Source: a virus. From it: DNA of 64,000 nucleotides. The first letter of the stretch is position 1. Each line of letters opens with the position of its first letter. The notes beneath the pieces were generated by a model, which did no database searches, had not been told where the DNA came from, and saw only the letters and a list, made by a program, of their open reading frames with translations. Of the stretch, positions 1-64,000 are shown one piece after another. The position numbers were made by a program, and so were the translations under genes. The DNA is taken from positions 1-64,000 of the IMG/VR virus record IMGVR_UViG_3300033143_004594, one strand, 5' to 3'.

Positions 1-417
1 GGGGGGGCTTGGGATCTCGTCACCCATTTTAGGCTATCGAATCCGGCCGTTGAATCCTACCATGATCGATTATGATAACCTAGATTGTAATAATCGATCA
101 GGCGGTCCGCCTGATGACAGGCAGAAGCAGCGGAGATCGAGCGGTCCGCCTGTCTCCCTGATGACACAGAAGCAGAAGCGGAGATCGCCTGAGCGGACCG
201 CGGTTTTTTTCTGTTTGTTTTTTTCTGTCTGCTTAGATAATGTTTTTCTGTGTCTGTGTCGCTGTCTCCCTGTCTGCCTGATGAGACACAGAAGCGGACC
301 GCCTGATCGGTCTGTGTGTGTGTTTGATGAGACAGAAGCGGACCGCCTGATCGGTCTGTGTGTCTCCCTGTGTGGCGATCTCTGTGTGTGTCTGCTTCTG
401 TGTCCGCTTCTGTGTCT

Positions 418-441
418 CCGCCTAATACAGGCGGGTTTTTT
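418..441 (+). terminator. Intrinsic-terminator-like hairpin
   Basis: CCGCCT-aatac-AGGCGG followed by GTTTTTT. Confidence 0.5.
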
Positions 442-557
442 CTGTCTGTGTGTCGAGATCAGGCGGAGATCGGACCGCTCAGGCGATCTCTGCTTCTGTG
501 TCGCATTCTAAGCGGAGACAGGCGGAGATCAGGCGGTCCGCTTTCTATATAGTACAG

Positions 558-582
558 ACCGCCTATTTTTGTGGCGGTTTTT
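558..582 (+). terminator. Intrinsic-terminator-like hairpin just upstream of the promoter at 597
   Basis: ACCGCC-tatttttgt-GGCGGT followed by TTTT. Confidence 0.5.
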
Positions 583-596
583 CCCTGTGATCTCAC

Positions 597-626
597 TTGA
601 CAATAATTGACATTATAGGTTATGAT
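597..626 (+). promoter_or_regulatory. Sigma70-like promoter candidate
   Basis: TTGACA (597-602), 18-nt spacer, TATGAT (621-626). It lies ~70 nt upstream of the ATG at 693. Confidence 0.5.
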
Positions 627-640
627 TTATGTCCGCGGAA

Positions 641-695
641 AAACCGCGGACCGCTCAGGCAGACACAAGAACACACAAGGAGTAAAGCGATAATG
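641..695 (+). repeat. Partial or degenerate copy of the hairpin+RBS cassette upstream of the first small gene
   Basis: ccgcggaaaaaccgcggaccgctcaggc...caaggagtaaagcgataATG. It shares the GGACCGCTCAGGC word and the RBS block with the 58-bp cassettes. Confidence 0.6.
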
Positions 696-1166
696 ACAGG
701 CATTACAGAGAATACAGGAAAAACCGATCTAATTATTAGAGATCACAGACTCACAGAAGCGGACCGCCTGTATAAAAAATCATTCGATCTACACTTGAAA
801 GCGGAGACACAACTCGCACTATCTGAGATCATACGAGATCAGGCGGTCCGCTTAAAACTACAGGCGGAGAAAGCAGAAGCAGAAGCGGAGACAGGCGATC
901 ATTATATGGTTTTTCATTTTACTTGTGATCTAGTCATAGGGCACAATTTTACAGGGAGTGAAGTTATATTTTCCGCTATAGATGAGATCGAGATCATAAG
1001 ACACACAGAAGCGGACCGCAAAAAATACGATCAATTAATTGTCCGCTTCTGCTTAGAAAAAAATCCGCTATTCCATATTGATACATTGTATTTTACTCTG
1101 AGCGATATATCACATATTGACGATCACACAGGCGGACAATATAAACTCACAGAGATCACAATATAA
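693..1166 (+). CDS. Hypothetical small protein, EADRL-word family
   Basis: The ATG at 693 is preceded by caAGGAGtaaagcgata. The track ORF 597..1166 starts on a TTG inside the -35 box, so the internal start is preferred. Contains TEADRL, QAVRL and TEADRK words. Confidence 0.6.
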   Translation: MTGITENTGKTDLIIRDHRLTEADRLYKKSFDLHLKAETQLALSEIIRDQAVRLKLQAEKAEAEAETGDHYMVFHFTCDLVIGHNFTGSEVIFSAIDEIEIIRHTEADRKKYDQLIVRFCLEKNPLFHIDTLYFTLSDISHIDDHTGGQYKLTEITI

Positions 1167-1224
1167 CGGACCGCGGACCGCTCAGGCGGTCCGCCTGTAC
1201 TTTACAAGGAGTAAAGCGATTATG
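1167..1224 (+). repeat. 58-bp intergenic cassette copy 1: hairpin GCGGACCGC-TCAG-GCGGTCCGC followed by CTGTACTTTACAAGGAGTAAAGCGATTATG
   Basis: Near-identical to the copies at 1351, 2232 and 3272. Ends on the ATG of the downstream ORF. Confidence 0.9.
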
Positions 1225-1347
1225 ATCAAAGTATGGTTTTTTTGTGTTCTTGTTAGCATTCTGCTTTTGTACTACACAGAAGCGATCACAGCGGTTTTTT
1301 TTCTGATCGCTGTGGTTTTATATGAAACATGGAAGACGATCAATTAA
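1222..1347 (+). CDS. 41-aa hydrophobic (membrane) peptide
   Basis: ATG directly follows cassette copy 1. Sequence is MIKVWFFCVLVSILLLYY...AVFFLIAVVLYETW. Confidence 0.5.
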   Translation: MIKVWFFCVLVSILLLYYTEAITAVFFLIAVVLYETWKTIN

Positions 1348-1350
1348 TAT

Positions 1351-1408
1351 CAGACCGCGGACCGCTCAGGCGGTCCGCCTGTACTTTACAAGGAGTAAAG
1401 CGATAATG
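1351..1408 (+). repeat. 58-bp intergenic cassette copy 2
   Basis: cagaccgcggaccgctcaggcggtccgcctgtactttacaaggagtaaagcgataATG. Confidence 0.9.
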
Positions 1409-1723
1409 AACGATCACATATTGACAGAAGCAGCGGAGACAGAAGCGGACCGCCTAAGCATAGAAGCGGAGATCAAGCGATCTCACACTCGACACAGAGA
1501 GACTCACCACAGCGATCATTTTATGGTTTTTTCTGTCTGTGGTGATTTTACCCATTATGATCACCTGATCGCTTCTGTCTCCCTGATGGCAGACACAGAG
1601 ATCGAGATCGATTATATTGGCGAGCACACTATGATCGGTCTGATTATTTTGCCAAATGCTACAGAAGCGGAGATCACAGAAGCGGACCGCCTGTATAGTG
1701 AATTACAAGGAGTAAAGCGATAA
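1406..1723 (+). CDS. Hypothetical protein, MND-x4-EA/EADRL paralog family
   Basis: ATG follows cassette copy 2. N-terminus is MNDHILTEAAETEADRL. Confidence 0.65.
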   Translation: MNDHILTEAAETEADRLSIEAEIKRSHTRHRETHHSDHFMVFSVCGDFTHYDHLIASVSLMADTEIEIDYIGEHTMIGLIILPNATEAEITEADRLYSELQGVKR

Positions 1724-2220
1724 TGACACACAACAATTGTGGTTTTAACAGACCACAGAGATCGAGCGGTCCGCGGTCCGCTTCTGTACTTTCTCCGCCT
1801 GAGTGTGAGAACACATGGCGATCAGAGATAAAAAACCGCCACACATGCAAAGTAAAAAATACACAGGGAGACTCCGATCTCACTCTGATCTCTGACACAC
1901 AGGAGATCGATCACATTGGCGATTATTTAGGCATTAATCGCCTGAGTGAGGATTATGGTTGTCTGTTTGTCGAGATCGCTGATGGCGATTATGGTCATAT
2001 ATTGGGCTGTGAGTCTAATATTCCATACTTAGAAAAAATATTATATGACATAGATTATTATGAGGAAACATGGCGGTTTTTTCAGGAGATCGCAGAAAAA
2101 CACAGCGAGATCTATTGTCCTATGTGTGGCGGAGACTCCGCTCACTTGGGCACACTTGGCACACTTGATCATTATCGCTGTGTAATGTGTCATATGGAAT
2201 TCTCACGATCTCAGGAGTAA
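1723..2220 (+). CDS. Hypothetical protein with C-terminal zinc ribbon (CPMCGG...CVMCH)
   Basis: TAATG overlap with the upstream gene. An AAGGAGTAAAGCGATA RBS is embedded in the upstream gene's 3' end. Has a CxxC...CxxC motif. Confidence 0.7.
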   Translation: MTHNNCGFNRPQRSSGPRSASVLSPPECENTWRSEIKNRHTCKVKNTQGDSDLTLISDTQEIDHIGDYLGINRLSEDYGCLFVEIADGDYGHILGCESNIPYLEKILYDIDYYEETWRFFQEIAEKHSEIYCPMCGGDSAHLGTLGTLDHYRCVMCHMEFSRSQE

Positions 2221-2231
2221 AGCGATAATAA

Positions 2232-2289
2232 CAGACCGCGGACCGCTCAGGCGGTCCGCCTACACTTTACAAGGAGTAAAGCGATAATG
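2232..2289 (+). repeat. 58-bp intergenic cassette copy 3
   Basis: Same sequence apart from gcctaCActttac in place of gcctgTActttac. Confidence 0.9.
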
Positions 2290-2601
2290 AACGATCAAAC
2301 AATAGCAGAGATGGCATATACAGAAGCGGACCGCCTGAACACAGAAGCGGACCGCCTACAGGCAGAAGCGATCAAAATACAGGCAGAAGCGGACCGCCTG
2401 ATCGAAAAAATCACGAGCGGACCGCCTGATCTTGTGTATTACCAATACACAGGGAGATCGGATTTTTTCAATTATGAGAATTCGGGTGATCTCTGTTTTC
2501 ACACTCCGCCACAAGCGGAGAAAGCAGCGATCAATAATGGATTAATTACATGGCGAGTGATCATGGTCTGTGAGTATGTTGTCAAGACAGGGAAAGTATA
2601 A
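2287..2601 (+). CDS. Hypothetical protein, MND/EADRL paralog family
   Basis: ATG follows cassette copy 3. Sequence is MNDQTIAEMAYTEADRLNTEADRLQAE...EADRLIEK. Confidence 0.65.
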   Translation: MNDQTIAEMAYTEADRLNTEADRLQAEAIKIQAEADRLIEKITSGPPDLVYYQYTGRSDFFNYENSGDLCFHTPPQAEKAAINNGLITWRVIMVCEYVVKTGKV

Positions 2602-2602
2602 A

Positions 2603-3268
2603 ATGAACGATCTAATACTGGCAGAAGCGGAAAAAAAGAAAGCAGAAGCGGACCGCCACAGAAAAACCGCGGACCGCCTGATCGCAGAAGCGGACCGCCT
2701 GTCAAACGTATTTTATCTTAGAGATGAGATCGCAGAGAAAGCGGACCGCCTACAGGCAGAAGCGGACCGCCTGATCGCTTTCGCTGATCGCCTGATGGCA
2801 GAAGCGGAGAAAGCAGAAGCGGACCGCCTGATCGATAAAATCAGAAGCGGAGAAAAAATCAGAACATGGAAACATAAAACCGGCCTGTTTTTTATCGATC
2901 AGGAGATCACAGAGATCGAGATCGAATTATGGCAGACAGGCAGAAGCAGAAGCGGAGACAGAGATCGCCTGTCTTATGTTTTAAGTGAGAATAGTGTGCC
3001 TGTATTTTATGGTTTATCTGATCTAGGAATTCCGCCACACATGGCAATAGATAGCGATCTCTCTGTGTGTGCCTGTCTGTTTTTTCTCGCACTCAGGCAG
3101 GGAGACACAGACAGTGATTATTTTGAAAACTACACAGACACACAATTACAATGGATACACTCACAGACCGCCACAGAGATCAGGGAGATCGTGAGCATAT
3201 GTGAGGAAAATGATCTCACACTCGATCAGGCGATCTCTGTTATGTTAGCATGGGAAACAGAAAAATAA
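2603..3268 (+). CDS. Hypothetical protein, MND/EADRL paralog with an (A)EADRLI-repeat coiled-coil-like N-terminus
   Basis: The ATG at 2603 sits 1 nt after the upstream stop. Sequence is MNDLILAEAEKKKAEADRH..ADRLIAEADRL..., with at least 6 ADRL words. Confidence 0.6.
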   Translation: MNDLILAEAEKKKAEADRHRKTADRLIAEADRLSNVFYLRDEIAEKADRLQAEADRLIAFADRLMAEAEKAEADRLIDKIRSGEKIRTWKHKTGLFFIDQEITEIEIELWQTGRSRSGDRDRLSYVLSENSVPVFYGLSDLGIPPHMAIDSDLSVCACLFFLALRQGDTDSDYFENYTDTQLQWIHSQTATEIREIVSICEENDLTLDQAISVMLAWETEK

Positions 3269-3271
3269 TAT

Positions 3272-3329
3272 CAGACCGCGGACCGCTCAGGCGGTCCGCC
3301 TGTACTTTACAAGGAGTAAAGCGATTATG
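3272..3329 (+). repeat. 58-bp intergenic cassette copy 4
   Basis: Same sequence, ending in gcgattATG as copy 1 does. Confidence 0.9.
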
Positions 3330-3779
3330 ATCAGTTTAGAAGCAGCAAAAAATCTCACACATGGCGAGATCATTTATCACATAAGTCATAGGAATGCCGA
3401 TCAGACTCCGCAGAGATGGCGCATTAATGGCAAAGTGAAAACATGGAGAACCAGACCACAGGAGATCAGTATACCTATAAAACACGGTTTATATGATTAT
3501 GGTTATTTAACACACAATGATCTTGATCTTGTGTGTCTGTCAGAAGCAGAAGCGGAGATCGTGACGAACTCAGGCACAGAGATCGGACATTATGATTATT
3601 TATATCGAAACATAAAACACAGAGATTATATTTATGGCTGTGTGTTACCACAGGCGGACCGCCTACAGAGATCGATCATTGTAGGCGGAGATCGGACAAT
3701 TGATGATCAGGGAGTGACAACAATTACAGGCGGAATCACCTATTATTTTCCTATAGGTGAGGAATCCGGCCTAAATTGA
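3327..3779 (+). CDS. Hypothetical protein
   Basis: ATG follows cassette copy 4. 150 aa of ordinary composition. Confidence 0.75.
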   Translation: MISLEAAKNLTHGEIIYHISHRNADQTPQRWRINGKVKTWRTRPQEISIPIKHGLYDYGYLTHNDLDLVCLSEAEAEIVTNSGTEIGHYDYLYRNIKHRDYIYGCVLPQADRLQRSIIVGGDRTIDDQGVTTITGGITYYFPIGEESGLN

Positions 3780-3808
3780 CAGAAAAACCACAAACAGACC
3801 ACAAACAG

Positions 3809-3845
3809 ACCACAGAGATCGATCAGGTGATCTCTGTGGTTTTTT
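3809..3845 (+). terminator. Intrinsic terminator after the small-gene cluster
   Basis: 12-bp stem ACCACAGAGATC/GATCTCTGTGGT, 8-nt loop, then TTTTT. It lies 30 nt after the stop at 3779. Confidence 0.8.
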
Positions 3846-3911
3846 CTGTGTGTAGACCACAGAAGCAGCGGAGATCGGACCGCCTGAGCGGTCCGCCTGT
3901 CTGCCTGTCTG

Positions 3912-3972
3912 CTTCTGCGGTCTGTGTGCCTGTCTCCCTGTCACTTTGATCGAGATCGGACCGCTCAGGCGG
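3912..3972 (+). repeat. 61-bp direct repeat, copy a
   Basis: cttctgcggtctgtgtgCctgtctccctgtcactttgatcgagatcggaccgctcaggcgg. One mismatch to 4135-4195. Confidence 0.85.
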
Positions 3973-4008
3973 TTTTTTTCCGATCAGGCGGTCCGCCTGT
4001 CTGCCTGT

Positions 4009-4055
4009 CTGCTTCTGCTTCTGTGGTCTGTGTCATCAGGCAGAAGCAGAAGCAG
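4009..4055. repeat. Perfect 15-bp inverted repeat (CTGCTTCTGCTTCTG / CAGAAGCAGAAGCAG) with a 17-nt spacer
   Basis: Read directly. Arms are at 4009-4023 and 4041-4055. Confidence 0.85.
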
Positions 4056-4134
4056 AGATCGCCTGAGCGGACAATACAGGCGATCTCTGTGTCTGCCTGT
4101 CTGCTTCTGCCTGTCTCCGCTGCTTCTGCTTCTG

Positions 4135-4195
4135 CTTCTGCGGTCTGTGTGTCTGTCTCCCTGTCACTTTGATCGAGATCGGACCGCTCAGGCGG
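4135..4195 (+). repeat. 61-bp direct repeat, copy b
   Basis: Matches 3912-3972 with one mismatch. Confidence 0.85.
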
Positions 4196-4221
4196 AGATC
4201 GATCAGGCGGTCCGCCTGTCT
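4181..4221 (+). repeat. 41-bp direct repeat, copy a
   Basis: ggaccgctcaggcggagatcgatcaggcggtccgcctgtct. Identical to 4271-4311. Confidence 0.85.
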
Positions 4222-4270
4222 GCTTCTGTTATCCCAGGACACAGACCGCCACAGAGATCAGGCGGACCGC

Positions 4271-4311
4271 GGACCGCTCAGGCGGAGATCGATCAGGCGG
4301 TCCGCCTGTCT
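4271..4311 (+). repeat. 41-bp direct repeat, copy b
   Basis: Identical to 4181-4221. Confidence 0.85.
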
Positions 4312-4501
4312 TCCCAGCTGGGATCGGCCGACTGGCAGAAGCAGCGGAGATCAGGCGATCATGGTTCATTCACACGCGCAAAAATGATCGGTGAGCAGAA
4401 TTTTATAATGTTTTCGGCCGGGTCTTTTTGGTTTTTCTGGTTTTTTTTATTGGTTTACGGCCGGGTTTTTCCGGCGCGATTACACACAAGGAGTAAAGTA
4501 T

Positions 4502-4873
4502 ATGATCACAGCTATAGTTATGGGCGCATATGGTAAAAAAGATGAGTACAGAGTGGATCGACTTGCTAACCGTGGCGAGTGGTTCGGTAAAACTTGGTTC
4601 GTTGGGATCGGTTGCGGGTTCGATATACACCGCGTAGTAGTAGAAGCGGACAATGAGTCAGAGGTGATCGACGCCTTGACGGATTCGGCCGCTGGTCACT
4701 TGATAAAAGTTGATGAGGAATGCCCCCATCAAGATCCTGATCAATGGGATCAATGTAATTGCACATTTGCCGGTAATTTTTCTGATCGCGTCGATCTGGA
4801 TGACATTCGAATTCTGAAGCGTTGCAAAGTAAAATATTTTGAACCGGCCGATCGTTGGTTGGATATTAGCTAA
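4502..4873 (+). CDS. Hypothetical protein (123 aa) isolated between two non-coding repeat blocks
   Basis: ATG preceded by caAGGAGtaaagtat. Normal amino-acid composition. Confidence 0.75.
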   Translation: MITAIVMGAYGKKDEYRVDRLANRGEWFGKTWFVGIGCGFDIHRVVVEADNESEVIDALTDSAAGHLIKVDEECPHQDPDQWDQCNCTFAGNFSDRVDLDDIRILKRCKVKYFEPADRWLDIS

Positions 4874-4902
4874 ACAGACAGACACAGACCACAGGATCAG
4901 AC

Positions 4903-4927
4903 AGGATCGGCCGGTTTTCGGCCGGTC
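4903..4927 (+). other. 10-bp-stem hairpin downstream of the 4502..4873 gene
   Basis: GGATCGGCCG-gtttt-CGGCCGGTCC with one G-T wobble. No T-run follows, so it is not a canonical terminator. Confidence 0.45.
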
Positions 4928-5040
4928 CTGAGTGTGATCGCGTCTCTGTATGGTTTTACCTGTCTGCCTGTCTGCCTGTCTGCCTGAGCGGAGATCGGAC
5001 CGCTTGATCGGTCTGCTTCTGCTTCTGTGTCTCCGCTTGT

Positions 5041-5210
5041 GCCTGTCTGCCTGTGTTCTCATTGGGCGGACCGCTCAGGCGATCTCTGTGTGTGTGTCCG
5101 CCTGTCTGCCTGTGTCCTCATCAGGCGGACCGCTCAGGCGATCTCTGTGTCTCCCTGTCTGCCTGTCTGCTTCTGTGTGTCTGCCTGTGTCCTCATCAGG
5201 CGGAGATCGG
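5041..5210 (+). repeat. About 2.8 tandem copies of a ~60-bp unit
   Basis: Unit is gcctgtctgcctgtgtYctcatYRggcggaccgctcaggcgatctctgtgt. Unit starts are at 5041, 5100 and 5161 (the last is partial). Confidence 0.8.
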
Positions 5211-5344
5211 CCGGTTCTACCACAGGTAAAACGCGCCGGCGCGGAAAGTCTGAACGGCCGTTCGATCCTTGCCGGCCAACGGTCCGCGGCGAGTGTGGTC
5301 GAGCGGGCAGCGGGCGGACCGTGGGCGGGGGCGCTTCTACTATA

Positions 5345-5449
5345 TACACGCGGGATCGACATAGGCGAGCAGAATTTACACGCGCTAAGGGGTTCGGCCG
5401 CCTTAAAAAATACACGCGGCCGGGGAGGTGCGAGCAGAATTTACACGCG
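5345..5449 (+). repeat. Four TACACGCG iterons at 31-34 bp spacing; two are part of a 20-bp repeat GCGAGCAGAATTTACACGCG
   Basis: TACACGCG at 5345, 5377, 5411 and 5442. The 20-mers are at 5365-5384 and 5430-5449. A related GTGAGCAGAATTTTATAATG is at ~4391. Confidence 0.75.
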
Positions 5450-5507
5450 GATCGAAGGGGGGCGGGCTGGAGTTGGCAGCAAATCGGGCGGATCGGTTCT
5501 CATTTAC

Positions 5508-5535
5508 TTGACAAGCAATTATAAGGTGTTATTAT
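5508..5535 (+). promoter_or_regulatory. Sigma70-like promoter candidate for the 5592 operon
   Basis: TTGACA (5508-5513), 16-nt spacer, TATTAT (5530-5535). Confidence 0.5.
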
Positions 5536-5591
5536 CTATCTATCCGACGCGGGCCGCGGGCGGTCCGCCTTAGTAATAAGGAGCAAGCGAA

Positions 5592-6359
5592 ATGATAAAT
5601 GATCAGAATTTAGAGATCGGGCAATTGGTAAAGGTTAGCAGATCGCTCACCGTGGGCGATCTATATGGGGCGGGACATTCTCAGGCGGGGGAAGTGGTGA
5701 TCGTGGCGGGGGAAGTCGGCCGGGTTATATCGCCTGTCATTGCAGAGGCGCGGGACGGGTCGAAGTTGGATCGGCCGTGGGTTGTGGTTCGCTTTTTCTT
5801 CACTTTGCCGGATCACTACCGGCGCGATCCAACCTGTGAACCGGTCCACAATATAAAGATCGGGCGGCTGGAAGCGGTGACAGAGGCGGAAGCGGTGATC
5901 CTGATTATGATCGGGCGCTATGGTAAACCGTGGGCCAATACGAGACAGGATCGGGCGGCTATGGCCTCATATATGGATCAGCGGCCGTTATATGACGATC
6001 CCGGCGTTTTGGGTAACTGGAGATCAGCGGCTTCTATCTTGTCAGAAGTGGCGGAGCGGGTGAGCCTTGCTGCTTGGGGGGTTCATCCGGCCGGGGAGAC
6101 GGATCTCACCGTATACATGGAAGCGGGCGATCCGGGTGAGCGGGTCAATTGTGAGGGGTTCGTTGTGGACGGGGACGGGGGGATCGTCTTTGATACTGTA
6201 GGCGGCGGGCCGTATCTCTGCGAAAGTTGCAACAAATCGATCCGGTTCTTGACATGCTCAGGGCGGGCGATCTGTGAGGCATGTCTGGACGCGGAGATCG
6301 CAGAGGCGGAAGCGGTGACAGGGGCGGGCTATATTACGCCTAATGAGGCGATCATATAA
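5592..6359 (+). CDS. Hypothetical protein with C-terminal Cys cluster (CESC...C...CEAC)
   Basis: ATG preceded by tAAGGAGcaagcgaa. 255 aa. Confidence 0.8.
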   Translation: MINDQNLEIGQLVKVSRSLTVGDLYGAGHSQAGEVVIVAGEVGRVISPVIAEARDGSKLDRPWVVVRFFFTLPDHYRRDPTCEPVHNIKIGRLEAVTEAEAVILIMIGRYGKPWANTRQDRAAMASYMDQRPLYDDPGVLGNWRSAASILSEVAERVSLAAWGVHPAGETDLTVYMEAGDPGERVNCEGFVVDGDGGIVFDTVGGGPYLCESCNKSIRFLTCSGRAICEACLDAEIAEAEAVTGAGYITPNEAII

Positions 6360-6724
6360 TGGCTATACGAAACGGTATAAAGTGGGGTAACGGGCGGATC
6401 TGGCAAATGATCGGGAAAGCAGCAAGGGAAGCGGAGCGGGCCGAGCAGATCGAGCGGGTGAAAGCAGAGACGGCCGCGGGGGGTTTTCCGCTGTGCCTCT
6501 GTGACATATGCCTATATTATGAAAACGATCCCGCGGACCGGGCCAAGTGGCGGATCATTATGCACAGGCGGCGATCACAACTGATCGCGCTTAGCCGTCA
6601 CTATCTGCGAAACTTTCACGGCTTCACAGCGGCGGAGTGTGATCAGTTCGGTCCTGAGTGTGATCGGGTCATTCTGGCACATAATGACGCGGCGATCCGT
6701 TGTGGCGGTGATCCTATTGTATAA
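6359..6724 (+). CDS. Hypothetical protein
   Basis: TAATG start/stop overlap with the upstream gene. 121 aa. Confidence 0.7.
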   Translation: MAIRNGIKWGNGRIWQMIGKAAREAERAEQIERVKAETAAGGFPLCLCDICLYYENDPADRAKWRIIMHRRRSQLIALSRHYLRNFHGFTAAECDQFGPECDRVILAHNDAAIRCGGDPIV

Positions 6725-6771
6725 CCAACGCGGGCCGGGTTCGGCTTGCCTTAGCTAAGGAGTAAAGCGAA

Positions 6772-9700
6772 ATGATACAGATCCACGATAAACAGACAGA
6801 AGCGAACGCGGGCCAAGCGGAACGGGCGACACTTTACCACCGATCCGGGCTTGGCCTTGGTTATAACAAGCGGGAAGTAAAGCGGATCGAATGGGCGCGG
6901 GGTCAATATGCCCAATATGATCAGGCGGTCCGGCTACGCTGGAGAGAACCCCGGCAACGCAAAGATCGCCAAACATGGCTCACTTATAAGCCGGACGCGG
7001 TGATCGTGGCGGGCTGGAATAACCCCGATCCGCCGTCCTCATATAACACAACTAAGGACAAAGACGGAACGATCCAACGCGGGAAATATACCAGTTTCGA
7101 TCCCCGCTTTACTTCCGATTTTCGGTCATGGCTTGCGGACGCGGGCCTCACGGTGATCGCGGACTTTCACAAGGCGGAGACAGGCGATCAGGGGTCGATC
7201 TCCCTTACAGAGATCGCGGAGCGGGGGCGGGCTGAGCGAGAAGCAGAAGCGGAGAAAGCAACGCGGATCGCGTCTGTTATAACGGAAGCAGAACCGGCCG
7301 AACTGGAAGCAGAGACGGAAGCGGGCGATCTTGGGGCTTATGATACGGCGGATAATTGGATCAATCGTTGGGGTGACTTCTACAAAGACACACAACAACA
7401 CAACGCGGAAGCGGCCAAACTGGAAACAGAACCCGATCCCCTTGCTGATTATTCTAACGGGGATCTACTTGGTGATTATTTGGATCTGTGTCCTCATTAT
7501 GATCAATCTGATGAGGATATAACGGAGATCAGGACCGTACTCACGGCGCGGGGCTTCTTATTTGTGGCTCAGGCGGACGGGGGCGGGCCAACAGAGGCGG
7601 AAGTCAAAACCACGGCGGATCGGCTCATCAGGGAAGCAAAAACGGCGGACCGGGCCAACGGACGCGGGCCGGGGTTCGATATATGGACTAAGGCACAAGC
7701 AGCGGCCAAAGCAGAAGCGGCGGAAGCTGAGCAACACGCGGAGACAGAACCCGCGGACCGGGTAAAGATTGAACCGGCCGACGCGGATCGCTTTGAATAT
7801 ATCGAACCCGAACCCGATCCAGTTATGCCAGCGGGCGCGGCGGAGTCAATCACAGGTAAAGAAGTTGGAAAAATGATCCGGCCACGGTTGCGGGCTATCT
7901 TTCCCGGCGTCACGTTCTATGTAAGGACTGATCATAGTTCACTTGATATAAGCTGGATCGACGGGCCAACGGGGGCGGAAGTCAAAAAGATCGCGGGCCA
8001 ATATGACGGCGGCGGCTTCGATGGCATGATCGATCTTGGTTATTGTATTTATCATTGGTTAATGCCAGATGGATCGACGCGGATCGCCTATTCCAGCGGT
8101 ACAGCGGGATCGGGGGGTTCTGTGTCCGCGTTTGGCGGTGACGGGTCAAAGCCTGATCCGGGGGCGCGGTTGGTTAGCTTCCACACGGAATATATAAACT
8201 GTAAACGGGCGCATTCGGCCGACTTCTTAAAGCGGGCGGGGGAGCAAATCAGCGGTGAGTATAATTGGCCTGTGCCAAAGATTGAAGCTAGTACAACATG
8301 GATCTCACACTCCAAAACTATTGACGGCGCGTCATTTGTCCATGATCCGATCAACGCTCCAGCCCCCGCGGATCATTTTCGGGCGGGCGGGTCGCCTTAT
8401 GTCCGATCTTTGGGCGGGGTTTTCGATCACGCGGCTCACGATATAAGCTATTATGAACCGCCAAAAGCAAAGCCGAAAGCTAAGCGGGCCGCGGGCGGGG
8501 CTTCTGTCGATTATGATCCCGCGGAAGCGGTGATCACCTATAGTGAGCGGAACGGCGCGATCTGGACATGGATCGAAACGGTAAAACCCCCGGCCGATGT
8601 GAGGGACGGGCTAACGGGGATCGGCTTCTTTTGGTGGCGGAAGCGGGGCAAATGGGCCGCCAAGCAAGAGATCGCAGAGGACACGATCCGCGCTATACTG
8701 GAAGGGGGATCGGGCGCTCAGGGAGACGGGGACGGGGGCGGAGAAGCTGATCCGCCGTCCTCATCCCCAAGCAAGCCAAAGACTAAGGCCGAACCGGGGA
8801 CAGAACCCGATCAAGCTAAGGCGGAGAAGCTGATCGCCTTGGCGGACTCCTTCGACAAACAGATCCAAAAGAAGCGGGACACGTTCAAAGGGGCTAACCT
8901 CACTCACAGGCGGGCGGAGTTCATAGCGTCCGCAAACTATGACGCGGATCGAATGCAAGAAGCACAAATGATCCTGATCGCCTTGGCGGACCTGTGGACA
9001 GTTGGAAGCGTCCCGGCGCAATTTAGGAAAATGGGAACTAAAAAAACGGCGCTGGAGTTGACTCACAATATCCGGGCGCGGGCTAAGTATGGGGATAAGT
9101 ACCCATCAGACTATAATGATCGTGTTTGGGGGTCATGGGGCGATTATAACGCGGCTCACGCATGGGCGGACCGGGTGATCTCAGGGGTCGATAACACTGA
9201 GCGAGACGCGGAGCGAAAGATCGCCGGGCTGGAGCAAAACGCCAAATTTGCCAAGATCCGCGGGTTTTTCCCCACTCCGCGGGCCGTGGCGGATCTTATG
9301 CTGGAGCATGTGAACCTCACAGAGGGGGATCTTGTTTTAGAACCCTCAGCGGGATCGGGCGCTCTATGCGATATGATCGCGGAATACTTCCCACGCGCCA
9401 CGCTTCACGCGGTCGAAGTGTCTCACATGCTCAGGGAGATCCTCACCTTAAAGGGGCACGAGTTGATCGGCCGGGACATTTACGATCTCGATCCTGTGGA
9501 TAGCATCGGAAAATATGACGCGATCATAATGAATCCCCCATTTGAAAAAATGCAAGACGCCGATCACGTTCGCTTTTGTTATGCGATGTTAAAAAGCGGC
9601 GGAACGCTAGTGAGCGTTATGTCCCCGTCACCCTTCCACAATTCCACTCACGCGGCGGCGGATTTCCGATCATGGTTCGATACATTTGGCGGTGAGAAGT

Positions 9701-9777
9701 TCGATCTCCCCGTTGGCAGCTTCAAAAAGTCCGGGACGGGCGTAAGTTCTTGTTTTATTGTCATCAGCAAAGATTAG
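6772..9777 (+). CDS. Large multidomain (polyvalent-like) protein with a C-terminal gamma-class N6-adenine DNA methyltransferase domain
   Basis: ATG preceded by AAGGAGTAAAGCGAA. The C-terminus has FFPTPRAV (motif X), VLEPSAGSGAL (motif I) and NPPF (motif IV, 9532-9543). The N-terminal ~820 aa has acidic/Ala-rich linkers and globular domains of unknown function. Confidence 0.8.
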   Translation: MIQIHDKQTEANAGQAERATLYHRSGLGLGYNKREVKRIEWARGQYAQYDQAVRLRWREPRQRKDRQTWLTYKPDAVIVAGWNNPDPPSSYNTTKDKDGTIQRGKYTSFDPRFTSDFRSWLADAGLTVIADFHKAETGDQGSISLTEIAERGRAEREAEAEKATRIASVITEAEPAELEAETEAGDLGAYDTADNWINRWGDFYKDTQQHNAEAAKLETEPDPLADYSNGDLLGDYLDLCPHYDQSDEDITEIRTVLTARGFLFVAQADGGGPTEAEVKTTADRLIREAKTADRANGRGPGFDIWTKAQAAAKAEAAEAEQHAETEPADRVKIEPADADRFEYIEPEPDPVMPAGAAESITGKEVGKMIRPRLRAIFPGVTFYVRTDHSSLDISWIDGPTGAEVKKIAGQYDGGGFDGMIDLGYCIYHWLMPDGSTRIAYSSGTAGSGGSVSAFGGDGSKPDPGARLVSFHTEYINCKRAHSADFLKRAGEQISGEYNWPVPKIEASTTWISHSKTIDGASFVHDPINAPAPADHFRAGGSPYVRSLGGVFDHAAHDISYYEPPKAKPKAKRAAGGASVDYDPAEAVITYSERNGAIWTWIETVKPPADVRDGLTGIGFFWWRKRGKWAAKQEIAEDTIRAILEGGSGAQGDGDGGGEADPPSSSPSKPKTKAEPGTEPDQAKAEKLIALADSFDKQIQKKRDTFKGANLTHRRAEFIASANYDADRMQEAQMILIALADLWTVGSVPAQFRKMGTKKTALELTHNIRARAKYGDKYPSDYNDRVWGSWGDYNAAHAWADRVISGVDNTERDAERKIAGLEQNAKFAKIRGFFPTPRAVADLMLEHVNLTEGDLVLEPSAGSGALCDMIAEYFPRATLHAVEVSHMLREILTLKGHELIGRDIYDLDPVDSIGKYDAIIMNPPFEKMQDADHVRFCYAMLKSGGTLVSVMSPSPFHNSTHAAADFRSWFDTFGGEKFDLPVGSFKKSGTGVSSCFIVISKD

Positions 9778-9804
9778 GGCCGGGAACGGTCAAAGGATCG
9801 TATT

Positions 9805-10005
9805 ATGTACTATGTATTTTCCTACTATACCAAAAGATACAACGCCAAAGGGGAGATCGTGACCGAGTACGCGCCACGGCTACACACGATCAAAAAGAAT
9901 ATTGAGACGGAAGCGGAAGCACAACAGGCGGTGAGGGATTATGACGCCACTCACAAACGCGGGCCGCTCGGCCGGGTTGCTGGATATGATGACCAAAGAC
10001 GCTAA
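9805..10005 (+). CDS. Hypothetical protein
   Basis: 66-aa ORF in the gene array, with a weak SD (aaagga). Confidence 0.5.
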   Translation: MYYVFSYYTKRYNAKGEIVTEYAPRLHTIKKNIETEAEAQQAVRDYDATHKRGPLGRVAGYDDQRR

Positions 10006-10018
10006 AGGAGATCAACCA

Positions 10019-10432
10019 ATGAACGATCAAGAAAAAATACACGCGGACACGGAACACGCGCCAGAAGTCGATCCGGGCTTCTCGGGGCTTCACACGCGGG
10101 AAACGTGGGAGCAAATCTCACAGGCGCTATTCAAGATTGAACAGACGGCCGTAACGCTCCAGCGCCAAGCTAAGCGGGCGCAATACTACGCGGGCGCGGC
10201 TAGTTCGCTTCTTTTCTTGCTGGAGCAAGAACCCGAAACGCTAGAAAAAATGCTTGATTCTTTGGGGCTTCACATGGATGAGCACGATCAGCGGATCGAT
10301 CTCCTTACAAGCAGTACGGCGGACTCTGATCAATGGGCCGTAGCATCGGCCGAAACTCTGATCGCGTTACATGAACTCAATCAACTTTGGGGTACATTAG
10401 ATCCTTTAGTACAAGAGTTAGGTATTAACTAA
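10019..10432 (+). CDS. Hypothetical protein
   Basis: The internal ATG at 10019 is preceded by aAAGGAGatcaacca and follows the upstream stop at 10005. Confidence 0.65.
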   Translation: MNDQEKIHADTEHAPEVDPGFSGLHTRETWEQISQALFKIEQTAVTLQRQAKRAQYYAGAASSLLFLLEQEPETLEKMLDSLGLHMDEHDQRIDLLTSSTADSDQWAVASAETLIALHELNQLWGTLDPLVQELGIN

Positions 10433-10482
10433 ATAAACACGCGCTAGAGCGATCCAGCGCCTTAAAATAAGGAGTAAGCGAA

Positions 10483-11160
10483 ATGAGTCACAATGTATTT
10501 ATGACAGAGGACGTTAACACATTCAGCACATTAATGTATCAATACGGCCACGGATCGAGCGGGCGCGGGCCTTGGCGGGTGATTGGCGGTGACGATCTCC
10601 GTTCTGAGGGGATCAAATTTGACGCCACTCCGCGCCACTGGTACATAACTAACACGCTCACAGGCGTTTCTAAGCGGATCGGACCGTCCACAGGCCGGGG
10701 CACTAATTACTTTGATCGGGCGCGGTTATTGGCCGAGCAACGTAACCAAGACCACTGGAGCAAGAACCCGCCAACGCTGAACACACCTGATGAGATCGCG
10801 GACCTGTGGATCGAGCGGGATCGGATCGTCCTGGAGTTTAACGGATCTGATAAGGTTGGGATCAGGGTACGCGGTTTTAATGCTGTGATCAATGCCTATT
10901 TTGAGAAGCTACCCGGCCGGGGTTGGGTCGAAATTGGCGGACCGTTCCAAGGTTTTAACCGGGTACTTGGGCCGGGGTTCAATTGGTCCTCAGAGGGGCT
11001 ACAGGTACAGATCCGCGGCGGCCAATGGAAGCATAACAAGATCCAACCGGGCGAAATTAAGCGGCTGGAAGGGCTGATCGCGGGTTGGCTGGAGTCTCAA
11101 CACCTACGCGATCTGGAAGTCAAGGTAACACGCACTAGGGGCGGGGAGCGTCTGTACTAA
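10483..11160 (+). CDS. Hypothetical protein
   Basis: ATG preceded by tAAGGAGtaagcgaa. 225 aa. Confidence 0.8.
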   Translation: MSHNVFMTEDVNTFSTLMYQYGHGSSGRGPWRVIGGDDLRSEGIKFDATPRHWYITNTLTGVSKRIGPSTGRGTNYFDRARLLAEQRNQDHWSKNPPTLNTPDEIADLWIERDRIVLEFNGSDKVGIRVRGFNAVINAYFEKLPGRGWVEIGGPFQGFNRVLGPGFNWSSEGLQVQIRGGQWKHNKIQPGEIKRLEGLIAGWLESQHLRDLEVKVTRTRGGERLY

Positions 11161-11372
11161 TGGACAAAAACGCGCTCACGATCACAATAAACGGCCGTAA
11201 TTGGCGGGGGTCACGCTTTGTAGATGAGGTTGATCTCGCCGTCCTGGAAAAAATGATCGCCATGTACCTGGAGCACAAACAGTACGCGATCTTTGAAACA
11301 CGCCAAGCGCCGGATCATATTGTTTATGATTATACGGTCACGGTAACGCGCTCCAGCGGGGGATCGGCTTAA
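11160..11372 (+). CDS. Hypothetical protein
   Basis: TAATG overlap coupling. 70 aa. Confidence 0.6.
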   Translation: MDKNALTITINGRNWRGSRFVDEVDLAVLEKMIAMYLEHKQYAIFETRQAPDHIVYDYTVTVTRSSGGSA

Positions 11373-11653
11373 TGTTCACTTTTGAGACTGATTGTACCTG
11401 TAGTACGGCGCGGTGGATCAACAATATGGTTGATCAGGCGCGTGAGGTTACTTATGAGACGCTAGTACGCCGGGTAGGGGTCGATCAATTGGCCTCTGTG
11501 TTTCCCTTCTACGAGTGGGGGCGCGGGACGCGGGCGGGCCTCAGAATGAAAGATGACTATATGATCAGCTACTATCGGAGCAAATACCGCGGGCGGACCT
11601 GCTACTATGTTTGTCATTCATCTATTGAATATATTTTCACTGAGTCCGGCTAA
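11372..11653 (+). CDS. Hypothetical protein
   Basis: TAATG overlap coupling. 93 aa. Confidence 0.65.
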   Translation: MFTFETDCTCSTARWINNMVDQAREVTYETLVRRVGVDQLASVFPFYEWGRGTRAGLRMKDDYMISYYRSKYRGRTCYYVCHSSIEYIFTESG

Positions 11654-11673
11654 GGCCGGGAAGGAAAAGCGAA

Positions 11674-12357
11674 ATGATAAAAGTAAACGCATCAGATATT
11701 AAAGTTAATTTGCTCCTGGATGATTGTCCCGATCTGTCATGGTTGGGGACGTTTGGAACTAAGCCGGAAACGGATCAGGCGATCAAGCACAACGGCGGGC
11801 GTAATACGCTCCCTTGGTTCAATCCTGGTAACGCGGGTGAGGATTATGAGGACGAATATTGCCAGCAAGATTATGAGCGGATCATGGGCTATGAAAATGG
11901 GGATTGGTATATGATGGGCGTCCGGGCCAAGATCACGCTCACGCTCCCTGAGTTCAAGGAAAACGCTTTACAACGGCTCGGCCGTCGGTTGGGCCTGTTA
12001 AAACGGGTTCACAAGTCCTGGAGTCTACACGAATTCAATACGCCGGGGCTATGGGGGGTCGAATCTGACTCTGATTATTTCCTGGAAGTCTGGATTGAAG
12101 AGGTTTACTCACTCGTTGCCCAACTCAGGCAGCTAAACATTAAGGTTAAGAATGATCACGCGGGCTTCTTAACGGTTGATCCCCCCTTCGATAGTGAGTC
12201 TGTTATCACCCTCAGTGATAGGCAACGGGCGGACCTGGATCGGGCGCTGGCCGCCGGTCCGTTTTGGGCGAAGCGTTTCGGGCGCTGGATCGTTCGGTTA
12301 TTAGATAGTCGATACGCCAAAACTCAGGCGGAGATCGCAGTATTTAACGCGGCTTAG
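11674..12357 (+). CDS. Hypothetical protein
   Basis: ATG preceded by gGAAGGAaaagcgaa. 227 aa. Confidence 0.8.
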   Translation: MIKVNASDIKVNLLLDDCPDLSWLGTFGTKPETDQAIKHNGGRNTLPWFNPGNAGEDYEDEYCQQDYERIMGYENGDWYMMGVRAKITLTLPEFKENALQRLGRRLGLLKRVHKSWSLHEFNTPGLWGVESDSDYFLEVWIEEVYSLVAQLRQLNIKVKNDHAGFLTVDPPFDSESVITLSDRQRADLDRALAAGPFWAKRFGRWIVRLLDSRYAKTQAEIAVFNAA

Positions 12358-12421
12358 GGCGTTTGGGGTATCACAGGTTATATCGGGCCACTTAGGGCCG
12401 TAAGGCCAAAGGATAAGCGAA

Positions 12422-12949
12422 ATGAAAGATACTAACGAGATCACAATAAAGAATCATAAACATGGAAAAACCTATTTTGGGAAGCGTAACGCGGCCATTA
12501 TCACGAACCCGATAGGGGCAACATTTACAAGCGTCCGCTTCTATGAAAGTGAGGCCGATCTACAGGCCGGGGATCTGGCCTTGTCTTTTCGCAGGGACTT
12601 CCGAAACTGGACGAAAATAAGCGGCCGGAAGCAAGCCGAGATCGCGGCCACTATTTGGGCCAATATGACGCGGGGTGTAACCGTTTGGGATAACGGCGGA
12701 GCAACGGCCGATCGTTACCGGGTCATTATTAATACCTCTGTGTACTATATGAGCAAACGCGCCAACCAACCAAACGGGGTGTGCATGTATTCGGGCGAAA
12801 CATTCAACAACCATGAAAACACAGGAGATCCAAAGAAGCGGATCGCGCTCGGGGATCTTCCGCTCGGGGTTGCATCGCAGATCGGATACCTCATCTATGC
12901 TGAGCATGAACACCTAGAATACTTAAAGGAGATCGGCCATGTTCAATAA
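12422..12949 (+). CDS. Hypothetical protein
   Basis: ATG preceded by aAAGGAtaagcgaa. 175 aa. Confidence 0.75.
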   Translation: MKDTNEITIKNHKHGKTYFGKRNAAIITNPIGATFTSVRFYESEADLQAGDLALSFRRDFRNWTKISGRKQAEIAATIWANMTRGVTVWDNGGATADRYRVIINTSVYYMSKRANQPNGVCMYSGETFNNHENTGDPKKRIALGDLPLGVASQIGYLIYAEHEHLEYLKEIGHVQ

Positions 12950-13781
12950 AAAACTGATCGTCAATGGAAATTTGGAGATCGCAGAGTCAGGAGGGGGCTT
13001 CACTCCCTGCTTGATCATGGTTGGGCCTAAACCGCTCGACACGCTGATCGCTGAGCATGTAGGAATCAAGAAGTCCGGCCGGGAACACGCGCTCCAGGAT
13101 AACGCCAACCATTATTTGGGGCATGTTCAGATCACTATTGAACCGGTCTATATCGTTTGCCCTGGGTGTGGTGATTCTAACCTGAATTATGATCATAATG
13201 ACGATATACGCGGGCGCTTCTTGTATGATTGCTTGGCCTGTGGTATCAGCTTCGATGAGGACGGCGCAAAGAATACGCGCTGGCTCACCGTGGCGGACGT
13301 TCAGGACCGTTGTAATTTTATCTCTATGACTAATAAGCCCCTTCTCCGTTTTTGGGCGCAGTATTTAGAGATGAATGTTGGGGTCAAGTTTGGAAACGGG
13401 GGGATCTATAGCCGTTGGGATCTGGATCTAGGGGGCTACGCGGAAATTTACCTCACAGAATCAGACGCGCCACGCGCCAGGGATAGGGTTTTTCCTTATT
13501 TAATCGTGGTTGATCGAACCGATCAGAATGATGAACCTGTACCGGCCGATCTCGTTATCATGCCTACCCATGATAAGCTGGACGTGGGGGACTTTCTTAA
13601 CCTGCTCTTTTTTGTCCCCTGGTATGAGTGTGAGGGAGTGCTGCTAGTCTCAGGCGCGGAGATCAACAACGTGACAACACTCCAACCGGCCGACGCGGGG
13701 ATCGATATTGTGGCAAGTCAGATATTTAAGATAGATGAGTCCCTGAAAAACTTCGATAATCATGGTGGGTTCAGCATTTAA
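12939..13781 (+). CDS. Hypothetical protein with a zinc-ribbon-like CPGC...CLAC motif
   Basis: AAGGAG lies 8 nt upstream, inside the previous gene's 3' end. 280 aa. Confidence 0.75.
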   Translation: MFNKKLIVNGNLEIAESGGGFTPCLIMVGPKPLDTLIAEHVGIKKSGREHALQDNANHYLGHVQITIEPVYIVCPGCGDSNLNYDHNDDIRGRFLYDCLACGISFDEDGAKNTRWLTVADVQDRCNFISMTNKPLLRFWAQYLEMNVGVKFGNGGIYSRWDLDLGGYAEIYLTESDAPRARDRVFPYLIVVDRTDQNDEPVPADLVIMPTHDKLDVGDFLNLLFFVPWYECEGVLLVSGAEINNVTTLQPADAGIDIVASQIFKIDESLKNFDNHGGFSI

Positions 13782-13797
13782 TAAGGAGTAAAGCGAA

Positions 13798-14127
13798 ATG
13801 AAGAAAAACAAATCATTCAAATGGAAAGTTACGCTTCTGACAGACTCGGGCAACTTCAAAGGATCTCCCTTCTCTAGTAGCCGATTTGACGCGGAAGGGT
13901 TCAGGATCGGGGACATAATCGTAACGCAAATCAAGGCCGACGCGGTAACAATCGGGCGGAACTATGTCCAACGAAAACCGCCCTATGATAAGCGTAAGGC
14001 TATCATCCAACGCCGTTGGGGAGCGATCAAGCCGTCTCAGGTTCTTTATTCCCAAGGCATGATAATCGAAAAGAATCAGGCTCACCATATCGATCCGGCT
14101 TCGCCAACCGGCTATAGCGTTATATAA
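13798..14127 (+). CDS. Hypothetical protein
   Basis: ATG preceded by tAAGGAGTAAAGCGAA. 109 aa. Confidence 0.7.
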   Translation: MKKNKSFKWKVTLLTDSGNFKGSPFSSSRFDAEGFRIGDIIVTQIKADAVTIGRNYVQRKPPYDKRKAIIQRRWGAIKPSQVLYSQGMIIEKNQAHHIDPASPTGYSVI

Positions 14128-14144
14128 CGCAAAGGAGATCAATT

Positions 14145-15023
14145 ATGTCACATATGGAAGCACAAGCAGACCTCGGAAATTGGATCGAGTTTGAAGATCC
14201 CTTAGAAGGGCGGCGGGTTGTTGAAGCTGAGTGGGAAGACGATCAGGACATAGTAACCGGGCCGGTAACTGATAAATGGGTCAATGTTTGGTTTTCCCGG
14301 CTTAGTGCTCCAGGTTATTTGGACTGTACTGCTTGGGAAGGGCCATATCACACTGAGGAAGGGGCGCTCTATGGCCTGTATGAAAGTCTCGGAAGCGATG
14401 ATAGTGAGACTTACTTCTCATTCATCGGGGATGATAAGTGGATTATCCAGGGTTCGCTAAGGGTCACAGGCCGGGAAAACCACTTATACGGCCGTCCCCT
14501 TGGCGAAAAACCCCCGGTTGAAATTTGGTTAGCACAACTCGGAGATATTGACCTGGATGAGGAAACGGGCGAAACATTCCCCTATGATCCTAATGAGGAC
14601 CATGATCTCCCCGAAGCGTATGAGTTCAGGCTGATCGATCCAAAGTCCAAGCGGGACATAAGGACCAAACGTTGGGGCTATCTGTCAGAAGCAGCGGCCG
14701 AACTCCTGGATCGGCTGGAGTGCGCCAAGCGGGACTCAGAATGGTTCGTGAGTGTTGAGGTGTTCATCGGCTGGACCGATTATACCTGGACCACGCGCTA
14801 CTCCGAGCAACCGGCCGAAATCTCAGATAATGAGCGAACGGATCGGGCCATAGCCGAGATTTTACACGCGCTAGAACCCGATCCCAACGCGCCAACGCTT
14901 CCTATGGACTTACCCACCGTGGCGTTTACTGGCATCTATCATATGGGTATTGAAGAATTCGAGTGGTCTGAAATTGACACTCCTGGATATTATTCACGAC
15001 AAGGAGATCAGAATGAAAAATGA
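14145..15023 (+). CDS. Hypothetical, strongly acidic protein
   Basis: SD is aAAGGAGatcaatt. 292 aa, rich in D/E and aromatic residues. Confidence 0.8.
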   Translation: MSHMEAQADLGNWIEFEDPLEGRRVVEAEWEDDQDIVTGPVTDKWVNVWFSRLSAPGYLDCTAWEGPYHTEEGALYGLYESLGSDDSETYFSFIGDDKWIIQGSLRVTGRENHLYGRPLGEKPPVEIWLAQLGDIDLDEETGETFPYDPNEDHDLPEAYEFRLIDPKSKRDIRTKRWGYLSEAAAELLDRLECAKRDSEWFVSVEVFIGWTDYTWTTRYSEQPAEISDNERTDRAIAEILHALEPDPNAPTLPMDLPTVAFTGIYHMGIEEFEWSEIDTPGYYSRQGDQNEK

Positions 15024-15618
15024 AAATGAGATGACAGAGGGCGGACTTTTAACCAAGGGCCAAGCCCGAGACCTTGCGGACCATTTCGGATGTAAACAGG
15101 CCAACATTTACAAGACGGGCATCATTATCGCCGTCAATGAAACTGAGGACCGTTTTGTACCTCATCCTCTTTGGCCTGATTTTATTCGCAGCCTGAAAGC
15201 GATCCGGTTCATGGTTAAGGAGCGTTATGAGTGCCGGGTAATTGGCGCTCAGGATGATGGTCAACACGGCTGGCTTATAACCACCGTTACGGACCGGGAC
15301 GGGCCGCCTATGACACAAGAAAAGGCGCTACGGGCCGCGATCTACGCCGTTTGGCTTCAATATTCGGGTGACAATCCCCCGCTCCCTGTGGATGAAAAGA
15401 TCACCACGGTCCGATCCACAGAGGGCCATGTTATGACCGTCAAAACCAACAAGTACGGGGTTGCAATTGGGGTCGAAGGATATGATCATTTCGTCAATGG
15501 GGAGATCGCCTACCTGGAGAATACAGACGGTGAATTAATCCTGTATGTTTGGGCGGACCATGACAACCAAGATCCTACCCATCGGATCGAGTTTTCCCCC
15601 ACTCCAGAGGATGAATAA
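15013..15618 (+). CDS. Hypothetical protein
   Basis: The internal ATG at 15013 is preceded by cAAGGAGatcaga, with an 11-nt overlap onto the upstream gene. Confidence 0.7.
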   Translation: MKNENEMTEGGLLTKGQARDLADHFGCKQANIYKTGIIIAVNETEDRFVPHPLWPDFIRSLKAIRFMVKERYECRVIGAQDDGQHGWLITTVTDRDGPPMTQEKALRAAIYAVWLQYSGDNPPLPVDEKITTVRSTEGHVMTVKTNKYGVAIGVEGYDHFVNGEIAYLENTDGELILYVWADHDNQDPTHRIEFSPTPEDE

Positions 15619-15624
15619 AAAGAT

Positions 15625-15651
15625 AAGCCCCGGCTGATAAGACCGGGGCTT
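15625..15651 (+). terminator. Hairpin after the 15013..15618 gene (terminator-like, no clear T-run)
   Basis: AAGCCCCGG-ctgataaga-CCGGGGCTT. Confidence 0.4.
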
Positions 15652-15678
15652 GGCATACCCCTTGCGGAGTAAAGCGAA

Positions 15679-15714
15679 ATGTATACACATTCTAACACAA
15701 GGAGATCGAAATGA
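15679..15714 (+). CDS. 11-codon upstream ORF (MYTHSNTRRSK) carrying the conserved initiation cassette
   Basis: GGAGTAAAGCGAAATG at 15666-15681. Its stop TGA overlaps the ATG of the next gene (ATGA at 15711-15714). Confidence 0.3.
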   Translation: MYTHSNTRRSK

Positions 15715-15965
15715 GCAAGAATCAATCGGTTACGAGTAAGGCGGAGCAGAAGCGCCTAGAAGCCCGCCAACGCGCTCGGGCCTGTGCTGATGACTTTATC
15801 AGGACCGGCCGTGTCTGTTTTGGGTGCGCCTATTACGCGCTATGCGGGATTGGGGATAGGGACGCGGCTAACCTGAGCAGCTTCTTACGGGCCGTCGATC
15901 CTGATGGGAAAAACATTACTGTTATCGGACTCGGGCCACTAGCCCCTAGTAAGGAGTCACGATGA
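15711..15965 (+). CDS. Hypothetical protein
   Basis: AAGGAG at 15699-15704. 84 aa. Confidence 0.7.
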   Translation: MSKNQSVTSKAEQKRLEARQRARACADDFIRTGRVCFGCAYYALCGIGDRDAANLSSFLRAVDPDGKNITVIGLGPLAPSKESR

Positions 15966-16234
15966 AAAAAATACGGCTAGAACCCAAGATCAAGAAGGAT
16001 AAGCCCTGGACGGCCGTCGCCACCAAGGGAACATTCACCCATAAGGGCGCAAAGTACGCGCTCCAGGGCTTCAATAGCAACGATGAGCGGGTGATCGACA
16101 CCAAGATCCAGGGGCAACTTACAATGCTTCCCTATGGGTCAAAGAGTATCGCGGTCGGTGGCTGTGTCCAGGTTCTTAACGGCTCAGGCCGGAATAACTT
16201 CCGCACCCTCATCCTAGCCCCCAGCTCGAATTAA
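15962..16234 (+). CDS. Hypothetical protein
   Basis: ATGA overlap and AAGGAG SD. 90 aa. Confidence 0.7.
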   Translation: MKKIRLEPKIKKDKPWTAVATKGTFTHKGAKYALQGFNSNDERVIDTKIQGQLTMLPYGSKSIAVGGCVQVLNGSGRNNFRTLILAPSSN

Positions 16235-16245
16235 AGGAGTTTGCC

Positions 16246-16452
16246 ATGGATCCACTTAAAGATAAACGTTTTTTGAAGTACCTCATCATGTTCGGAGTCT
16301 TGGTCATGTCCTGTTGGATCGTTTTCAGCGGTTGGATACTGCCAATGCTCCCTAACACGCCCTTAAAGGGCGGGCTGGCAACGCTCGGGGGCGGGGTCAT
16401 CCTGGTTGTGTGTGCTCTGCTAGTAATACGCGCCTACGAAGCCGGGGAGTAG
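16246..16452 (+). CDS. Small membrane protein (2 predicted TM helices)
   Basis: SD is aAAGGAGtttgcc. Has hydrophobic stretches. Confidence 0.65.
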   Translation: MDPLKDKRFLKYLIMFGVLVMSCWIVFSGWILPMLPNTPLKGGLATLGGGVILVVCALLVIRAYEAGE

Positions 16453-16460
16453 AACCCGTG

Positions 16461-16488
16461 TTGTAAAAGGTATGGGTTATGATATACT
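16461..16488 (+). promoter_or_regulatory. Sigma70-like promoter candidate
   Basis: TTGTAA (16461-16466), 16-nt spacer, TATACT (16483-16488). Confidence 0.4.
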
Positions 16489-16531
16489 ATTTTTCACCGG
16501 CTGAGATACGGTCGGTAAAGGAGTAAACGAA

Positions 16532-17536
16532 ATGGATAGAATAAAAGCTACACTTAATTTATCTTTTGATTTTCCGGCCGATTGGGGAGATGATCAGATT
16601 ATAGACCATATAAAGGATGAGGTATTGGGGTTCGGCCGCCGTCATGAACTGGAGCAATACATCGAGATCCTTAACCCGAAAATAAACCCGGCCGACTTCC
16701 TGTATGCGGTTCGACATGAGTCCGCTTTTGGACCTGTCCCCGGCGCGTATATGGGTAAGTTTCACAAGCAGGGAGCGTATGATGGGGTAGATATACTCTG
16801 CTCCTGTAAAGATTGCCGAGCAGCACACGCCTTGGCGAACCTCACGCCTGATAGCCCTCTGAACCAAGCCGACATTGTTGAGACTCCAGACGGGGAGATC
16901 GGCAACGTTTATCAGACCAACCCGGAAGACACGCGGGTTCAGGTTATTCGGCCGTTGCAGACGCTCGTACTAAAATACCCGACCTCAAAAATATTTTTGA
17001 TGGGGATCGATCCTAATATGGCTTGCCCTAATTGTAAACAGGAGCATCAGGCTTGCCCTTGTGGAAACCCGACCTATTGCCCGCCTGATGAACCGGGCGA
17101 ACCCTTCACACGCTGTAATGAGTGCGACGAAGCCATAAAAGCGGCCGAAGTGTTGGGGATTGCTCGGCCGGAGTTGATCATTTTAACCAAAGACGTGACC
17201 CATGTCGGGCGGGACGCCTCTTTGATCGACGTGCCAAGCGGAACTCGGTGCGCTGTAAGAACGCATCTCACTAATGGTCCGGCCGTCTCTCCCCTGAATG
17301 TCCCGGTCCAGGTTCGACAGCTTGTCAAGGGTGAAAGCTACAGAACCAAGGGCGACCACGGGGAAGTCTACATCTACCAGGGGTTCAACATCAAAACCAA
17401 CCGCCATGAATTTATGCCAGAAAAACCAAGCCGTTTTGACGGGGGTGTGGGGGTTCACGAGACCAAGATCCCGACCACGCTCCAGCATCATTTCAAAATA
17501 CAACTTGACCATAGTCAATACAGACCTGCAATTTAA
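16532..17536 (+). CDS. Hypothetical Cys-rich protein
   Basis: ATG preceded by aAAGGAGTAAACGAA. 334 aa. Has a CPNC..C.C...C....C.EC cluster. Confidence 0.8.
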   Translation: MDRIKATLNLSFDFPADWGDDQIIDHIKDEVLGFGRRHELEQYIEILNPKINPADFLYAVRHESAFGPVPGAYMGKFHKQGAYDGVDILCSCKDCRAAHALANLTPDSPLNQADIVETPDGEIGNVYQTNPEDTRVQVIRPLQTLVLKYPTSKIFLMGIDPNMACPNCKQEHQACPCGNPTYCPPDEPGEPFTRCNECDEAIKAAEVLGIARPELIILTKDVTHVGRDASLIDVPSGTRCAVRTHLTNGPAVSPLNVPVQVRQLVKGESYRTKGDHGEVYIYQGFNIKTNRHEFMPEKPSRFDGGVGVHETKIPTTLQHHFKIQLDHSQYRPAI

Positions 17537-17551
17537 TAAGGAGTAAAGCAA

Positions 17552-18499
17552 ATGAATGAATTAATACAGGTAAACGGCGGGCTACAAGTCCTGGTCGATC
17601 TCGTTACCAATGGGAAATCGACCAACACAAAACGGGCCTATGGACGGGCCATCAATGATTATGCTGAGTTTGTCCAAGCTGCCAGCTTCAACGCAAAAAT
17701 GAGCATGGGCGGTTTCACACGGTCAATGGTCATGTTCTATGTCAACCACTTACAAAATGAGGGGTATTCTCCGGCCTCAATTAACCAGCGATTGGCCGCG
17801 CTCCGCTCCTTAGCCAGGGAATTAAGGTACACAGGCGCTCTAAAGGACGATATAGCCAGGGGGATCGGGGAAATTGAGAACGTCCCGGACCGGGGTTCGC
17901 ATGTCGGCCACTGGCTCACCCAGGACGAAGCCAGAGACCTATTAGACGCGCCGGAGCGTGATACGCTCCAGGGGCGACAGGAGCGGCTATTACTGGCTCT
18001 CTTGCTTGGGGTTGGTCTCAGGCGGAGTGAGGCCGCGGATCTCGATTGGGCTCACATTAAGGAGCACGGCGGTAACTTTTTCGTTACCAACATCGTAGGC
18101 AAGCACAACCGGAAGCGGACAATCCCGATCCCCCCGTGGGTTGTGAAGATCCTACTCGACTGGAAGGACGAAACGGCCGCGGCCGGCCTCATTTTGCGGG
18201 CTGTAAGCAAAAGTGACAAACTCGCCGGTCATGTCCGTACCAAAGGTGGGGGAATGACTAACGGCGGGCTATCGGCTCAGGCCGTCTATAAAAAGGTGAA
18301 GCTGCTGGCCGCAAGAGCGCATATCACCGACCTCGGGCCGCATAGCCTACGCCGTACCTACGCCCAACGCCTTTACAAGCAGGGGTGTCCGCTCGATCAG
18401 ATCAGCCTATTCCTTGGTCACAAGAACCTAGAGACCACGGAACTCTATCTCGGGCTGAAAAATGTGGACCTGGAAGATCCCTTTTTCGTGGAATACTAG
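17552..18499 (+). CDS. int: Tyrosine recombinase / phage integrase family
   Basis: ATG preceded by tAAGGAGTAAAGCAA. Has an N-terminal SAM-like core-binding region. Catalytic signature is GLRRSE, HSLRRTYA and LGHKNLETTELY. Confidence 0.9.
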   Translation: MNELIQVNGGLQVLVDLVTNGKSTNTKRAYGRAINDYAEFVQAASFNAKMSMGGFTRSMVMFYVNHLQNEGYSPASINQRLAALRSLARELRYTGALKDDIARGIGEIENVPDRGSHVGHWLTQDEARDLLDAPERDTLQGRQERLLLALLLGVGLRRSEAADLDWAHIKEHGGNFFVTNIVGKHNRKRTIPIPPWVVKILLDWKDETAAAGLILRAVSKSDKLAGHVRTKGGGMTNGGLSAQAVYKKVKLLAARAHITDLGPHSLRRTYAQRLYKQGCPLDQISLFLGHKNLETTELYLGLKNVDLEDPFFVEY

Positions 18500-18511
18500 A
18501 AGGAGCATATC

Positions 18512-19078
18512 ATGAATGAATCAGTAATTATGGACCATTGGCTCAAAACTATCCTGGAGTTCTCACAACTCACGCTTGATCACCGCTTCAAAAAGTGGGC
18601 CAAGTACATCACGGATTGTGACATGGACCGGGATGATGGGTATATGTTTGAAGGGGAATGGATTGGGCCGGGAACAGTCCAAGTACCTACCGGACATCAC
18701 CGTATTATTTTAACCTGTGCGATCTCCGGCTCGAATAAGTACCATTATCGACACTTCCGGGTATTGATCATGAAACCTGATACAACCCTGGAGTTTACAG
18801 ACATATTCACCGATGATCATGACAAGGGTTGGGCGCTCCGCCTGAAACCTGTGATTTGCACCCTTCTGGAAACCCTGGAGCAACGCGATCAAGGCATCCT
18901 CACGCCGCGGGACAGGGTTCATTTGGCCGCTGAAAGTTTTTCTTCCGTTGTGAGCCAGCTACCAGAGGATGAACAAATCAAATGGTTTTCGTGGCTTCTC
19001 CAGGGCAAAGACGATCAATTCCTGCCAAAGGTCGGGGAGATGCTGGTGAAACTCAACAGAGAGGTTAATAATGTTTAG
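18512..19078 (+). CDS. Hypothetical protein
   Basis: SD is gAAGGAGcatatc. 188 aa. Confidence 0.75.
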   Translation: MNESVIMDHWLKTILEFSQLTLDHRFKKWAKYITDCDMDRDDGYMFEGEWIGPGTVQVPTGHHRIILTCAISGSNKYHYRHFRVLIMKPDTTLEFTDIFTDDHDKGWALRLKPVICTLLETLEQRDQGILTPRDRVHLAAESFSSVVSQLPEDEQIKWFSWLLQGKDDQFLPKVGEMLVKLNREVNNV

Positions 19079-19328
19079 AATAATGAGCAAGGGAAGACAG
19101 TCCGGCCAATTAGCATCGTTGGCAACGCTGATCAAAGACGAGTCCGATGTCCAGATACTTGTTGATGAGTTCAATACCAAGCATGGATCTTGGCTGGAGT
19201 TCTCATATCAGGACGCGGCCGATCCTGTCCCCGATGGGGTCATGGAAATTGGCACTGAATTCGCCGTTGAAAAAACCGCCTTGGAAACGGTTTATATAGA
19301 TCCGGTTTACTCGGATGAGGAAGAATAA
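19071..19328 (+). CDS. Hypothetical acidic protein
   Basis: Overlaps the upstream stop. 85 aa. Confidence 0.55.
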   Translation: MFRIMSKGRQSGQLASLATLIKDESDVQILVDEFNTKHGSWLEFSYQDAADPVPDGVMEIGTEFAVEKTALETVYIDPVYSDEEE

Positions 19329-19329
19329 C

Positions 19330-19992
19330 ATGGTTAAAATGGATGTTTATAACACTCGATTGGAAGTAGCGGCCGCAAGAAAGAATATGTGGTTGCACCT
19401 GCTACTTTTTGTGACCGTCCTGTTTGCCTTCTTTGTGGTAGCAAAGCCCTTTGCCAACACGGGGTCACGCTTAGAGACCTTTTACCAGAGTCCCTACTTC
19501 ATGTCAGTGACGGCCGACGGCGGGGTGGAAGTCACCTTACCAACTGACCTGGGTATGCCCAATATTCCCAGCTGCAAAGACCTTGACCCTGAGCTATGTT
19601 CTTGGGACTCCAGGATGAGATCCACCTATGCGGACGGCGAAGAAACCATAGTAATAGAGACTAGCCTAGAAGTGGACGGGGAAGTAATTGGTCAGGGCAT
19701 GTTGATGAGGGTTAGAACAACCACCTTCGAGCAGCTTCTACCGCTGGCTGAGAAGGGCATAGAGTACGGTTGGGTCTCTCATATCATGGTTGATAAGGGG
19801 ATGAGAGGTCAGGGACTCGGCCGACTTCTATGGCAAGCATCAGATGTGATGCTCAAATCTGTTGTTGGCAGCGGCCGGGGTATTCATGTATTTGTTGATC
19901 AGGCAGGTTGGGGACAGGCCATCATGGGGCGGGTCCCGGTTAATGATGTCATCTTCCACCTGAATGACCTTTGGGCTTACATAGTAAGATAA
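19330..19992 (+). CDS. Protein with an N-terminal TM helix and a C-terminal GNAT N-acetyltransferase-like domain
   Basis: The ATG at 19330 is preferred because it follows the upstream stop at 19328. The GNAT motif-A-like sequence is VDKGMRGQGLGRLLW. Confidence 0.6.
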   Translation: MVKMDVYNTRLEVAAARKNMWLHLLLFVTVLFAFFVVAKPFANTGSRLETFYQSPYFMSVTADGGVEVTLPTDLGMPNIPSCKDLDPELCSWDSRMRSTYADGEETIVIETSLEVDGEVIGQGMLMRVRTTTFEQLLPLAEKGIEYGWVSHIMVDKGMRGQGLGRLLWQASDVMLKSVVGSGRGIHVFVDQAGWGQAIMGRVPVNDVIFHLNDLWAYIVR

Positions 19993-20001
19993 GGAGCGAT
20001 T

Positions 20002-20532
20002 ATGACTACACATGACAGTGGCATCGGTGAGATGACCAGGAAAGCAAGGTACTTTGTCTCTCAGCAACGCATTATGGAAAAAATAAATGGCTTGCTGGAC
20101 GCCAACAACCGGGAATTCCGGGTTGTCTCGGGGACAAAAGAGAAGCCTAGTCGATGGCGGAAAAGCCAAGAGCCAAAAGACTCGCGCAAATGGCAGCGCC
20201 AATTGCCCTTGGCTGGTTCGGGGGCTGTAATTATCCAGGAGCGGGGACATCTGGCAACTAAGGTAAAAGTAATTCTATCAGGCAGCGACACGGCCGATCA
20301 GATTGTATTCAAAAGTGCGAACGGCGAAAGAACCGACATCTTTCTTATGGGTCATTGGGTGTGGGCCTTGCAAGAGGAATATAACGCTCAGGCCCATCGA
20401 AACCTGAACCCGGAAATTCTGGAGTATGAAAATACCTTTATGCCATTATGGGATTGGCCCGGAGTCAATGACCCACACGAAACCTTTGATCCGTATCATA
20501 AATTCATGTTGGATCATCCCCCGCCTGAATAA
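20002..20532 (+). CDS. Hypothetical protein
   Basis: SD is tAAGGAGcgatt. 176 aa. Confidence 0.75.
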   Translation: MTTHDSGIGEMTRKARYFVSQQRIMEKINGLLDANNREFRVVSGTKEKPSRWRKSQEPKDSRKWQRQLPLAGSGAVIIQERGHLATKVKVILSGSDTADQIVFKSANGERTDIFLMGHWVWALQEEYNAQAHRNLNPEILEYENTFMPLWDWPGVNDPHETFDPYHKFMLDHPPPE

Positions 20533-20564
20533 TCCCCCAACAAATATGATGCGGCTCTAAAAGT

Positions 20565-20592
20565 GAAAGCCCGGTCCTGTGACCGGGCTTTC
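20565..20592. terminator. Bidirectional terminator hairpin between convergent genes
   Basis: GAAAGCCCGGTC-ctgt-GACCGGGCTTTC. Confidence 0.7.
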
Positions 20593-20638
20593 TGCTCACC
20601 CAACATGGATCAGGATGAGTGTTTGGCGCATTATCAGC

Positions 20639-21856
20639 TTACAATAATTCTTCCTCGGGCACAAGTGCCTTTGGCTTAGTAAGCCAATCATACATTTCCT
20701 GAGCCGTAGTCCCCTTTAGCTTCTGGTCCATAATAATCTTGAATTTCCCGGCCTCAATAACCGCTTGCTGGCTATCAGTGAAGGGGTATTCCTTTAGTCT
20801 GAGCAGGTAGTCAACGACACTGGTCAAGTCATCTTTGACCGTGGCTGCAGCATAAACCACTTTGCCGATGGTGGCATCAGGGGTGTTAAGTCCGGCCCGT
20901 AAAGTGTCCTTATCCAGGTCAGTTTCATACGCGGGTTCAGTGTCCTCGACCTGAATTTCCGCTGCCGGCTGCTCCTGTGGGGCCGACGCCGGCGAATTTT
21001 TGTCCTCTGTTTTGTCCTCTGTTTTGTCCTTTACTAGATCATCGACATGCTGAACCCACGCGATCCACATTTCCGGCTTAGTTTCAGGGCTCACAACATC
21101 CTTAACGCGCTCATACTCTGACTCGGCTTCTTCTGGCAGCAAGCCAAGGCTCTTAGCGCCCCACTTAATCGCTTCGTCCCTGGAATGGAATGAGGAATAG
21201 ATTAGGCGCTCCAGCCGCTCGGCCCCACCTGCCCAATAATTGCCGGGTTCATCATAGAGCGTAAAACCGGTGTTGGCAGGTCGGCCACCAAAATCACGCG
21301 CCTCGACTACCGTTATTCCAAAACGATCCTTCTTACGAAAGAACTCCAAAGACACATTTATGGAAGTTGCAAGGCGGGCCATTTCCACGCCCGAGATCAT
21401 GTCCCGGACCTCAGAGTTTCCCATCCCGTCTATCCCATGTGTCCTGTGGTAACAGTAAAAAATGTCTGTTCCAAATACAGCTATATCCCTGGCCACTGAC
21501 ATAGCATTTGCCTTGTCGATATGTTCACTGGCTTTGTTCTTTGACCTTCCGGCCCTGGCCCGCATGTAGCCAATACGCGCATGAACAGAATACAGCTTCG
21601 TCAAAGAATCAAAGACAACCGTCTTGGCCTCTTTTTCTACTACCAATACCATCAATTCCTCAACCAGGGTCAGGGGATCGATGAACTGTTTTGGATAGAT
21701 AATTTCGCCGTCTGCTAATGGCGCAACCGCTCCAAAGCGGCCGTCAGTATCGACTACAATAGCTGGCCGCCGCACATTAGACCCGAGGAAGGTAGACTTT
21801 CCCGCACCCGCTCCGTCACTAAATAACGCCCAATGCCTACGCTTTAATTTGTTCAT
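20639..21856 (-). CDS. P-loop NTPase (RecA/Sak4-like AAA ATPase) with a long C-terminal extension
   Basis: The ATG at 21856 is preceded by AGGAGAAG, whereas the track start at 21886 is a TTG. Walker A is GAGAGKST and Walker B-like is VVFDSL. VVDTDG resembles the Sak4 family. Confidence 0.6.
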   Translation of the reverse strand: MNKLKRRHWALFSDGAGAGKSTFLGSNVRRPAIVVDTDGRFGAVAPLADGEIIYPKQFIDPLTLVEELMVLVVEKEAKTVVFDSLTKLYSVHARIGYMRARAGRSKNKASEHIDKANAMSVARDIAVFGTDIFYCYHRTHGIDGMGNSEVRDMISGVEMARLATSINVSLEFFRKKDRFGITVVEARDFGGRPANTGFTLYDEPGNYWAGGAERLERLIYSSFHSRDEAIKWGAKSLGLLPEEAESEYERVKDVVSPETKPEMWIAWVQHVDDLVKDKTEDKTEDKNSPASAPQEQPAAEIQVEDTEPAYETDLDKDTLRAGLNTPDATIGKVVYAAATVKDDLTSVVDYLLRLKEYPFTDSQQAVIEAGKFKIIMDQKLKGTTAQEMYDWLTKPKALVPEEELL

Positions 21857-22184
21857 CCACTTCTCCTGTATCCATACGGGATTCAAATAATAGCCCCTGG
21901 CGATACAAACTATCGTCGTCGTAATACTGGATAGCTTGCATTTCTTCCATCAATTTATCTTCATCTATAAACCACGCCATAAGCTGCATCTTCTTAACGA
22001 TCCAACGTAACGCGATTTCCTCACCCGCTTCCTTAACTTTGTGCAACTCCTTAACCGCGATCCTAATATCTACAAGACCTGGGGTATCCTTTTCCCACTT
22101 TTCTACTAGCGCCTTGATCAAGCCGATGTCAGGGTCTTGGCTCAGCATCCATAATAGGGTTGTGACTTGCAGTTCAGATTTCAT
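21837..22184 (-). CDS. Hypothetical protein
   Basis: The ATG at 22184 (MKSELQ) is used. The longer track ORF runs into the divergent promoter region. Confidence 0.55.
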   Translation of the reverse strand: MKSELQVTTLLWMLSQDPDIGLIKALVEKWEKDTPGLVDIRIAVKELHKVKEAGEEIALRWIVKKMQLMAWFIDEDKLMEEMQAIQYYDDDSLYRQGLLFESRMDTGEVDEQIKA

Positions 22185-22226
22185 GACCAGATTGTAGCAA
22201 AACCATGTCCCATAAGCAACCCTGAC

Positions 22227-22255
22227 TTGACAGCAAGTCCCTGTACCGCTAATAT
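22227..22255 (+). promoter_or_regulatory. Strong sigma70-like promoter
   Basis: TTGACA (22227-22232), 17-nt spacer, TAATAT (22250-22255). The ATG of the downstream gene is only ~9 nt after the -10. Confidence 0.6.
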
Positions 22256-22263
22256 TGTGCCTT

Positions 22264-22644
22264 ATGATTGTAAAATACAAGAAGCCAATAAGAAATACTC
22301 GCGTATCAACGAGAATACCGGACGGGCTACTCACACGCATCTATAAATTGGGGGATAAACACTTACCAAAACCGTTCAAAAATGTGTTCATGGAATACAT
22401 CATGGAATTGGGGCTCTCTGCCTATAAAGACGGAAAAATACTCAAACGCAAATATGTGTTCAAAGGGGTGCAGCAACAATTAAACCACGATATGCAAAAG
22501 CATATTGTCCAAGAATTTAAGAAACTATCAGAGGAACATCGTCCCCAAGTAACGCGCCAAGAATTTTTAGCCTTCATCTTGGGCCTCGGAGTCCAGTCCT
22601 ACGAAAAAATCTATAACGAATATGGGTTCAAGAAGGAAAATTGA
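22264..22644 (+). CDS. Putative transcriptional regulator (RHH/Arc-like N-terminus), probably on a leaderless or near-leaderless mRNA
   Basis: ATG at 22264. TRVSTRIPDGLLTRIYKLG resembles an RHH beta-strand plus helix. There is no room for an SD after the -10 box. Confidence 0.45.
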   Translation: MIVKYKKPIRNTRVSTRIPDGLLTRIYKLGDKHLPKPFKNVFMEYIMELGLSAYKDGKILKRKYVFKGVQQQLNHDMQKHIVQEFKKLSEEHRPQVTRQEFLAFILGLGVQSYEKIYNEYGFKKEN

Positions 22645-22868
22645 TGGATTATCCAATTGTTGATTTGACCGCAGACATAGCTGCTCAACATGCCCATCGT
22701 TGGCGGGATAAAGATGATGATTACTGGTTGAAACGGATGGTGCAGGAAGTGGGAGAGTTGGCATCTGTTTTGGCTAATGATCATGATGATACGGTCGAAC
22801 ATGAACTATTTCAGATTGCTAGTATTACTATCAATTGGCTGGATAAAAGGATGAATAATGAAGATTGA
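22641..22868 (+). CDS. MazG-like nucleotide pyrophosphohydrolase domain protein
   Basis: The pattern VQEVGELASVL...EHELFQIASITINWL matches the MazG helix pair (EExGE...ExxD-like). Confidence 0.45.
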   Translation: MMDYPIVDLTADIAAQHAHRWRDKDDDYWLKRMVQEVGELASVLANDHDDTVEHELFQIASITINWLDKRMNNED

Positions 22869-22869
22869 T

Positions 22870-22898
22870 TTGACGCGCTAATAGAAAAGGATTAAGAT
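22870..22898 (+). promoter_or_regulatory. Sigma70-like promoter candidate for the replication operon
   Basis: TTGACG (22870-22875), 17-nt spacer, TAAGAT (22893-22898). Confidence 0.5.
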
Positions 22899-22940
22899 AA
22901 TTTTAGGTCGGTGCCATAATTAACAATCAGGTTCAAGCAG

Positions 22941-23047
22941 AAAACGCCTGCTATGTTCTGTCAGGGGCGGCTTCGGAGACCCCCGACCTCTCCGTTACGC
23001 TCCTTGAACCGGCTTACGCCGCCCCTGACAGAGGGTATCAGGCGTTT
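22941..23047 (+). promoter_or_regulatory. 107-nt nested hairpin ending in a T-run: candidate attenuator, sRNA or origin-like cruciform
   Basis: P1 is AAAACGCCTG/CAGGCGTTTT. P2 is CTGTCAGGGGCGG/CCGCCCCTGACAG. P3 is CGGAGA/TCTCCG. TTTTT follows. Confidence 0.55.
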
Positions 23048-23065
23048 TTGTATCAGGAGACCACA

Positions 23066-24004
23066 ATGAGCATTCAAATGATGACCTTGGTCTACCAGTC
23101 GGGATTAGGAAAAAGTCAGAAGTCCGTTGCCCTGGCTTATGCTGACCACGCGGACGATGAGGGGCGAAACATTTATCCATCTGTAGAATACATGGCTTGG
23201 AAAACAGGCTACTCAGAAAGACAGATACAACGAGTTACCAAAGAACTCCTGGCCGACAGAATTTTAATCAGAGAAGGAGTCGGCCAACACGGAACAAATA
23301 AATTCCGCCTCTCAGCCGACAGACTTCCCAAAAGACCCCCATTCAGACCCGAAACCGAAAACCCATATATGGGGGGTGACAAAATGTCACCCCCGACATT
23401 TACGACACCAAAAATGTCGTCAATGTCACCCGATCCATCAGTTAATCTTTATAAAGAAAAGGAAACTAACTTTAACTGGATGGAAATACCGGTAGATATG
23501 GATTTGCTTGATGATGGGGCCGAACTTCTTCAACAAATGACTTCTGAGATTGCTGGCACTTGCAAGGGGCATTGTAATCCCTTTGATGAGCGCGATCCTA
23601 TGGTTAGGGCAGCGGCAACCCTCGTTATGCACAGTCGAACGCCTGAGCAGGTTCATAGCTTCCGGGACTGGTGGAAGGAAAACGGTCACTATGAAGGAAA
23701 GCCAGCCGTTAAATCTCTGCTCGATGAGTTAGAGAATTGTATTGACGAGATCCAGATTGACAGGAGCAATCGGCCGGACCAAGAAACAAATCAGGCTTGG
23801 GCCGAAATGTTAGAGTGGCGGGGCAAAAAAAGGAACGCCGTGGATTTCACCTCACCTGTAACGCAAAACGTGATAGGGCGTATGGGTGAAAGCAGATTCA
23901 GAAACATGGGGAAGCACAATGAGAAAACGATAGAAAGAGAGTTCAAACAACTATTCACAGCACTAAGGAGTGAGCGAAATGAGTCAAGGATCACCACAGG
24001 ATGA
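23066..24004 (+). CDS. Replication protein with an N-terminal winged-helix/HTH domain (DnaB-loader/initiator-like)
   Basis: The ATG at 23066 follows AGGAGA. The N-terminus KSVALAYADHADDEGRNIYPSVEYMAWKTGYSERQIQRVTKEL is typical of HTH_36-type phage replication proteins. Sits immediately upstream of dnaB. Confidence 0.65.
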   Translation: MSIQMMTLVYQSGLGKSQKSVALAYADHADDEGRNIYPSVEYMAWKTGYSERQIQRVTKELLADRILIREGVGQHGTNKFRLSADRLPKRPPFRPETENPYMGGDKMSPPTFTTPKMSSMSPDPSVNLYKEKETNFNWMEIPVDMDLLDDGAELLQQMTSEIAGTCKGHCNPFDERDPMVRAAATLVMHSRTPEQVHSFRDWWKENGHYEGKPAVKSLLDELENCIDEIQIDRSNRPDQETNQAWAEMLEWRGKKRNAVDFTSPVTQNVIGRMGESRFRNMGKHNEKTIEREFKQLFTALRSERNESRITTG

Positions 24005-25337
24005 GGATGTTTTTGCAGTACCTTCGGAGATAGAAGCGGAAGAAGCGGCTCTTGGCAGCTTGTTAATTGATCCAGAGGCCATCCATGATGTTTCATATTT
24101 TCTAAAAGCAGATCATTTTTATAGAATTACCAACGGCTGGATATTTGAAGCCATCCTTGAACTTTCAGAAACGGGGACGCCGGTTGATCTTGTCACACTG
24201 TCATCGAACCTAACTGCAAAGGAACAACTAAAAGAAATAGGCGGGGAAGCCTATATTGTCGGCCTCATCAACGCCGTACCAACATCCATCAATATTGAAG
24301 CCTATGCAAAGCTAATTACTAACGCGGCCAAAAAGCGGGCACTCATCAATGCCGCGAGGGAGATAACTACCCTGGCATTTGATGGCGAAATCAGCGCCAG
24401 CGATGCGATTGCCCAAAGCGAAGAAGCCCTCTTTGATGTCGCCCTGGCCGAACGTGACGGGAAAGCTACCCGTCACATAGGGGACGTAGCCCGTGAGCAC
24501 ATAGACAAAATGGAGCGGCTGAGCCAGGAAGGTGTATCAGATATGATCCCCACTGGCTTTATGGATCTTGACAAACTATTAGGCGGGGGGTTCGAGCAGG
24601 GCGCTCTGGTATTAGTTGCTGCCGATACCAGCATGGGTAAGTCAAGTTTTGTCCGGCAAATTATGTTCAACGCGGCCAAAGAAGGGCATAGCGGGGCGAT
24701 GTTTACGCTCGAAATGCCAGCCATTCAATATTTTCAGAGACAGGTTGCCTCAGATACGCGGATCCCGGTTTCCAGAATGAAGGCCGGGGGAATGGCGGAC
24801 TCTGAATGGCCTACGTACTATCAGCATGTAGGGGAGTTATCGACCCTGCCAATGGACCTGGACGATACACGGCTAACAACCTCACAACTGCTCAGCAAGT
24901 GCCGGAGAATAAAAATGAAACGCGGCCTGAAAATAGCCGCTGTGGATTTGATGCACCAAATGGACGTTGAAGAACCGTACCATAACGAGACTCAGCGGCT
25001 GGCGGTTCTTTCTCGGCGCTGCAAGCAGATCGCTATGGAATTAAAGATCGTCCTCATTATTGTCTTGCAACTGAACACCAAGCAGATCGCACAAAGGCAG
25101 GATAACCGACCCACAATTGCCGATGTCCGAAACAGTAGCGACCCTAATGGGGACTCCGATACCATTATCCTCATCTATCGAGATGAATATTACAACCCCG
25201 ATACCAGTGAACGGCCGAATATCGCTGAGATAACCGTAGCCAAGAACCGTGACCAGACTACAGGCACAGCGGATCTCTATTGGCACGGGCAACTAATGTC
25301 GTTCAGAAACTTACAGCGTAGGGAGATTACACTATGA
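23979..25337 (+). CDS. dnaB: Replicative DNA helicase DnaB
   Basis: ATG preceded by tAAGGAGTGAGCGAA. Has a DnaB N-terminal domain (EAEEAALGSLLIDPEAI), Walker A (DTSMGKSSF), and C-terminal motifs (VLQLN, ADVRNSS, YRDEYY). Confidence 0.95.
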   Translation: MSQGSPQDEDVFAVPSEIEAEEAALGSLLIDPEAIHDVSYFLKADHFYRITNGWIFEAILELSETGTPVDLVTLSSNLTAKEQLKEIGGEAYIVGLINAVPTSINIEAYAKLITNAAKKRALINAAREITTLAFDGEISASDAIAQSEEALFDVALAERDGKATRHIGDVAREHIDKMERLSQEGVSDMIPTGFMDLDKLLGGGFEQGALVLVAADTSMGKSSFVRQIMFNAAKEGHSGAMFTLEMPAIQYFQRQVASDTRIPVSRMKAGGMADSEWPTYYQHVGELSTLPMDLDDTRLTTSQLLSKCRRIKMKRGLKIAAVDLMHQMDVEEPYHNETQRLAVLSRRCKQIAMELKIVLIIVLQLNTKQIAQRQDNRPTIADVRNSSDPNGDSDTIILIYRDEYYNPDTSERPNIAEITVAKNRDQTTGTADLYWHGQLMSFRNLQRREITL

Positions 25338-25639
25338 TCGGTCCAGATTATGAACAGATACAGGCGAACCCCAACGACTTCATTGATTTTGAATTGGTAA
25401 AACGAAGCAACGTACACAGAATTGCCAGGACCTTTGGTGTTCCCATGAGATACTGGCTCCAAGGCCATAAAAAATATATATTGTGTAGTGAGAAAGATTG
25501 TGGACACTTCGGTCAGCTTCGATGGGCGCTCGATGAGAAAGGCAACTTCATTCCTGACCCGGAACAGTGGGGCTATTATTGTGGTATGCACTATTTTGAA
25601 AAGGTAGAAGTATGGACCAAGAACAACCGTTCGGAATAA
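25334..25639 (+). CDS. Hypothetical protein
   Basis: ATGA overlap with dnaB. 101 aa. Confidence 0.65.
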   Translation: MIGPDYEQIQANPNDFIDFELVKRSNVHRIARTFGVPMRYWLQGHKKYILCSEKDCGHFGQLRWALDEKGNFIPDPEQWGYYCGMHYFEKVEVWTKNNRSE

Positions 25640-27321
25640 TTACGGCCGACGTTGGAGAAGTCGCTGCAGCATGGAAGGGGGAGAAGAAGTTTCACGCGGT
25701 CTTTTGTGACCCGCCCTATGGCCTCGGATCAGTTAAGGACATACGCGGCCTATTGGAAGCATGGTTAGCCGATGCTGAATATGATACCGGGAAAGGGTTC
25801 ATGAACGCTGAGTGGGATGTCATTCCCCCACCGTCTGTATGGCGGGACATCCGGGAAAACATGGTATATCCCGGCGCGGTTCTCTTTGCCTATGGCGGGA
25901 CCCGCACTTCCGATCTCCTGTCGCTTTCTATCCGGCTCGGGGGTTGGGAAAAGTTCGATGAGATCCTGCATTGGTCCTACGGCTCAGGCTATCCAAAGGT
26001 GTATGACATTGGGAAAGCAATTGATAAGGCCGCGGGCGAAGTCCGGGAAATAATAGGTCAAGGGAAAGGGACTTCACTAAAAAAGAGAAATGAACTAAAT
26101 GAAGAACTAGGCTATCGACCTGGGGACTATTACGAGGAAAATGACGGTAGCTTTGATATTACTGCTCCAGCTAGTGAAGATGCCAAAAGTTGGGATGGCT
26201 ATGGCAATCTGTTGAAGCCCGCCCAAGAGCCCATATTGTGCTTTCGTGCGCCATATGATGGGACATACGTGGACAGGGCTCTCACTTATGGCACATCGGC
26301 ACTAAACATTGGCGGGGGTAGGGTATCAGCAAAAGGGGAAACATGGGAAAGAGAACCGAATACTATTAAACCAAATGATAGCATTGGAACATTTAAGACT
26401 GGAGTTCGATCAATGGTACAGAATGAGGGGGGGCGCTGGCCCGCTAATTTAGTCCTTACGCACCTTCCAGGATGTCGGCCGGCGGGGGCGAAGAAAGTCA
26501 GGGCTACCAAACAGCGGGTACAGAAAGACACCAAAACATATGAGTCTAATTCCCGAGCTGGGGATTCGACTCCGCCAGCCGGCCTCGCCACGAGTGGGTA
26601 TGCGGACGACGATGGTTTAGAGACCGTTATCAATTGGGAATGTATGGATGGATGCCCGGTGAAAGAAATGGGCGAACAATCTGGAATATTGAAAAGTGGG
26701 AAGGGCTCGGTCAAGAAAGCAAGTGCGGCCGGGTATTCACCAAACGCCTATGGAAAAGAAAACAGGCCCATAGGGACCAAGATGGTCGAACACGCGGACG
26801 AAGGTACGGCCGCCCGGTATTTTCTGCAAAGCCATTGGGCGCACGAAATCCATGAGCGGATCGCCATGGCACCGGGCGCTTTCTATCAGGCCAAGGTATC
26901 GAAGGCTGAGCGCAACGCCGGGGTTACTGGCGATGGCGGAACAGTCAACGACGGCCGTAAAAAGGAGATCGACAATGCCTACCAACGCGGAAGCACCCGT
27001 AAGAAAAACAATCACCCAACCTTAAAGCCCATCGCCTTAAATAAATGGCTGGCTACGCTGCTTCTTCCAGCCGAGTCGGTAGGCGAACGCCGTCTACTCA
27101 TCCCTTATTCAGGCGCGGGAAGCGAAGCTATAGGAGCTATGTTGGCCGGTTGGGACGCCGGTCTAGGGCTTGAAGGCGGGAAAGATTACGCCAGGATAAG
27201 CCGGGAACGGTTAGAGTTTTGGTGGAACTACTATCGCCACGGCGGAGATGATGTCCGCAAGATTCTCGAAAATTGGAAACCAGAACCTGATGATGGGCCT
27301 AAGCAAGCAAGGATGTTCTAA
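25612..27321 (+). CDS. DNA methyltransferase, beta class (N6-adenine or N4-cytosine), with a large central insert
   Basis: DPPY motif IV at 25708-25719. C-terminal sequence is NHPTLKPIAL...IPYSGAGSE (motif I). Confidence 0.85.
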   Translation: MDQEQPFGIITADVGEVAAAWKGEKKFHAVFCDPPYGLGSVKDIRGLLEAWLADAEYDTGKGFMNAEWDVIPPPSVWRDIRENMVYPGAVLFAYGGTRTSDLLSLSIRLGGWEKFDEILHWSYGSGYPKVYDIGKAIDKAAGEVREIIGQGKGTSLKKRNELNEELGYRPGDYYEENDGSFDITAPASEDAKSWDGYGNLLKPAQEPILCFRAPYDGTYVDRALTYGTSALNIGGGRVSAKGETWEREPNTIKPNDSIGTFKTGVRSMVQNEGGRWPANLVLTHLPGCRPAGAKKVRATKQRVQKDTKTYESNSRAGDSTPPAGLATSGYADDDGLETVINWECMDGCPVKEMGEQSGILKSGKGSVKKASAAGYSPNAYGKENRPIGTKMVEHADEGTAARYFLQSHWAHEIHERIAMAPGAFYQAKVSKAERNAGVTGDGGTVNDGRKKEIDNAYQRGSTRKKNNHPTLKPIALNKWLATLLLPAESVGERRLLIPYSGAGSEAIGAMLAGWDAGLGLEGGKDYARISRERLEFWWNYYRHGGDDVRKILENWKPEPDDGPKQARMF

Positions 27322-27518
27322 TGGATCTAGAAAAATCTAAAATATGGGACGCGCTGAAAGCCTCTGGTTGGAATTATGTCGCTGGAAAAGAAGGTGATTA
27401 CGTTCGCTGCCATTTATGTAAGAAGGTTCTTCGGCCGGATCTACCCAGATTTGTTTCGCCGGACAAAAAGAAATCGTATCATCGGTATTGTATAGCTCAT
27501 CAAAAGCGAAACGAATGA
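27321..27518 (+). CDS. Small zinc-finger-like protein
   Basis: TAATG overlap. Has CHLC...HRYCIAH. Confidence 0.55.
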   Translation: MDLEKSKIWDALKASGWNYVAGKEGDYVRCHLCKKVLRPDLPRFVSPDKKKSYHRYCIAHQKRNE

Positions 27519-29002
27519 TTCATCTGATTAACGGTGACTCCCTGAGCATCCCCCTGGCCGACGAAACGGTCCACTGTATCGCTTTCTCCCCGCCATATTA
27601 TTCGCTCCGGGACTATGGGGTTGAAGGGCAACTCGGCCGAGAGCCGTTACACGATTGTCACGCTTGGGCCATCGGCCGGCCGCCATGTGGAAACTGCTAC
27701 GTGTGCAATATACGCACTGTCATGAAAGAAGTTTGGCGGGTACTACACCCAACCGGCACTGTCTGGATAAACTTGGCCGATAGTTGGGTGCGCGATCCCA
27801 AGAAGGGCATTAAGTACGAGGCCGGGGCCGGCACCTACATGAATAATCGACAGGCTGTCGAGAAAAACGTGGGCGCTCCAGTCCCGCCCGGTTTGAAACC
27901 CAAGGATCTTTATGGCATCCCTTACCGTGTTGCCCTGGCCCTACAAACTGATGGTTGGTATTGGCGGAGCAAACCCCCGTGGATTAAAAAGAACGCCATG
28001 CCATCGTCGGCCAGCGATCGGCCGGGTACATATCATGAGGAAATACTGTTCTTCTCGAAGGCTGAGCGATACTTCTATGACCGGTACTCGGTCCTCAGAC
28101 CCGCTACCCAAGCATCATTAGAGAGATCAAGGCGGGCCGTCCATGATGGGCACAAGAATATCAACGGCGCTCCGGGACAAGTCCCGCACTCGATGGCCCG
28201 CTCCCGGCCGAACGTCAACCGGCACAGCTTCTCGCGCCGTGCGAAGGCTGAGACCATCCACCCGGACCAACAATACAGCCAGCACCGGGACGGCCGAGAA
28301 AACGAGTTCTATGGATTGGACTGGCGAAACTGGCGGACCTCTGACACCTTCTTTGACTCCCTGTCCTTGGTCATCGAGCAGCAAAGGGAATATCTCAGTC
28401 ACCTAGAACAGGTCCTGGCCGCGGGCGGATATTTGGTGGATGAGGAAGGGATGCCATTGGCCTTCCAGGTTAATCCTACCGGCTACGGTGGCAATCATTA
28501 TGCTGTTTGGCCGCGGGCCTTGGTCAAGGACATGCTGAAAGCATCCACTTCCAGACATGGGGCCTGCCCCAGCTGTGGAAACCAGTGGCAACGGGAAATT
28601 GAGAAGGGAGAACCGCAGGCCCGCCATGACAATCCCAACCCGGTCCTTCCATACTCAGCCGACAGCGGCATGAAACACGGCCAAGGGGGTAGCACCCTTC
28701 ATAAGACAGTAGAAATTATGACCAAGGGCTGGACGCCTACTTGCGATTGCAACCGGCCGGATGTTATCCCGCCGGTCGTGCTGGATTGCTTTGTCGGATC
28801 CGGAACCACCATGATAGAAGCCAGGACGCTCGGGCTAACCGGGATCGGGATAGACCTTAAATTTAATAATCTTCTGGTGGACTGTCGCCAGCGGTTGGAC
28901 CTGGACAAATTAGAAGCCTTTGAGCAGGGTAGGGGGGCTGTGGTCCGGCCGCCCAAGAAAGGCCGTAAGAAGCCTAGCCCTAATCAACCTAGTTTATTTT
29001 AG
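27515..29002 (+). CDS. DNA methyltransferase, beta class (SPPY type; N4-cytosine or N6-adenine)
   Basis: ATGA overlap start at 27515. SPPY at 27587-27598. C-terminal sequence is NHYAVWPRAL...VLDCFVGSGTT. Confidence 0.85.
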   Translation: MIHLINGDSLSIPLADETVHCIAFSPPYYSLRDYGVEGQLGREPLHDCHAWAIGRPPCGNCYVCNIRTVMKEVWRVLHPTGTVWINLADSWVRDPKKGIKYEAGAGTYMNNRQAVEKNVGAPVPPGLKPKDLYGIPYRVALALQTDGWYWRSKPPWIKKNAMPSSASDRPGTYHEEILFFSKAERYFYDRYSVLRPATQASLERSRRAVHDGHKNINGAPGQVPHSMARSRPNVNRHSFSRRAKAETIHPDQQYSQHRDGRENEFYGLDWRNWRTSDTFFDSLSLVIEQQREYLSHLEQVLAAGGYLVDEEGMPLAFQVNPTGYGGNHYAVWPRALVKDMLKASTSRHGACPSCGNQWQREIEKGEPQARHDNPNPVLPYSADSGMKHGQGGSTLHKTVEIMTKGWTPTCDCNRPDVIPPVVLDCFVGSGTTMIEARTLGLTGIGIDLKFNNLLVDCRQRLDLDKLEAFEQGRGAVVRPPKKGRKKPSPNQPSLF

Positions 29003-29011
29003 GAGAAGTAC

Positions 29012-29380
29012 ATGAACAATCAGCTAGATTTATTTCCAGAAAGGGTATTAGACCCAATCCAGATTGTCAGTCACGACCCTGACTCGACCCTAGAAGAACG
29101 TTTTTATGAGTTCCACGCCGCTAACCCGCATGTCTACACGGTTATCGTCAAGAAAGCCCTGGCTCTGCGGGAACGGGGCATAACCCATTTTGGTATGAAA
29201 GCCATATTTGAAAGCCTTCGATATGACGCTGCTTTGCAAACCGGGGGAGACGAATACAGGCTGAACAATAATTATACCGCCTTCTACGCACGATTGATCA
29301 TGCGAAACACCGCCGTTTTGAAAGATTTCTTTGAAACGCGGGAACAATCGGCCGTAGAATCGCCCCCTGATGGGCCATAA
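29012..29380 (+). CDS. Hypothetical protein
   Basis: SD is AGGAGAagtac. 122 aa. Confidence 0.75.
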   Translation: MNNQLDLFPERVLDPIQIVSHDPDSTLEERFYEFHAANPHVYTVIVKKALALRERGITHFGMKAIFESLRYDAALQTGGDEYRLNNNYTAFYARLIMRNTAVLKDFFETREQSAVESPPDGP

Positions 29381-29388
29381 CATATGTT

Positions 29389-29787
29389 ATGAACAAAATA
29401 AACGGGATTCAAGTACCAACTACGGCGGACAGTGCGGAATTACGCGCCTTCGTCCAATCTGTATACAAAAGCTGTGGCTGTAATTACACCCAAGCCGCGG
29501 CCCTTATTGGCGTCCACGGTGACACGGTTCGGAAATTGCTTCTCGATTTCCAGCAAGACTCCCAAGTCATCCGGGACCGGTTGGATATTAAGAAAACCAA
29601 AACCCGGCCGCGGGTATGGATGCCAACCAACAATTGTGATGCCGCTATGGAGAAGCTGCTCACCCATTATGAGAGACAAATTGTTTTTGACGCGCTAGTT
29701 CTGGCGCTTGGAAGGAAGGGGATACTGATCTCCGTGAATGAGACTATCCACCCTAAACGATATTATGAAAACAGGAGAGAGAAATGA
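29389..29787 (+). CDS. Putative HTH DNA-binding protein
   Basis: YTQAAALIGVHGDTVRKLL resembles a helix-turn-helix. 132 aa. Confidence 0.5.
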   Translation: MNKINGIQVPTTADSAELRAFVQSVYKSCGCNYTQAAALIGVHGDTVRKLLLDFQQDSQVIRDRLDIKKTKTRPRVWMPTNNCDAAMEKLLTHYERQIVFDALVLALGRKGILISVNETIHPKRYYENRREK

Positions 29788-30014
29788 TTAGATATGGACT
29801 TGGTAAAATAACCTTATTTCTATTACTTTTGCTTGCTTATTCAGTTGCCTACGCCCGCGGTTACAGAAAAGGCATGTTTGACCAATGGATGACATCTTCA
29901 TTATTAAGCCATGTTCTATGGAACGGGACCGGTGAGAACAGCCCTGATGCGGCCGGCGGGTTTGATGGCCTTCTCAAATTCATGGAAGAGAAAAATGACA
30001 ACCCTGACAACTAA
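29784..30014 (+). CDS. Small membrane protein
   Basis: ATGA overlap. Has an N-terminal TM helix. Confidence 0.55.
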   Translation: MIRYGLGKITLFLLLLLAYSVAYARGYRKGMFDQWMTSSLLSHVLWNGTGENSPDAAGGFDGLLKFMEEKNDNPDN

Positions 30015-30276
30015 AACTTTTAGTGCATTTCCTAATGATATGCTACGAGGATATTGGTTTTCATTTCAAAACGATGAATGGGTACACGACTGGTGTAGCA
30101 AATCACCAAATCATCATCATGACTGGATAGAGCATAGCGAACCCCTTTATACTTCGGACCACATATACAGCCAGCCGATGTTCATCCGTGATAAGCATGG
30201 CAACCCGGTTGTATATGAACGGTGGAATTTGCGTTGTAAACACTGTGGGGCAAAGAAAAAATATCCGGCTGATTAA
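29995..30276 (+). CDS. Hypothetical protein with C-terminal CxxC
   Basis: The internal ATG at 29995 overlaps the upstream gene's end. 93 aa. Confidence 0.5.
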   Translation: MTTLTTKTFSAFPNDMLRGYWFSFQNDEWVHDWCSKSPNHHHDWIEHSEPLYTSDHIYSQPMFIRDKHGNPVVYERWNLRCKHCGAKKKYPAD

Positions 30277-30612
30277 CTAGAACGGAGCAAACAACTGTTC
30301 TAGGGTGTTGAATAGTCGGCCGTCAATAATCATATCGGTCGTGAAACGATACACGCGCCAGCCTAATACGCCAGCCGCATTGTACTTCTCGCAATCTTCC
30401 TCAAAGTGTTTGCCCCTAGTATGTGCCCCGTCAATCCATGTTCCCCCCTCAGCTTCAAAGGCAATCATGTATTTCGGCCACGCAAAATCAAACCGCCACT
30501 TGCGCTCATCATGAAACCGGTATTCCTTTTCAGGATCTTCCAGGTACGGCCGATCCTCTGTTAGTTGAAACTGCCGAATCACCCCTGCCATATTATCTTC
30601 TAATTCAGTCAT
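30277..30612 (-). CDS. Vsr/DUF559-like PD-(D/E)xK endonuclease domain protein
   Basis: The pattern RFDFAWPKYMIAFEAEGG...GWRVYRFT matches the DUF559/Vsr-like fold. Confidence 0.6.
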   Translation of the reverse strand: MTELEDNMAGVIRQFQLTEDRPYLEDPEKEYRFHDERKWRFDFAWPKYMIAFEAEGGTWIDGAHTRGKHFEEDCEKYNAAGVLGWRVYRFTTDMIIDGRLFNTLEQLFAPF

Positions 30613-31136
30613 TGCGGTGGCTCCTGGCTAACTAATATGGATGACAAGCTCCAATCCCACACAAGTTCCATTGTTGGGTCAGGAGAAAAACGGTCTAATG
30701 GAATTACCCACATGCCAAATTCTTCCTGGAAACGCGGAGTGCGGTAGTCAGGATCTCCAAACGAATCATTACAAACGTAATCACCAAATCCCGGCAAAGT
30801 AACAACATTTGTGTTGTGTGGGTATCTTCCTGTCCACCCGGTTATACATGCGGCTGATTGATTCATCCATTCTAAGCGGGTATGAATGCCATTTGAAAAA
30901 TAACTACAGTCAGAATCACATTGCCCCCGCCAATTATTCATCATTACCCATTGGCCTCCAATCCATTCGTAGGGCCAATAATTGAACGCCAATATGGGCA
31001 TTTCTTCTATGGGGGGAGCGACTAATGGATTATATATGGACGGCACTTTTTCTAATAACGTAAGCCAATCAACCAAAGGGAGACAAACATCATCAGGTCC
31101 AATAATGCAAAACAATAAATAAATTACCAATTTCAT
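30609..31136 (-). CDS. Secreted or membrane-anchored Cys/Trp-rich protein
   Basis: N-terminal hydrophobic signal is MKLVIYLLFCIIG. ATGA overlap with the downstream gene. Confidence 0.65.
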   Translation of the reverse strand: MKLVIYLLFCIIGPDDVCLPLVDWLTLLEKVPSIYNPLVAPPIEEMPILAFNYWPYEWIGGQWVMMNNWRGQCDSDCSYFSNGIHTRLEWMNQSAACITGWTGRYPHNTNVVTLPGFGDYVCNDSFGDPDYRTPRFQEEFGMWVIPLDRFSPDPTMELVWDWSLSSILVSQEPPQ

Positions 31137-31156
31137 GGGAACTCCTTAAATAAGGA

Positions 31157-31182
31157 GAGGCCGATCCAAATGGATCGGCCTC
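31157..31182 (-). terminator. Hairpin after the lysin gene
   Basis: GAGGCCGATC/GATCGGCCTC stem with only a weak U-run. A second small hairpin plus T5 lies at ~31219-31239. Confidence 0.45.
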
Positions 31183-31300
31183 AAATACCTAGCTCGGGCA
31201 ACTAGGGGTGGAAAGGAGTAAAAACCGCTAGGGGAGCGGACGCGGACTCGGGTAGCCTACACATAATTACATTATCCACATTTTTTATTATGTGACAATG

Positions 31301-33529
31301 CTAACCCATACAGTGGATCACCTCTCTTTGGAGTGGCGGCCGACCTGCCGGGATTTCACTTATCCAACTATGACCACCAGAATTGTTCATCCATTCGCAG
31401 TATGGGCCAAGGTTAGGCGGGATGAAATAACGCTCTAACCACGCGCCGTCCCGAGACCAAGCGAAAGACAATTCAACAACATTCTTTAAGGTAATGCCAT
31501 TGGGCGAAGCGTTAGATGGTGGCGATGTCCAGACGGGATGGAGTTTATTAAACCTGAGCCAGCTTCCTACCAAATCGTTACTGATGGGATTGCAATTCTT
31601 GTCCATGACCCTAACAGTGGGGCTTCGATAAAACGCATCACCCACCGCCCAAACTTCGGGACACCAGCGGGACCACCCATAACCATCGTCTAGGATATAC
31701 ATGGTCCCACCGCCCCGACTTGTGTCCTCACGGCGCTCAACGTATCCATTGTGAATACGCATGTGCTCATATTGATGATTTTTCACGACATAGATGCTTT
31801 CGCCCATGACCTGGACCTGGATGTCCTCGGTCGGGCCGCTACCATGCTGGAGCACAAAGAAAGGCGCTACGCCAGCTTCCACAGGCCGGAAGTACGGCCG
31901 CATATTGACGCCTGTCGATGTCGGTGGCTTATAAATTGCTTCCAGATACGGGCCGGGATTAATAATGCACCACGGCCAATCCGGTAGACCTGGGCATCTA
32001 CGCATCTCGAAATGGAGATGTGGGCCGGTCGAGTTGCCGGTATTACCACTGTATCCAATTATCTGACCCGCTTTAACATTTTGCCCAACCTTGACCGGGA
32101 TATTAGAAGCCGCATGTCCATAAATGATGAGATTGTCTCCGGTCTGGATGCGAACATGCCAACCGTAACCATCCGAGTAGCTGACCTGGACAACTTGTCC
32201 ACTTACGGCCGCATAAAACGCCGAACCCATAGGAGCGGCGATGTCCCAACCGTTGTGACCCTTTAGACAAACTCCATTCGAGTCACAATACTGTTTGTAA
32301 TTATCAGGGTTTTCTCCAAACCGCTGAGTGATAATCCAGGTTTGCGCTGGCCACACTTCGAGTTTGAACCCCGGCGAAAGTTTATAGGGGTCTGTGAAGG
32401 ACCGGATTGGTTTGCCCGGTTCATAGACAAATACTTCTCGGGGCTTAACATGCTCCAGGTCCTCTCCAGCTTGGACAACACGGGTAATGTCGCCAGGGAA
32501 ACCGGCCGTGATTTCACTTATTACCGGGATGAGCCCCTTGCCCTTGATTGCCTGTTCTAATCCCGCCTCATCATTTAAGCGGATCCCGCAAGTCTCTTGC
32601 TCGGTGACGGTAGCAGACCATAGAAACTTTTCTACCGTTTCTTCAACCGGTGGCTGTGTGTATTCCGGTGGCGTCCACGGGTCAGAGGGATTAGCTCGAA
32701 GATACGCGGCTATGGCGACCGATGAGTTTTCAATATTGACACCATGCCAGTTACCGTAGGTCCACCATGCCGCGCCAACAAGGAACTTTCTATTAACCCG
32801 AGTCCCTTGCATAAACGCATCAAACTGAGCCATCTGGCTCATCATGTGGCCTTGCTCAATAGGCTTCATGCCACCTTCAAGACCTAGCTCGGTAATGGCA
32901 AGGCCACCATACAGACCCTGAGACTCCAGCCATTCCGCTTCCCGAAACGCCCGGTCAGTATTGGAAGTCAAGGGGACTAGATCGGGAAAGCCATAGACAT
33001 GACGGCCGTAAATGTGCCCCATCTCAAAACCAGCGGCAATATGGTCGCCGTAGTTCAGCTTCCAGGTTTCCATACCCCCGTTGGGCGCTCCCCCGTGAAC
33101 TGAGCCATCATCTGGTGTCCCCGAGAACAAATTGCAGATGCACATCTTGAAGCCATCGGCCGCTGCCAATTGCATGATACGCATTTCATAAGCGTTAGCC
33201 ACAGTCATGACACGCGGGTCATTTGCCCCCGTTTCATTGATGGCGGAATAATAATCGGCCGGGTTAAGCAACCACCGCTCTTTCAATAGGGGATACATAT
33301 AATCGGCCATAGCGATAGCCTCAGCTACCGACATATTGTTAAGGTTGGGATTATCCCCGTAATAATAAATGTCTCTATAAATGCCCCAGGTATGACCACC
33401 GCTTTTTTCCTTGGCTTCCTTTACGGCCCCGCCTTCCCCTACTGCAAACACCTCTGCTGGCTTTTCGTCACAAACTAGACCGTACCCATTTCGTGACCCT
33501 GTTTTTACGTGAACTCCTATACGGCTCAT
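31301..33529 (-). CDS. Multidomain lysin: N-terminal TIM-barrel-like glycoside-hydrolase-like region, central M23 peptidase, C-terminal unknown domain
   Basis: M23 signature is GHNGWDIAAP...GYSGNTGNSTGPHLHFEMR. The N-terminus has INETG and ITELG, which resemble clan GH-A catalytic Glu motifs. Adjacent to holin-like genes. Confidence 0.85.
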   Translation of the reverse strand: MSRIGVHVKTGSRNGYGLVCDEKPAEVFAVGEGGAVKEAKEKSGGHTWGIYRDIYYYGDNPNLNNMSVAEAIAMADYMYPLLKERWLLNPADYYSAINETGANDPRVMTVANAYEMRIMQLAAADGFKMCICNLFSGTPDDGSVHGGAPNGGMETWKLNYGDHIAAGFEMGHIYGRHVYGFPDLVPLTSNTDRAFREAEWLESQGLYGGLAITELGLEGGMKPIEQGHMMSQMAQFDAFMQGTRVNRKFLVGAAWWTYGNWHGVNIENSSVAIAAYLRANPSDPWTPPEYTQPPVEETVEKFLWSATVTEQETCGIRLNDEAGLEQAIKGKGLIPVISEITAGFPGDITRVVQAGEDLEHVKPREVFVYEPGKPIRSFTDPYKLSPGFKLEVWPAQTWIITQRFGENPDNYKQYCDSNGVCLKGHNGWDIAAPMGSAFYAAVSGQVVQVSYSDGYGWHVRIQTGDNLIIYGHAASNIPVKVGQNVKAGQIIGYSGNTGNSTGPHLHFEMRRCPGLPDWPWCIINPGPYLEAIYKPPTSTGVNMRPYFRPVEAGVAPFFVLQHGSGPTEDIQVQVMGESIYVVKNHQYEHMRIHNGYVERREDTSRGGGTMYILDDGYGWSRWCPEVWAVGDAFYRSPTVRVMDKNCNPISNDLVGSWLRFNKLHPVWTSPPSNASPNGITLKNVVELSFAWSRDGAWLERYFIPPNLGPYCEWMNNSGGHSWISEIPAGRPPLQREVIHCMG

Positions 33530-33537
33530 AACACTCC

Positions 33538-33705
33538 TTAGAAGGATACTTGTCGAATGATGTCCGGGATTACGGGGATAATGTCTCTAGGAATACCGTC
33601 CATCGGGTTCTGGTAGACCGGGTTAATCACCAATACGAACGTGAACACGCACGTCCAAAACACGGAGATGGAAAATACTAGGAGCATTATCCATCTCCAT
33701 GTCAT
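33538..33705 (-). CDS. 55-aa membrane peptide (not in the ORF track) immediately upstream of the lysin
   Basis: Own translation is MTWRWIMLLVFSISVFWTCVFTFVLVINPV.... Its stop overlaps the lysin SD (TAAGGAGTGTTATG). Confidence 0.4.
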   Translation of the reverse strand: MTWRWIMLLVFSISVFWTCVFTFVLVINPVYQNPMDGIPRDIIPVIPDIIRQVSF

Positions 33706-33758
33706 CACGTTTCAGGGCTTACCCCGGTTGAAGTAGGCCACGCGCCAGGGTTTCACAA

Positions 33759-34079
33759 TTAGGGTCGAGGTTTGGACCGTTTAGTTGCTCGGTGGACGCC
33801 TTGCCCAATGCCTAATGCGCCAAAGTAGACGCCAATTGCGGTCATCGCTCCGGCCAAATCTGGTGTGAAGGTATCGAAAACTTTAAGTAACGCCATAACA
33901 TAGGCGAAAACAACAATGATTAAGATGCCCACAGCATTGACCGTTTTCTTTTTCTTCTCATCCAGCTTCTGGAACTTATCTTCAACAAACCAAAGATATT
34001 CCAGGGCAAAAGTCTGGATTGCCGTCCAGATTATAATGACGATTGTGACCGTTAAAGTACCTGTACTAACTTCTACCAT
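33759..34079 (-). CDS. Holin-like membrane protein (about 3 TM)
   Basis: AGGAGAAG SD. Has hydrophobic helices and a basic C-terminus (KRSKPRP). Confidence 0.6.
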   Translation of the reverse strand: MVEVSTGTLTVTIVIIIWTAIQTFALEYLWFVEDKFQKLDEKKKKTVNAVGILIIVVFAYVMALLKVFDTFTPDLAGAMTAIGVYFGALGIGQGVHRATKRSKPRP

Positions 34080-34082
34080 TTC

Positions 34083-34397
34083 CTACTTCTCCTTTCTCTG
34101 CTGAGTATTAAAATAGCCCTTCATTAGGGCAAACTGAAAAACACTTACCGCTGCCATCAGCATAGCAGATGCCATGCTAAAAGGGAAGTCACATTCCCCA
34201 CCTTCAATGAGTGTTCCTATGACTTGGGCAAGTTTGAAGATCACTACCAAGGCTAACCCGGCATTGGTCAGGAATAAAGCATGAGCCGTTCCAGAATGCT
34301 CAGATCGCCATAAAGGAAACCAAAAAACGGCGGTGGCTGTAAATGAAATAACTGACCCGACTCCAAGGCTAAGAATTATCAATACTGTTGGAAACAT
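34083..34397 (-). CDS. Holin-like membrane protein (3-4 TM)
   Basis: Mostly hydrophobic, 104 aa. Confidence 0.6.
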   Translation of the reverse strand: MFPTVLIILSLGVGSVISFTATAVFWFPLWRSEHSGTAHALFLTNAGLALVVIFKLAQVIGTLIEGGECDFPFSMASAMLMAAVSVFQFALMKGYFNTQQRKEK

Positions 34398-34593
34398 TGT
34401 CTTTGATCATCCTTTCTGCAACCTTAGTGTCCAGCGTCATTTTCTCAACAAGATCACAAACCCGACGCACATTTCCATTAAGTTCTATCAAAGCTGCATC
34501 TAATTCCACAAGTGAATGACGGCCATTTGTGGGCTTCTTAATAAGGATAAACCAATGATTCTTGAGCCGGGCCTCAATCTTTTTTGTTAGCAT
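34369..34593 (-). CDS. Hypothetical soluble protein in the lysis cassette
   Basis: 74-aa ORF overlapping both neighbours. Confidence 0.45.
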   Translation of the reverse strand: MLTKKIEARLKNHWFILIKKPTNGRHSLVELDAALIELNGNVRRVCDLVEKMTLDTKVAERMIKDNVSNSIDNS

Positions 34594-34894
34594 TTTTCAG
34601 GTCCTGTCTCAGCTTATCCAATTCCCTAGCGATAGAGAATTGTTGCAGGAAGACCTCGATAGCATTTGCTAAACCGTCAACGGCGCTAGTGGTTTCCGTT
34701 AAACCTGCCAAGGTCTTTTCTAGCAATTCAGTCTGATTATCACTATTGTTCTCATTGGCTTTTTGGAGCAGCCTAAAAAGGATGACGCATACTCCAGCCA
34801 AAGCAGTAATAATCACCCATTGCAACGTCATGACATTCTGGGGACCTTCGGCTACCTGTAAAAAAATCATGGTTAGCATTAGCATACCTGTCAT
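34574..34894 (-). CDS. Membrane-anchored coiled-coil protein
   Basis: Two N-terminal TM helices plus a helical C-terminus. Confidence 0.55.
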   Translation of the reverse strand: MTGMLMLTMIFLQVAEGPQNVMTLQWVIITALAGVCVILFRLLQKANENNSDNQTELLEKTLAGLTETTSAVDGLANAIEVFLQQFSIARELDKLRQDLKNANKKD

Positions 34895-34958
34895 TCACTC
34901 TGTTCTAAATATGACATTGGTACTATTAAAGAGTCCCCTCTTTCCAAGGTTGAATTCA

Positions 34959-35975
34959 TTATAGCATACTAATAAGAATGCCCTGTTGCACATCGCTACC
35001 ACCACCAACATCTTCTATTGCCTCAGCGTACATCGCACTCTCGCCATAGTTGGTATCACTGGGCGGCGAATTACAGGGATCTTCTGGCCCATCGCTATAA
35101 GTGTCTCCAACGGTGTAATAATCCCTGCTTTCAAACCATCCCCAAGGATTGTTAGTAAACGACGCAACAACCAAATCTGCTTGAAGACCTATCCAGTATG
35201 TTGCACCTTCTGTAATGTCAATAGTGGATTGCAAATCTTCGCTGTACCATTGTTCTGTACTTGCCCCAACGATTGGGTCTGATTGCCCAAGTAAAGCGTC
35301 TGGAGTTCCGGCATTGTCAGAGTACATGACGAATCGTATGGAGTCTGAACTTGTAAACGTTTCATCTAAAAAGCACCAGATTTTCTCTAGTGTAAGATCC
35401 TCTTGAGCAACTACCTCAGTCAAAAACACTTGATCGGTAGCAGCCCCGTTCTCATCGTAGTTTGGGGTTTCGCTTTTGAACATACCCCCTTTATATCCGA
35501 TCCATCTCCTTGTAGACGTTATTCGGGCAGTATTGGCATAGATTGAATATTCTCGCGTTACGTTGCTGCCGCCAGCCCAAGGCTGGAGTGGATAGGGCCA
35601 CGTATCAGACACAATTCTTGAATTCAAAGTAACATCAGAGTCATATACCAATGTGATTGCGTCATCCGAATGAACACCAAGCCAATAGGTGATACCATTA
35701 CTCACGGCCAAGGGTTGTGAAAGTTCAGCAGAATACCATTCATCAGAACCAGTGCCAACAATCAGCACGGTTTGAGCAATAAGTACATCTGGAACATCTG
35801 AGTTGTCACTGTATATGGAAAACCGGAATAGCTCGCCAACCGCAGCGTTTTTCACATAAGCACTCATACTATAGAGGACTCCATCAAAGCCACAAACATG
35901 CTGGCTCACAAAATGCTCGTCTGCGGCAAGTGCCTGATCCGATCCACCCGGAGTCTCGTACCCGAACTTAGACAT
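34959..35975 (-). CDS. Tail fibre or receptor-binding candidate with an internally duplicated beta-sandwich-like domain
   Basis: Two homologous halves: FRFSIYSDNSDVPDVLIAQ...EWYSAEL...GITYWLGVHSD and IRFVMYSDNAGTPDALLGQ...QWYSEDL...GATYWIGLQAD. Confidence 0.6.
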   Translation of the reverse strand: MSKFGYETPGGSDQALAADEHFVSQHVCGFDGVLYSMSAYVKNAAVGELFRFSIYSDNSDVPDVLIAQTVLIVGTGSDEWYSAELSQPLAVSNGITYWLGVHSDDAITLVYDSDVTLNSRIVSDTWPYPLQPWAGGSNVTREYSIYANTARITSTRRWIGYKGGMFKSETPNYDENGAATDQVFLTEVVAQEDLTLEKIWCFLDETFTSSDSIRFVMYSDNAGTPDALLGQSDPIVGASTEQWYSEDLQSTIDITEGATYWIGLQADLVVASFTNNPWGWFESRDYYTVGDTYSDGPEDPCNSPPSDTNYGESAMYAEAIEDVGGGSDVQQGILISML

Positions 35976-36520
35976 TATTTCATATCTGCCCCTGGTAGGA
36001 AACCTTGATAAATGGTCCCGCCATTAGTAGTGAAGAAAGTGTAGGTATCAACCGCAAGTGCTGTGCCGGTCAAGGTTGGTTCTGTGCCACCCGGCCAATC
36101 GACACTACCCGGCCATGTTCTTGTCCAAGGCGAACTACCGTCATTGGTAATAATTAACTTAAATGAGCTTTCGATTCCGCTGGCCTGTGGATTATCGAAA
36201 GTAAAAGTGATATTACCCGTTTGGGTAAGGGTAATAACATTACCGTCATCCAGGTCCAGAGTGACAGCACCTGACTGGTTGCCCATTGCATTGACGACCT
36301 TCCCGTATTGGATAATGGGTGAGAGCAGGATTTTCCCCCATGTTACCGGGCTCTCATCACGTAATATCCAATAAGAATCTTCGGCCGTAGCCTTACCAAC
36401 CATGCCGACCTGTTCCGAGGTAAAACCCGTAGCGGCAAGCAAGGTCGTCTCATTTGCATAGATAAGATCGGCATCAATAATTGGATGTACTTTTGTTTGT
36501 TCGCTATGTAATAGTCCCAT
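35975..36520 (-). CDS. Tail-associated structural protein
   Basis: TAATG coupling. 181 aa. Position in the tail-tip module. Confidence 0.6.
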   Translation of the reverse strand: MGLLHSEQTKVHPIIDADLIYANETTLLAATGFTSEQVGMVGKATAEDSYWILRDESPVTWGKILLSPIIQYGKVVNAMGNQSGAVTLDLDDGNVITLTQTGNITFTFDNPQASGIESSFKLIITNDGSSPWTRTWPGSVDWPGGTEPTLTGTALAVDTYTFFTTNGGTIYQGFLPGADMK

Positions 36521-36521
36521 A

Positions 36522-37442
36522 TTAACCTACCACTATTAGATCGCCATCCTCGTTAGTTAGCCAGCCACCGCCATCGTCTGGATGAGCAATAACAGGAGTC
36601 GCCCAAAAAGGAATGGAGACATCATCTGACATAAAAACTTGCCCCGGCCCTGTCGGGGCTGGCACGGCCGAGTCTGAGCCATCACCTAGAAAGTCTCGGC
36701 CATCATCAATGTCGTCTGCTGTTGTGACATCAGTTTGCCCATTAGCCAAAGTAACCCATGCTGATTTCGTTACTTCATCGTGGGGTGGAAGCGGAAGCGG
36801 GACAGGAATAATCCCATTATCAATAACCGTGGGACCTTCCACGGTATAAAGAATATTAGTCAGCCGATCCAAATAAATAAGGACGTTTCTTATTAGGCCG
36901 GCAGCGGGGACAGAAGAAGTTAGGTCCGTATCAGCACCAGGAAAAAACTTTGAGCTCCCACCGTGATTGTAATCATAAGGATAGGTTGAAACCGTCAATG
37001 TCGCCCCGTCTCCAACGGTTTTGAATACATACATCATGGGTTGGAAAACATCCACCGGGTCAGGACCTGGGTCTGATTCATCTGCGGTTCGATGACTTGA
37101 AGCATGTAGGCCAGTATTGAACTGGCTAATAGGGACTACAGAAGTATCCACTTCATAGGAACTGTTGACACCAATGATCTCCCATCGGTACGGGAATGTT
37201 GGTTGTCGGGCCACCAGGACGGCAGTACCTTCCTCTCTTAGGGTTGTGGGATTCCAGACAGGGGCTTTGTTGGCCTCTTTTTGCCCTGAGTAGCTTACCC
37301 AAGTCCAGTTTGTACCAAGGGCCAAATAGGTTGTCTCCCCACCCTCTGAAACGATTTCAGCCGGCCGGACAATAATCTTATCTTCAAGCAAAAGAAGGCG
37401 GTTGTTCCTGGCCGCTTGAATGTCACGATAATCAGAGTACAT
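36522..37442 (-). CDS. Tail-associated structural protein
   Basis: 306 aa. Position in the tail-tip module. Confidence 0.6.
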   Translation of the reverse strand: MYSDYRDIQAARNNRLLLLEDKIIVRPAEIVSEGGETTYLALGTNWTWVSYSGQKEANKAPVWNPTTLREEGTAVLVARQPTFPYRWEIIGVNSSYEVDTSVVPISQFNTGLHASSHRTADESDPGPDPVDVFQPMMYVFKTVGDGATLTVSTYPYDYNHGGSSKFFPGADTDLTSSVPAAGLIRNVLIYLDRLTNILYTVEGPTVIDNGIIPVPLPLPPHDEVTKSAWVTLANGQTDVTTADDIDDGRDFLGDGSDSAVPAPTGPGQVFMSDDVSIPFWATPVIAHPDDGGGWLTNEDGDLIVVG

Positions 37443-37454
37443 GATTAAACCTTA

Positions 37455-40400
37455 CTACATTCTGATGATGGCTTCAATACCATCGGTATTGTCATGGTTG
37501 AAAGTCAGGTCCGAATAAATAACAAACGGGGTGTTGACCTGCACAACCATAATAGGATCTGCAAACCAGGAGCAGATGTAAGCATCCCCATTGTAGAAAT
37601 TGATAGTCATACCATGAGGCGCTACCGGCGCATCGAAGGGCAGAGTTAGTCGTAGGGTCAAGGCATTGTCGGCATTGTCCCGGTATAGCTTCGCCTGAGC
37701 AGCCCTATTCCTGATGGCGTACATATAACCGAGGGTAGTAATGATCAACGCCCCACAGTGGTCTACACCCCATGTGTTTTCGATCAGCGCCCAAGCAGCC
37801 CCGCCGTTGAGAGTGCGAATAATATGGGTCTCTATTCCGAGACTTTGAGGATCATACATACGGCCAAATACATAGACAACATCATCATAACCAAACGGGA
37901 CAAATGGATAAGCAAGCCGTGTCTTAGCCTCTGTAGCTGCAAAAGCAGCCACCCCCATAGAGAACGTGTTACTAAGAGCGAGACTCGGCAGGGCAAACTC
38001 TTGAGCATACAACACGGCATTTAGATTGCCCGTTACCCATACCTTATCACCGGCCGACTTGCCGATACTTAGGCCAAGTCCCCTTGCGGCATAGTCACCA
38101 ATGTCCCAATTAATTGTCCAGCCGTCAAGATCGGAACTACTATTCCATCTAACCAATAAGCCCTTAGTACCAGATAATACCTCTATTGAAAAACCATATC
38201 CCGAAGCATCACCCGTATTATCCACAACCGTTCCGTAAGTGATTGCGTTTGTTGAAGCATTGACCTTACCTAAAACATGGCGGACATCTGGGTATGTCCC
38301 TGTTTGTGGCTTGTAGCCAACAATAAAAAACTCAGGGTTGATTATTGCTAAATTTTGCTCATAGACATCAAAACTGAATGTATCCCATGCGGCAGGGGTA
38401 GACAGATCAATTGTAGGAATGGTATATGGACCGCCCACCGTGCCAACTCGACAATATCCATATTCATAAGTCGAGACATCCTCATACCAAGAAATCACAA
38501 ACCGTGTGCTATCTAACTTGCGAACACCTATTTCATGAACAATCTTGCTGGCCGCATTGCCGAAAGTAAGACCAGAACTTTTGTAAAGGTTGTTTCCGAA
38601 TCGACCAATGCCAATGGCATTCCCATAACTATTACCAGAACCATTGTCCTCGCTAATAACTACAGCATGGGTAGTAGATAATGTGGCAACGTCTACAGAA
38701 CGGCCGAAAGTACCTAAAGGAAGTTCTGAACCATGCGTAGGGTTTGCCCCGGTTGTTACAACGACCCTGGCCCCACCAGTTATCGACCCGCTACCATAGA
38801 CAACTAGACTAGCATCCTCATCAAACATAGAGATCCGCACACAATCCGCGTCGTTAGTTACAGCAAATGAGTCTACTGAACTCATAGAAATGACAGTCGC
38901 GCTTATCGTCCCAATCGCCAATTTTATACCGGGCCATATACTGCCATTGTAATAGATCCACGCCAGCAAAAATTTGGTTGGGCCAATCGCAACGGCCGAC
39001 ATCTCGTAGGGAGTATTCCCGCTTGTTTCATCACCTGGATTAAGCACATAATCCGTTCCCCCTGGCGTTAGGGTATCACCAGAGATGTCAATAACAGTAC
39101 CCTGTATACGATAGGTTGGCCCGTTGTCAGCCCAAATTTGCACGGCTTTTGTCTCGGTCAAGACACAAAGCGTTTTGTGCATCCCACTGTTGGAGTAACC
39201 TGAAAGATTCTGAACATCGGCCGAACCATTATAAACACTCGTTGTCGAGCCAAACGAGGTTACTTTCTCTAGCCCTTCTATCCCAATATTTTTCCAGGAC
39301 CAAGTTGAACCATTATCATCTGTGTATGCTAACCAGCTTCGCCAAGTGCCACCACTGTTTTGCCAGGTAGCCAGGAATACAAATTCATCCTGATTAATGT
39401 AAGACCCTTCGCCCTGAATAAAAGTAACACTGGCAACTGTTGGCGCTGGTGAATCACCGGCATTGTTAGGCGGGTCTGATGAGGGGGTAACGTCAACATC
39501 AACCGATGCAAAAGCATCTGTAGAACGCTTGATAAACCCGATCCCGCAGCGGAAAACAATTGCGGACGCCGGCGAATCTGTGGCCTGTTTTACCCGCCAG
39601 AAAGGATCTTGGACCAAATCTGTAACCCCTTGGGTTAATCGTTTTGTCCACAAATCACCAAGGGCCGACTTATAGTTGACCGAGGCCCCGGTCAGTAACG
39701 CTCCTGGCACTTCTTCCGGTGGGGGAAGGAGCGGCAGGTTTCCACCGAGCGGGGGGAAGGAAGGGCACTCAGTATAAACACCATCAGTTGTGACATGCTC
39801 GGGCTCAAAAGAGCAGTTCATATCCCAAAAAGTATTCATGGAATTGTAAGTAGCCATTACGTGGCGAAGGTAAAGCGGTTTGTCAGACCACGTAATGCCA
39901 CGCGGATTCTGAGATGCTTGTAAATCCATTGTGAATTGTTCGCTGTAAGCACAGTCAAACACACCAAGATAATTCCCATGTAGCTCGATGCGAAATTCTT
40001 CTATTGGGTTATTGATTTTCGCCTCGTGCCGCCCCGCGATCTGGTTTAGATGGTCCTGGCTAGATACGGTCTGTTTCGGCTTATCTTGTGGGCTAGGGCC
40101 ACGCCACAGGGGTTTCCCACCGGGCGCTATGGAACAAAATTCATCGGCATCGGGCTTACCGTCTACGAAAGCACCATCCCAATAAAAGCCATTCGCCGTC
40201 ACAAAGGGGACTTCAAACTCAGGCTTGCGGGGGATCGCCATGGGCCCGCCAAAATCTGCGATGCCGGGTAGCGACGAAATTGCAAAAATGGTTGTCAGAC
40301 CCGAACGGTCTGAGTCAATCATAAGCTGCTGATCATCTACGATGTGTATCCGGCCGCCCTGGTCGCACTGAACCCGAGCCCGTATTGACTCATCGTAAAG

Positions 40401-41669
40401 GAACACGTTTACCATGTCATAGGGATTCCCCTCATCGAATCCCTGGAACATGCGGAGTAGGGTGTCATCAGCTTCCCATAAAACGTCACAAACCTCATAT
40501 AGCGTTGTGCGCCAACGCAACAGGTTATGAACAATATCACTCGGCTTCTGAGCCGTTTTGCCCTCGTACCATTTGACCGGAGACTGAGCCGCTATTAGAG
40601 ATGTGCTGAAAGAGTGAAGTTGTCTCAACACTCCCTCAACCGTAGACATTACTATATCGACTTCGCCCACGCTTGTAGCCCAATCCTGAGCGTCCGCGTC
40701 TCCCCTAACATATCCAGTGAATACAGTCGTTGAATTGTCAGGCAGGAAAGTGATTTGCGACTCAGTTCCGTTGTAATAAGATTCGCCCCATATCACAACC
40801 AGGGTGTGATCTGGAATGTCGGCCAGGGTAGCGTAATCCATAGCCTTTATCCCGGCCGTCCAGCCACCACCTTCCCAATCATTCTCTATCGTGATTTGGT
40901 CACAGTCGATAAATGGATAACTGCCGGCCGTGCGGTCCGGGTCGTGGACCATATAGAGCCGGTAACTGACCTGGGATTTTCCGTTAGAGTTTGTAACCGT
41001 ATACTTTGCCCAATAATACCCGGCGGCCGTAAAGGTAATGTCGCCTAACCCCGTGCCTGTGTTGAAATTGACCGTAGGTGTCCCAGCTGTAGAAGCTACC
41101 GTAAGTGCGTAGCTTGTTATCGAAGCAGCCTTTGGGTCTGAGTTAGAAGCATCTACATTGATTGCGAAGCTGCCAGAAACCAGGAAACCCGCTCGATGGT
41201 CGCCAGCGATCACAACCGGTGGCGGTTGGGTGTTCTGGTTTGAGTAAACAATGTCATCATCCATATACCAAATCTCGGTGGCCGGATCGATATATGAACG
41301 GCGCGGTTTCAGTGGGTAGTTATGATAAAAAGTAAGGTAATTGTTATCTTGGAGTTGATGAGAATGCCCTGCTACCGTAACCGTCCCCGTTACCCCGCCA
41401 TCTCCAGAAGATATTGCTTTCACTCTCAGCCGGCCTACATTATCTGACTGGAGAGCCGTACCTACCCAAACCTCTTGCAGAGCCTCAATCATGGAGAAAA
41501 ACGAACCGGTGCCGGCGTTAAAATCTATCGAGGTTTCCCCCTTAACTACAGTGGCATCATTTAGTCTAGCTGACCATAGGATAGGCGGGACTAGATAAGA
41601 GAGCCTAATGTCACTCCTATGATGCTCACTTCGCTGTAAGGCAAGATCGGGCGCTGATACAGTTGGCAT
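37455..41669 (-). CDS. Giant tail tip / host-specificity-like protein (1404 aa) with an Asp-box (BNR-like) motif
   Basis: Second gene after the tape measure. Contains YTDDNGSTWSW (SxDxGxTW-like). Confidence 0.65.
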   Translation of the reverse strand: MPTVSAPDLALQRSEHHRSDIRLSYLVPPILWSARLNDATVVKGETSIDFNAGTGSFFSMIEALQEVWVGTALQSDNVGRLRVKAISSGDGGVTGTVTVAGHSHQLQDNNYLTFYHNYPLKPRRSYIDPATEIWYMDDDIVYSNQNTQPPPVVIAGDHRAGFLVSGSFAINVDASNSDPKAASITSYALTVASTAGTPTVNFNTGTGLGDITFTAAGYYWAKYTVTNSNGKSQVSYRLYMVHDPDRTAGSYPFIDCDQITIENDWEGGGWTAGIKAMDYATLADIPDHTLVVIWGESYYNGTESQITFLPDNSTTVFTGYVRGDADAQDWATSVGEVDIVMSTVEGVLRQLHSFSTSLIAAQSPVKWYEGKTAQKPSDIVHNLLRWRTTLYEVCDVLWEADDTLLRMFQGFDEGNPYDMVNVFLYDESIRARVQCDQGGRIHIVDDQQLMIDSDRSGLTTIFAISSLPGIADFGGPMAIPRKPEFEVPFVTANGFYWDGAFVDGKPDADEFCSIAPGGKPLWRGPSPQDKPKQTVSSQDHLNQIAGRHEAKINNPIEEFRIELHGNYLGVFDCAYSEQFTMDLQASQNPRGITWSDKPLYLRHVMATYNSMNTFWDMNCSFEPEHVTTDGVYTECPSFPPLGGNLPLLPPPEEVPGALLTGASVNYKSALGDLWTKRLTQGVTDLVQDPFWRVKQATDSPASAIVFRCGIGFIKRSTDAFASVDVDVTPSSDPPNNAGDSPAPTVASVTFIQGEGSYINQDEFVFLATWQNSGGTWRSWLAYTDDNGSTWSWKNIGIEGLEKVTSFGSTTSVYNGSADVQNLSGYSNSGMHKTLCVLTETKAVQIWADNGPTYRIQGTVIDISGDTLTPGGTDYVLNPGDETSGNTPYEMSAVAIGPTKFLLAWIYYNGSIWPGIKLAIGTISATVISMSSVDSFAVTNDADCVRISMFDEDASLVVYGSGSITGGARVVVTTGANPTHGSELPLGTFGRSVDVATLSTTHAVVISEDNGSGNSYGNAIGIGRFGNNLYKSSGLTFGNAASKIVHEIGVRKLDSTRFVISWYEDVSTYEYGYCRVGTVGGPYTIPTIDLSTPAAWDTFSFDVYEQNLAIINPEFFIVGYKPQTGTYPDVRHVLGKVNASTNAITYGTVVDNTGDASGYGFSIEVLSGTKGLLVRWNSSSDLDGWTINWDIGDYAARGLGLSIGKSAGDKVWVTGNLNAVLYAQEFALPSLALSNTFSMGVAAFAATEAKTRLAYPFVPFGYDDVVYVFGRMYDPQSLGIETHIIRTLNGGAAWALIENTWGVDHCGALIITTLGYMYAIRNRAAQAKLYRDNADNALTLRLTLPFDAPVAPHGMTINFYNGDAYICSWFADPIMVVQVNTPFVIYSDLTFNHDNTDGIEAIIRM

Positions 41670-41670
41670 A

Positions 41671-42138
41671 TTATTTTAGGGTATAGAGCGAATTGGCGTT
41701 GACAATATCGACATTGTTCAACAAGAGACGGTAGTTTTCCATGTGTCCCTGGCTTCCGCGGAAGCGACCAATGATCGGCCCCGCATCAGCATTTTTGAAA
41801 TCACGGTGCGGTTTTCCCCGAATGTCCGCCCAATGGATGCCAGCGGAAGAATCATCGGTCAGGTCAACAGTAAAATAAAGCCAGCCCGTACCAGCTTTCG
41901 CCCCATCAATAAATTGCCTGATCCGCCACGCTTGGTATCTGGTCGTCACTTCCCACAAGAAATCCAGGGTAGCGGCCCCATGAAGGGCCTGCTCACCTTC
42001 GCCCCGCGGCGTCTCAACAGAGGCGTCATTGTATGGCGCTATAGTCGGCACTGGAATTTCCCACAAGCGGAAAGATCCTCTTGCTAACCCGGCCTCATCT
42101 AATGATATTCTCCAGTCCCAAGGACAACTATTTGACAT
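41671..42138 (-). CDS. Distal/minor tail protein candidate
   Basis: The ATG at 42138 sits 1 nt after the TMP stop, whereas the track start at 42168 is a TTG. Confidence 0.55.
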   Translation of the reverse strand: MSNSCPWDWRISLDEAGLARGSFRLWEIPVPTIAPYNDASVETPRGEGEQALHGAATLDFLWEVTTRYQAWRIRQFIDGAKAGTGWLYFTVDLTDDSSAGIHWADIRGKPHRDFKNADAGPIIGRFRGSQGHMENYRLLLNNVDIVNANSLYTLK

Positions 42139-42139
42139 C

Positions 42140-45100
42140 TTATTTACCTGCCCATGTTCGTTTGGCAACTCTAACCGCTATGTTTTCCATCGCCTTTATA
42201 TATGTAGGTGGAATACCACGCGGGTCAGGGAATTGATTAGTGACATCCATCGTATTGTTGATGGTCATAGACCCGCCACGAGCCCCGGATGTCAGCATAT
42301 TACTAAAAACCGGACTATGATTTGGAATAATTCGGCCAGCACCGGGCATGTCAATTATTTCCGGCCCACGTTCGCCAACAAGTAACGGTCCAGGCCCGAA
42401 GCCGCCACCGAGATACCGCTGCCCTAGCTGTTCCTGCAACCATGTAACGAAATCGACTAACTCTTGGTAGCCCATGTCCATGATGTCGCCTTGTATGAGG
42501 GGGGTTAAAATGCCTAACTCATCAGCGAAATTAATAGCCATCTGTTCAAGCTCAGCTTCTGTAACTGTAGCACCACCCCCGGTATCATCAGGATCTCCAT
42601 CATTGTCGGCCGGGATGGTCCCCATTCCGGGAATTATGGGGGTGGCTGTAGCAAGGATCTGATTGCGTTGCTTAATCCATTCGTAAAGCTGCCTGTAATC
42701 TGCAGCCATTCCCATATTGTTTTCTCTTAGCCAGTCCACCCAAAAGGCGTCGGCTATATCGACCGCTTCTACAAAAGCATTTTCTGTCAGTTCGGCCCGT
42801 TCCTCTTGATGATCGGCATCAGCTTCCAGTATCTCAGCGTGATACTCATCTTCAACCTCTTTCTTTCTAAACGCTCCTTCTTTAAGGATCACCACCTTCT
42901 GAGTCTCGGACTGTTCCGTAGCGGCAACTTCTCCCTCAACCCCGGTCTCAACATCAGCAAGTTTCATCAGGGCTGCTTGCCCACCGGACACGACAGTTTC
43001 GTCAACGGCATCTTGCTTGTCTCCTTCAGCCAGCAAGGTCGCGGCTGTTTCCATGTCCAGAATTTCTTGTGTAGCCGCTGCTAATTCTTCTCGTTTCTGC
43101 TCAAGAACATCGTTCAGAATAACCAAAGCGGCCTCGACCGCCTTTGCTTCTTCTTCTAATGCCGGGTCTGCTCGAAGAGCATTCAATGTTTCTTGTTGCT
43201 TTGCAATGGTCTGTTCCAGAATAGCTATTTCGGCATCGCTGGTAGCCTGAAAAGCAACTACTGAACCATTAAGCATAGATTCAATACTTAACAAATCTTG
43301 CTCAGCTAGAAGAACCGCAAGGTCTGAAGTTACTTCTATTTCGCCCCGTTTGATCATCTCGGCCGCAATCTGTGAATCTATCTGGCCCTGAAGCACATCG
43401 TTAAATGCGGCAGAATCGAAACCGGCGGCCGGGTTTGTTGGAAATACGGAAGGACCAAACATACCGGTCATAAAATTGGGGAATGCTGATACTCCCTCGC
43501 CAAATGAAGGAGCCCCAACTAACCCCGTACCTGAGCCCGTCCACGGTGCGGCTTGCTGAGCCCCAAATGGAGATTCGGTTACATTAGGAAAGGTAAAAAT
43601 TGGCTGGCCCGGTATCGCTTGAACCGCGCCGGCTGAAAAGATGCCGCCACCAGATATGCCGCTTATTGGCGCATCCTCGGACACGTTCGTAGACATGGCC
43701 CCCGAAGGGATAATGAATGGTGCGCCCGGAGTGCCAGGAGTGACCATACTCATGCCACCCGGTATACCGGGTATCCCGGTGGCGCTTTCTCCGAAGATAC
43801 TGAAATCGTCTAGGTCTGGGAGCGTATATTTGTTAATAAAACCCTGAATCCAGGCATCCAGATCCTTCATGCTGAGACCAAGGGTCTCGTTAATTATTTC
43901 CTGAGCACCAATCCCAACCATACCACCTAGTTTTAGGGCTTGCTCCATCATGAGTGTGTGAGCTAAATTTGTTGTGTCAAAGCTATATCTATCAAACGCA
44001 TCCCAAACATTTTCGGCCTCTGGCATAGCAAGGGCAAGATCGACAGTTCCTCTAAGTTTGTCGAAAGTATCTACAAGGTCTTCGATACTGAGAGCCGCAA
44101 CTTCCTCGGCTATCGTGCTATCGGCCCGAACCGCTCCCCCGGCCATCATTTCTTGCGCTCTGACAAGGCTGACAACAAGTTCTCGGATATGGTCTATTGC
44201 AAGAGTGGATGTGTCAGTCGTATCTATGGATAGGGGGGTATATGAAAACTCAGGTTTGCCGGTAAGCGGGTTAAAAACTATCCCCTGGCCAGCCAATTGA
44301 TTCATAAGGGCTAAGGCATCATCAATATATTTTTGCAGAAGAGCCAGGTCGTCAGCCGACTTCTCCGTAGTAACCCGACTCCGCTCATCCCACCAAGTTC
44401 TGTAATCATCCAGAGCTTGGTTTAATTGTTCATTTAAGACGGCCGTCTTACGGCGCTCAGCTATTGCCTGTGCTTCAACCTCGCGCTGTCGGGCCTGTTC
44501 CTGTTTTGCAAGCTGTTCCTGTAAGGCCGTGTCCAGGTCTCGAATCTTACGAGCACTGACAATACGAGCATCACGCAATTCGCGCTGTAACTGTTTATCT
44601 AATTCAGCCCGCCGATCATCTCCCTTTTGTGTAACATCATCAATCTCATCATTACGATTCTTTTTGAGTTGGTCTTCCTCGAAGGCTTGGCGACGGCGGA
44701 TCTGGCGGAGTGCCTTGCCATCATTAGCTAACATCGCCTCGAAAGCATCAAAATTAAATTTGTCCCGGAGACGCCTTAGTTCTTCCTGATATTTTTCCTC
44801 AGCACTAATGCGATCATCATTAAGATCACCTTCCAGATCGAGTACAGCATCCCCGTGTTTTCGGGCTATATCTTGCTCTTTGTCATTAAGACTTACGGCA
44901 GCCTTAACAACATTAGACTCAAAGGCGGATTGAATATCCGCGATTTTCAATTTGTTTTTGCGGTCGATGTCGATTAACTTCTGAGCATTATCAATCTCAG
45001 CCTGCATTCGCCTACGAGTTGCATCAGTCAATAGCTTCTCGAAGCGAAGGGTAGCCGCTACATCAAATTCTCTGACAGCCTCATTAACCTTTTTCTGTGT

Positions 45101-48055
45101 CTCTGAATACTGTTCTTGGATTGATTGCAACTCGGCCAACTTGTCTCCCATTGACAGGAAGGTATCAGCCGCCTTTTCTCCTTCCTCATTACCCTCACTC
45201 AGCGCAAGCGCATAAGCAGTAATGCCATTGGCAAAATCTAAAACCTCCTGATCGTGTAGTGCTATCTTCGCAGTTACTTCTTCTACAGATGCACCAGTAG
45301 CAATAAAGCCTTCTTGGGCATCGTGTAGTACACTGGCTAGATCGGCCGCCATCCCGCCACCCGGTAGACCCGGAGTATAGCGGAGTGTCCCCTCTGTAAT
45401 ATCATTCAAAACCTTGATAACAGGTAGAATGGATTGCATATCTTCCCGGAATTCTGCGATTTTGAGGGAAGCATCCAAAAAGAAACCTTCAACATTCAAC
45501 AACACCCCGGCAAGACCCATCAAACCCGCTGAAAGACCACCTGCAGCACCCTCGCCAGCGTTGAACCCAAATACTAGAATACCAAAGGCATCAGCAACTC
45601 CAAAAAGGGCTTCGGCCACTTCAAAAACAGGCGCGGGGTCAAAGTTCTCCAAGAAGTTTTCAACCTCTGTCCCAAGTATTTCTACTAACTTAGCTAAAAT
45701 TTCACCAAAGGCATTAGAAATGCCCATTAGGTCGGGATTTAGTTCTTCCAGCACATCATCAATTTCTTTGAATTGGTTTGACAATTCGTCAATGATGGGC
45801 TCGCCCATCTCAGCCTGAATCTGGCGTAGCCGTTCTTTTATCCTGCCCTCAGCAACCCCAAAGGTATCGCTAAGGTCCTCGACACTTCGGCCGGTCCGTT
45901 CTAGCTCAGCTTGGAGTTCGGTCAATAAACCAGTAACACCAGTTGTCTGAAAGGCGTTTCGGATTTTGTCAATAGCAACAGGGCTAATCTCGAACCGCCT
46001 CTGTAACGACCGGAACTCACCGCCTAATGCTTCCTGTAGGGCAATTCGAGATCCCAGCTGGCCTTGCTCAGGCTGGAAGCGGGCCAAAGCTGTAGCAACT
46101 TTAACCACTTGCTCTAACTGATCAAGGCTTTCGACTTCTGGAAGGAAGGCCCGTCCAACCCCGACAACGTTTTGTCCTAGTTCTACTGATAAGTCTCTGA
46201 GTTTTTGCAAGGACGCTTCGGCTGCAGCCGTATCACCTTCAAAGAAAGCTGTAAATTGGGCGTCTGCTAACTCGATTTCCTTAGCTGCTGTTACTGCTCC
46301 CTTAACAATTGCCTGAAACGCCTGAAAAGCAGCCTTAGCCATCGCCATGAGAGCCTGAGTTAGGGCCTTAACTGCCAAAAGTGTACCGGCAATAGCAATA
46401 CCAACTGGACCGGCCACGGCCGCAGCTTCACCAATCGCTGCCATACCGGGCATACCAATACGCTGAGCAGCAAACCCGGCCTGTCGCATTTTAGTACCAG
46501 ATGGAAGGTTTGATGCTCGTGCGAATCCGCCCTGACTTACATTAAGATTAAACTTTCCCTGTTTGGCGACAATCTTATCAATGGAGTCAGCATATTTTTT
46601 GTTGGACCTGATGACATCATCGACTTCTTTTTCTAGCTCATTCATTTCGTCGGCCGATTTGCCGACAGTTACATTAAATTCGCCATGTTTTTTGGCTAAT
46701 TTATTAAGTGCATTTTGCTGTTTGGTATAAGTCTTAGTCGTTTTAGTGAACTCTTTTTGGGCATCTTTGGCCCTTTTAGCTCCATCCCGATCTGTTTTTG
46801 CTAATTGGGTTTTTGATTTTCTTAGCCGATCAGATGACGCCTTTTGTGTATCATTGGCCTTGGTGAGACTGTTTTGAGCCGTTTCACGCGCACGGGTAGC
46901 CTTACTAACGCCCTGTTGGGCTTCCTCAGCCGCAGTTTTAGTATCGGTATAAGCCTTCTTTTCAGCCTCAGCCCGTTCCTCAGCGGCTTCAACTTGTGCG
47001 GTTGCGTCATCCTTAGCCTTCGCAGCCGTCTCCTTAGCTGCATCGCTACCCGATTTCTGAACCGTAGCCACTTCTTTAATTGCATCAGCTTCGGCTTTCT
47101 TCGCAGATGTTACCGCTTCTTTAGACTCATTCCACACCCTTTTCTGTTCTTGTTGGGTTGCCTTAGCTGCATCGCTGCTAGTCTTAGCCGCTGTGACAGC
47201 ATCTTTAGCTGCGGCCAGGGCCTGCCTTCGTTGGGCAACTACTTGTTGGGCCGCTGTAACCTCGGCCTGCATCCCCTGAATAGCCGTTTGGGATTGTTGC
47301 CGCGTTGCCTCTGATAGCCCCTGTTCGGCCGCCTGTTGTTGTTGGGCTGCATTTACGGCAGCCTCTCCCGACGCTTCCCGCTGTGTCATGGCCGCTTGTA
47401 ATTCTTTGTTATACCCTTGTAATGCTTGTGATGCTTCTTCTAAGCCTTCTCTTTCTGATTGGAGTTTTGTTCCTGCTGTAACCGCCTTTCCTTCGGCCGC
47501 TGTTAAATCAACTCGCGCCCTGGTTCTTTCCTTAGTCCCAGGTTGAGTAGCCGCATGTGAGGTAATTGCCCCTTGCAATTCCCGCCGTGACGAAAGCGCC
47601 TCTTGCAAGACTGGCTTGATCCTTCCTTGCCTTTGTTGCACATCTGCGGAAGCCGCAGAACTTAACTGCTTTAGCTTAGCAATCTGTTCATCAAGAACCC
47701 TAATATCTTCCTTTCTAGCAGCTACCGCCTGTTGCGCTGATTGAACCTCGGCCTGACCTGCAACCCGAGCAGCCTGTACCCGTTGTTGGGAAGTCTTTTT
47801 AGCACCAGAAGCTGCTTGGCGCTGGCGTTGCTGAATCTGTTGGGTTGTCTGTTGTTCTGTTTGTTGGATCTGCCGGCTGGCACTCTGAGTCTCTGCTACA
47901 GCCTGCTTTAAGCCAGTGCCCATATTGCGGCCGACATTCTGGAAGCTAGTATCAGCTTTCTTCGCCAGGGCCTCAATCCGAGTGTCGATGCTGGTTAAAA
48001 CACGGTCAACTTCGGCATCATCTAAAACGATTTTATAGACGTATTCTTTAGGCAC
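42140..48055 (-). CDS. Tape measure protein (1971 aa)
   Basis: Very long, Ala/Gln/Glu-rich helical protein. Has hydrophobic central segments and a C-terminal LLVGERGPEIIDMPGAGRIIP motif typical of TMPs. GTG start follows GGAGAAG. Confidence 0.85.
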   Translation of the reverse strand: MPKEYVYKIVLDDAEVDRVLTSIDTRIEALAKKADTSFQNVGRNMGTGLKQAVAETQSASRQIQQTEQQTTQQIQQRQRQAASGAKKTSQQRVQAARVAGQAEVQSAQQAVAARKEDIRVLDEQIAKLKQLSSAASADVQQRQGRIKPVLQEALSSRRELQGAITSHAATQPGTKERTRARVDLTAAEGKAVTAGTKLQSEREGLEEASQALQGYNKELQAAMTQREASGEAAVNAAQQQQAAEQGLSEATRQQSQTAIQGMQAEVTAAQQVVAQRRQALAAAKDAVTAAKTSSDAAKATQQEQKRVWNESKEAVTSAKKAEADAIKEVATVQKSGSDAAKETAAKAKDDATAQVEAAEERAEAEKKAYTDTKTAAEEAQQGVSKATRARETAQNSLTKANDTQKASSDRLRKSKTQLAKTDRDGAKRAKDAQKEFTKTTKTYTKQQNALNKLAKKHGEFNVTVGKSADEMNELEKEVDDVIRSNKKYADSIDKIVAKQGKFNLNVSQGGFARASNLPSGTKMRQAGFAAQRIGMPGMAAIGEAAAVAGPVGIAIAGTLLAVKALTQALMAMAKAAFQAFQAIVKGAVTAAKEIELADAQFTAFFEGDTAAAEASLQKLRDLSVELGQNVVGVGRAFLPEVESLDQLEQVVKVATALARFQPEQGQLGSRIALQEALGGEFRSLQRRFEISPVAIDKIRNAFQTTGVTGLLTELQAELERTGRSVEDLSDTFGVAEGRIKERLRQIQAEMGEPIIDELSNQFKEIDDVLEELNPDLMGISNAFGEILAKLVEILGTEVENFLENFDPAPVFEVAEALFGVADAFGILVFGFNAGEGAAGGLSAGLMGLAGVLLNVEGFFLDASLKIAEFREDMQSILPVIKVLNDITEGTLRYTPGLPGGGMAADLASVLHDAQEGFIATGASVEEVTAKIALHDQEVLDFANGITAYALALSEGNEEGEKAADTFLSMGDKLAELQSIQEQYSETQKKVNEAVREFDVAATLRFEKLLTDATRRRMQAEIDNAQKLIDIDRKNKLKIADIQSAFESNVVKAAVSLNDKEQDIARKHGDAVLDLEGDLNDDRISAEEKYQEELRRLRDKFNFDAFEAMLANDGKALRQIRRRQAFEEDQLKKNRNDEIDDVTQKGDDRRAELDKQLQRELRDARIVSARKIRDLDTALQEQLAKQEQARQREVEAQAIAERRKTAVLNEQLNQALDDYRTWWDERSRVTTEKSADDLALLQKYIDDALALMNQLAGQGIVFNPLTGKPEFSYTPLSIDTTDTSTLAIDHIRELVVSLVRAQEMMAGGAVRADSTIAEEVAALSIEDLVDTFDKLRGTVDLALAMPEAENVWDAFDRYSFDTTNLAHTLMMEQALKLGGMVGIGAQEIINETLGLSMKDLDAWIQGFINKYTLPDLDDFSIFGESATGIPGIPGGMSMVTPGTPGAPFIIPSGAMSTNVSEDAPISGISGGGIFSAGAVQAIPGQPIFTFPNVTESPFGAQQAAPWTGSGTGLVGAPSFGEGVSAFPNFMTGMFGPSVFPTNPAAGFDSAAFNDVLQGQIDSQIAAEMIKRGEIEVTSDLAVLLAEQDLLSIESMLNGSVVAFQATSDAEIAILEQTIAKQQETLNALRADPALEEEAKAVEAALVILNDVLEQKREELAAATQEILDMETAATLLAEGDKQDAVDETVVSGGQAALMKLADVETGVEGEVAATEQSETQKVVILKEGAFRKKEVEDEYHAEILEADADHQEERAELTENAFVEAVDIADAFWVDWLRENNMGMAADYRQLYEWIKQRNQILATATPIIPGMGTIPADNDGDPDDTGGGATVTEAELEQMAINFADELGILTPLIQGDIMDMGYQELVDFVTWLQEQLGQRYLGGGFGPGPLLVGERGPEIIDMPGAGRIIPNHSPVFSNMLTSGARGGSMTINNTMDVTNQFPDPRGIPPTYIKAMENIAVRVAKRTWAGK

Positions 48056-48482
48056 TTAACTTCTCCAAAAGAGCGGCAAGTTTTTCGATCTCGACCTCAA
48101 TTTCCATGAGACGTTCCAACCGAGTAGCCTTTTCATCTGTCGATAAATCGGGGTTTTCACGGAGTTCATTAACGATGAGGGTAGCGTCAATCTTTCTTTC
48201 TTGGATATACAAAAAGATTTCGTCCGCCGTCTTTTCCGCCTCATCCAGGGCCAGCCGATTTTCATAAAAATAAAGCAGGTCACGATTAGCCCCTGAAATA
48301 TATGGGGCTGAAATGGGGGTTGCTGTCCCATAGGATGTGACTGTATTCCTGGCCCGTCCACGCCTGAACTGATGAGCGATGAGCAGGGAGAGGAACGGTG
48401 TATCCACCGGCCTAGATAGGAAGGGGTCTAAATTAGGGTGTTCCTTAACTAGATCCTCAAAAACCTTGTTCATAAGCACCAT
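48048..48482 (-). CDS. Hypothetical protein directly upstream of the TMP (tail assembly chaperone T-like candidate)
   Basis: Position. Acidic helical C-terminus. In the +1 frame relative to the upstream ORF. Confidence 0.5.
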   Translation of the reverse strand: MVLMNKVFEDLVKEHPNLDPFLSRPVDTPFLSLLIAHQFRRGRARNTVTSYGTATPISAPYISGANRDLLYFYENRLALDEAEKTADEIFLYIQERKIDATLIVNELRENPDLSTDEKATRLERLMEIEVEIEKLAALLEKLSA

Positions 48483-48951
48483 TCACTAATCCATCTACCA
48501 TCGCTTCAACGGCCTCGGCAACATTCTTGTCAAACTCGCGTTTATGGATCCCGCCTTCTGGATCTTCCAGGTCCAGACCCATCCTAACGCCACCGCCCGG
48601 ACCACTGGTGATGCTTCCCGCAGACGTTTTGGAAATCCACTTCCCGGCCGGATGACCTTCTTGTGAAAGCATCATATATCTGATCCGCGTACCTTTATTA
48701 AGGAGTTGCCACACGCTTAAAGTTGCTTGCTCGGCTTTTTGGGCCTGCATGACAACAACCCCAACGATGCGCCCCGGCTGTACCTGGGTAAAGTGCCCAA
48801 AGTCCGGCTTGTCCTCAGACCGCTTCCAGGGTTCGACAAGTTTCTTATGACGTTTTTCAACTGCTTTCAAAGCAACCTTAACGGCCGCATCCCCGCGCTT
48901 ATGAATACGCTTATAATCTTCATGAACATTGGGGCGCTTTGTCAAAGGCAT
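48457..48951 (-). CDS. Hypothetical protein (tail assembly chaperone G-like candidate)
   Basis: TAATG coupling at 48949-48953. Ends on GGT TTT TGA. Confidence 0.5.
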   Translation of the reverse strand: MPLTKRPNVHEDYKRIHKRGDAAVKVALKAVEKRHKKLVEPWKRSEDKPDFGHFTQVQPGRIVGVVVMQAQKAEQATLSVWQLLNKGTRIRYMMLSQEGHPAGKWISKTSAGSITSGPGGGVRMGLDLEDPEGGIHKREFDKNVAEAVEAMVDGLVNGAYEQGF

Positions 48952-49664
48952 TAGTCTATGTTCCTCATTCTTCGTGTCCGGTCCACTTCTAAATAACTCA
49001 TCCATTCATCCAGGTTCATCGAACAAATACGCCGTGCCCTTTCTTCAAGGGGGACAGTTGCTAACTGTAAGTCCGAGAATTGCATCTGGGTCGCCCACTT
49101 GTTTTCCCAATGCCGGACAACATTGTAAGCGCCATGACCGCCTTCGGCCGCGCTGAGGGCTTCCATCAGATCCTCATTGTTAAATTTAGCCTGAAACGAG
49201 TTTTTCAGAGTATAAACAATCAAGGCTAGGGTAAGTTGGGGAACTAAACCGGATTCGTAGAATTTACGGAAATCTTCTTCGGTTACAATCCGATTAAGAT
49301 CGTCTTTTTCTACACAGTTTTGAAGGATGTAAGCGAGAACTTTTTCACCAAACTCAGCCGCAGACTCATCGCGCTCTTTATTATGCCATAATGCTGCTTC
49401 ATATCGTTTATGGTCTCTAAGCTGATACCACTCTGGCATGTCCTCAGTAATTTCATGCTCGGGGATGGAAGGCATTGTCGGAATTGGAGTGCCCGTTTCT
49501 TCGTACTTCTCTATTTTATATTCAGCCCACTTTATAATGTCCCCCATGAGATCCATCGGGTACAGAAAAGGACCGAGGTCTTGCCGCTCGATTACATCTA
49601 ATTCAAAAATACCTAGTGTGCGGACGCTAAAGGGCTTACCATCGGACAAATAGACTTCCGCCAT
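48951..49664 (-). CDS. Hypothetical tail-module protein
   Basis: The ATG at 49664 (MAEVYLSDG) is preceded by an AAGGAAGGAAA SD directly after the terminator at 49677-49708. Confidence 0.65.
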   Translation of the reverse strand: MAEVYLSDGKPFSVRTLGIFELDVIERQDLGPFLYPMDLMGDIIKWAEYKIEKYEETGTPIPTMPSIPEHEITEDMPEWYQLRDHKRYEAALWHNKERDESAAEFGEKVLAYILQNCVEKDDLNRIVTEEDFRKFYESGLVPQLTLALIVYTLKNSFQAKFNNEDLMEALSAAEGGHGAYNVVRHWENKWATQMQFSDLQLATVPLEERARRICSMNLDEWMSYLEVDRTRRMRNID

Positions 49665-49676
49665 TTTCCTTCCTTG

Positions 49677-49708
49677 AAAAAAAGGGCCGCCAAGACACAC
49701 GGCGGCCC
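49677..49708 (-). terminator. Intrinsic terminator after the tail-tube-like gene
   Basis: On the minus strand, GGGCCGCC-gtgtgtctt-GGCGGCCC followed by TTTTTTT. Confidence 0.8.
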
Positions 49709-49755
49709 TTTATCGCTTCTATTCTACTGCTACTGAGCGCCTACGGCGCGATAGC

Positions 49756-51288
49756 TTATTGATTCGGTGACAACAGGTGCAAGACCGTGTTAGGTCCGGC
49801 GTCGGCAGCACCGACAACCCACGCCCTGTTAGCATCAATCTCACTCCAATAAGCCTCGGCATAGCCAGCGTTGGTTCGCTCAACGATCTTTCGCCAGCTA
49901 TTACCGCCGTCAATAGATTCGTGAACCTGACCAAGTGAGGCGGACGTGACAGAAACCCGGATGATCTGGCTATCACCGTTAATGAAACGGATACCGTTTT
50001 TCACAACGGTAAAGCCAGTTCCAAAGTCTTTCACCTGATCCCAATTGCCAGCTTCTCCAGCGAAATCGGGGCTCAGGTAAAGATATTGGTCATTCCCAGC
50101 TGCCAGTGTACCATCAACAGCCTCAGAAATAGCCGTGAAATCTGCACCACCACTCGGGCCGTTGCGAATCTCGAATGTGCCAGTAGCATTACGCTCTCTG
50201 GCAATAAAATTCGTTCCGCCGGCCGCCCAAATGGTTCGCCCATCAGGAGAAGCGGCAAAAGCATTTACCTGGACGCTGCCAGTGAAAACCGGGGCCATGG
50301 TGCCATCTTCGCCCTGCTGATCTTCAACAAAGATTTCAAAGGCATCGGTAGCCAGATACAGGCGGTCATGCTTAGCCCATAGCATCGCGGTGAGAATATC
50401 ACCGACAGCCGTGCCACCGGTCAACGTCTTGGAGGTCCAGGACGAAACCGTTACGAGGTCGCCAAATGTGACATCAGCATACTCGTACTTGGCGAATGCG
50501 GCTGCATCAGTGATGCCCGTGCCAAGAATGACGCGGACAACATTGTCACCGAGCAATCGCAACTGAGCGAAAGCAACGTCCTCATCAATCGCCATCGGGT
50601 CAGTCGAAAAAGATGTGAACGTAGCCCCGCCATCACCAGAAATATAGGCTTTTGGAGCAGCCGAACCGGTTGGGGCTACACCCACAACCATGATCTGGTC
50701 AGCGCCAGGGTAGCCAGTTCCACACTCGTTACAATCCTCATCGGGGATCGCATCAATGGATAGGCCGTCATTGACTTCTGTGCTAACGGTCAGCGATGAC
50801 AGACCGGTGCGGAGCACCAGCACAACGCCGCGGAACATCAGAGAACCGGACGCTTGCATTTGCGTACCATCAAACTCCAGAGACGGGCCGTCTCCAGGGC
50901 TATAAGTGGTCAGTTGACCACGGGACCAGTGATGAAGTTTGTCCCACACGAAAGGATTGTCCAGGACGCCACATTCGACCAATCGAAGCTGCAAATTGAT
51001 CGGGCATTTCCTTTGCCACATTTCTTCAAGAATCGTCTGAGACGCCTTCTCAAAGATGGTGACGGTCAGGGTTGGCAGGTCGCCCGGAGCGGTTTCGTTG
51101 ATGGCGATAACCACCGGCTTACCATTTCGGTCCCTAGCATACACCGGGGCAAGGTTGACAACTGGAATGGACTTCCCGGTCAGGGACATGCCATCTTCGC
51201 CAACGGCGAACGGAAGGAACGCCGTGCCCGATCCACTACTCTGGACCCACGCTACGGCTTCAGATTGCTTAACTACAGTCTCGGCCAT
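49756..51288 (-). CDS. Putative major tail (tube) protein fused to a C-terminal Asp-box beta-propeller-like domain
   Basis: Four genes upstream of the TMP and followed by a terminator. The C-terminal ~330 aa contains SGDGGATFTSF and SIDGGNSWRKI. Confidence 0.45.
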   Translation of the reverse strand: MAETVVKQSEAVAWVQSSGSGTAFLPFAVGEDGMSLTGKSIPVVNLAPVYARDRNGKPVVIAINETAPGDLPTLTVTIFEKASQTILEEMWQRKCPINLQLRLVECGVLDNPFVWDKLHHWSRGQLTTYSPGDGPSLEFDGTQMQASGSLMFRGVVLVLRTGLSSLTVSTEVNDGLSIDAIPDEDCNECGTGYPGADQIMVVGVAPTGSAAPKAYISGDGGATFTSFSTDPMAIDEDVAFAQLRLLGDNVVRVILGTGITDAAAFAKYEYADVTFGDLVTVSSWTSKTLTGGTAVGDILTAMLWAKHDRLYLATDAFEIFVEDQQGEDGTMAPVFTGSVQVNAFAASPDGRTIWAAGGTNFIARERNATGTFEIRNGPSGGADFTAISEAVDGTLAAGNDQYLYLSPDFAGEAGNWDQVKDFGTGFTVVKNGIRFINGDSQIIRVSVTSASLGQVHESIDGGNSWRKIVERTNAGYAEAYWSEIDANRAWVVGAADAGPNTVLHLLSPNQ

Positions 51289-51291
51289 GAT

Positions 51292-51768
51292 TTAATTCTC
51301 CTTATTGTCTAAAGCCGTTTTCACGGCACTGACAAGACGCTCTTTTGTCGCCTCGCCAAATCCGGGCACATTTTCAATGCGCTCCCCACTATCTTTCATG
51401 ACATCTCCAACGGTTTCAATACGCGCTTCGGCCAATTTTTTGAGTTGACTTTCCGAGATGCCAAGAAGGTCTAGTGAGGCCAACAACGTTTCCTGAGTAA
51501 CTGGCTCTCTTGCGGCCGCAGCCTGTGGTTCGGGCATTGTTGCCTGATCAATGACAGGAATATCCTGAGATTCGTCACGGATCGCCCGATTTAATTGGGA
51601 AACGACCTCATACGTGCTATTTCCACAAAACCAGGGACGGCCATGCGTACCAGGAAGATTTTGCAACTGCTTCTGGTTGACGATCCCCATCCTGTCGAGT
51701 TGTGTAGCGATGTCTTCCCTGCCGCTCAAGGAAGTTCGCTTTAGCAATTCTGACCAATTAAGACTCAT
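51292..51768 (-). CDS. Helix-hairpin-helix (RNAP alpha-CTD-like) repeat protein
   Basis: IENVPGFGEATKERLVSAV is a classic HhH (GhG). LLGISESQLKKLAEARIETVGDV is a second HhH-like unit. Confidence 0.5.
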   Translation of the reverse strand: MSLNWSELLKRTSLSGREDIATQLDRMGIVNQKQLQNLPGTHGRPWFCGNSTYEVVSQLNRAIRDESQDIPVIDQATMPEPQAAAAREPVTQETLLASLDLLGISESQLKKLAEARIETVGDVMKDSGERIENVPGFGEATKERLVSAVKTALDNKEN

Positions 51769-51780
51769 AGGCTTCTCCTT

Positions 51781-51809
51781 AAAACAAAAAACGCCACCTA
51801 ATGGTGGCG
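51781..51809 (-). terminator. Intrinsic terminator
   Basis: On the minus strand, CGCCACC-atta-GGTGGCG followed by TTTTTTGTTTT, then AAGGAG and the ATG of the next gene. Confidence 0.8.
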
Positions 51810-51877
51810 CTCCAATTGACGCTCAAACTCTAATTCAATTGTGTCCAGTATAAACCGGCTATATTGCCTCTGTCAAA

Positions 51878-52381
51878 TCAGGATTTCAGATCAAGGGCGA
51901 ATTGCCGATCCCCGCCCTGAGCTTCATTAACACCTGCGGTGTTACTCCATAGCTTAACAAACAACGATCCGGTCAACTCAGAGGGTAGATTATAAGCCCG
52001 ATCTGCTACCGGGCCACTTATAACGACCAAATTACCTAACCTGTCATATAGTGGTTGATAAGTGCCATCTGAGCTTGCCGAAACTAGAAAGCCAATGTCG
52101 GCCGCGGTCCAGGTAGCAGGCATATGAAGCAGGCCGGCAAAATTTGGATAAAATCTAAAGATGCCGGACTCAACAAAATCGACCAGCGCCCAATAGGTTG
52201 TCCAGCTTCCGCCTACCCCTGGCTCATCACCGGCCGCAGCCGTATGATCCAGGATGCACACGTAGGTCTCGCCGCCATTAGTGACAGCATCATCGACTAC
52301 GTAATCCGTGGTTACAACCCACGCGCCTCGTAAAGTATTGCCTTCTATAAGGACGTTTCCTACTTCGCTTTCACGGTTCAT
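51878..52381 (-). CDS. Structural protein, paralog A, with an N-terminal CBM5/12-like aromatic module
   Basis: Its C-terminal half is homologous to 52378..52731. The N-terminal sequence WVVTTDYVVDDAVTNGGETYVCILDHT...GGSWTTYW is shared with the collagen-like protein. Confidence 0.6.
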   Translation of the reverse strand: MNRESEVGNVLIEGNTLRGAWVVTTDYVVDDAVTNGGETYVCILDHTAAAGDEPGVGGSWTTYWALVDFVESGIFRFYPNFAGLLHMPATWTAADIGFLVSASSDGTYQPLYDRLGNLVVISGPVADRAYNLPSELTGSLFVKLWSNTAGVNEAQGGDRQFALDLKS

Positions 52382-52731
52382 GTTTTCATGTCCACAATGA
52401 GATCGCGGTCCGCGCCCTGATTCACGCCGGCACCGCCAGATTGACTCCAGAGTTTTACAAACCGGGCTGCCAGAACTTCAACCGGGATAGCATGAGTTTG
52501 GTCAGCGGCCGGACTAGCGATTTCGACAAGAGCGCCAGCGTCATCATAGAGCGGCTGATACGTCCCATCTAACTCGGATGACACCTGGAAGCCGAGATCG
52601 GCAGCGGTCCATACTGCCGGGAAATGGATGAGGCCATAAGCATGATCGTGGTAGCTGACAACCCCTGATAATGCTGTGCCATTAGGAATGGTTGTAGGAT
52701 AAGAATAACTTTGACGTTTTGCTGGCAACAT
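52378..52731 (-). CDS. Structural protein, paralog B
   Basis: TWTAADIGF/VWTAADLGF, YQPLYD and FVKLWS are shared with 51878..52381. Confidence 0.6.
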   Translation of the reverse strand: MLPAKRQSYSYPTTIPNGTALSGVVSYHDHAYGLIHFPAVWTAADLGFQVSSELDGTYQPLYDDAGALVEIASPAADQTHAIPVEVLAARFVKLWSQSGGAGVNQGADRDLIVDMKT

Positions 52732-52732
52732 A

Positions 52733-53923
52733 CTAATACCCTCTCAGAAAAGATGATCGACGGCGGTTCTTTTTCCGCCGGCCGGTCAACAGTCCACCGG
52801 CTGCTACAGGTTGATTAAAATTCGGTCGTTTCAAATATTTGTCTACTAGCCGCTGCACCGTCATTCCAGCTATAGTCGGCCCATATCGTAATCGAGTAGA
52901 AAAGTCAGTGCTGTGGCCAGGATCGAGCTCCAGCATTTCCTTAACAAAAGTTTTGTCACAACCCCTTGGTTTTACAGGTGTCCGGTTGGCATGAACTAGC
53001 GCCAACAAAACGACCGCTTGTTCTAGGCCGGGATCCATGTAGGCCCCGTCGCCAAATACCGTAGCATAATTGATGCGAATTTGCTTTCCCGCGCATGAGC
53101 AAAAATTACCAGTATCACACTCGATACAGACAATGCCTTCCGTCGCATCTTCCAGGGTTAAGGTATAGGTTGAAGAAGCCTCATCACACCCGCATTCCCC
53201 CACCACTTCGTAAGCTAAATCGGCATCTACTTGTCCAGAACGCCACTTTACGGCCGTAATGAAATTGCCTTGCTCAGCTACGGTGTTTTCGGTTTCATCA
53301 ACATCAGGCTTAACCAACTGATACAGAGGCCAGGTCAGGCGATAGCCATCCTCTCCCCCGCCGCATGTTGCTGTAAGACGGTTGACAATCGGAGCTTGTA
53401 GCGTTTGCAATCCCCGGTATACATCTAAAACCGCATCAGGATAAGAGACCTGGGCATCGGTAATTGTTCCCGGTGTCAATTGGCTATCACAAAGGTCTAT
53501 GTAACCCTCGGCTACATCCACGTCCCAATCAATGGTCAAATTGACCTCGGCCCAATCTGTATATACTTGCTGTCCTAAATAAGATACGGGCGCTTGGCGC
53601 AAGCGGATTCTTGTTTTCAGGTCGTGCAATTCGTCAAGATGGGCCTCGGGGCAAAGGGGAGCGCCAAGGTCACGCTTAATCTCAGCATGAGCCGTGCGGA
53701 GTTTATCGATCCAGCCTTCACGCTGGTATACCTTCCACCATACGTCACAGTAGTCCGGGCTCTTTAATCCATAGGCCCCTGTTTTCATGCCCAACATCAG
53801 GAGTTCGAGCGAACGATCATAAGGGACACAGGCGGCCGGTATAGCATCCGGGATTGCGGCCGAAGGTAAGCCACCGCCTATGGGTGTTCCAGTTCCTACG
53901 CCAGGATCGGTATCTTGTGCCAT
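52733..53923 (-). CDS. Hypothetical Cys-rich structural-module protein with a basic C-terminal tail
   Basis: 396 aa. Has a CGCDE...CIECDTGNFCSC cluster and ends GRRKKNRRRSSFLRGY. Confidence 0.65.
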   Translation of the reverse strand: MAQDTDPGVGTGTPIGGGLPSAAIPDAIPAACVPYDRSLELLMLGMKTGAYGLKSPDYCDVWWKVYQREGWIDKLRTAHAEIKRDLGAPLCPEAHLDELHDLKTRIRLRQAPVSYLGQQVYTDWAEVNLTIDWDVDVAEGYIDLCDSQLTPGTITDAQVSYPDAVLDVYRGLQTLQAPIVNRLTATCGGGEDGYRLTWPLYQLVKPDVDETENTVAEQGNFITAVKWRSGQVDADLAYEVVGECGCDEASSTYTLTLEDATEGIVCIECDTGNFCSCAGKQIRINYATVFGDGAYMDPGLEQAVVLLALVHANRTPVKPRGCDKTFVKEMLELDPGHSTDFSTRLRYGPTIAGMTVQRLVDKYLKRPNFNQPVAAGGLLTGRRKKNRRRSSFLRGY

Positions 53924-54498
53924 TACGTAACCACCTCTGTATCAGGATTGTTAAAATCAATCCCGCCTCGTTTACGCCAAATGTACCATGTTCCGGGGTC
54001 TAGCCGAGCATAGTTCCCGTAAGCGTCTCTGGCTTCGCCAAGAGCATTAGTCCAACCAACCCAATAAATATCAGTCCCGGCCGCATCTCGATAGATTTCT
54101 ACCTTAACGCCCTCAATTGGGTTAGATGTTCCTTCATAGTATACGATATATTCAAACTCGACAGAAGTGCCAAGAGGGATATTCTCCAATCCGACGCTGC
54201 CATTAATCCAATCTTGGTCCAGGGAAGCAACCCCCGTATACCGAGCCGATGCGAAGTAGTTGTAAAGGTCAAGATCAGCATTAGGATATTTCCGAAGATA
54301 GGCCCCGACCTTAGACATCTCGGCCGTAGGATTAACGGCTACCGTATCACTGTTCCAAATAACAGTTTCAGCAAGTGTGTCCCGGTCCTGAGCTACTAAG
54401 AAAAACTCAATGTCGGCCAGGGTAAGGCCGGTAGCCGGTTCGCCAGGACCTAACGCCCCGTTAAAAGTAAATCTTGCTGAGATGGTAAGATCAGTCAT
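53923..54498 (-). CDS. Hypothetical beta-sandwich (CarboxypepD_reg-like?) protein
   Basis: 191 aa. VKVEIYRDAAGTDIYWVGWTNALGEA resembles that domain pattern. Confidence 0.5.
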   Translation of the reverse strand: MTDLTISARFTFNGALGPGEPATGLTLADIEFFLVAQDRDTLAETVIWNSDTVAVNPTAEMSKVGAYLRKYPNADLDLYNYFASARYTGVASLDQDWINGSVGLENIPLGTSVEFEYIVYYEGTSNPIEGVKVEIYRDAAGTDIYWVGWTNALGEARDAYGNYARLDPGTWYIWRKRGGIDFNNPDTEVVT

Positions 54499-54500
54499 GA

Positions 54501-55691
54501 TTACACACCCTCGACATATGACCAGCCCCGTTCGGGCTTTTCATGCAAAGAAGAAACGGAAAGATAATTTTGATAAACGTCATCAAACCATTTTTGGAAT
54601 TCCCATTGGACATTTTTCATTAAGTAACGTTCCGCATGGGCCCGGATCTCGGCCGGGTCAAGGTCGCCAACACTTCGAGCCGCTTTGACCATATCATCTA
54701 ACGTATTACATAAAAACCCGGTCCGGCCGTGGATGACAGTCTCCGGGAACACTCCGAAGTTGGTTGTTATTACTGGAGTGCCACAAAGCTGAGCCTCAAC
54801 ATTAACCCCGCCAAAGGCTTCCAGGTATTGGGTTGGAACAAAGACAGCTTTAGCCTTTCCCATTAACTCAGCCCGGAGTTCCGGCCCTGCGAATCCCACA
54901 TACTTACACCAAAATGGGAGAGATTTTAATGGTAGCTCAGGGTCTGTTTGTCCGGCTAGGAACAACTTTCCCCCGACATGACCGACTGTCTGAATAGCCC
55001 AACGAACACCCTTCCTCGGTATGATGCGGCCGATGAACAGGAAGTAATCTTCTTTGTTGGGCTCAAATGGAAAATGTTTTTCCTCGAAATAATTGGGGAT
55101 GACCCGATCATAAACCGCGCCATTAACACTTTTCCACGGGTCTGCACTTCCATAAGTGAAGTTCTGGAGATAGGAACTTTCAAAGGCTCGGAAGCTACAG
55201 TAAGAGCCCCGGTAGCCTATTCCAGGTTCGAGCGTCAAGTAAAGTCCGACAGCATCAGCTATGGGTTTTTGATACCGTCCCTGTGTCAGAAGCAAAAAGT
55301 CACTTGGTCGCTTTCGTTTATTGATGGCCTCACTAGCTTGTTTATAATACTTCACTGTGAGCGAGGTTCTAGGGGCATTAAAATCATGCCTGAATCCACC
55401 AGTGCGGTAGTCATAGCCAATACTAAATCGGTTATCACCATCTCCCCATTGGAAACGAATGTTGCTCAGGGTATGAGTCTCTATGAACTCAGTACACGGC
55501 GCGTCCGATCCTTCCGCGCCATACAAAAAGACCTCATGACCGAGGTCCAAAAGCATTTTGCTGAGTTTCACTATTTTCTGAGTGAAGGCACATCCCATGT
55601 ATCGCTCGGAGACTGGAAGGTGAACCAACCCGAGCAGGTGGAAACGATATTGGCGTTTGACTTTGGTAGCGACAGGAATGTTGAATGTCAA
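54501..55691 (-). CDS. Glycosyltransferase, GT-B fold (GT4/group-1 family)
   Basis: FLFIGRIIPRKG...EAFGGVNVEAQLCGTPVITTNFGVFPETVIHGRTGFL matches the E-x7-E group-1 signature. Confidence 0.8.
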   Translation of the reverse strand: MTFNIPVATKVKRQYRFHLLGLVHLPVSERYMGCAFTQKIVKLSKMLLDLGHEVFLYGAEGSDAPCTEFIETHTLSNIRFQWGDGDNRFSIGYDYRTGGFRHDFNAPRTSLTVKYYKQASEAINKRKRPSDFLLLTQGRYQKPIADAVGLYLTLEPGIGYRGSYCSFRAFESSYLQNFTYGSADPWKSVNGAVYDRVIPNYFEEKHFPFEPNKEDYFLFIGRIIPRKGVRWAIQTVGHVGGKLFLAGQTDPELPLKSLPFWCKYVGFAGPELRAELMGKAKAVFVPTQYLEAFGGVNVEAQLCGTPVITTNFGVFPETVIHGRTGFLCNTLDDMVKAARSVGDLDPAEIRAHAERYLMKNVQWEFQKWFDDVYQNYLSVSSLHEKPERGWSYVEGV

Positions 55692-56218
55692 AGACCCATG
55701 AACTCCTTTACGGCGCTGATAATGCGCCGTGCATACTCTTTTGCCAGATGACCACCATCCCCCGCGGCCGAGATTTGGCCCTTACGTTTCAGGCTTGCGG
55801 CCGTAAGCTCGGGTCGTCTAAATACACAAATAAGGTACACATCTCCAAGCAAAAAGTCAAGATAGGAACGGACTGTCAGGGCCATACGCGGGTCTTTGAA
55901 CCCCACCAAAGGGTATTCTTCTGTCGGCATCATCAGAAGTTCATACATATCCTGTATCTCGGCTGAGCGTAACGCCCCAGCTGCAAGCATCGCCGCCTCT
56001 GCTGGTGGATCATACCAAACCCCGCCGGCCGCCTGAATGATGTCCCTGTTAAATCGAGCACCACGGCCGTTCTCAGTCCGCCAGCCACCGGTCTTAAAAT
56101 CGACCCCGGCCGATCGTAACGAGTCAGCCACGAAAGAAGTGCCCGACCGATGAGCCCCTAAGACAATGTAGGTCTTAGGCGACTCCAACGTGAAATCGTT
56201 CCCCGACAAATATCCCAT
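55688..56218 (-). CDS. Sulfotransferase-like protein
   Basis: YIVLGAHRSGTSFV resembles the 5'-PSB loop. GFKDPR...ICVFRRPELTAAS resembles the 3'-PB region. ATGA overlap with the GT gene. Confidence 0.5.
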   Translation of the reverse strand: MGYLSGNDFTLESPKTYIVLGAHRSGTSFVADSLRSAGVDFKTGGWRTENGRGARFNRDIIQAAGGVWYDPPAEAAMLAAGALRSAEIQDMYELLMMPTEEYPLVGFKDPRMALTVRSYLDFLLGDVYLICVFRRPELTAASLKRKGQISAAGDGGHLAKEYARRIISAVKEFMGL

Positions 56219-56801
56219 AATAACATCTTCCGCGTAAGGTTCTCTCTTTCAGGGTCTCGACCTTTCCCTCACCACCGAGCCATTTATTTAACAATTCCTC
56301 GGTGAAACTATGGGGGTGGCCCTCATTTATTGATGTGTCCAGCCATTCAAATACCCGGATGATTTTTGCAAGTTTCAAAGCGTTTTTGACGATTCGCTTG
56401 GGGTTAGCTGTATGCTGCAAGCAGTTGTAAATCCACGCCTCATCATAAAGAAAATCATCCTGGATGCGCTCAGCCGGCTTTTGTTCAAAAACAATCCCGG
56501 CCTCTCCATATCGCAACTCGACCCAATGAGGGATCTTTAAGGGATCTACTACCTTAGAAAAGCCCAAATTTACACACTTTAGGAGTATACTGGTCGGACC
56601 ACCACCAATATCAATAACGGTCGTGCTAACACCGGTTATGGGGTCTTTCATGTCGATATTATAGGGTGATCGGCCGTCGTGGAAGAACTTTAAGCCCATA
56701 CGGTCAGCATAGACCATCTGCTTTTCTTCTTCTCCATACGTATTAACGCATGTTCCCCACCAGCCAGATTCCCATTCTTGTGCCTTAGACCACTTTGGCA
56801 T
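56175..56801 (-). CDS. Class I SAM-dependent methyltransferase
   Basis: Motif I is VIDIGGGPTS. VVDP follows motif I. The later motif is YNCLQHTANP. Confidence 0.6.
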   Translation of the reverse strand: MPKWSKAQEWESGWWGTCVNTYGEEEKQMVYADRMGLKFFHDGRSPYNIDMKDPITGVSTTVIDIGGGPTSILLKCVNLGFSKVVDPLKIPHWVELRYGEAGIVFEQKPAERIQDDFLYDEAWIYNCLQHTANPKRIVKNALKLAKIIRVFEWLDTSINEGHPHSFTEELLNKWLGGEGKVETLKERTLRGRCYYGIFVGERFHVGVA

Positions 56802-56808
56802 AGTTCTC

Positions 56809-57330
56809 CTACATATTAAGACCAGACGGCATAGCTTTATTTAACGGTCGATCTTCATTAGTTAGATAAACACCATACCATCCAAAAACATTATTTTGAC
56901 TATAGGTTGCATCGACCCAGCTTGGATAACCGCCTGGATCATTGGTTGTTCTCCACCAGACGATAAAACCTTGATTTGAATTCTGGCTTCCTACAGAATA
57001 CTCATTCCCAGAGGTTTTGAAGCCAGCATAATATGTTTTTCCCCTAACAATGTGAATCGGTGAAGATAAAGATACTTCATGCCATCCAACACCCAGACCA
57101 CTAAAGGCAGGTGTTTCCCCAACTAAATCGGCGGCGGCATAACCATCTTCAAGTATATATGCTTTTCCGGCAGCAGAACTGGATCGGGAATACCAATACA
57201 GAGTTCTAGCAATAAAATCGTACTTTACTGGTGAAATACGGGCAACAAATTGTTCGTTCGGTGGAGGGCCAAGGCCAGTAGACGGAGTGCCGATTTTAAT
57301 TCCTAGTTGAAGAATCTCTGTGACCGCCAT
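56809..57330 (-). CDS. Beta-sandwich protein related to the duplicated domain of 34959..35975
   Basis: GKAYILEDGYAAADLVGE...GWHEVSLSSPIHIVRGKTYYAGF follows the same pattern as the YSDN..P..L......WY...L.......G.TYW repeats. Confidence 0.55.
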   Translation of the reverse strand: MAVTEILQLGIKIGTPSTGLGPPPNEQFVARISPVKYDFIARTLYWYSRSSSAAGKAYILEDGYAAADLVGETPAFSGLGVGWHEVSLSSPIHIVRGKTYYAGFKTSGNEYSVGSQNSNQGFIVWWRTTNDPGGYPSWVDATYSQNNVFGWYGVYLTNEDRPLNKAMPSGLNM

Positions 57331-61827
<4,497 letters not shown>

Positions 61828-61848
61828 GACTTATCCTATGTAACCAAA

Positions 61849-62913
61849 TTAAACGTGTGTAACAAAAACTCTTGGAAGCACCTTTTCTCCCCAATAGACA
61901 TTCGTCCCATCGCTGTAAATGTAGTCAATGGAAACCCTGTTGTTTAGGTTATTGTAAGACCAGCCAGCGATGACTGCCTCATATGTACCGACTTGCAAAT
62001 CGCCTTCGTCGGTCCAGCCACCACCATCGTTGGAAATTAGGTGAATGTCTTCGCCTGTATCGATGTAGAAAATGTAGCGGTTGGAACCGCTAAGTGCTGC
62101 ATCCAATAATCCATGGTATTCGTCGCCTACCGTGTCTATAGTGTAATATCCTGCTCCAACATTATTTTCTTTAATTTCCTCATCTGAGTAAGCCTCAAAA
62201 TTCCGATAAACAGTCCCCCCTGATGTCGCTGTCACCTTGCCCAGATTACCTTGCACACCATAGAGACTTTCAGCCGTCCAAGATGAACCAGTCCAAGATT
62301 TATACGCCATCTCAAACGCGCCTACATCAAAATAATACCATGCTTCGATGTAGTCACTGTTTCTCATTGTAATAAAGGGACAAACATACCTGTCCGTTTT
62401 CGTGCTTCGAGTGCCAATCTGCGTCGGACTTGCCCACGATGCTCCCGTCTTTTCAGTGTAATAAACATTATCTTGAGAAGAGCCGGTCTGTTTGACGTTA
62501 TCAACAACTAGGATGTGTGGCTTGTCGTTGGAATCAATGGAAATAGCACAGCCAGGACTGGTTGGTGCATCTTCGCTGTAGTCGTAGGCTTCTTCATTTA
62601 TGCCCCACGAAGGAGTCCCAAGAGGATCGGTTACTGTAGTATAAACGACATCATATGTAGCTTCCACAGTGCCGGAAAGAACGATATGGATTACGTCGTT
62701 ACTGTCTATTGCAGCATGAAACCAGCCAATATCTCCGGCTCCTACATCAAAGAAAATAGCGGAAGTTCTTGCAATAACTTGAACTGGAGTGGTGTCAAGA
62801 TTCTTATATACGCGAAGGGTCGTAGCATCCGCCATGACAGCCAGTTTTGTTCCGTCAGATGCCTCGAACGTTGCACCTCCTATATCTAAATTTCCTGCTC
62901 GGATTGTAGTCAT
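61849..62913 (-). CDS. Beta-propeller-like structural protein
   Basis: The ATG at 62913 overlaps the upstream stop (TAATG). Has repeated blade-like segments (IDSNDVIHIVL, IDSNDKPHILVV, YYTEKTGASW). Confidence 0.6.
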   Translation of the reverse strand: MTTIRAGNLDIGGATFEASDGTKLAVMADATTLRVYKNLDTTPVQVIARTSAIFFDVGAGDIGWFHAAIDSNDVIHIVLSGTVEATYDVVYTTVTDPLGTPSWGINEEAYDYSEDAPTSPGCAISIDSNDKPHILVVDNVKQTGSSQDNVYYTEKTGASWASPTQIGTRSTKTDRYVCPFITMRNSDYIEAWYYFDVGAFEMAYKSWTGSSWTAESLYGVQGNLGKVTATSGGTVYRNFEAYSDEEIKENNVGAGYYTIDTVGDEYHGLLDAALSGSNRYIFYIDTGEDIHLISNDGGGWTDEGDLQVGTYEAVIAGWSYNNLNNRVSIDYIYSDGTNVYWGEKVLPRVFVTHV

Positions 62914-63428
62914 TATTCCTCCACCCAGTAATGACTGCACTCGGGATGATCGGTTTCCCACTGGTCAAGGCTGGCTTGTGTTTCAAATTGAACTGGCCCT
63001 TCCGGATCACAGAACTTCTTGTACGCGCCATCGTCCTGTGTGCCAATCAGGGCGCATGGTCGGATGTTATTCGGATCGCCGTCGGTAGGCTCCAAGAAAG
63101 GGCACTCCAAGGAATAGCTTGATCCATTATTCTGTGGACTGGTGTCCTTACAGCAGCCTTCGCCCGTAATCCAGACGTATGGTTTTTTTCTGCCGCCTAC
63201 GCGATAAAACCCTACACGATTTTCAGGGGCTACTCCAATCTCATCGCCAAGATTACCAAAACCGAACATACCCAACTGAGGACACAGCTCGTTGACCGCA
63301 TCATCCAGCGACCAATGCCGAAGAGCTTCCGGCCAATTACGGGGAAATGGATTAGCCTGATTAGGGCTGCCATCCGCGCCACAGCATTGCCCACATCGGT
63401 TGCAAGTTCCTTGCCGAATAAAAGCCAT
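62913..63428 (-). CDS. CxxCxxCC (YkgJ/UPF0153-like) Cys-cluster protein
   Basis: N-terminus is GTCNRCGQCCG. Confidence 0.5.
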   Translation of the reverse strand: MAFIRQGTCNRCGQCCGADGSPNQANPFPRNWPEALRHWSLDDAVNELCPQLGMFGFGNLGDEIGVAPENRVGFYRVGGRKKPYVWITGEGCCKDTSPQNNGSSYSLECPFLEPTDGDPNNIRPCALIGTQDDGAYKKFCDPEGPVQFETQASLDQWETDHPECSHYWVEE

Positions 63429-63441
63429 GATTATTCCTAAG

Positions 63442-63479
63442 AAAAAGGCCGGACAGTCAGGTTGTACGACTGTCCAGCC
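63442..63479 (-). terminator. Intrinsic terminator
   Basis: On the minus strand, GGCTGGACAGTC-gtacaacct-GACTGTCCGGCC followed by TTTTTCTT. Confidence 0.7.
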
Positions 63480-63506
63480 TCATCACTCGATTTTAAGCGA
63501 TGCCTG

Positions 63507-63860
63507 TTATTCAAGCAGAAAAACAGTCGCGCCAGAAACAGACAGCCAGAGAACAAGATTCGTAGGATCGGGTTCAACGAAGCCCACCAGCCAGGATAGG
63601 ATGATGAGTGACGCTGCAGCCCACGGCGAGAAACATTTGTGACAGTTCAACAACTTAGAGAAGAAGCTGTCACCATCTTCATATCCAATTAGCGTTTGGC
63701 TACCGGTTTCAATATTAGTCTCGAACTCCGGTGTTAGGCCGACCCATAGCCTTAATTTATGAAATGTGTCAAACGGGCCCATAACCGGTTCGGTCATGTA
63801 AAACACCAAAAGATAATTGGCCGCTGTTAAGATAAGAACCTGGGCCAGGACATCAAACAT
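63507..63860 (-). CDS. Membrane protein (DUF1360-like?)
   Basis: ATG at 63860. Has TM helices and LLNCHKCFSPWAAA (the C..C.S.W pattern). Confidence 0.5.
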   Translation of the reverse strand: MFDVLAQVLILTAANYLLVFYMTEPVMGPFDTFHKLRLWVGLTPEFETNIETGSQTLIGYEDGDSFFSKLLNCHKCFSPWAAASLIILSWLVGFVEPDPTNLVLWLSVSGATVFLLE

Positions 63861-64000
63861 CAATAAATGCCTGCGGCCACTTATCCGTCATCTCTTGCCG
63901 ATGAGCCTTTTCAATCTTCGCATTTCGGCCAACGATGATCAAGGCCCCTTGTTCCTTAGCAGGCGCTTTCCTGGAGCTTGCCACGATAATAACATCCTTA
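63853..64000 (-). CDS. 3' end of an ORF that continues beyond the window
   Basis: Own translation is ...KDVIIVASSRKAPAKEQGALIIVGRNAKIEKAHRQEMTDKWPQAFIDV*. Its stop overlaps the downstream ATG. Confidence 0.4.
   Translation of the reverse strand, partial: KDVIIVASSRKAPAKEQGALIIVGRNAKIEKAHRQEMTDKWPQAFIDV

Follow-up and report, generated by a model that had tools for sequence, protein, structure and literature searches.

A methyltransferase, sulfotransferase-like and glycosyltransferase cassette next to a threonine-rich phage fibre gene suggests decoration of the particle with a sugar that is methylated and possibly sulfated

Why would a phage carry three overlapping genes for modification enzymes in the midst of the genes for its own particle? 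The question is raised by the minus-strand ORFs at 56801-54501 of the window, the 64-kb stretch of viral DNA analysed here, where genes for a class I SAM methyltransferase (MT, 208 aa, 56175..56801), a sulfotransferase-like protein (ST-like, 176 aa, 55688..56218) and a GT-B glycosyltransferase of the Glycos_transf_1 type (GT, 396 aa, 54501..55691) follow one another 3' of a 1498-aa collagen-like gene and its 173-aa partner. The original prediction of three coupled genes was borne out on this strand: the 3' end of the MT gene shares 44 nt with the ST-like gene (56175-56218), which in turn overlaps the GT gene by 4 nt, TTGA (55688-55691). The MT gene begins with an ATG preceded by GGAG, the ATG of the ST-like gene is supported by relatives with the same N-terminus (MGYLSG...), and the TTG start of the GT gene has GGAG 10 nt upstream, with the PHROG profile aligning from residue 13 on. 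A relative with proteins of just 37-50% identity shows the same pattern of overlaps (38 nt and 4 nt), and the gene arrangement is therefore not due to chance. The complete MT/ST/GT trio was found only in the window phage and one divergent relative. The predicted location in the late structural operon, directly 3' of the collagen-like gene and its partner, was found as well, with head-like genes upstream and the operon running on past the cassette into tail genes for a tape-measure-like 1971-aa protein, tail-fibre-like proteins and an M23 peptidase. None of the three enzymes has hydrophobic segments, the ST-like protein having no transmembrane segment, and all three are thus probably cytoplasmic. 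The 64-kb window showed no gene for PAPS synthesis.

The fibre protein (57331..61827, minus strand; Pfam Collagen 1.9e-66) comprises 242 G-X-Y triplets in long arrays that are broken up by globular domains, and its gene also shows tandem repeats at the DNA level. Asp occupies 148 of the X positions. Hydroxyl-bearing residues are enriched in the repeats, with Thr at 113 of the 242 Y positions (47%) and Gln second commonest there (59), while proline accounts for 0.9% of all residues; a CBM5/12-like motif lies at residues 1297-1333 (Pfam CBM_5_12 7e-5). Over 44 cassette-linked collagen-like proteins, Thr is the commonest Y-position residue in most; it is present in a median of 46% of triplets, and three quarters of the proteins have 40% or more. 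Because Thr-rich Y positions are possibly general in bacterial and phage collagen-like proteins, they are not specific evidence of glycosylation. Two small ORFs flank the enzyme genes. The partner ORF (173 aa, 56809..57330, minus strand) has its ATG immediately after the TAA of the collagen gene and weakly resembles DUF4082 (Pfam 1.6e-4, under the cut-off); its homologues occur in the same phage only, and other cassettes have different small ORFs in this place. At the other end, a 191-aa ORF (53923..54498, minus strand) starts 2 nt past the GT stop and may be part of an MT-GT module, given its homologues 3' of the MT-GT pair in four other viral loci (L091, L110, L111 and L160; phmmer E 1e-14 to 4e-22).

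The GT gene is linked to the G-X-Y repeat gene, lying three genes 3' of the fibre in the same operon. When the three ORFs were run against Pfam, GT came out above threshold, with 66.4 bits for PF00534 Glycos_transf_1 (cut-off 26.4, E 2.9e-18) and 61.1 bits for PF13692 (cut-off 27, E 1.8e-16); MT and the 176-aa protein had no match of their own, and their relatives did. Residues 13-377 of GT also matched phrog_3408 (3.2e-79). The E-x7-E signature on which the GT4-type assignment had been based is present as E291-AFGGVNV-E299 in the C-terminal nucleotide-sugar-binding domain, where it aligns with the matching region of 7fg9, the best PDB match (3.5e-22); BGluT (5zer) was matched too. As 7fg9 is a UDP-Glc alpha-1,2-glucosyltransferase (PMC9909042), GT is, judged by its nearest solved relatives, probably a retaining enzyme using a UDP-sugar donor such as UDP-glucose. 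A tblastn search with GT against 50,697 phage records returned 51 Synechococcus phage records and three of 'Bacteriophage sp.' (unannotated, from human faecal samples), and none of a mycobacteriophage.

An overlapping cassette of this kind 3' of a Thr-rich fibre gene suggests that the phage modifies its own particle with a sugar that is methylated and possibly sulfated, which no phage is known to do. In the reading we prefer, and hold tentatively as a little short of an even call, the late cassette would act in the cytoplasm and glycosylate a virion protein, the fibre threonines being the likeliest site, after which the sugar would be methylated and sulfated. The soluble GT-B enzyme would transfer a hexose onto the Y-position Thr of the G-X-T repeats; MT, the obligatory partner of GT and in other phages joined to it in one protein, would add a methyl group to that hexose; and the 176-aa protein, encoded between the two, would act as a minimal sulfotransferase that transfers sulfate from host PAPS onto the same glycan. 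The 44-nt and 4-nt overlaps would provide for co-translation of MT, ST-like and GT with the fibre. We infer the fibre threonines as acceptor and the donor sugar, like every substrate in this scheme, from the gene neighbourhood; methyl and sulfate would presumably sit on the sugar rather than on the protein, and the modification might serve, for example, to stabilise a proline-poor triple helix, to confer charge, or in adhesion or shielding, which the original prediction had put forward along with mimicry.

How this cassette is distributed among other viruses bears on the choice of target. The MT-GT pair is a mobile module that often lies beside a G-X-Thr collagen-like gene. Among 80 viral loci of the MT family, 42 have a collagen-like ORF within five genes, upstream in 36 cases, and an adjacent GT of the same family is likewise present in 36 of the 80; in the 83 ST-family loci that served as control, three have a nearby collagen-like ORF (Fisher p = 3e-13). 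MT-GT fusions occur in both domain orders (L136, L142, L143 and L158). The cultured Synechococcus phages ACG-2014f and S-CAM7 carry the MT-GT pair near a collagen-like gene, the order in the cyanomyovirus ACG-2014f being collagen - small ORF - MT - GT, and the cyanophage cassette has a 2OG-Fe(II) oxygenase where the ST gene sits in the window phage. With the module conserved across many phages, the link to the collagen fibre is stronger than the sequence alone could reveal. The claim that a combined glycosylation, sulfation and methylation set would be new can be kept in part: it is plausible, and we found no published report of phage virion sulfation, but the MT-GT-collagen module already exists in cultured cyanophages, where it went unremarked, and its parts are less unique than implied.

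Could the cassette instead remodel a glycan of the host envelope (LPS, EPS, capsule or S-layer) during infection and so, for instance, prevent superinfection or the adherence of progeny phage to debris? Closeness to the fibre genes would then just mirror a hypervariable host-recognition region. Both this target and this account of the location seem unlikely to us, even though they correspond to the usual reading of GTs in the tail-fibre hypervariable regions of cyano- and pelagimyophages (PMC7029224). Neighbours of ST-family genes such as GT25, GT11, GT2 and a nucleotide-sugar epimerase are typical of LPS/O-antigen loci, and about half of the MT-family loci are without a nearby collagen-like gene, six of them having GT-MT beside a dCMP deaminase instead. 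However, the window encodes three soluble enzymes with no adjacent flippase, polymerase or other membrane component, their genes are translationally coupled within a late virion operon, and MT-GT and collagen-like genes are found together far more often than chance would allow. Moreover, seroconversion cassettes usually reside in lysogeny modules, and no such module was seen nearby.

A virion target leaves the question of whether methyl and sulfate would be attached to sugar or to protein. By its motif I and its AlphaFold (AF2) model, the 208-aa protein is a class I SAM-dependent methyltransferase with a predicted seven-stranded Rossmann-like fold, in line with the original prediction from VIDIGGGP at residue 62. 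The window MT itself matches no Pfam family at E <= 0.1; it matches phrog_3603 (3.1e-46), and 21 of 31 relatives match Methyltransf_11/23 (best 1.6e-8). Motif I (D/E-x-G-x-G-x-G, SAM binding) reads V62-IDIGGGP-69, and in the 31 relatives D64 and G66 are invariant and G67, G68 and P69 at least 90% conserved. Foldseek searches with the AF2 model (pLDDT 91.3) returned 612 PDB chains at E <= 0.001, the best 50 of which have the class I methyltransferase fold with probability 1.0. The top match is the protein N-terminal methyltransferase NTM1, as would fit a direct modification of the fibre protein, in which ST-like would be a Tyr (or Ser/Thr) protein sulfotransferase and/or MT a protein methyltransferase, the latter acting on the N-terminus, on Lys or on Gln of G-x-Q triplets, and GT alone would add sugar. 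The fibre has 22 Tyr as well as Gln at 59 of 242 Y positions, and tyrosylprotein sulfotransferases (TPSTs) rank next after 2z6v among the solved ST relatives, with the KDP motif aligned and TPST2 among the top folds. We nevertheless consider direct modification improbable, as we do the methylation sites it would entail. Foldseek rank among class I methyltransferases is not discriminating, and NodS and EvdMO1, which act on sugars, also score high; a recognised GT adjoins the ST-family gene, at most six genes away, in at least 60 of 83 loci; and the common MT-GT fusions fit sugar tailoring best, as in PBCV-1 A064R (PMC9614988).

Tailoring of a sugar would include sulfation if the 176-aa protein is an active sulfotransferase. 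Its assignment as sulfotransferase-like stood as far as the motifs are concerned, with HRSGTS at 23, KDPR at 108 and RRPELTAAS at 134, but the protein is shortened and divergent and on its own stays under the Pfam gathering threshold, with no Pfam or NCBIfam match. The 5'-phosphosulfate-binding (PSB) loop (x-[RK]-[ST]-G-[ST]-[ST], after strand 1), located at Y17-IVLGAHRSGTSF-29 with G21-AHRSGTS-28, aligns with GMPRSGTT (GxPRSGTT) of 2z6v, which we take to be a sulfotransferase, and of TPSTs. The 3'-phosphate-binding motif (R-x7-S), F133-RRPELTAAS-142, aligns with R-D-x6-S of TPST1/2 and 2z6v, and K108 with the KDP lysine of tick and human TPSTs, the catalytic residue (K158 in TPST2). Since the solved relatives include tyrosylprotein sulfotransferases, the acceptor of the ST-like protein could be protein and not sugar. 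In an alignment of 46 diverse family sequences, G106 and K108 are invariant, and G21, T27, S28, D109, P110, R134 and S142 are at least 90% conserved. R24 and G26 of the PSB loop are substituted in the more distant members of the family. Profile searches of the PDB with the family matched 2z6v (3.1e-4) and TPSTs (0.013-0.13) with the three motifs collinear, the best eight matches all being sulfotransferases. Thirteen of 32 relatives match Sulfotransfer_3 (best 2e-4) and five match Stf0, and L050, a family member of greater length, scores 40.2 bits against the Sulfotransfer_3 gathering cut-off of 27 over profile positions 2-213 of 216. With the AF2 model of the window protein (pLDDT 91.9), the top Foldseek matches, 4gox and 3ap1, were weak (E 5e-3), with a TM of 0.52-0.55 normalised to the query and about 0.35 normalised to the sulfotransferase targets, and P-loop kinases (TM about 0.4) and GPN GTPases were closely interleaved with sulfotransferases in the ranking. 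The possibility of a kinase or other P-loop fold, raised in the original prediction, was checked in this way; the Walker A motif GxxxxGK[S/T] is absent from the ST-like protein, its loop GAHRSGTS having no lysine, and sulfotransferases are the best fold and profile matches. These matches, weak as they are, point toward sulfotransferases rather than kinases, and we refer to the protein as a putative sulfotransferase, a shortened and divergent relative of the Sulfotransfer_3/TPST/Stf type.

Given its 176 aa vs roughly 220-300 aa for a full-length sulfotransferase domain and 250-300 aa for the characterised enzymes, the C-terminal third being missing (~100 aa), the protein might be inactive as a sulfotransferase, whether as a relic that binds nucleotides, as a small enzyme of the kinase kind or as an accessory or adaptor subunit of MT or GT, and the glycan would then be methylated only. 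The low target-normalised TM, the missing Pfam and NCBIfam match, the interleaved kinases and GTPases and the replacement of R24 and G26 in the more distant family members are all consistent with this. Standing against it are the loop, which is of the sulfotransferase type (xRSGTS) and not a Walker A, the purely sulfotransferase top eight PDB profiles with collinear motifs, and the nearly full-length Sulfotransfer_3 match of L050. In addition, K108, R134 and S142 are invariant or nearly so across a family of ~19,000 clusters, implying selection for catalysis, and we give loss of activity only a small chance.

The family to which the ST-like protein belongs is very large and unannotated (19,266 clusters) and mostly phage-borne or viral, with a single match in 185,579 species genomes. 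Nucleotide-sugar epimerase and major capsid or portal genes are found as neighbours at other loci, ST-MT fusion proteins exist and an ST-GT fusion is possible. Overall the family is not collagen-linked, the three such loci among 83 all belonging to trio phages. It may be that phages possess their own family of ~170-aa minimal PAPS sulfotransferases that sulfate virion glycans, inserted here into an MT-GT module for Thr-rich fibres, a generalisation that we find possible and somewhat doubtful.

Hypermodification of DNA, with GT adding sugar to a modified phage base and MT and ST-like tailoring it against restriction, is highly improbable, for although a 7fg9-like GT has been proposed as second-sugar transferase in DNA hypermodification of Rhizobium phage RL38J1 (PMC13326640), 7fg9 is the best PDB match of the window GT, six MT-GT loci adjoin a dCMP deaminase and the window phage is rich in DNA methyltransferases, the cassette lies in the virion operon on the strand opposite to the replication and DNA-methylase genes, has no adjacent base hydroxylase, hydroxymethylase or nucleotide kinase, and has a collagen-like structural gene as its recurring partner.

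Decoration of the particle remains our preferred reading. If the wider reading, with a phage family of minimal sulfotransferases acting on virion glycans, is true, a sulfated glycoprotein made on a phage particle by phage enzymes only, within the cytoplasm of the bacterium, would be a new kind of post-translational modification of virions, and thousands of unannotated viral genes would gain a function. To our knowledge, phage enzymes have so far been shown to glycosylate virions in some mycobacteriophages only, where this alters antibody recognition; the MT-GT module, the mini-sulfotransferase family and their combination at this locus suggest that such glycosylation is much wider and chemically richer. 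Confirmation would offer an explanation for the stabilisation or functionalisation of G-X-T collagen-like fibres that are poor in proline, would extend the known modifications of phage particles to sulfation, and would bear on phage adhesion to polysaccharide matrices or mucus, on receptor recognition and on the immunogenicity of therapeutic phages.

Several known systems share parts of this scheme. Capsid and tail-tube glycosylation in mycobacteriophages (Freeman 2023, cited in PMC12619734 and PMC11256854) is, as far as these citing papers describe it, attributed to phage GTs encoded among virion genes and thought to O-glycosylate virion proteins in the cytoplasm, as proposed here, with C-termini of capsid and tail-tube proteins as targets, whereas in the window phage the target is likely the collagen-like fibre. 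The mycobacteriophage GTs are, by the tblastn search of 50,697 phage records, non-homologous to the window GT. We know of no sulfotransferase in that system. The MT-GT pair and its fusions resemble A064R and A061L of chlorovirus PBCV-1, where class I SAM methyltransferases, as fusions with viral GT domains or as their partners, O-methylate the terminal sugar of the capsid glycan; A064R, of the make-up GT-GT-MT, produces methylated capsid glycans (PMC9614988). PBCV-1, however, is a eukaryotic virus with N-linked glycans on its major capsid protein, GT-A type and novel GT domains, and neither sulfation nor a collagen-like substrate. For collagen-like acceptors, precedents are the short O-glycans on the collagen regions of BclA (PMC12357932) and the glucosylation of a collagen-like protein by mimivirus L230 (PMC9614988). 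In BclA and mimivirus L230/L71, as may hold for the window with its linked fibre and GT genes, a G-X-Y surface fibre is glycosylated by enzymes encoded nearby or in the same genome. The O-glycans of BclA are attached to GxT triplets rich in Thr, and one of their sugars, anthrose, is O-methylated. Unlike the window fibre, BclA is a bacterial spore protein, and L230 is a lysyl hydroxylase-GT fusion that acts on hydroxylysine; both systems are without a sulfotransferase.

The nearest sulfotransferases are enzymes of the Sulfotransfer_3/Stf/TPST type (2z6v, 1tex, 3ap1, 4gox), which provide the best fold matches and share with the ST-like protein the collinear xRSGTS loop, KDP lysine and R-x7-S motif, whereas the window protein is ~100 aa shorter and belongs to a separate, mostly viral family below the Pfam gathering score. 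Bacterial enzymes of this type act together with methylation and glycosylation in pathways for sulfated glycolipids, such as mycobacterial sulfolipids, glycopeptidolipids and rhizobial Nod factors (NodH/NodS). Phage-borne genes of the Sulfotransfer_3 type have also been described as 'auxiliary metabolic genes' in viromes and in genomes of Synechococcus phage S-SRM01 and OM43 phages, their function being called unclear (PMC10580990). Whereas those are isolated metabolic genes, the window gene forms part of a GT/MT cassette within a virion operon, and its translational coupling there would give it a concrete role.

The cassette lies in an unbroken run of minus-strand genes that extends from the collagen-like gene, coding for a 1498-aa fibre protein (61827..57331), to a 191-aa ORF (54498..53923), with more ORFs beyond. 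Between these two follow, all on the minus strand, a 173-aa partner ORF (57330..56809), whose ATG stands straight after the TAA stop of the collagen-like gene, a 208-aa methyltransferase (MT; 56801..56175) with a GGAG 7 nt ahead of its ATG, a 176-aa sulfotransferase-like protein (ST; 56218..55688) and a 396-aa glycosyltransferase (GT; 55691..54501). The MT and ST genes overlap by 44 nt. Between ST and GT, the overlap is 4 nt long (TTGA), the TTG start of GT being preceded by a GGAG at a distance of 10 nt, and the GT stop is separated by 2 nt from the start of the 191-aa gene. The start of the ST ORF is backed by the same MGYLSG... N-terminus in its relatives. These coordinates and junctions bear out the original prediction of three tightly joined modification genes at this place in the late operon, and the motifs it had quoted for the enzymes were all found in the proteins. 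Downstream of the cassette, the operon encodes an M23 peptidase, proteins resembling tail fibres and a tape-measure-like protein of 1971 aa. On a sister contig reaching beyond the window end, two ORFs lie upstream, one of 398 aa that is protease/scaffold-like and one of 527 aa. Judging from gene order and an acidic C-terminal tail, the 527-aa ORF is probably the capsid protein; more generally, we infer the identity of the upstream head genes from gene order and the scaffold-like acidic tail. Within the window, Pfam and PHROGs (phage protein families) identified no major capsid protein. Given these flanking genes, the cassette appears to sit between the head and tail genes. A nucleotide search with the cassette region found no match among 50,697 phage records. 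The partner ORF was rejected as a module member, because its homologues are confined to the same phage.

Further ORFs in this part of the window were also inspected. Two paralogues of 117 and 167 aa (51878-52731, minus strand) have a common C-terminal domain, and the 167-aa protein shares a CBM5/12-type carbohydrate-binding motif with the collagen-like protein (57331-61827, minus strand; residues 1297-1333), a motif that is also present in phage tail-fibre PHROGs. A 510-aa ORF (49756-51288, minus strand) located between the tape-measure gene and the fibre region has no family match; its C-terminal half contains a BNR/Asp-box-like motif, SIDGGNSW, and the product could be a decoration or tail tube protein that includes a propeller-like domain. 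Antisense ORFs of up to 695 aa opposite the collagen-like gene, among them 58117-60204 (plus strand), were dismissed as by-products of the tandem DNA repeats in that gene (periods 33-351 nt) and of its G-X-Y codon periodicity.

GT matched Pfam Glycos_transf_1 (66.4 bits; cut-off 26.4) and phrog_3408 (3.2e-79), and contains an E291-x7-E299 motif. Its closest solved relative is the structure 7fg9 (3.5e-22), a Thermosynechococcus UDP-glucose alpha-1,2-glucosyltransferase (PMC9909042). For both MT and ST, single-sequence searches of Pfam, NCBIfam and the PDB returned nothing significant, and family-level profiles were required. MT belongs to phrog_3603 (3.1e-46); a homologue search returned 549 relatives, and Methyltransf_11 or Methyltransf_23 was matched by 21 of 31 sampled, with no Pfam match for the MT sequence itself. 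When its AlphaFold model (pLDDT 91.3) was compared with the PDB by Foldseek, 612 chains were retrieved at E <= 0.001, the top-ranked matches all having the class I methyltransferase fold (NTM1, NodS, Coq5, EvdMO1 and others), and D64 and G66 of motif I are invariant. Hydrophobic segments are absent in all three enzymes, which are therefore probably cytoplasmic.

The neighbourhood of MT was analyzed in 80 loci, including one from the cyanophage ACG-2014f. A GT of the same family was adjacent in 36 of them, and a collagen-like ORF, defined by at least 15 G-X-Y triplets, lay within five genes in 42, upstream in 36 of these 42. For 29 of the 59 MT loci having at least five upstream genes on the contig, a collagen-like ORF was located in that upstream span. 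As a control, we used 83 ST-family loci (80 IMG/VR viral contigs and three contigs fetched by exact protein match), of which only three, all from phages with the complete trio, had a collagen-like ORF nearby; the difference (Fisher p = 3e-13) is indicative only, related contigs being non-independent. Single polypeptides combining MT and GT also exist, with either domain first (L136, L142, L143, L158), and L134 combines MT with a DXD-type GT and a methyltransferase of the FkbM type. The cultured Synechococcus cyanomyovirus ACG-2014f (L084, NC_047712.1, 4726-10214) shows the order collagen triple helix repeat protein, 140-aa ORF, MT (43% identity), GT (40% identity), 2OG-Fe(II) oxygenase and tail fibre; S-CAM7 also has the GT. 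The ACG-2014f collagen protein is richer in proline (22% of X positions), and its locus suggests that prolyl or lysyl residues are hydroxylated there, where the window has a sulfotransferase instead. In most cassette-linked collagen-like proteins, Thr is the commonest Y-position residue, with a median of 46% of triplets; three quarters of these proteins reach 40% or more. Of the 242 triplets in the window protein, 113 have Thr at Y and 148 have Asp at X, and proline accounts for just 0.9% of its residues. Gly-Pro-Thr peptides, as in Riftia cuticle collagen, are reported to form a stable triple helix only with galactosylated Thr, a behaviour suggesting, as a lead rather than a test, that glycosylation may stabilise the proline-poor fibre. 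For glycosyltransferases in the fibre regions of cyanophages and pelagiphages, the usual reading is that they remodel a host envelope glycan (PMC7029224); we consider this rather unlikely here, as the enzymes are soluble, their genes are coupled inside the late operon and the module is linked to collagen-like genes.

Regarding ST, 13 of 32 close relatives matched Pfam Sulfotransfer_3 and 5 of 32 the Stf0 family, and L050, a longer member of the family encoded on a viral contig, scored above the Sulfotransfer_3 gathering threshold (40.2 bits vs 27) in an alignment spanning positions 2-213 of the 216-position profile. The eight best PDB matches of a 46-sequence ST profile were all sulfotransferases, counting as one 2z6v (3.1e-4), whose PDB entry is titled 'putative uncharacterized protein'; tick tyrosylprotein sulfotransferase (TPST) scored 0.013 and human TPST1/2 0.06-0.13. 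Profile and matches share collinear motif pairs (GMHRSGTS/GxPRSGTT, KDP/KDP and R-x7-S/R-D-x6-S), and in the 46-sequence alignment G106 and K108 are invariant, while conservation reaches 90% or more at G21, T27, S28, E49, N57, W105, D109, P110, R111, R134 and S142. The AlphaFold model (pLDDT 91.9) found sulfotransferases as best fold matches (4gox and the TPST2 structure 3ap1, probability 0.99-1.0), with weak E-values (5e-3) and P-loop kinases interleaved. A kinase was rejected, because ST lacks the Walker A lysine and has conserved sulfotransferase motifs; the sulfotransferase-like call of the original prediction holds. From sequence and model, we conclude that ST is probably a shortened, divergent member of the sulfotransferase superfamily in which the motifs for PAPS binding and catalysis are retained; that it is inactive or not a sulfotransferase seems improbable. 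The TPST-like matches of ST, together with the NTM1-like match of MT, would also fit direct sulfation or methylation of a protein, a reading to which we assign a low probability. A motif scan of the window in all six frames for PAPS synthesis genes detected no APS-kinase-type P-loop.

The ST family is very large: at E <= 1e-3, a 32-sequence profile matches 19,266 representative clusters, of which 7,008 also pass E <= 1e-10, and most members are 155-190 aa long. In species-representative genomes and in cultured phages, the family is hardly found: in 185,579 species genomes, close relatives occurred on one contig of a Woesebacteria MAG; against cultured phages, tblastn with ST gave no match and a more central family member matched Pseudomonas phage Y4 only, and weakly. 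ST thus has no cultured model. In at least 60 of the 83 ST-family loci, a recognised glycosyltransferase (GT2, Anp1-like GT-A, GT25 or GT11) lay within six genes, and 18 loci had a methyltransferase nearby; other neighbours were SU10-type or phrog_10 capsid genes, portal genes and a nucleotide-sugar epimerase. ST is fused to a class I methyltransferase in P0290, by PDB search match, and in P0286, as judged by eye, and to a GT-B-like C-terminus in P0289 (weak match). PDB searches with P0195, P0228 and P0289 were uninformative, the methyltransferase match coming from P0290 only. According to these neighbours and fusions, the family belongs to phage glycan-building neighbourhoods. Arrangement of ST between MT and GT was seen only in this phage, with its identical contigs, and in one divergent relative, known from two IMG/VR contigs (loci L008/L009 and L096/L098; identity 49% for MT, 37% for ST, 50% for GT and about 50% for the collagen protein), which keeps the overlap pattern (38 nt and 4 nt). 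Because the MT 3' end overlaps the GT start directly in relatives without ST, ST looks like an insertion that kept translational coupling.

Several family members have other architectures and surroundings. By eye, the giant proteins P0195, P0212 and P0228 (1,094-1,692 aa) each contain two mini-sulfotransferase domain copies, with a third, canonical-looking GTPKTGTT loop in P0195 and P0228 and a GT2-like domain at the end of P0212 and P0228; for the domain calls in P0195 and P0228, PDB search gave nothing. In several unrelated phages (L014, L019, L035, L038), an SU10-type major capsid gene is followed, two genes later, by an ST-like gene, a layout resembling capsid-adjacent glycosylation genes; an Anp1-like GT-A of about 460 aa follows directly in L035 and L038, and four genes further on in L014. 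The sister contig (L166, 1046-1906, beyond the window end) encodes, about 6 kb upstream of the collagen gene, a 286-aa protein homologous to a family of about 210 aa and unknown function, which is found within three genes of an ST-like gene, often adjacent, in eight other viral loci (e.g. L054-L056, L073, L074, L076).

The best-supported reading is a three-step assembly of a virion glycan. GT would O-glycosylate a virion protein in the cytoplasm, the likeliest acceptors being Thr residues of the G-X-T fibre, MT would methylate that sugar, and ST would sulfate it with host PAPS. Gene anatomy, enzyme families, motif conservation, genomic linkage and fusions are established; we infer the acceptor, the donor sugar, the methyl and sulfate positions and the biological role. 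DNA hypermodification, proposed for a 7fg9-like GT in phage RL38J1 (PMC13326640) and in keeping with a dCMP deaminase adjoining six MT-GT loci, is highly improbable for the cassette. In these six loci (L144, L148, L150, L151, L156, L159), the GT-MT pair, at about position 10000 in full-length loci and nearer the start in L144 and L148, is reversed and has the deaminase directly after it, and no collagen-like gene is present in the locus, such that the module may have another target in those phages. The window phage itself invests heavily in DNA methylation for one phage, with three large plus-strand proteins matching DNA methyltransferase PHROGs (6772-9777, 25612-27321 and 27488-29002), one of them a multidomain 1001-aa protein; a DnaB-like helicase is also encoded on the plus strand.

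We found no literature report of phage-encoded virion sulfation; sulfotransferases and sulfated glycans go unmentioned in a 2022 review of giant-virus glycans, and a 2023 paper calls the function of phage sulfotransferases unclear (PMC10580990). The MT-GT-collagen module appears to be annotated but undiscussed in cyanophages. The two general patterns behind this locus are unreported; virus-encoded virion glycosylation is already known. Mycobacteriophage capsid and tail-tube proteins are glycosylated, according to work cited in PMC12619734. As further precedents for the proposed pathway, O-glycans occur on the collagen regions of BclA (PMC12357932), mimivirus L230 glucosylates a collagen-like protein, and PBCV-1 A064R is a GT-GT-MT enzyme of methylated capsid glycans (both PMC9614988).
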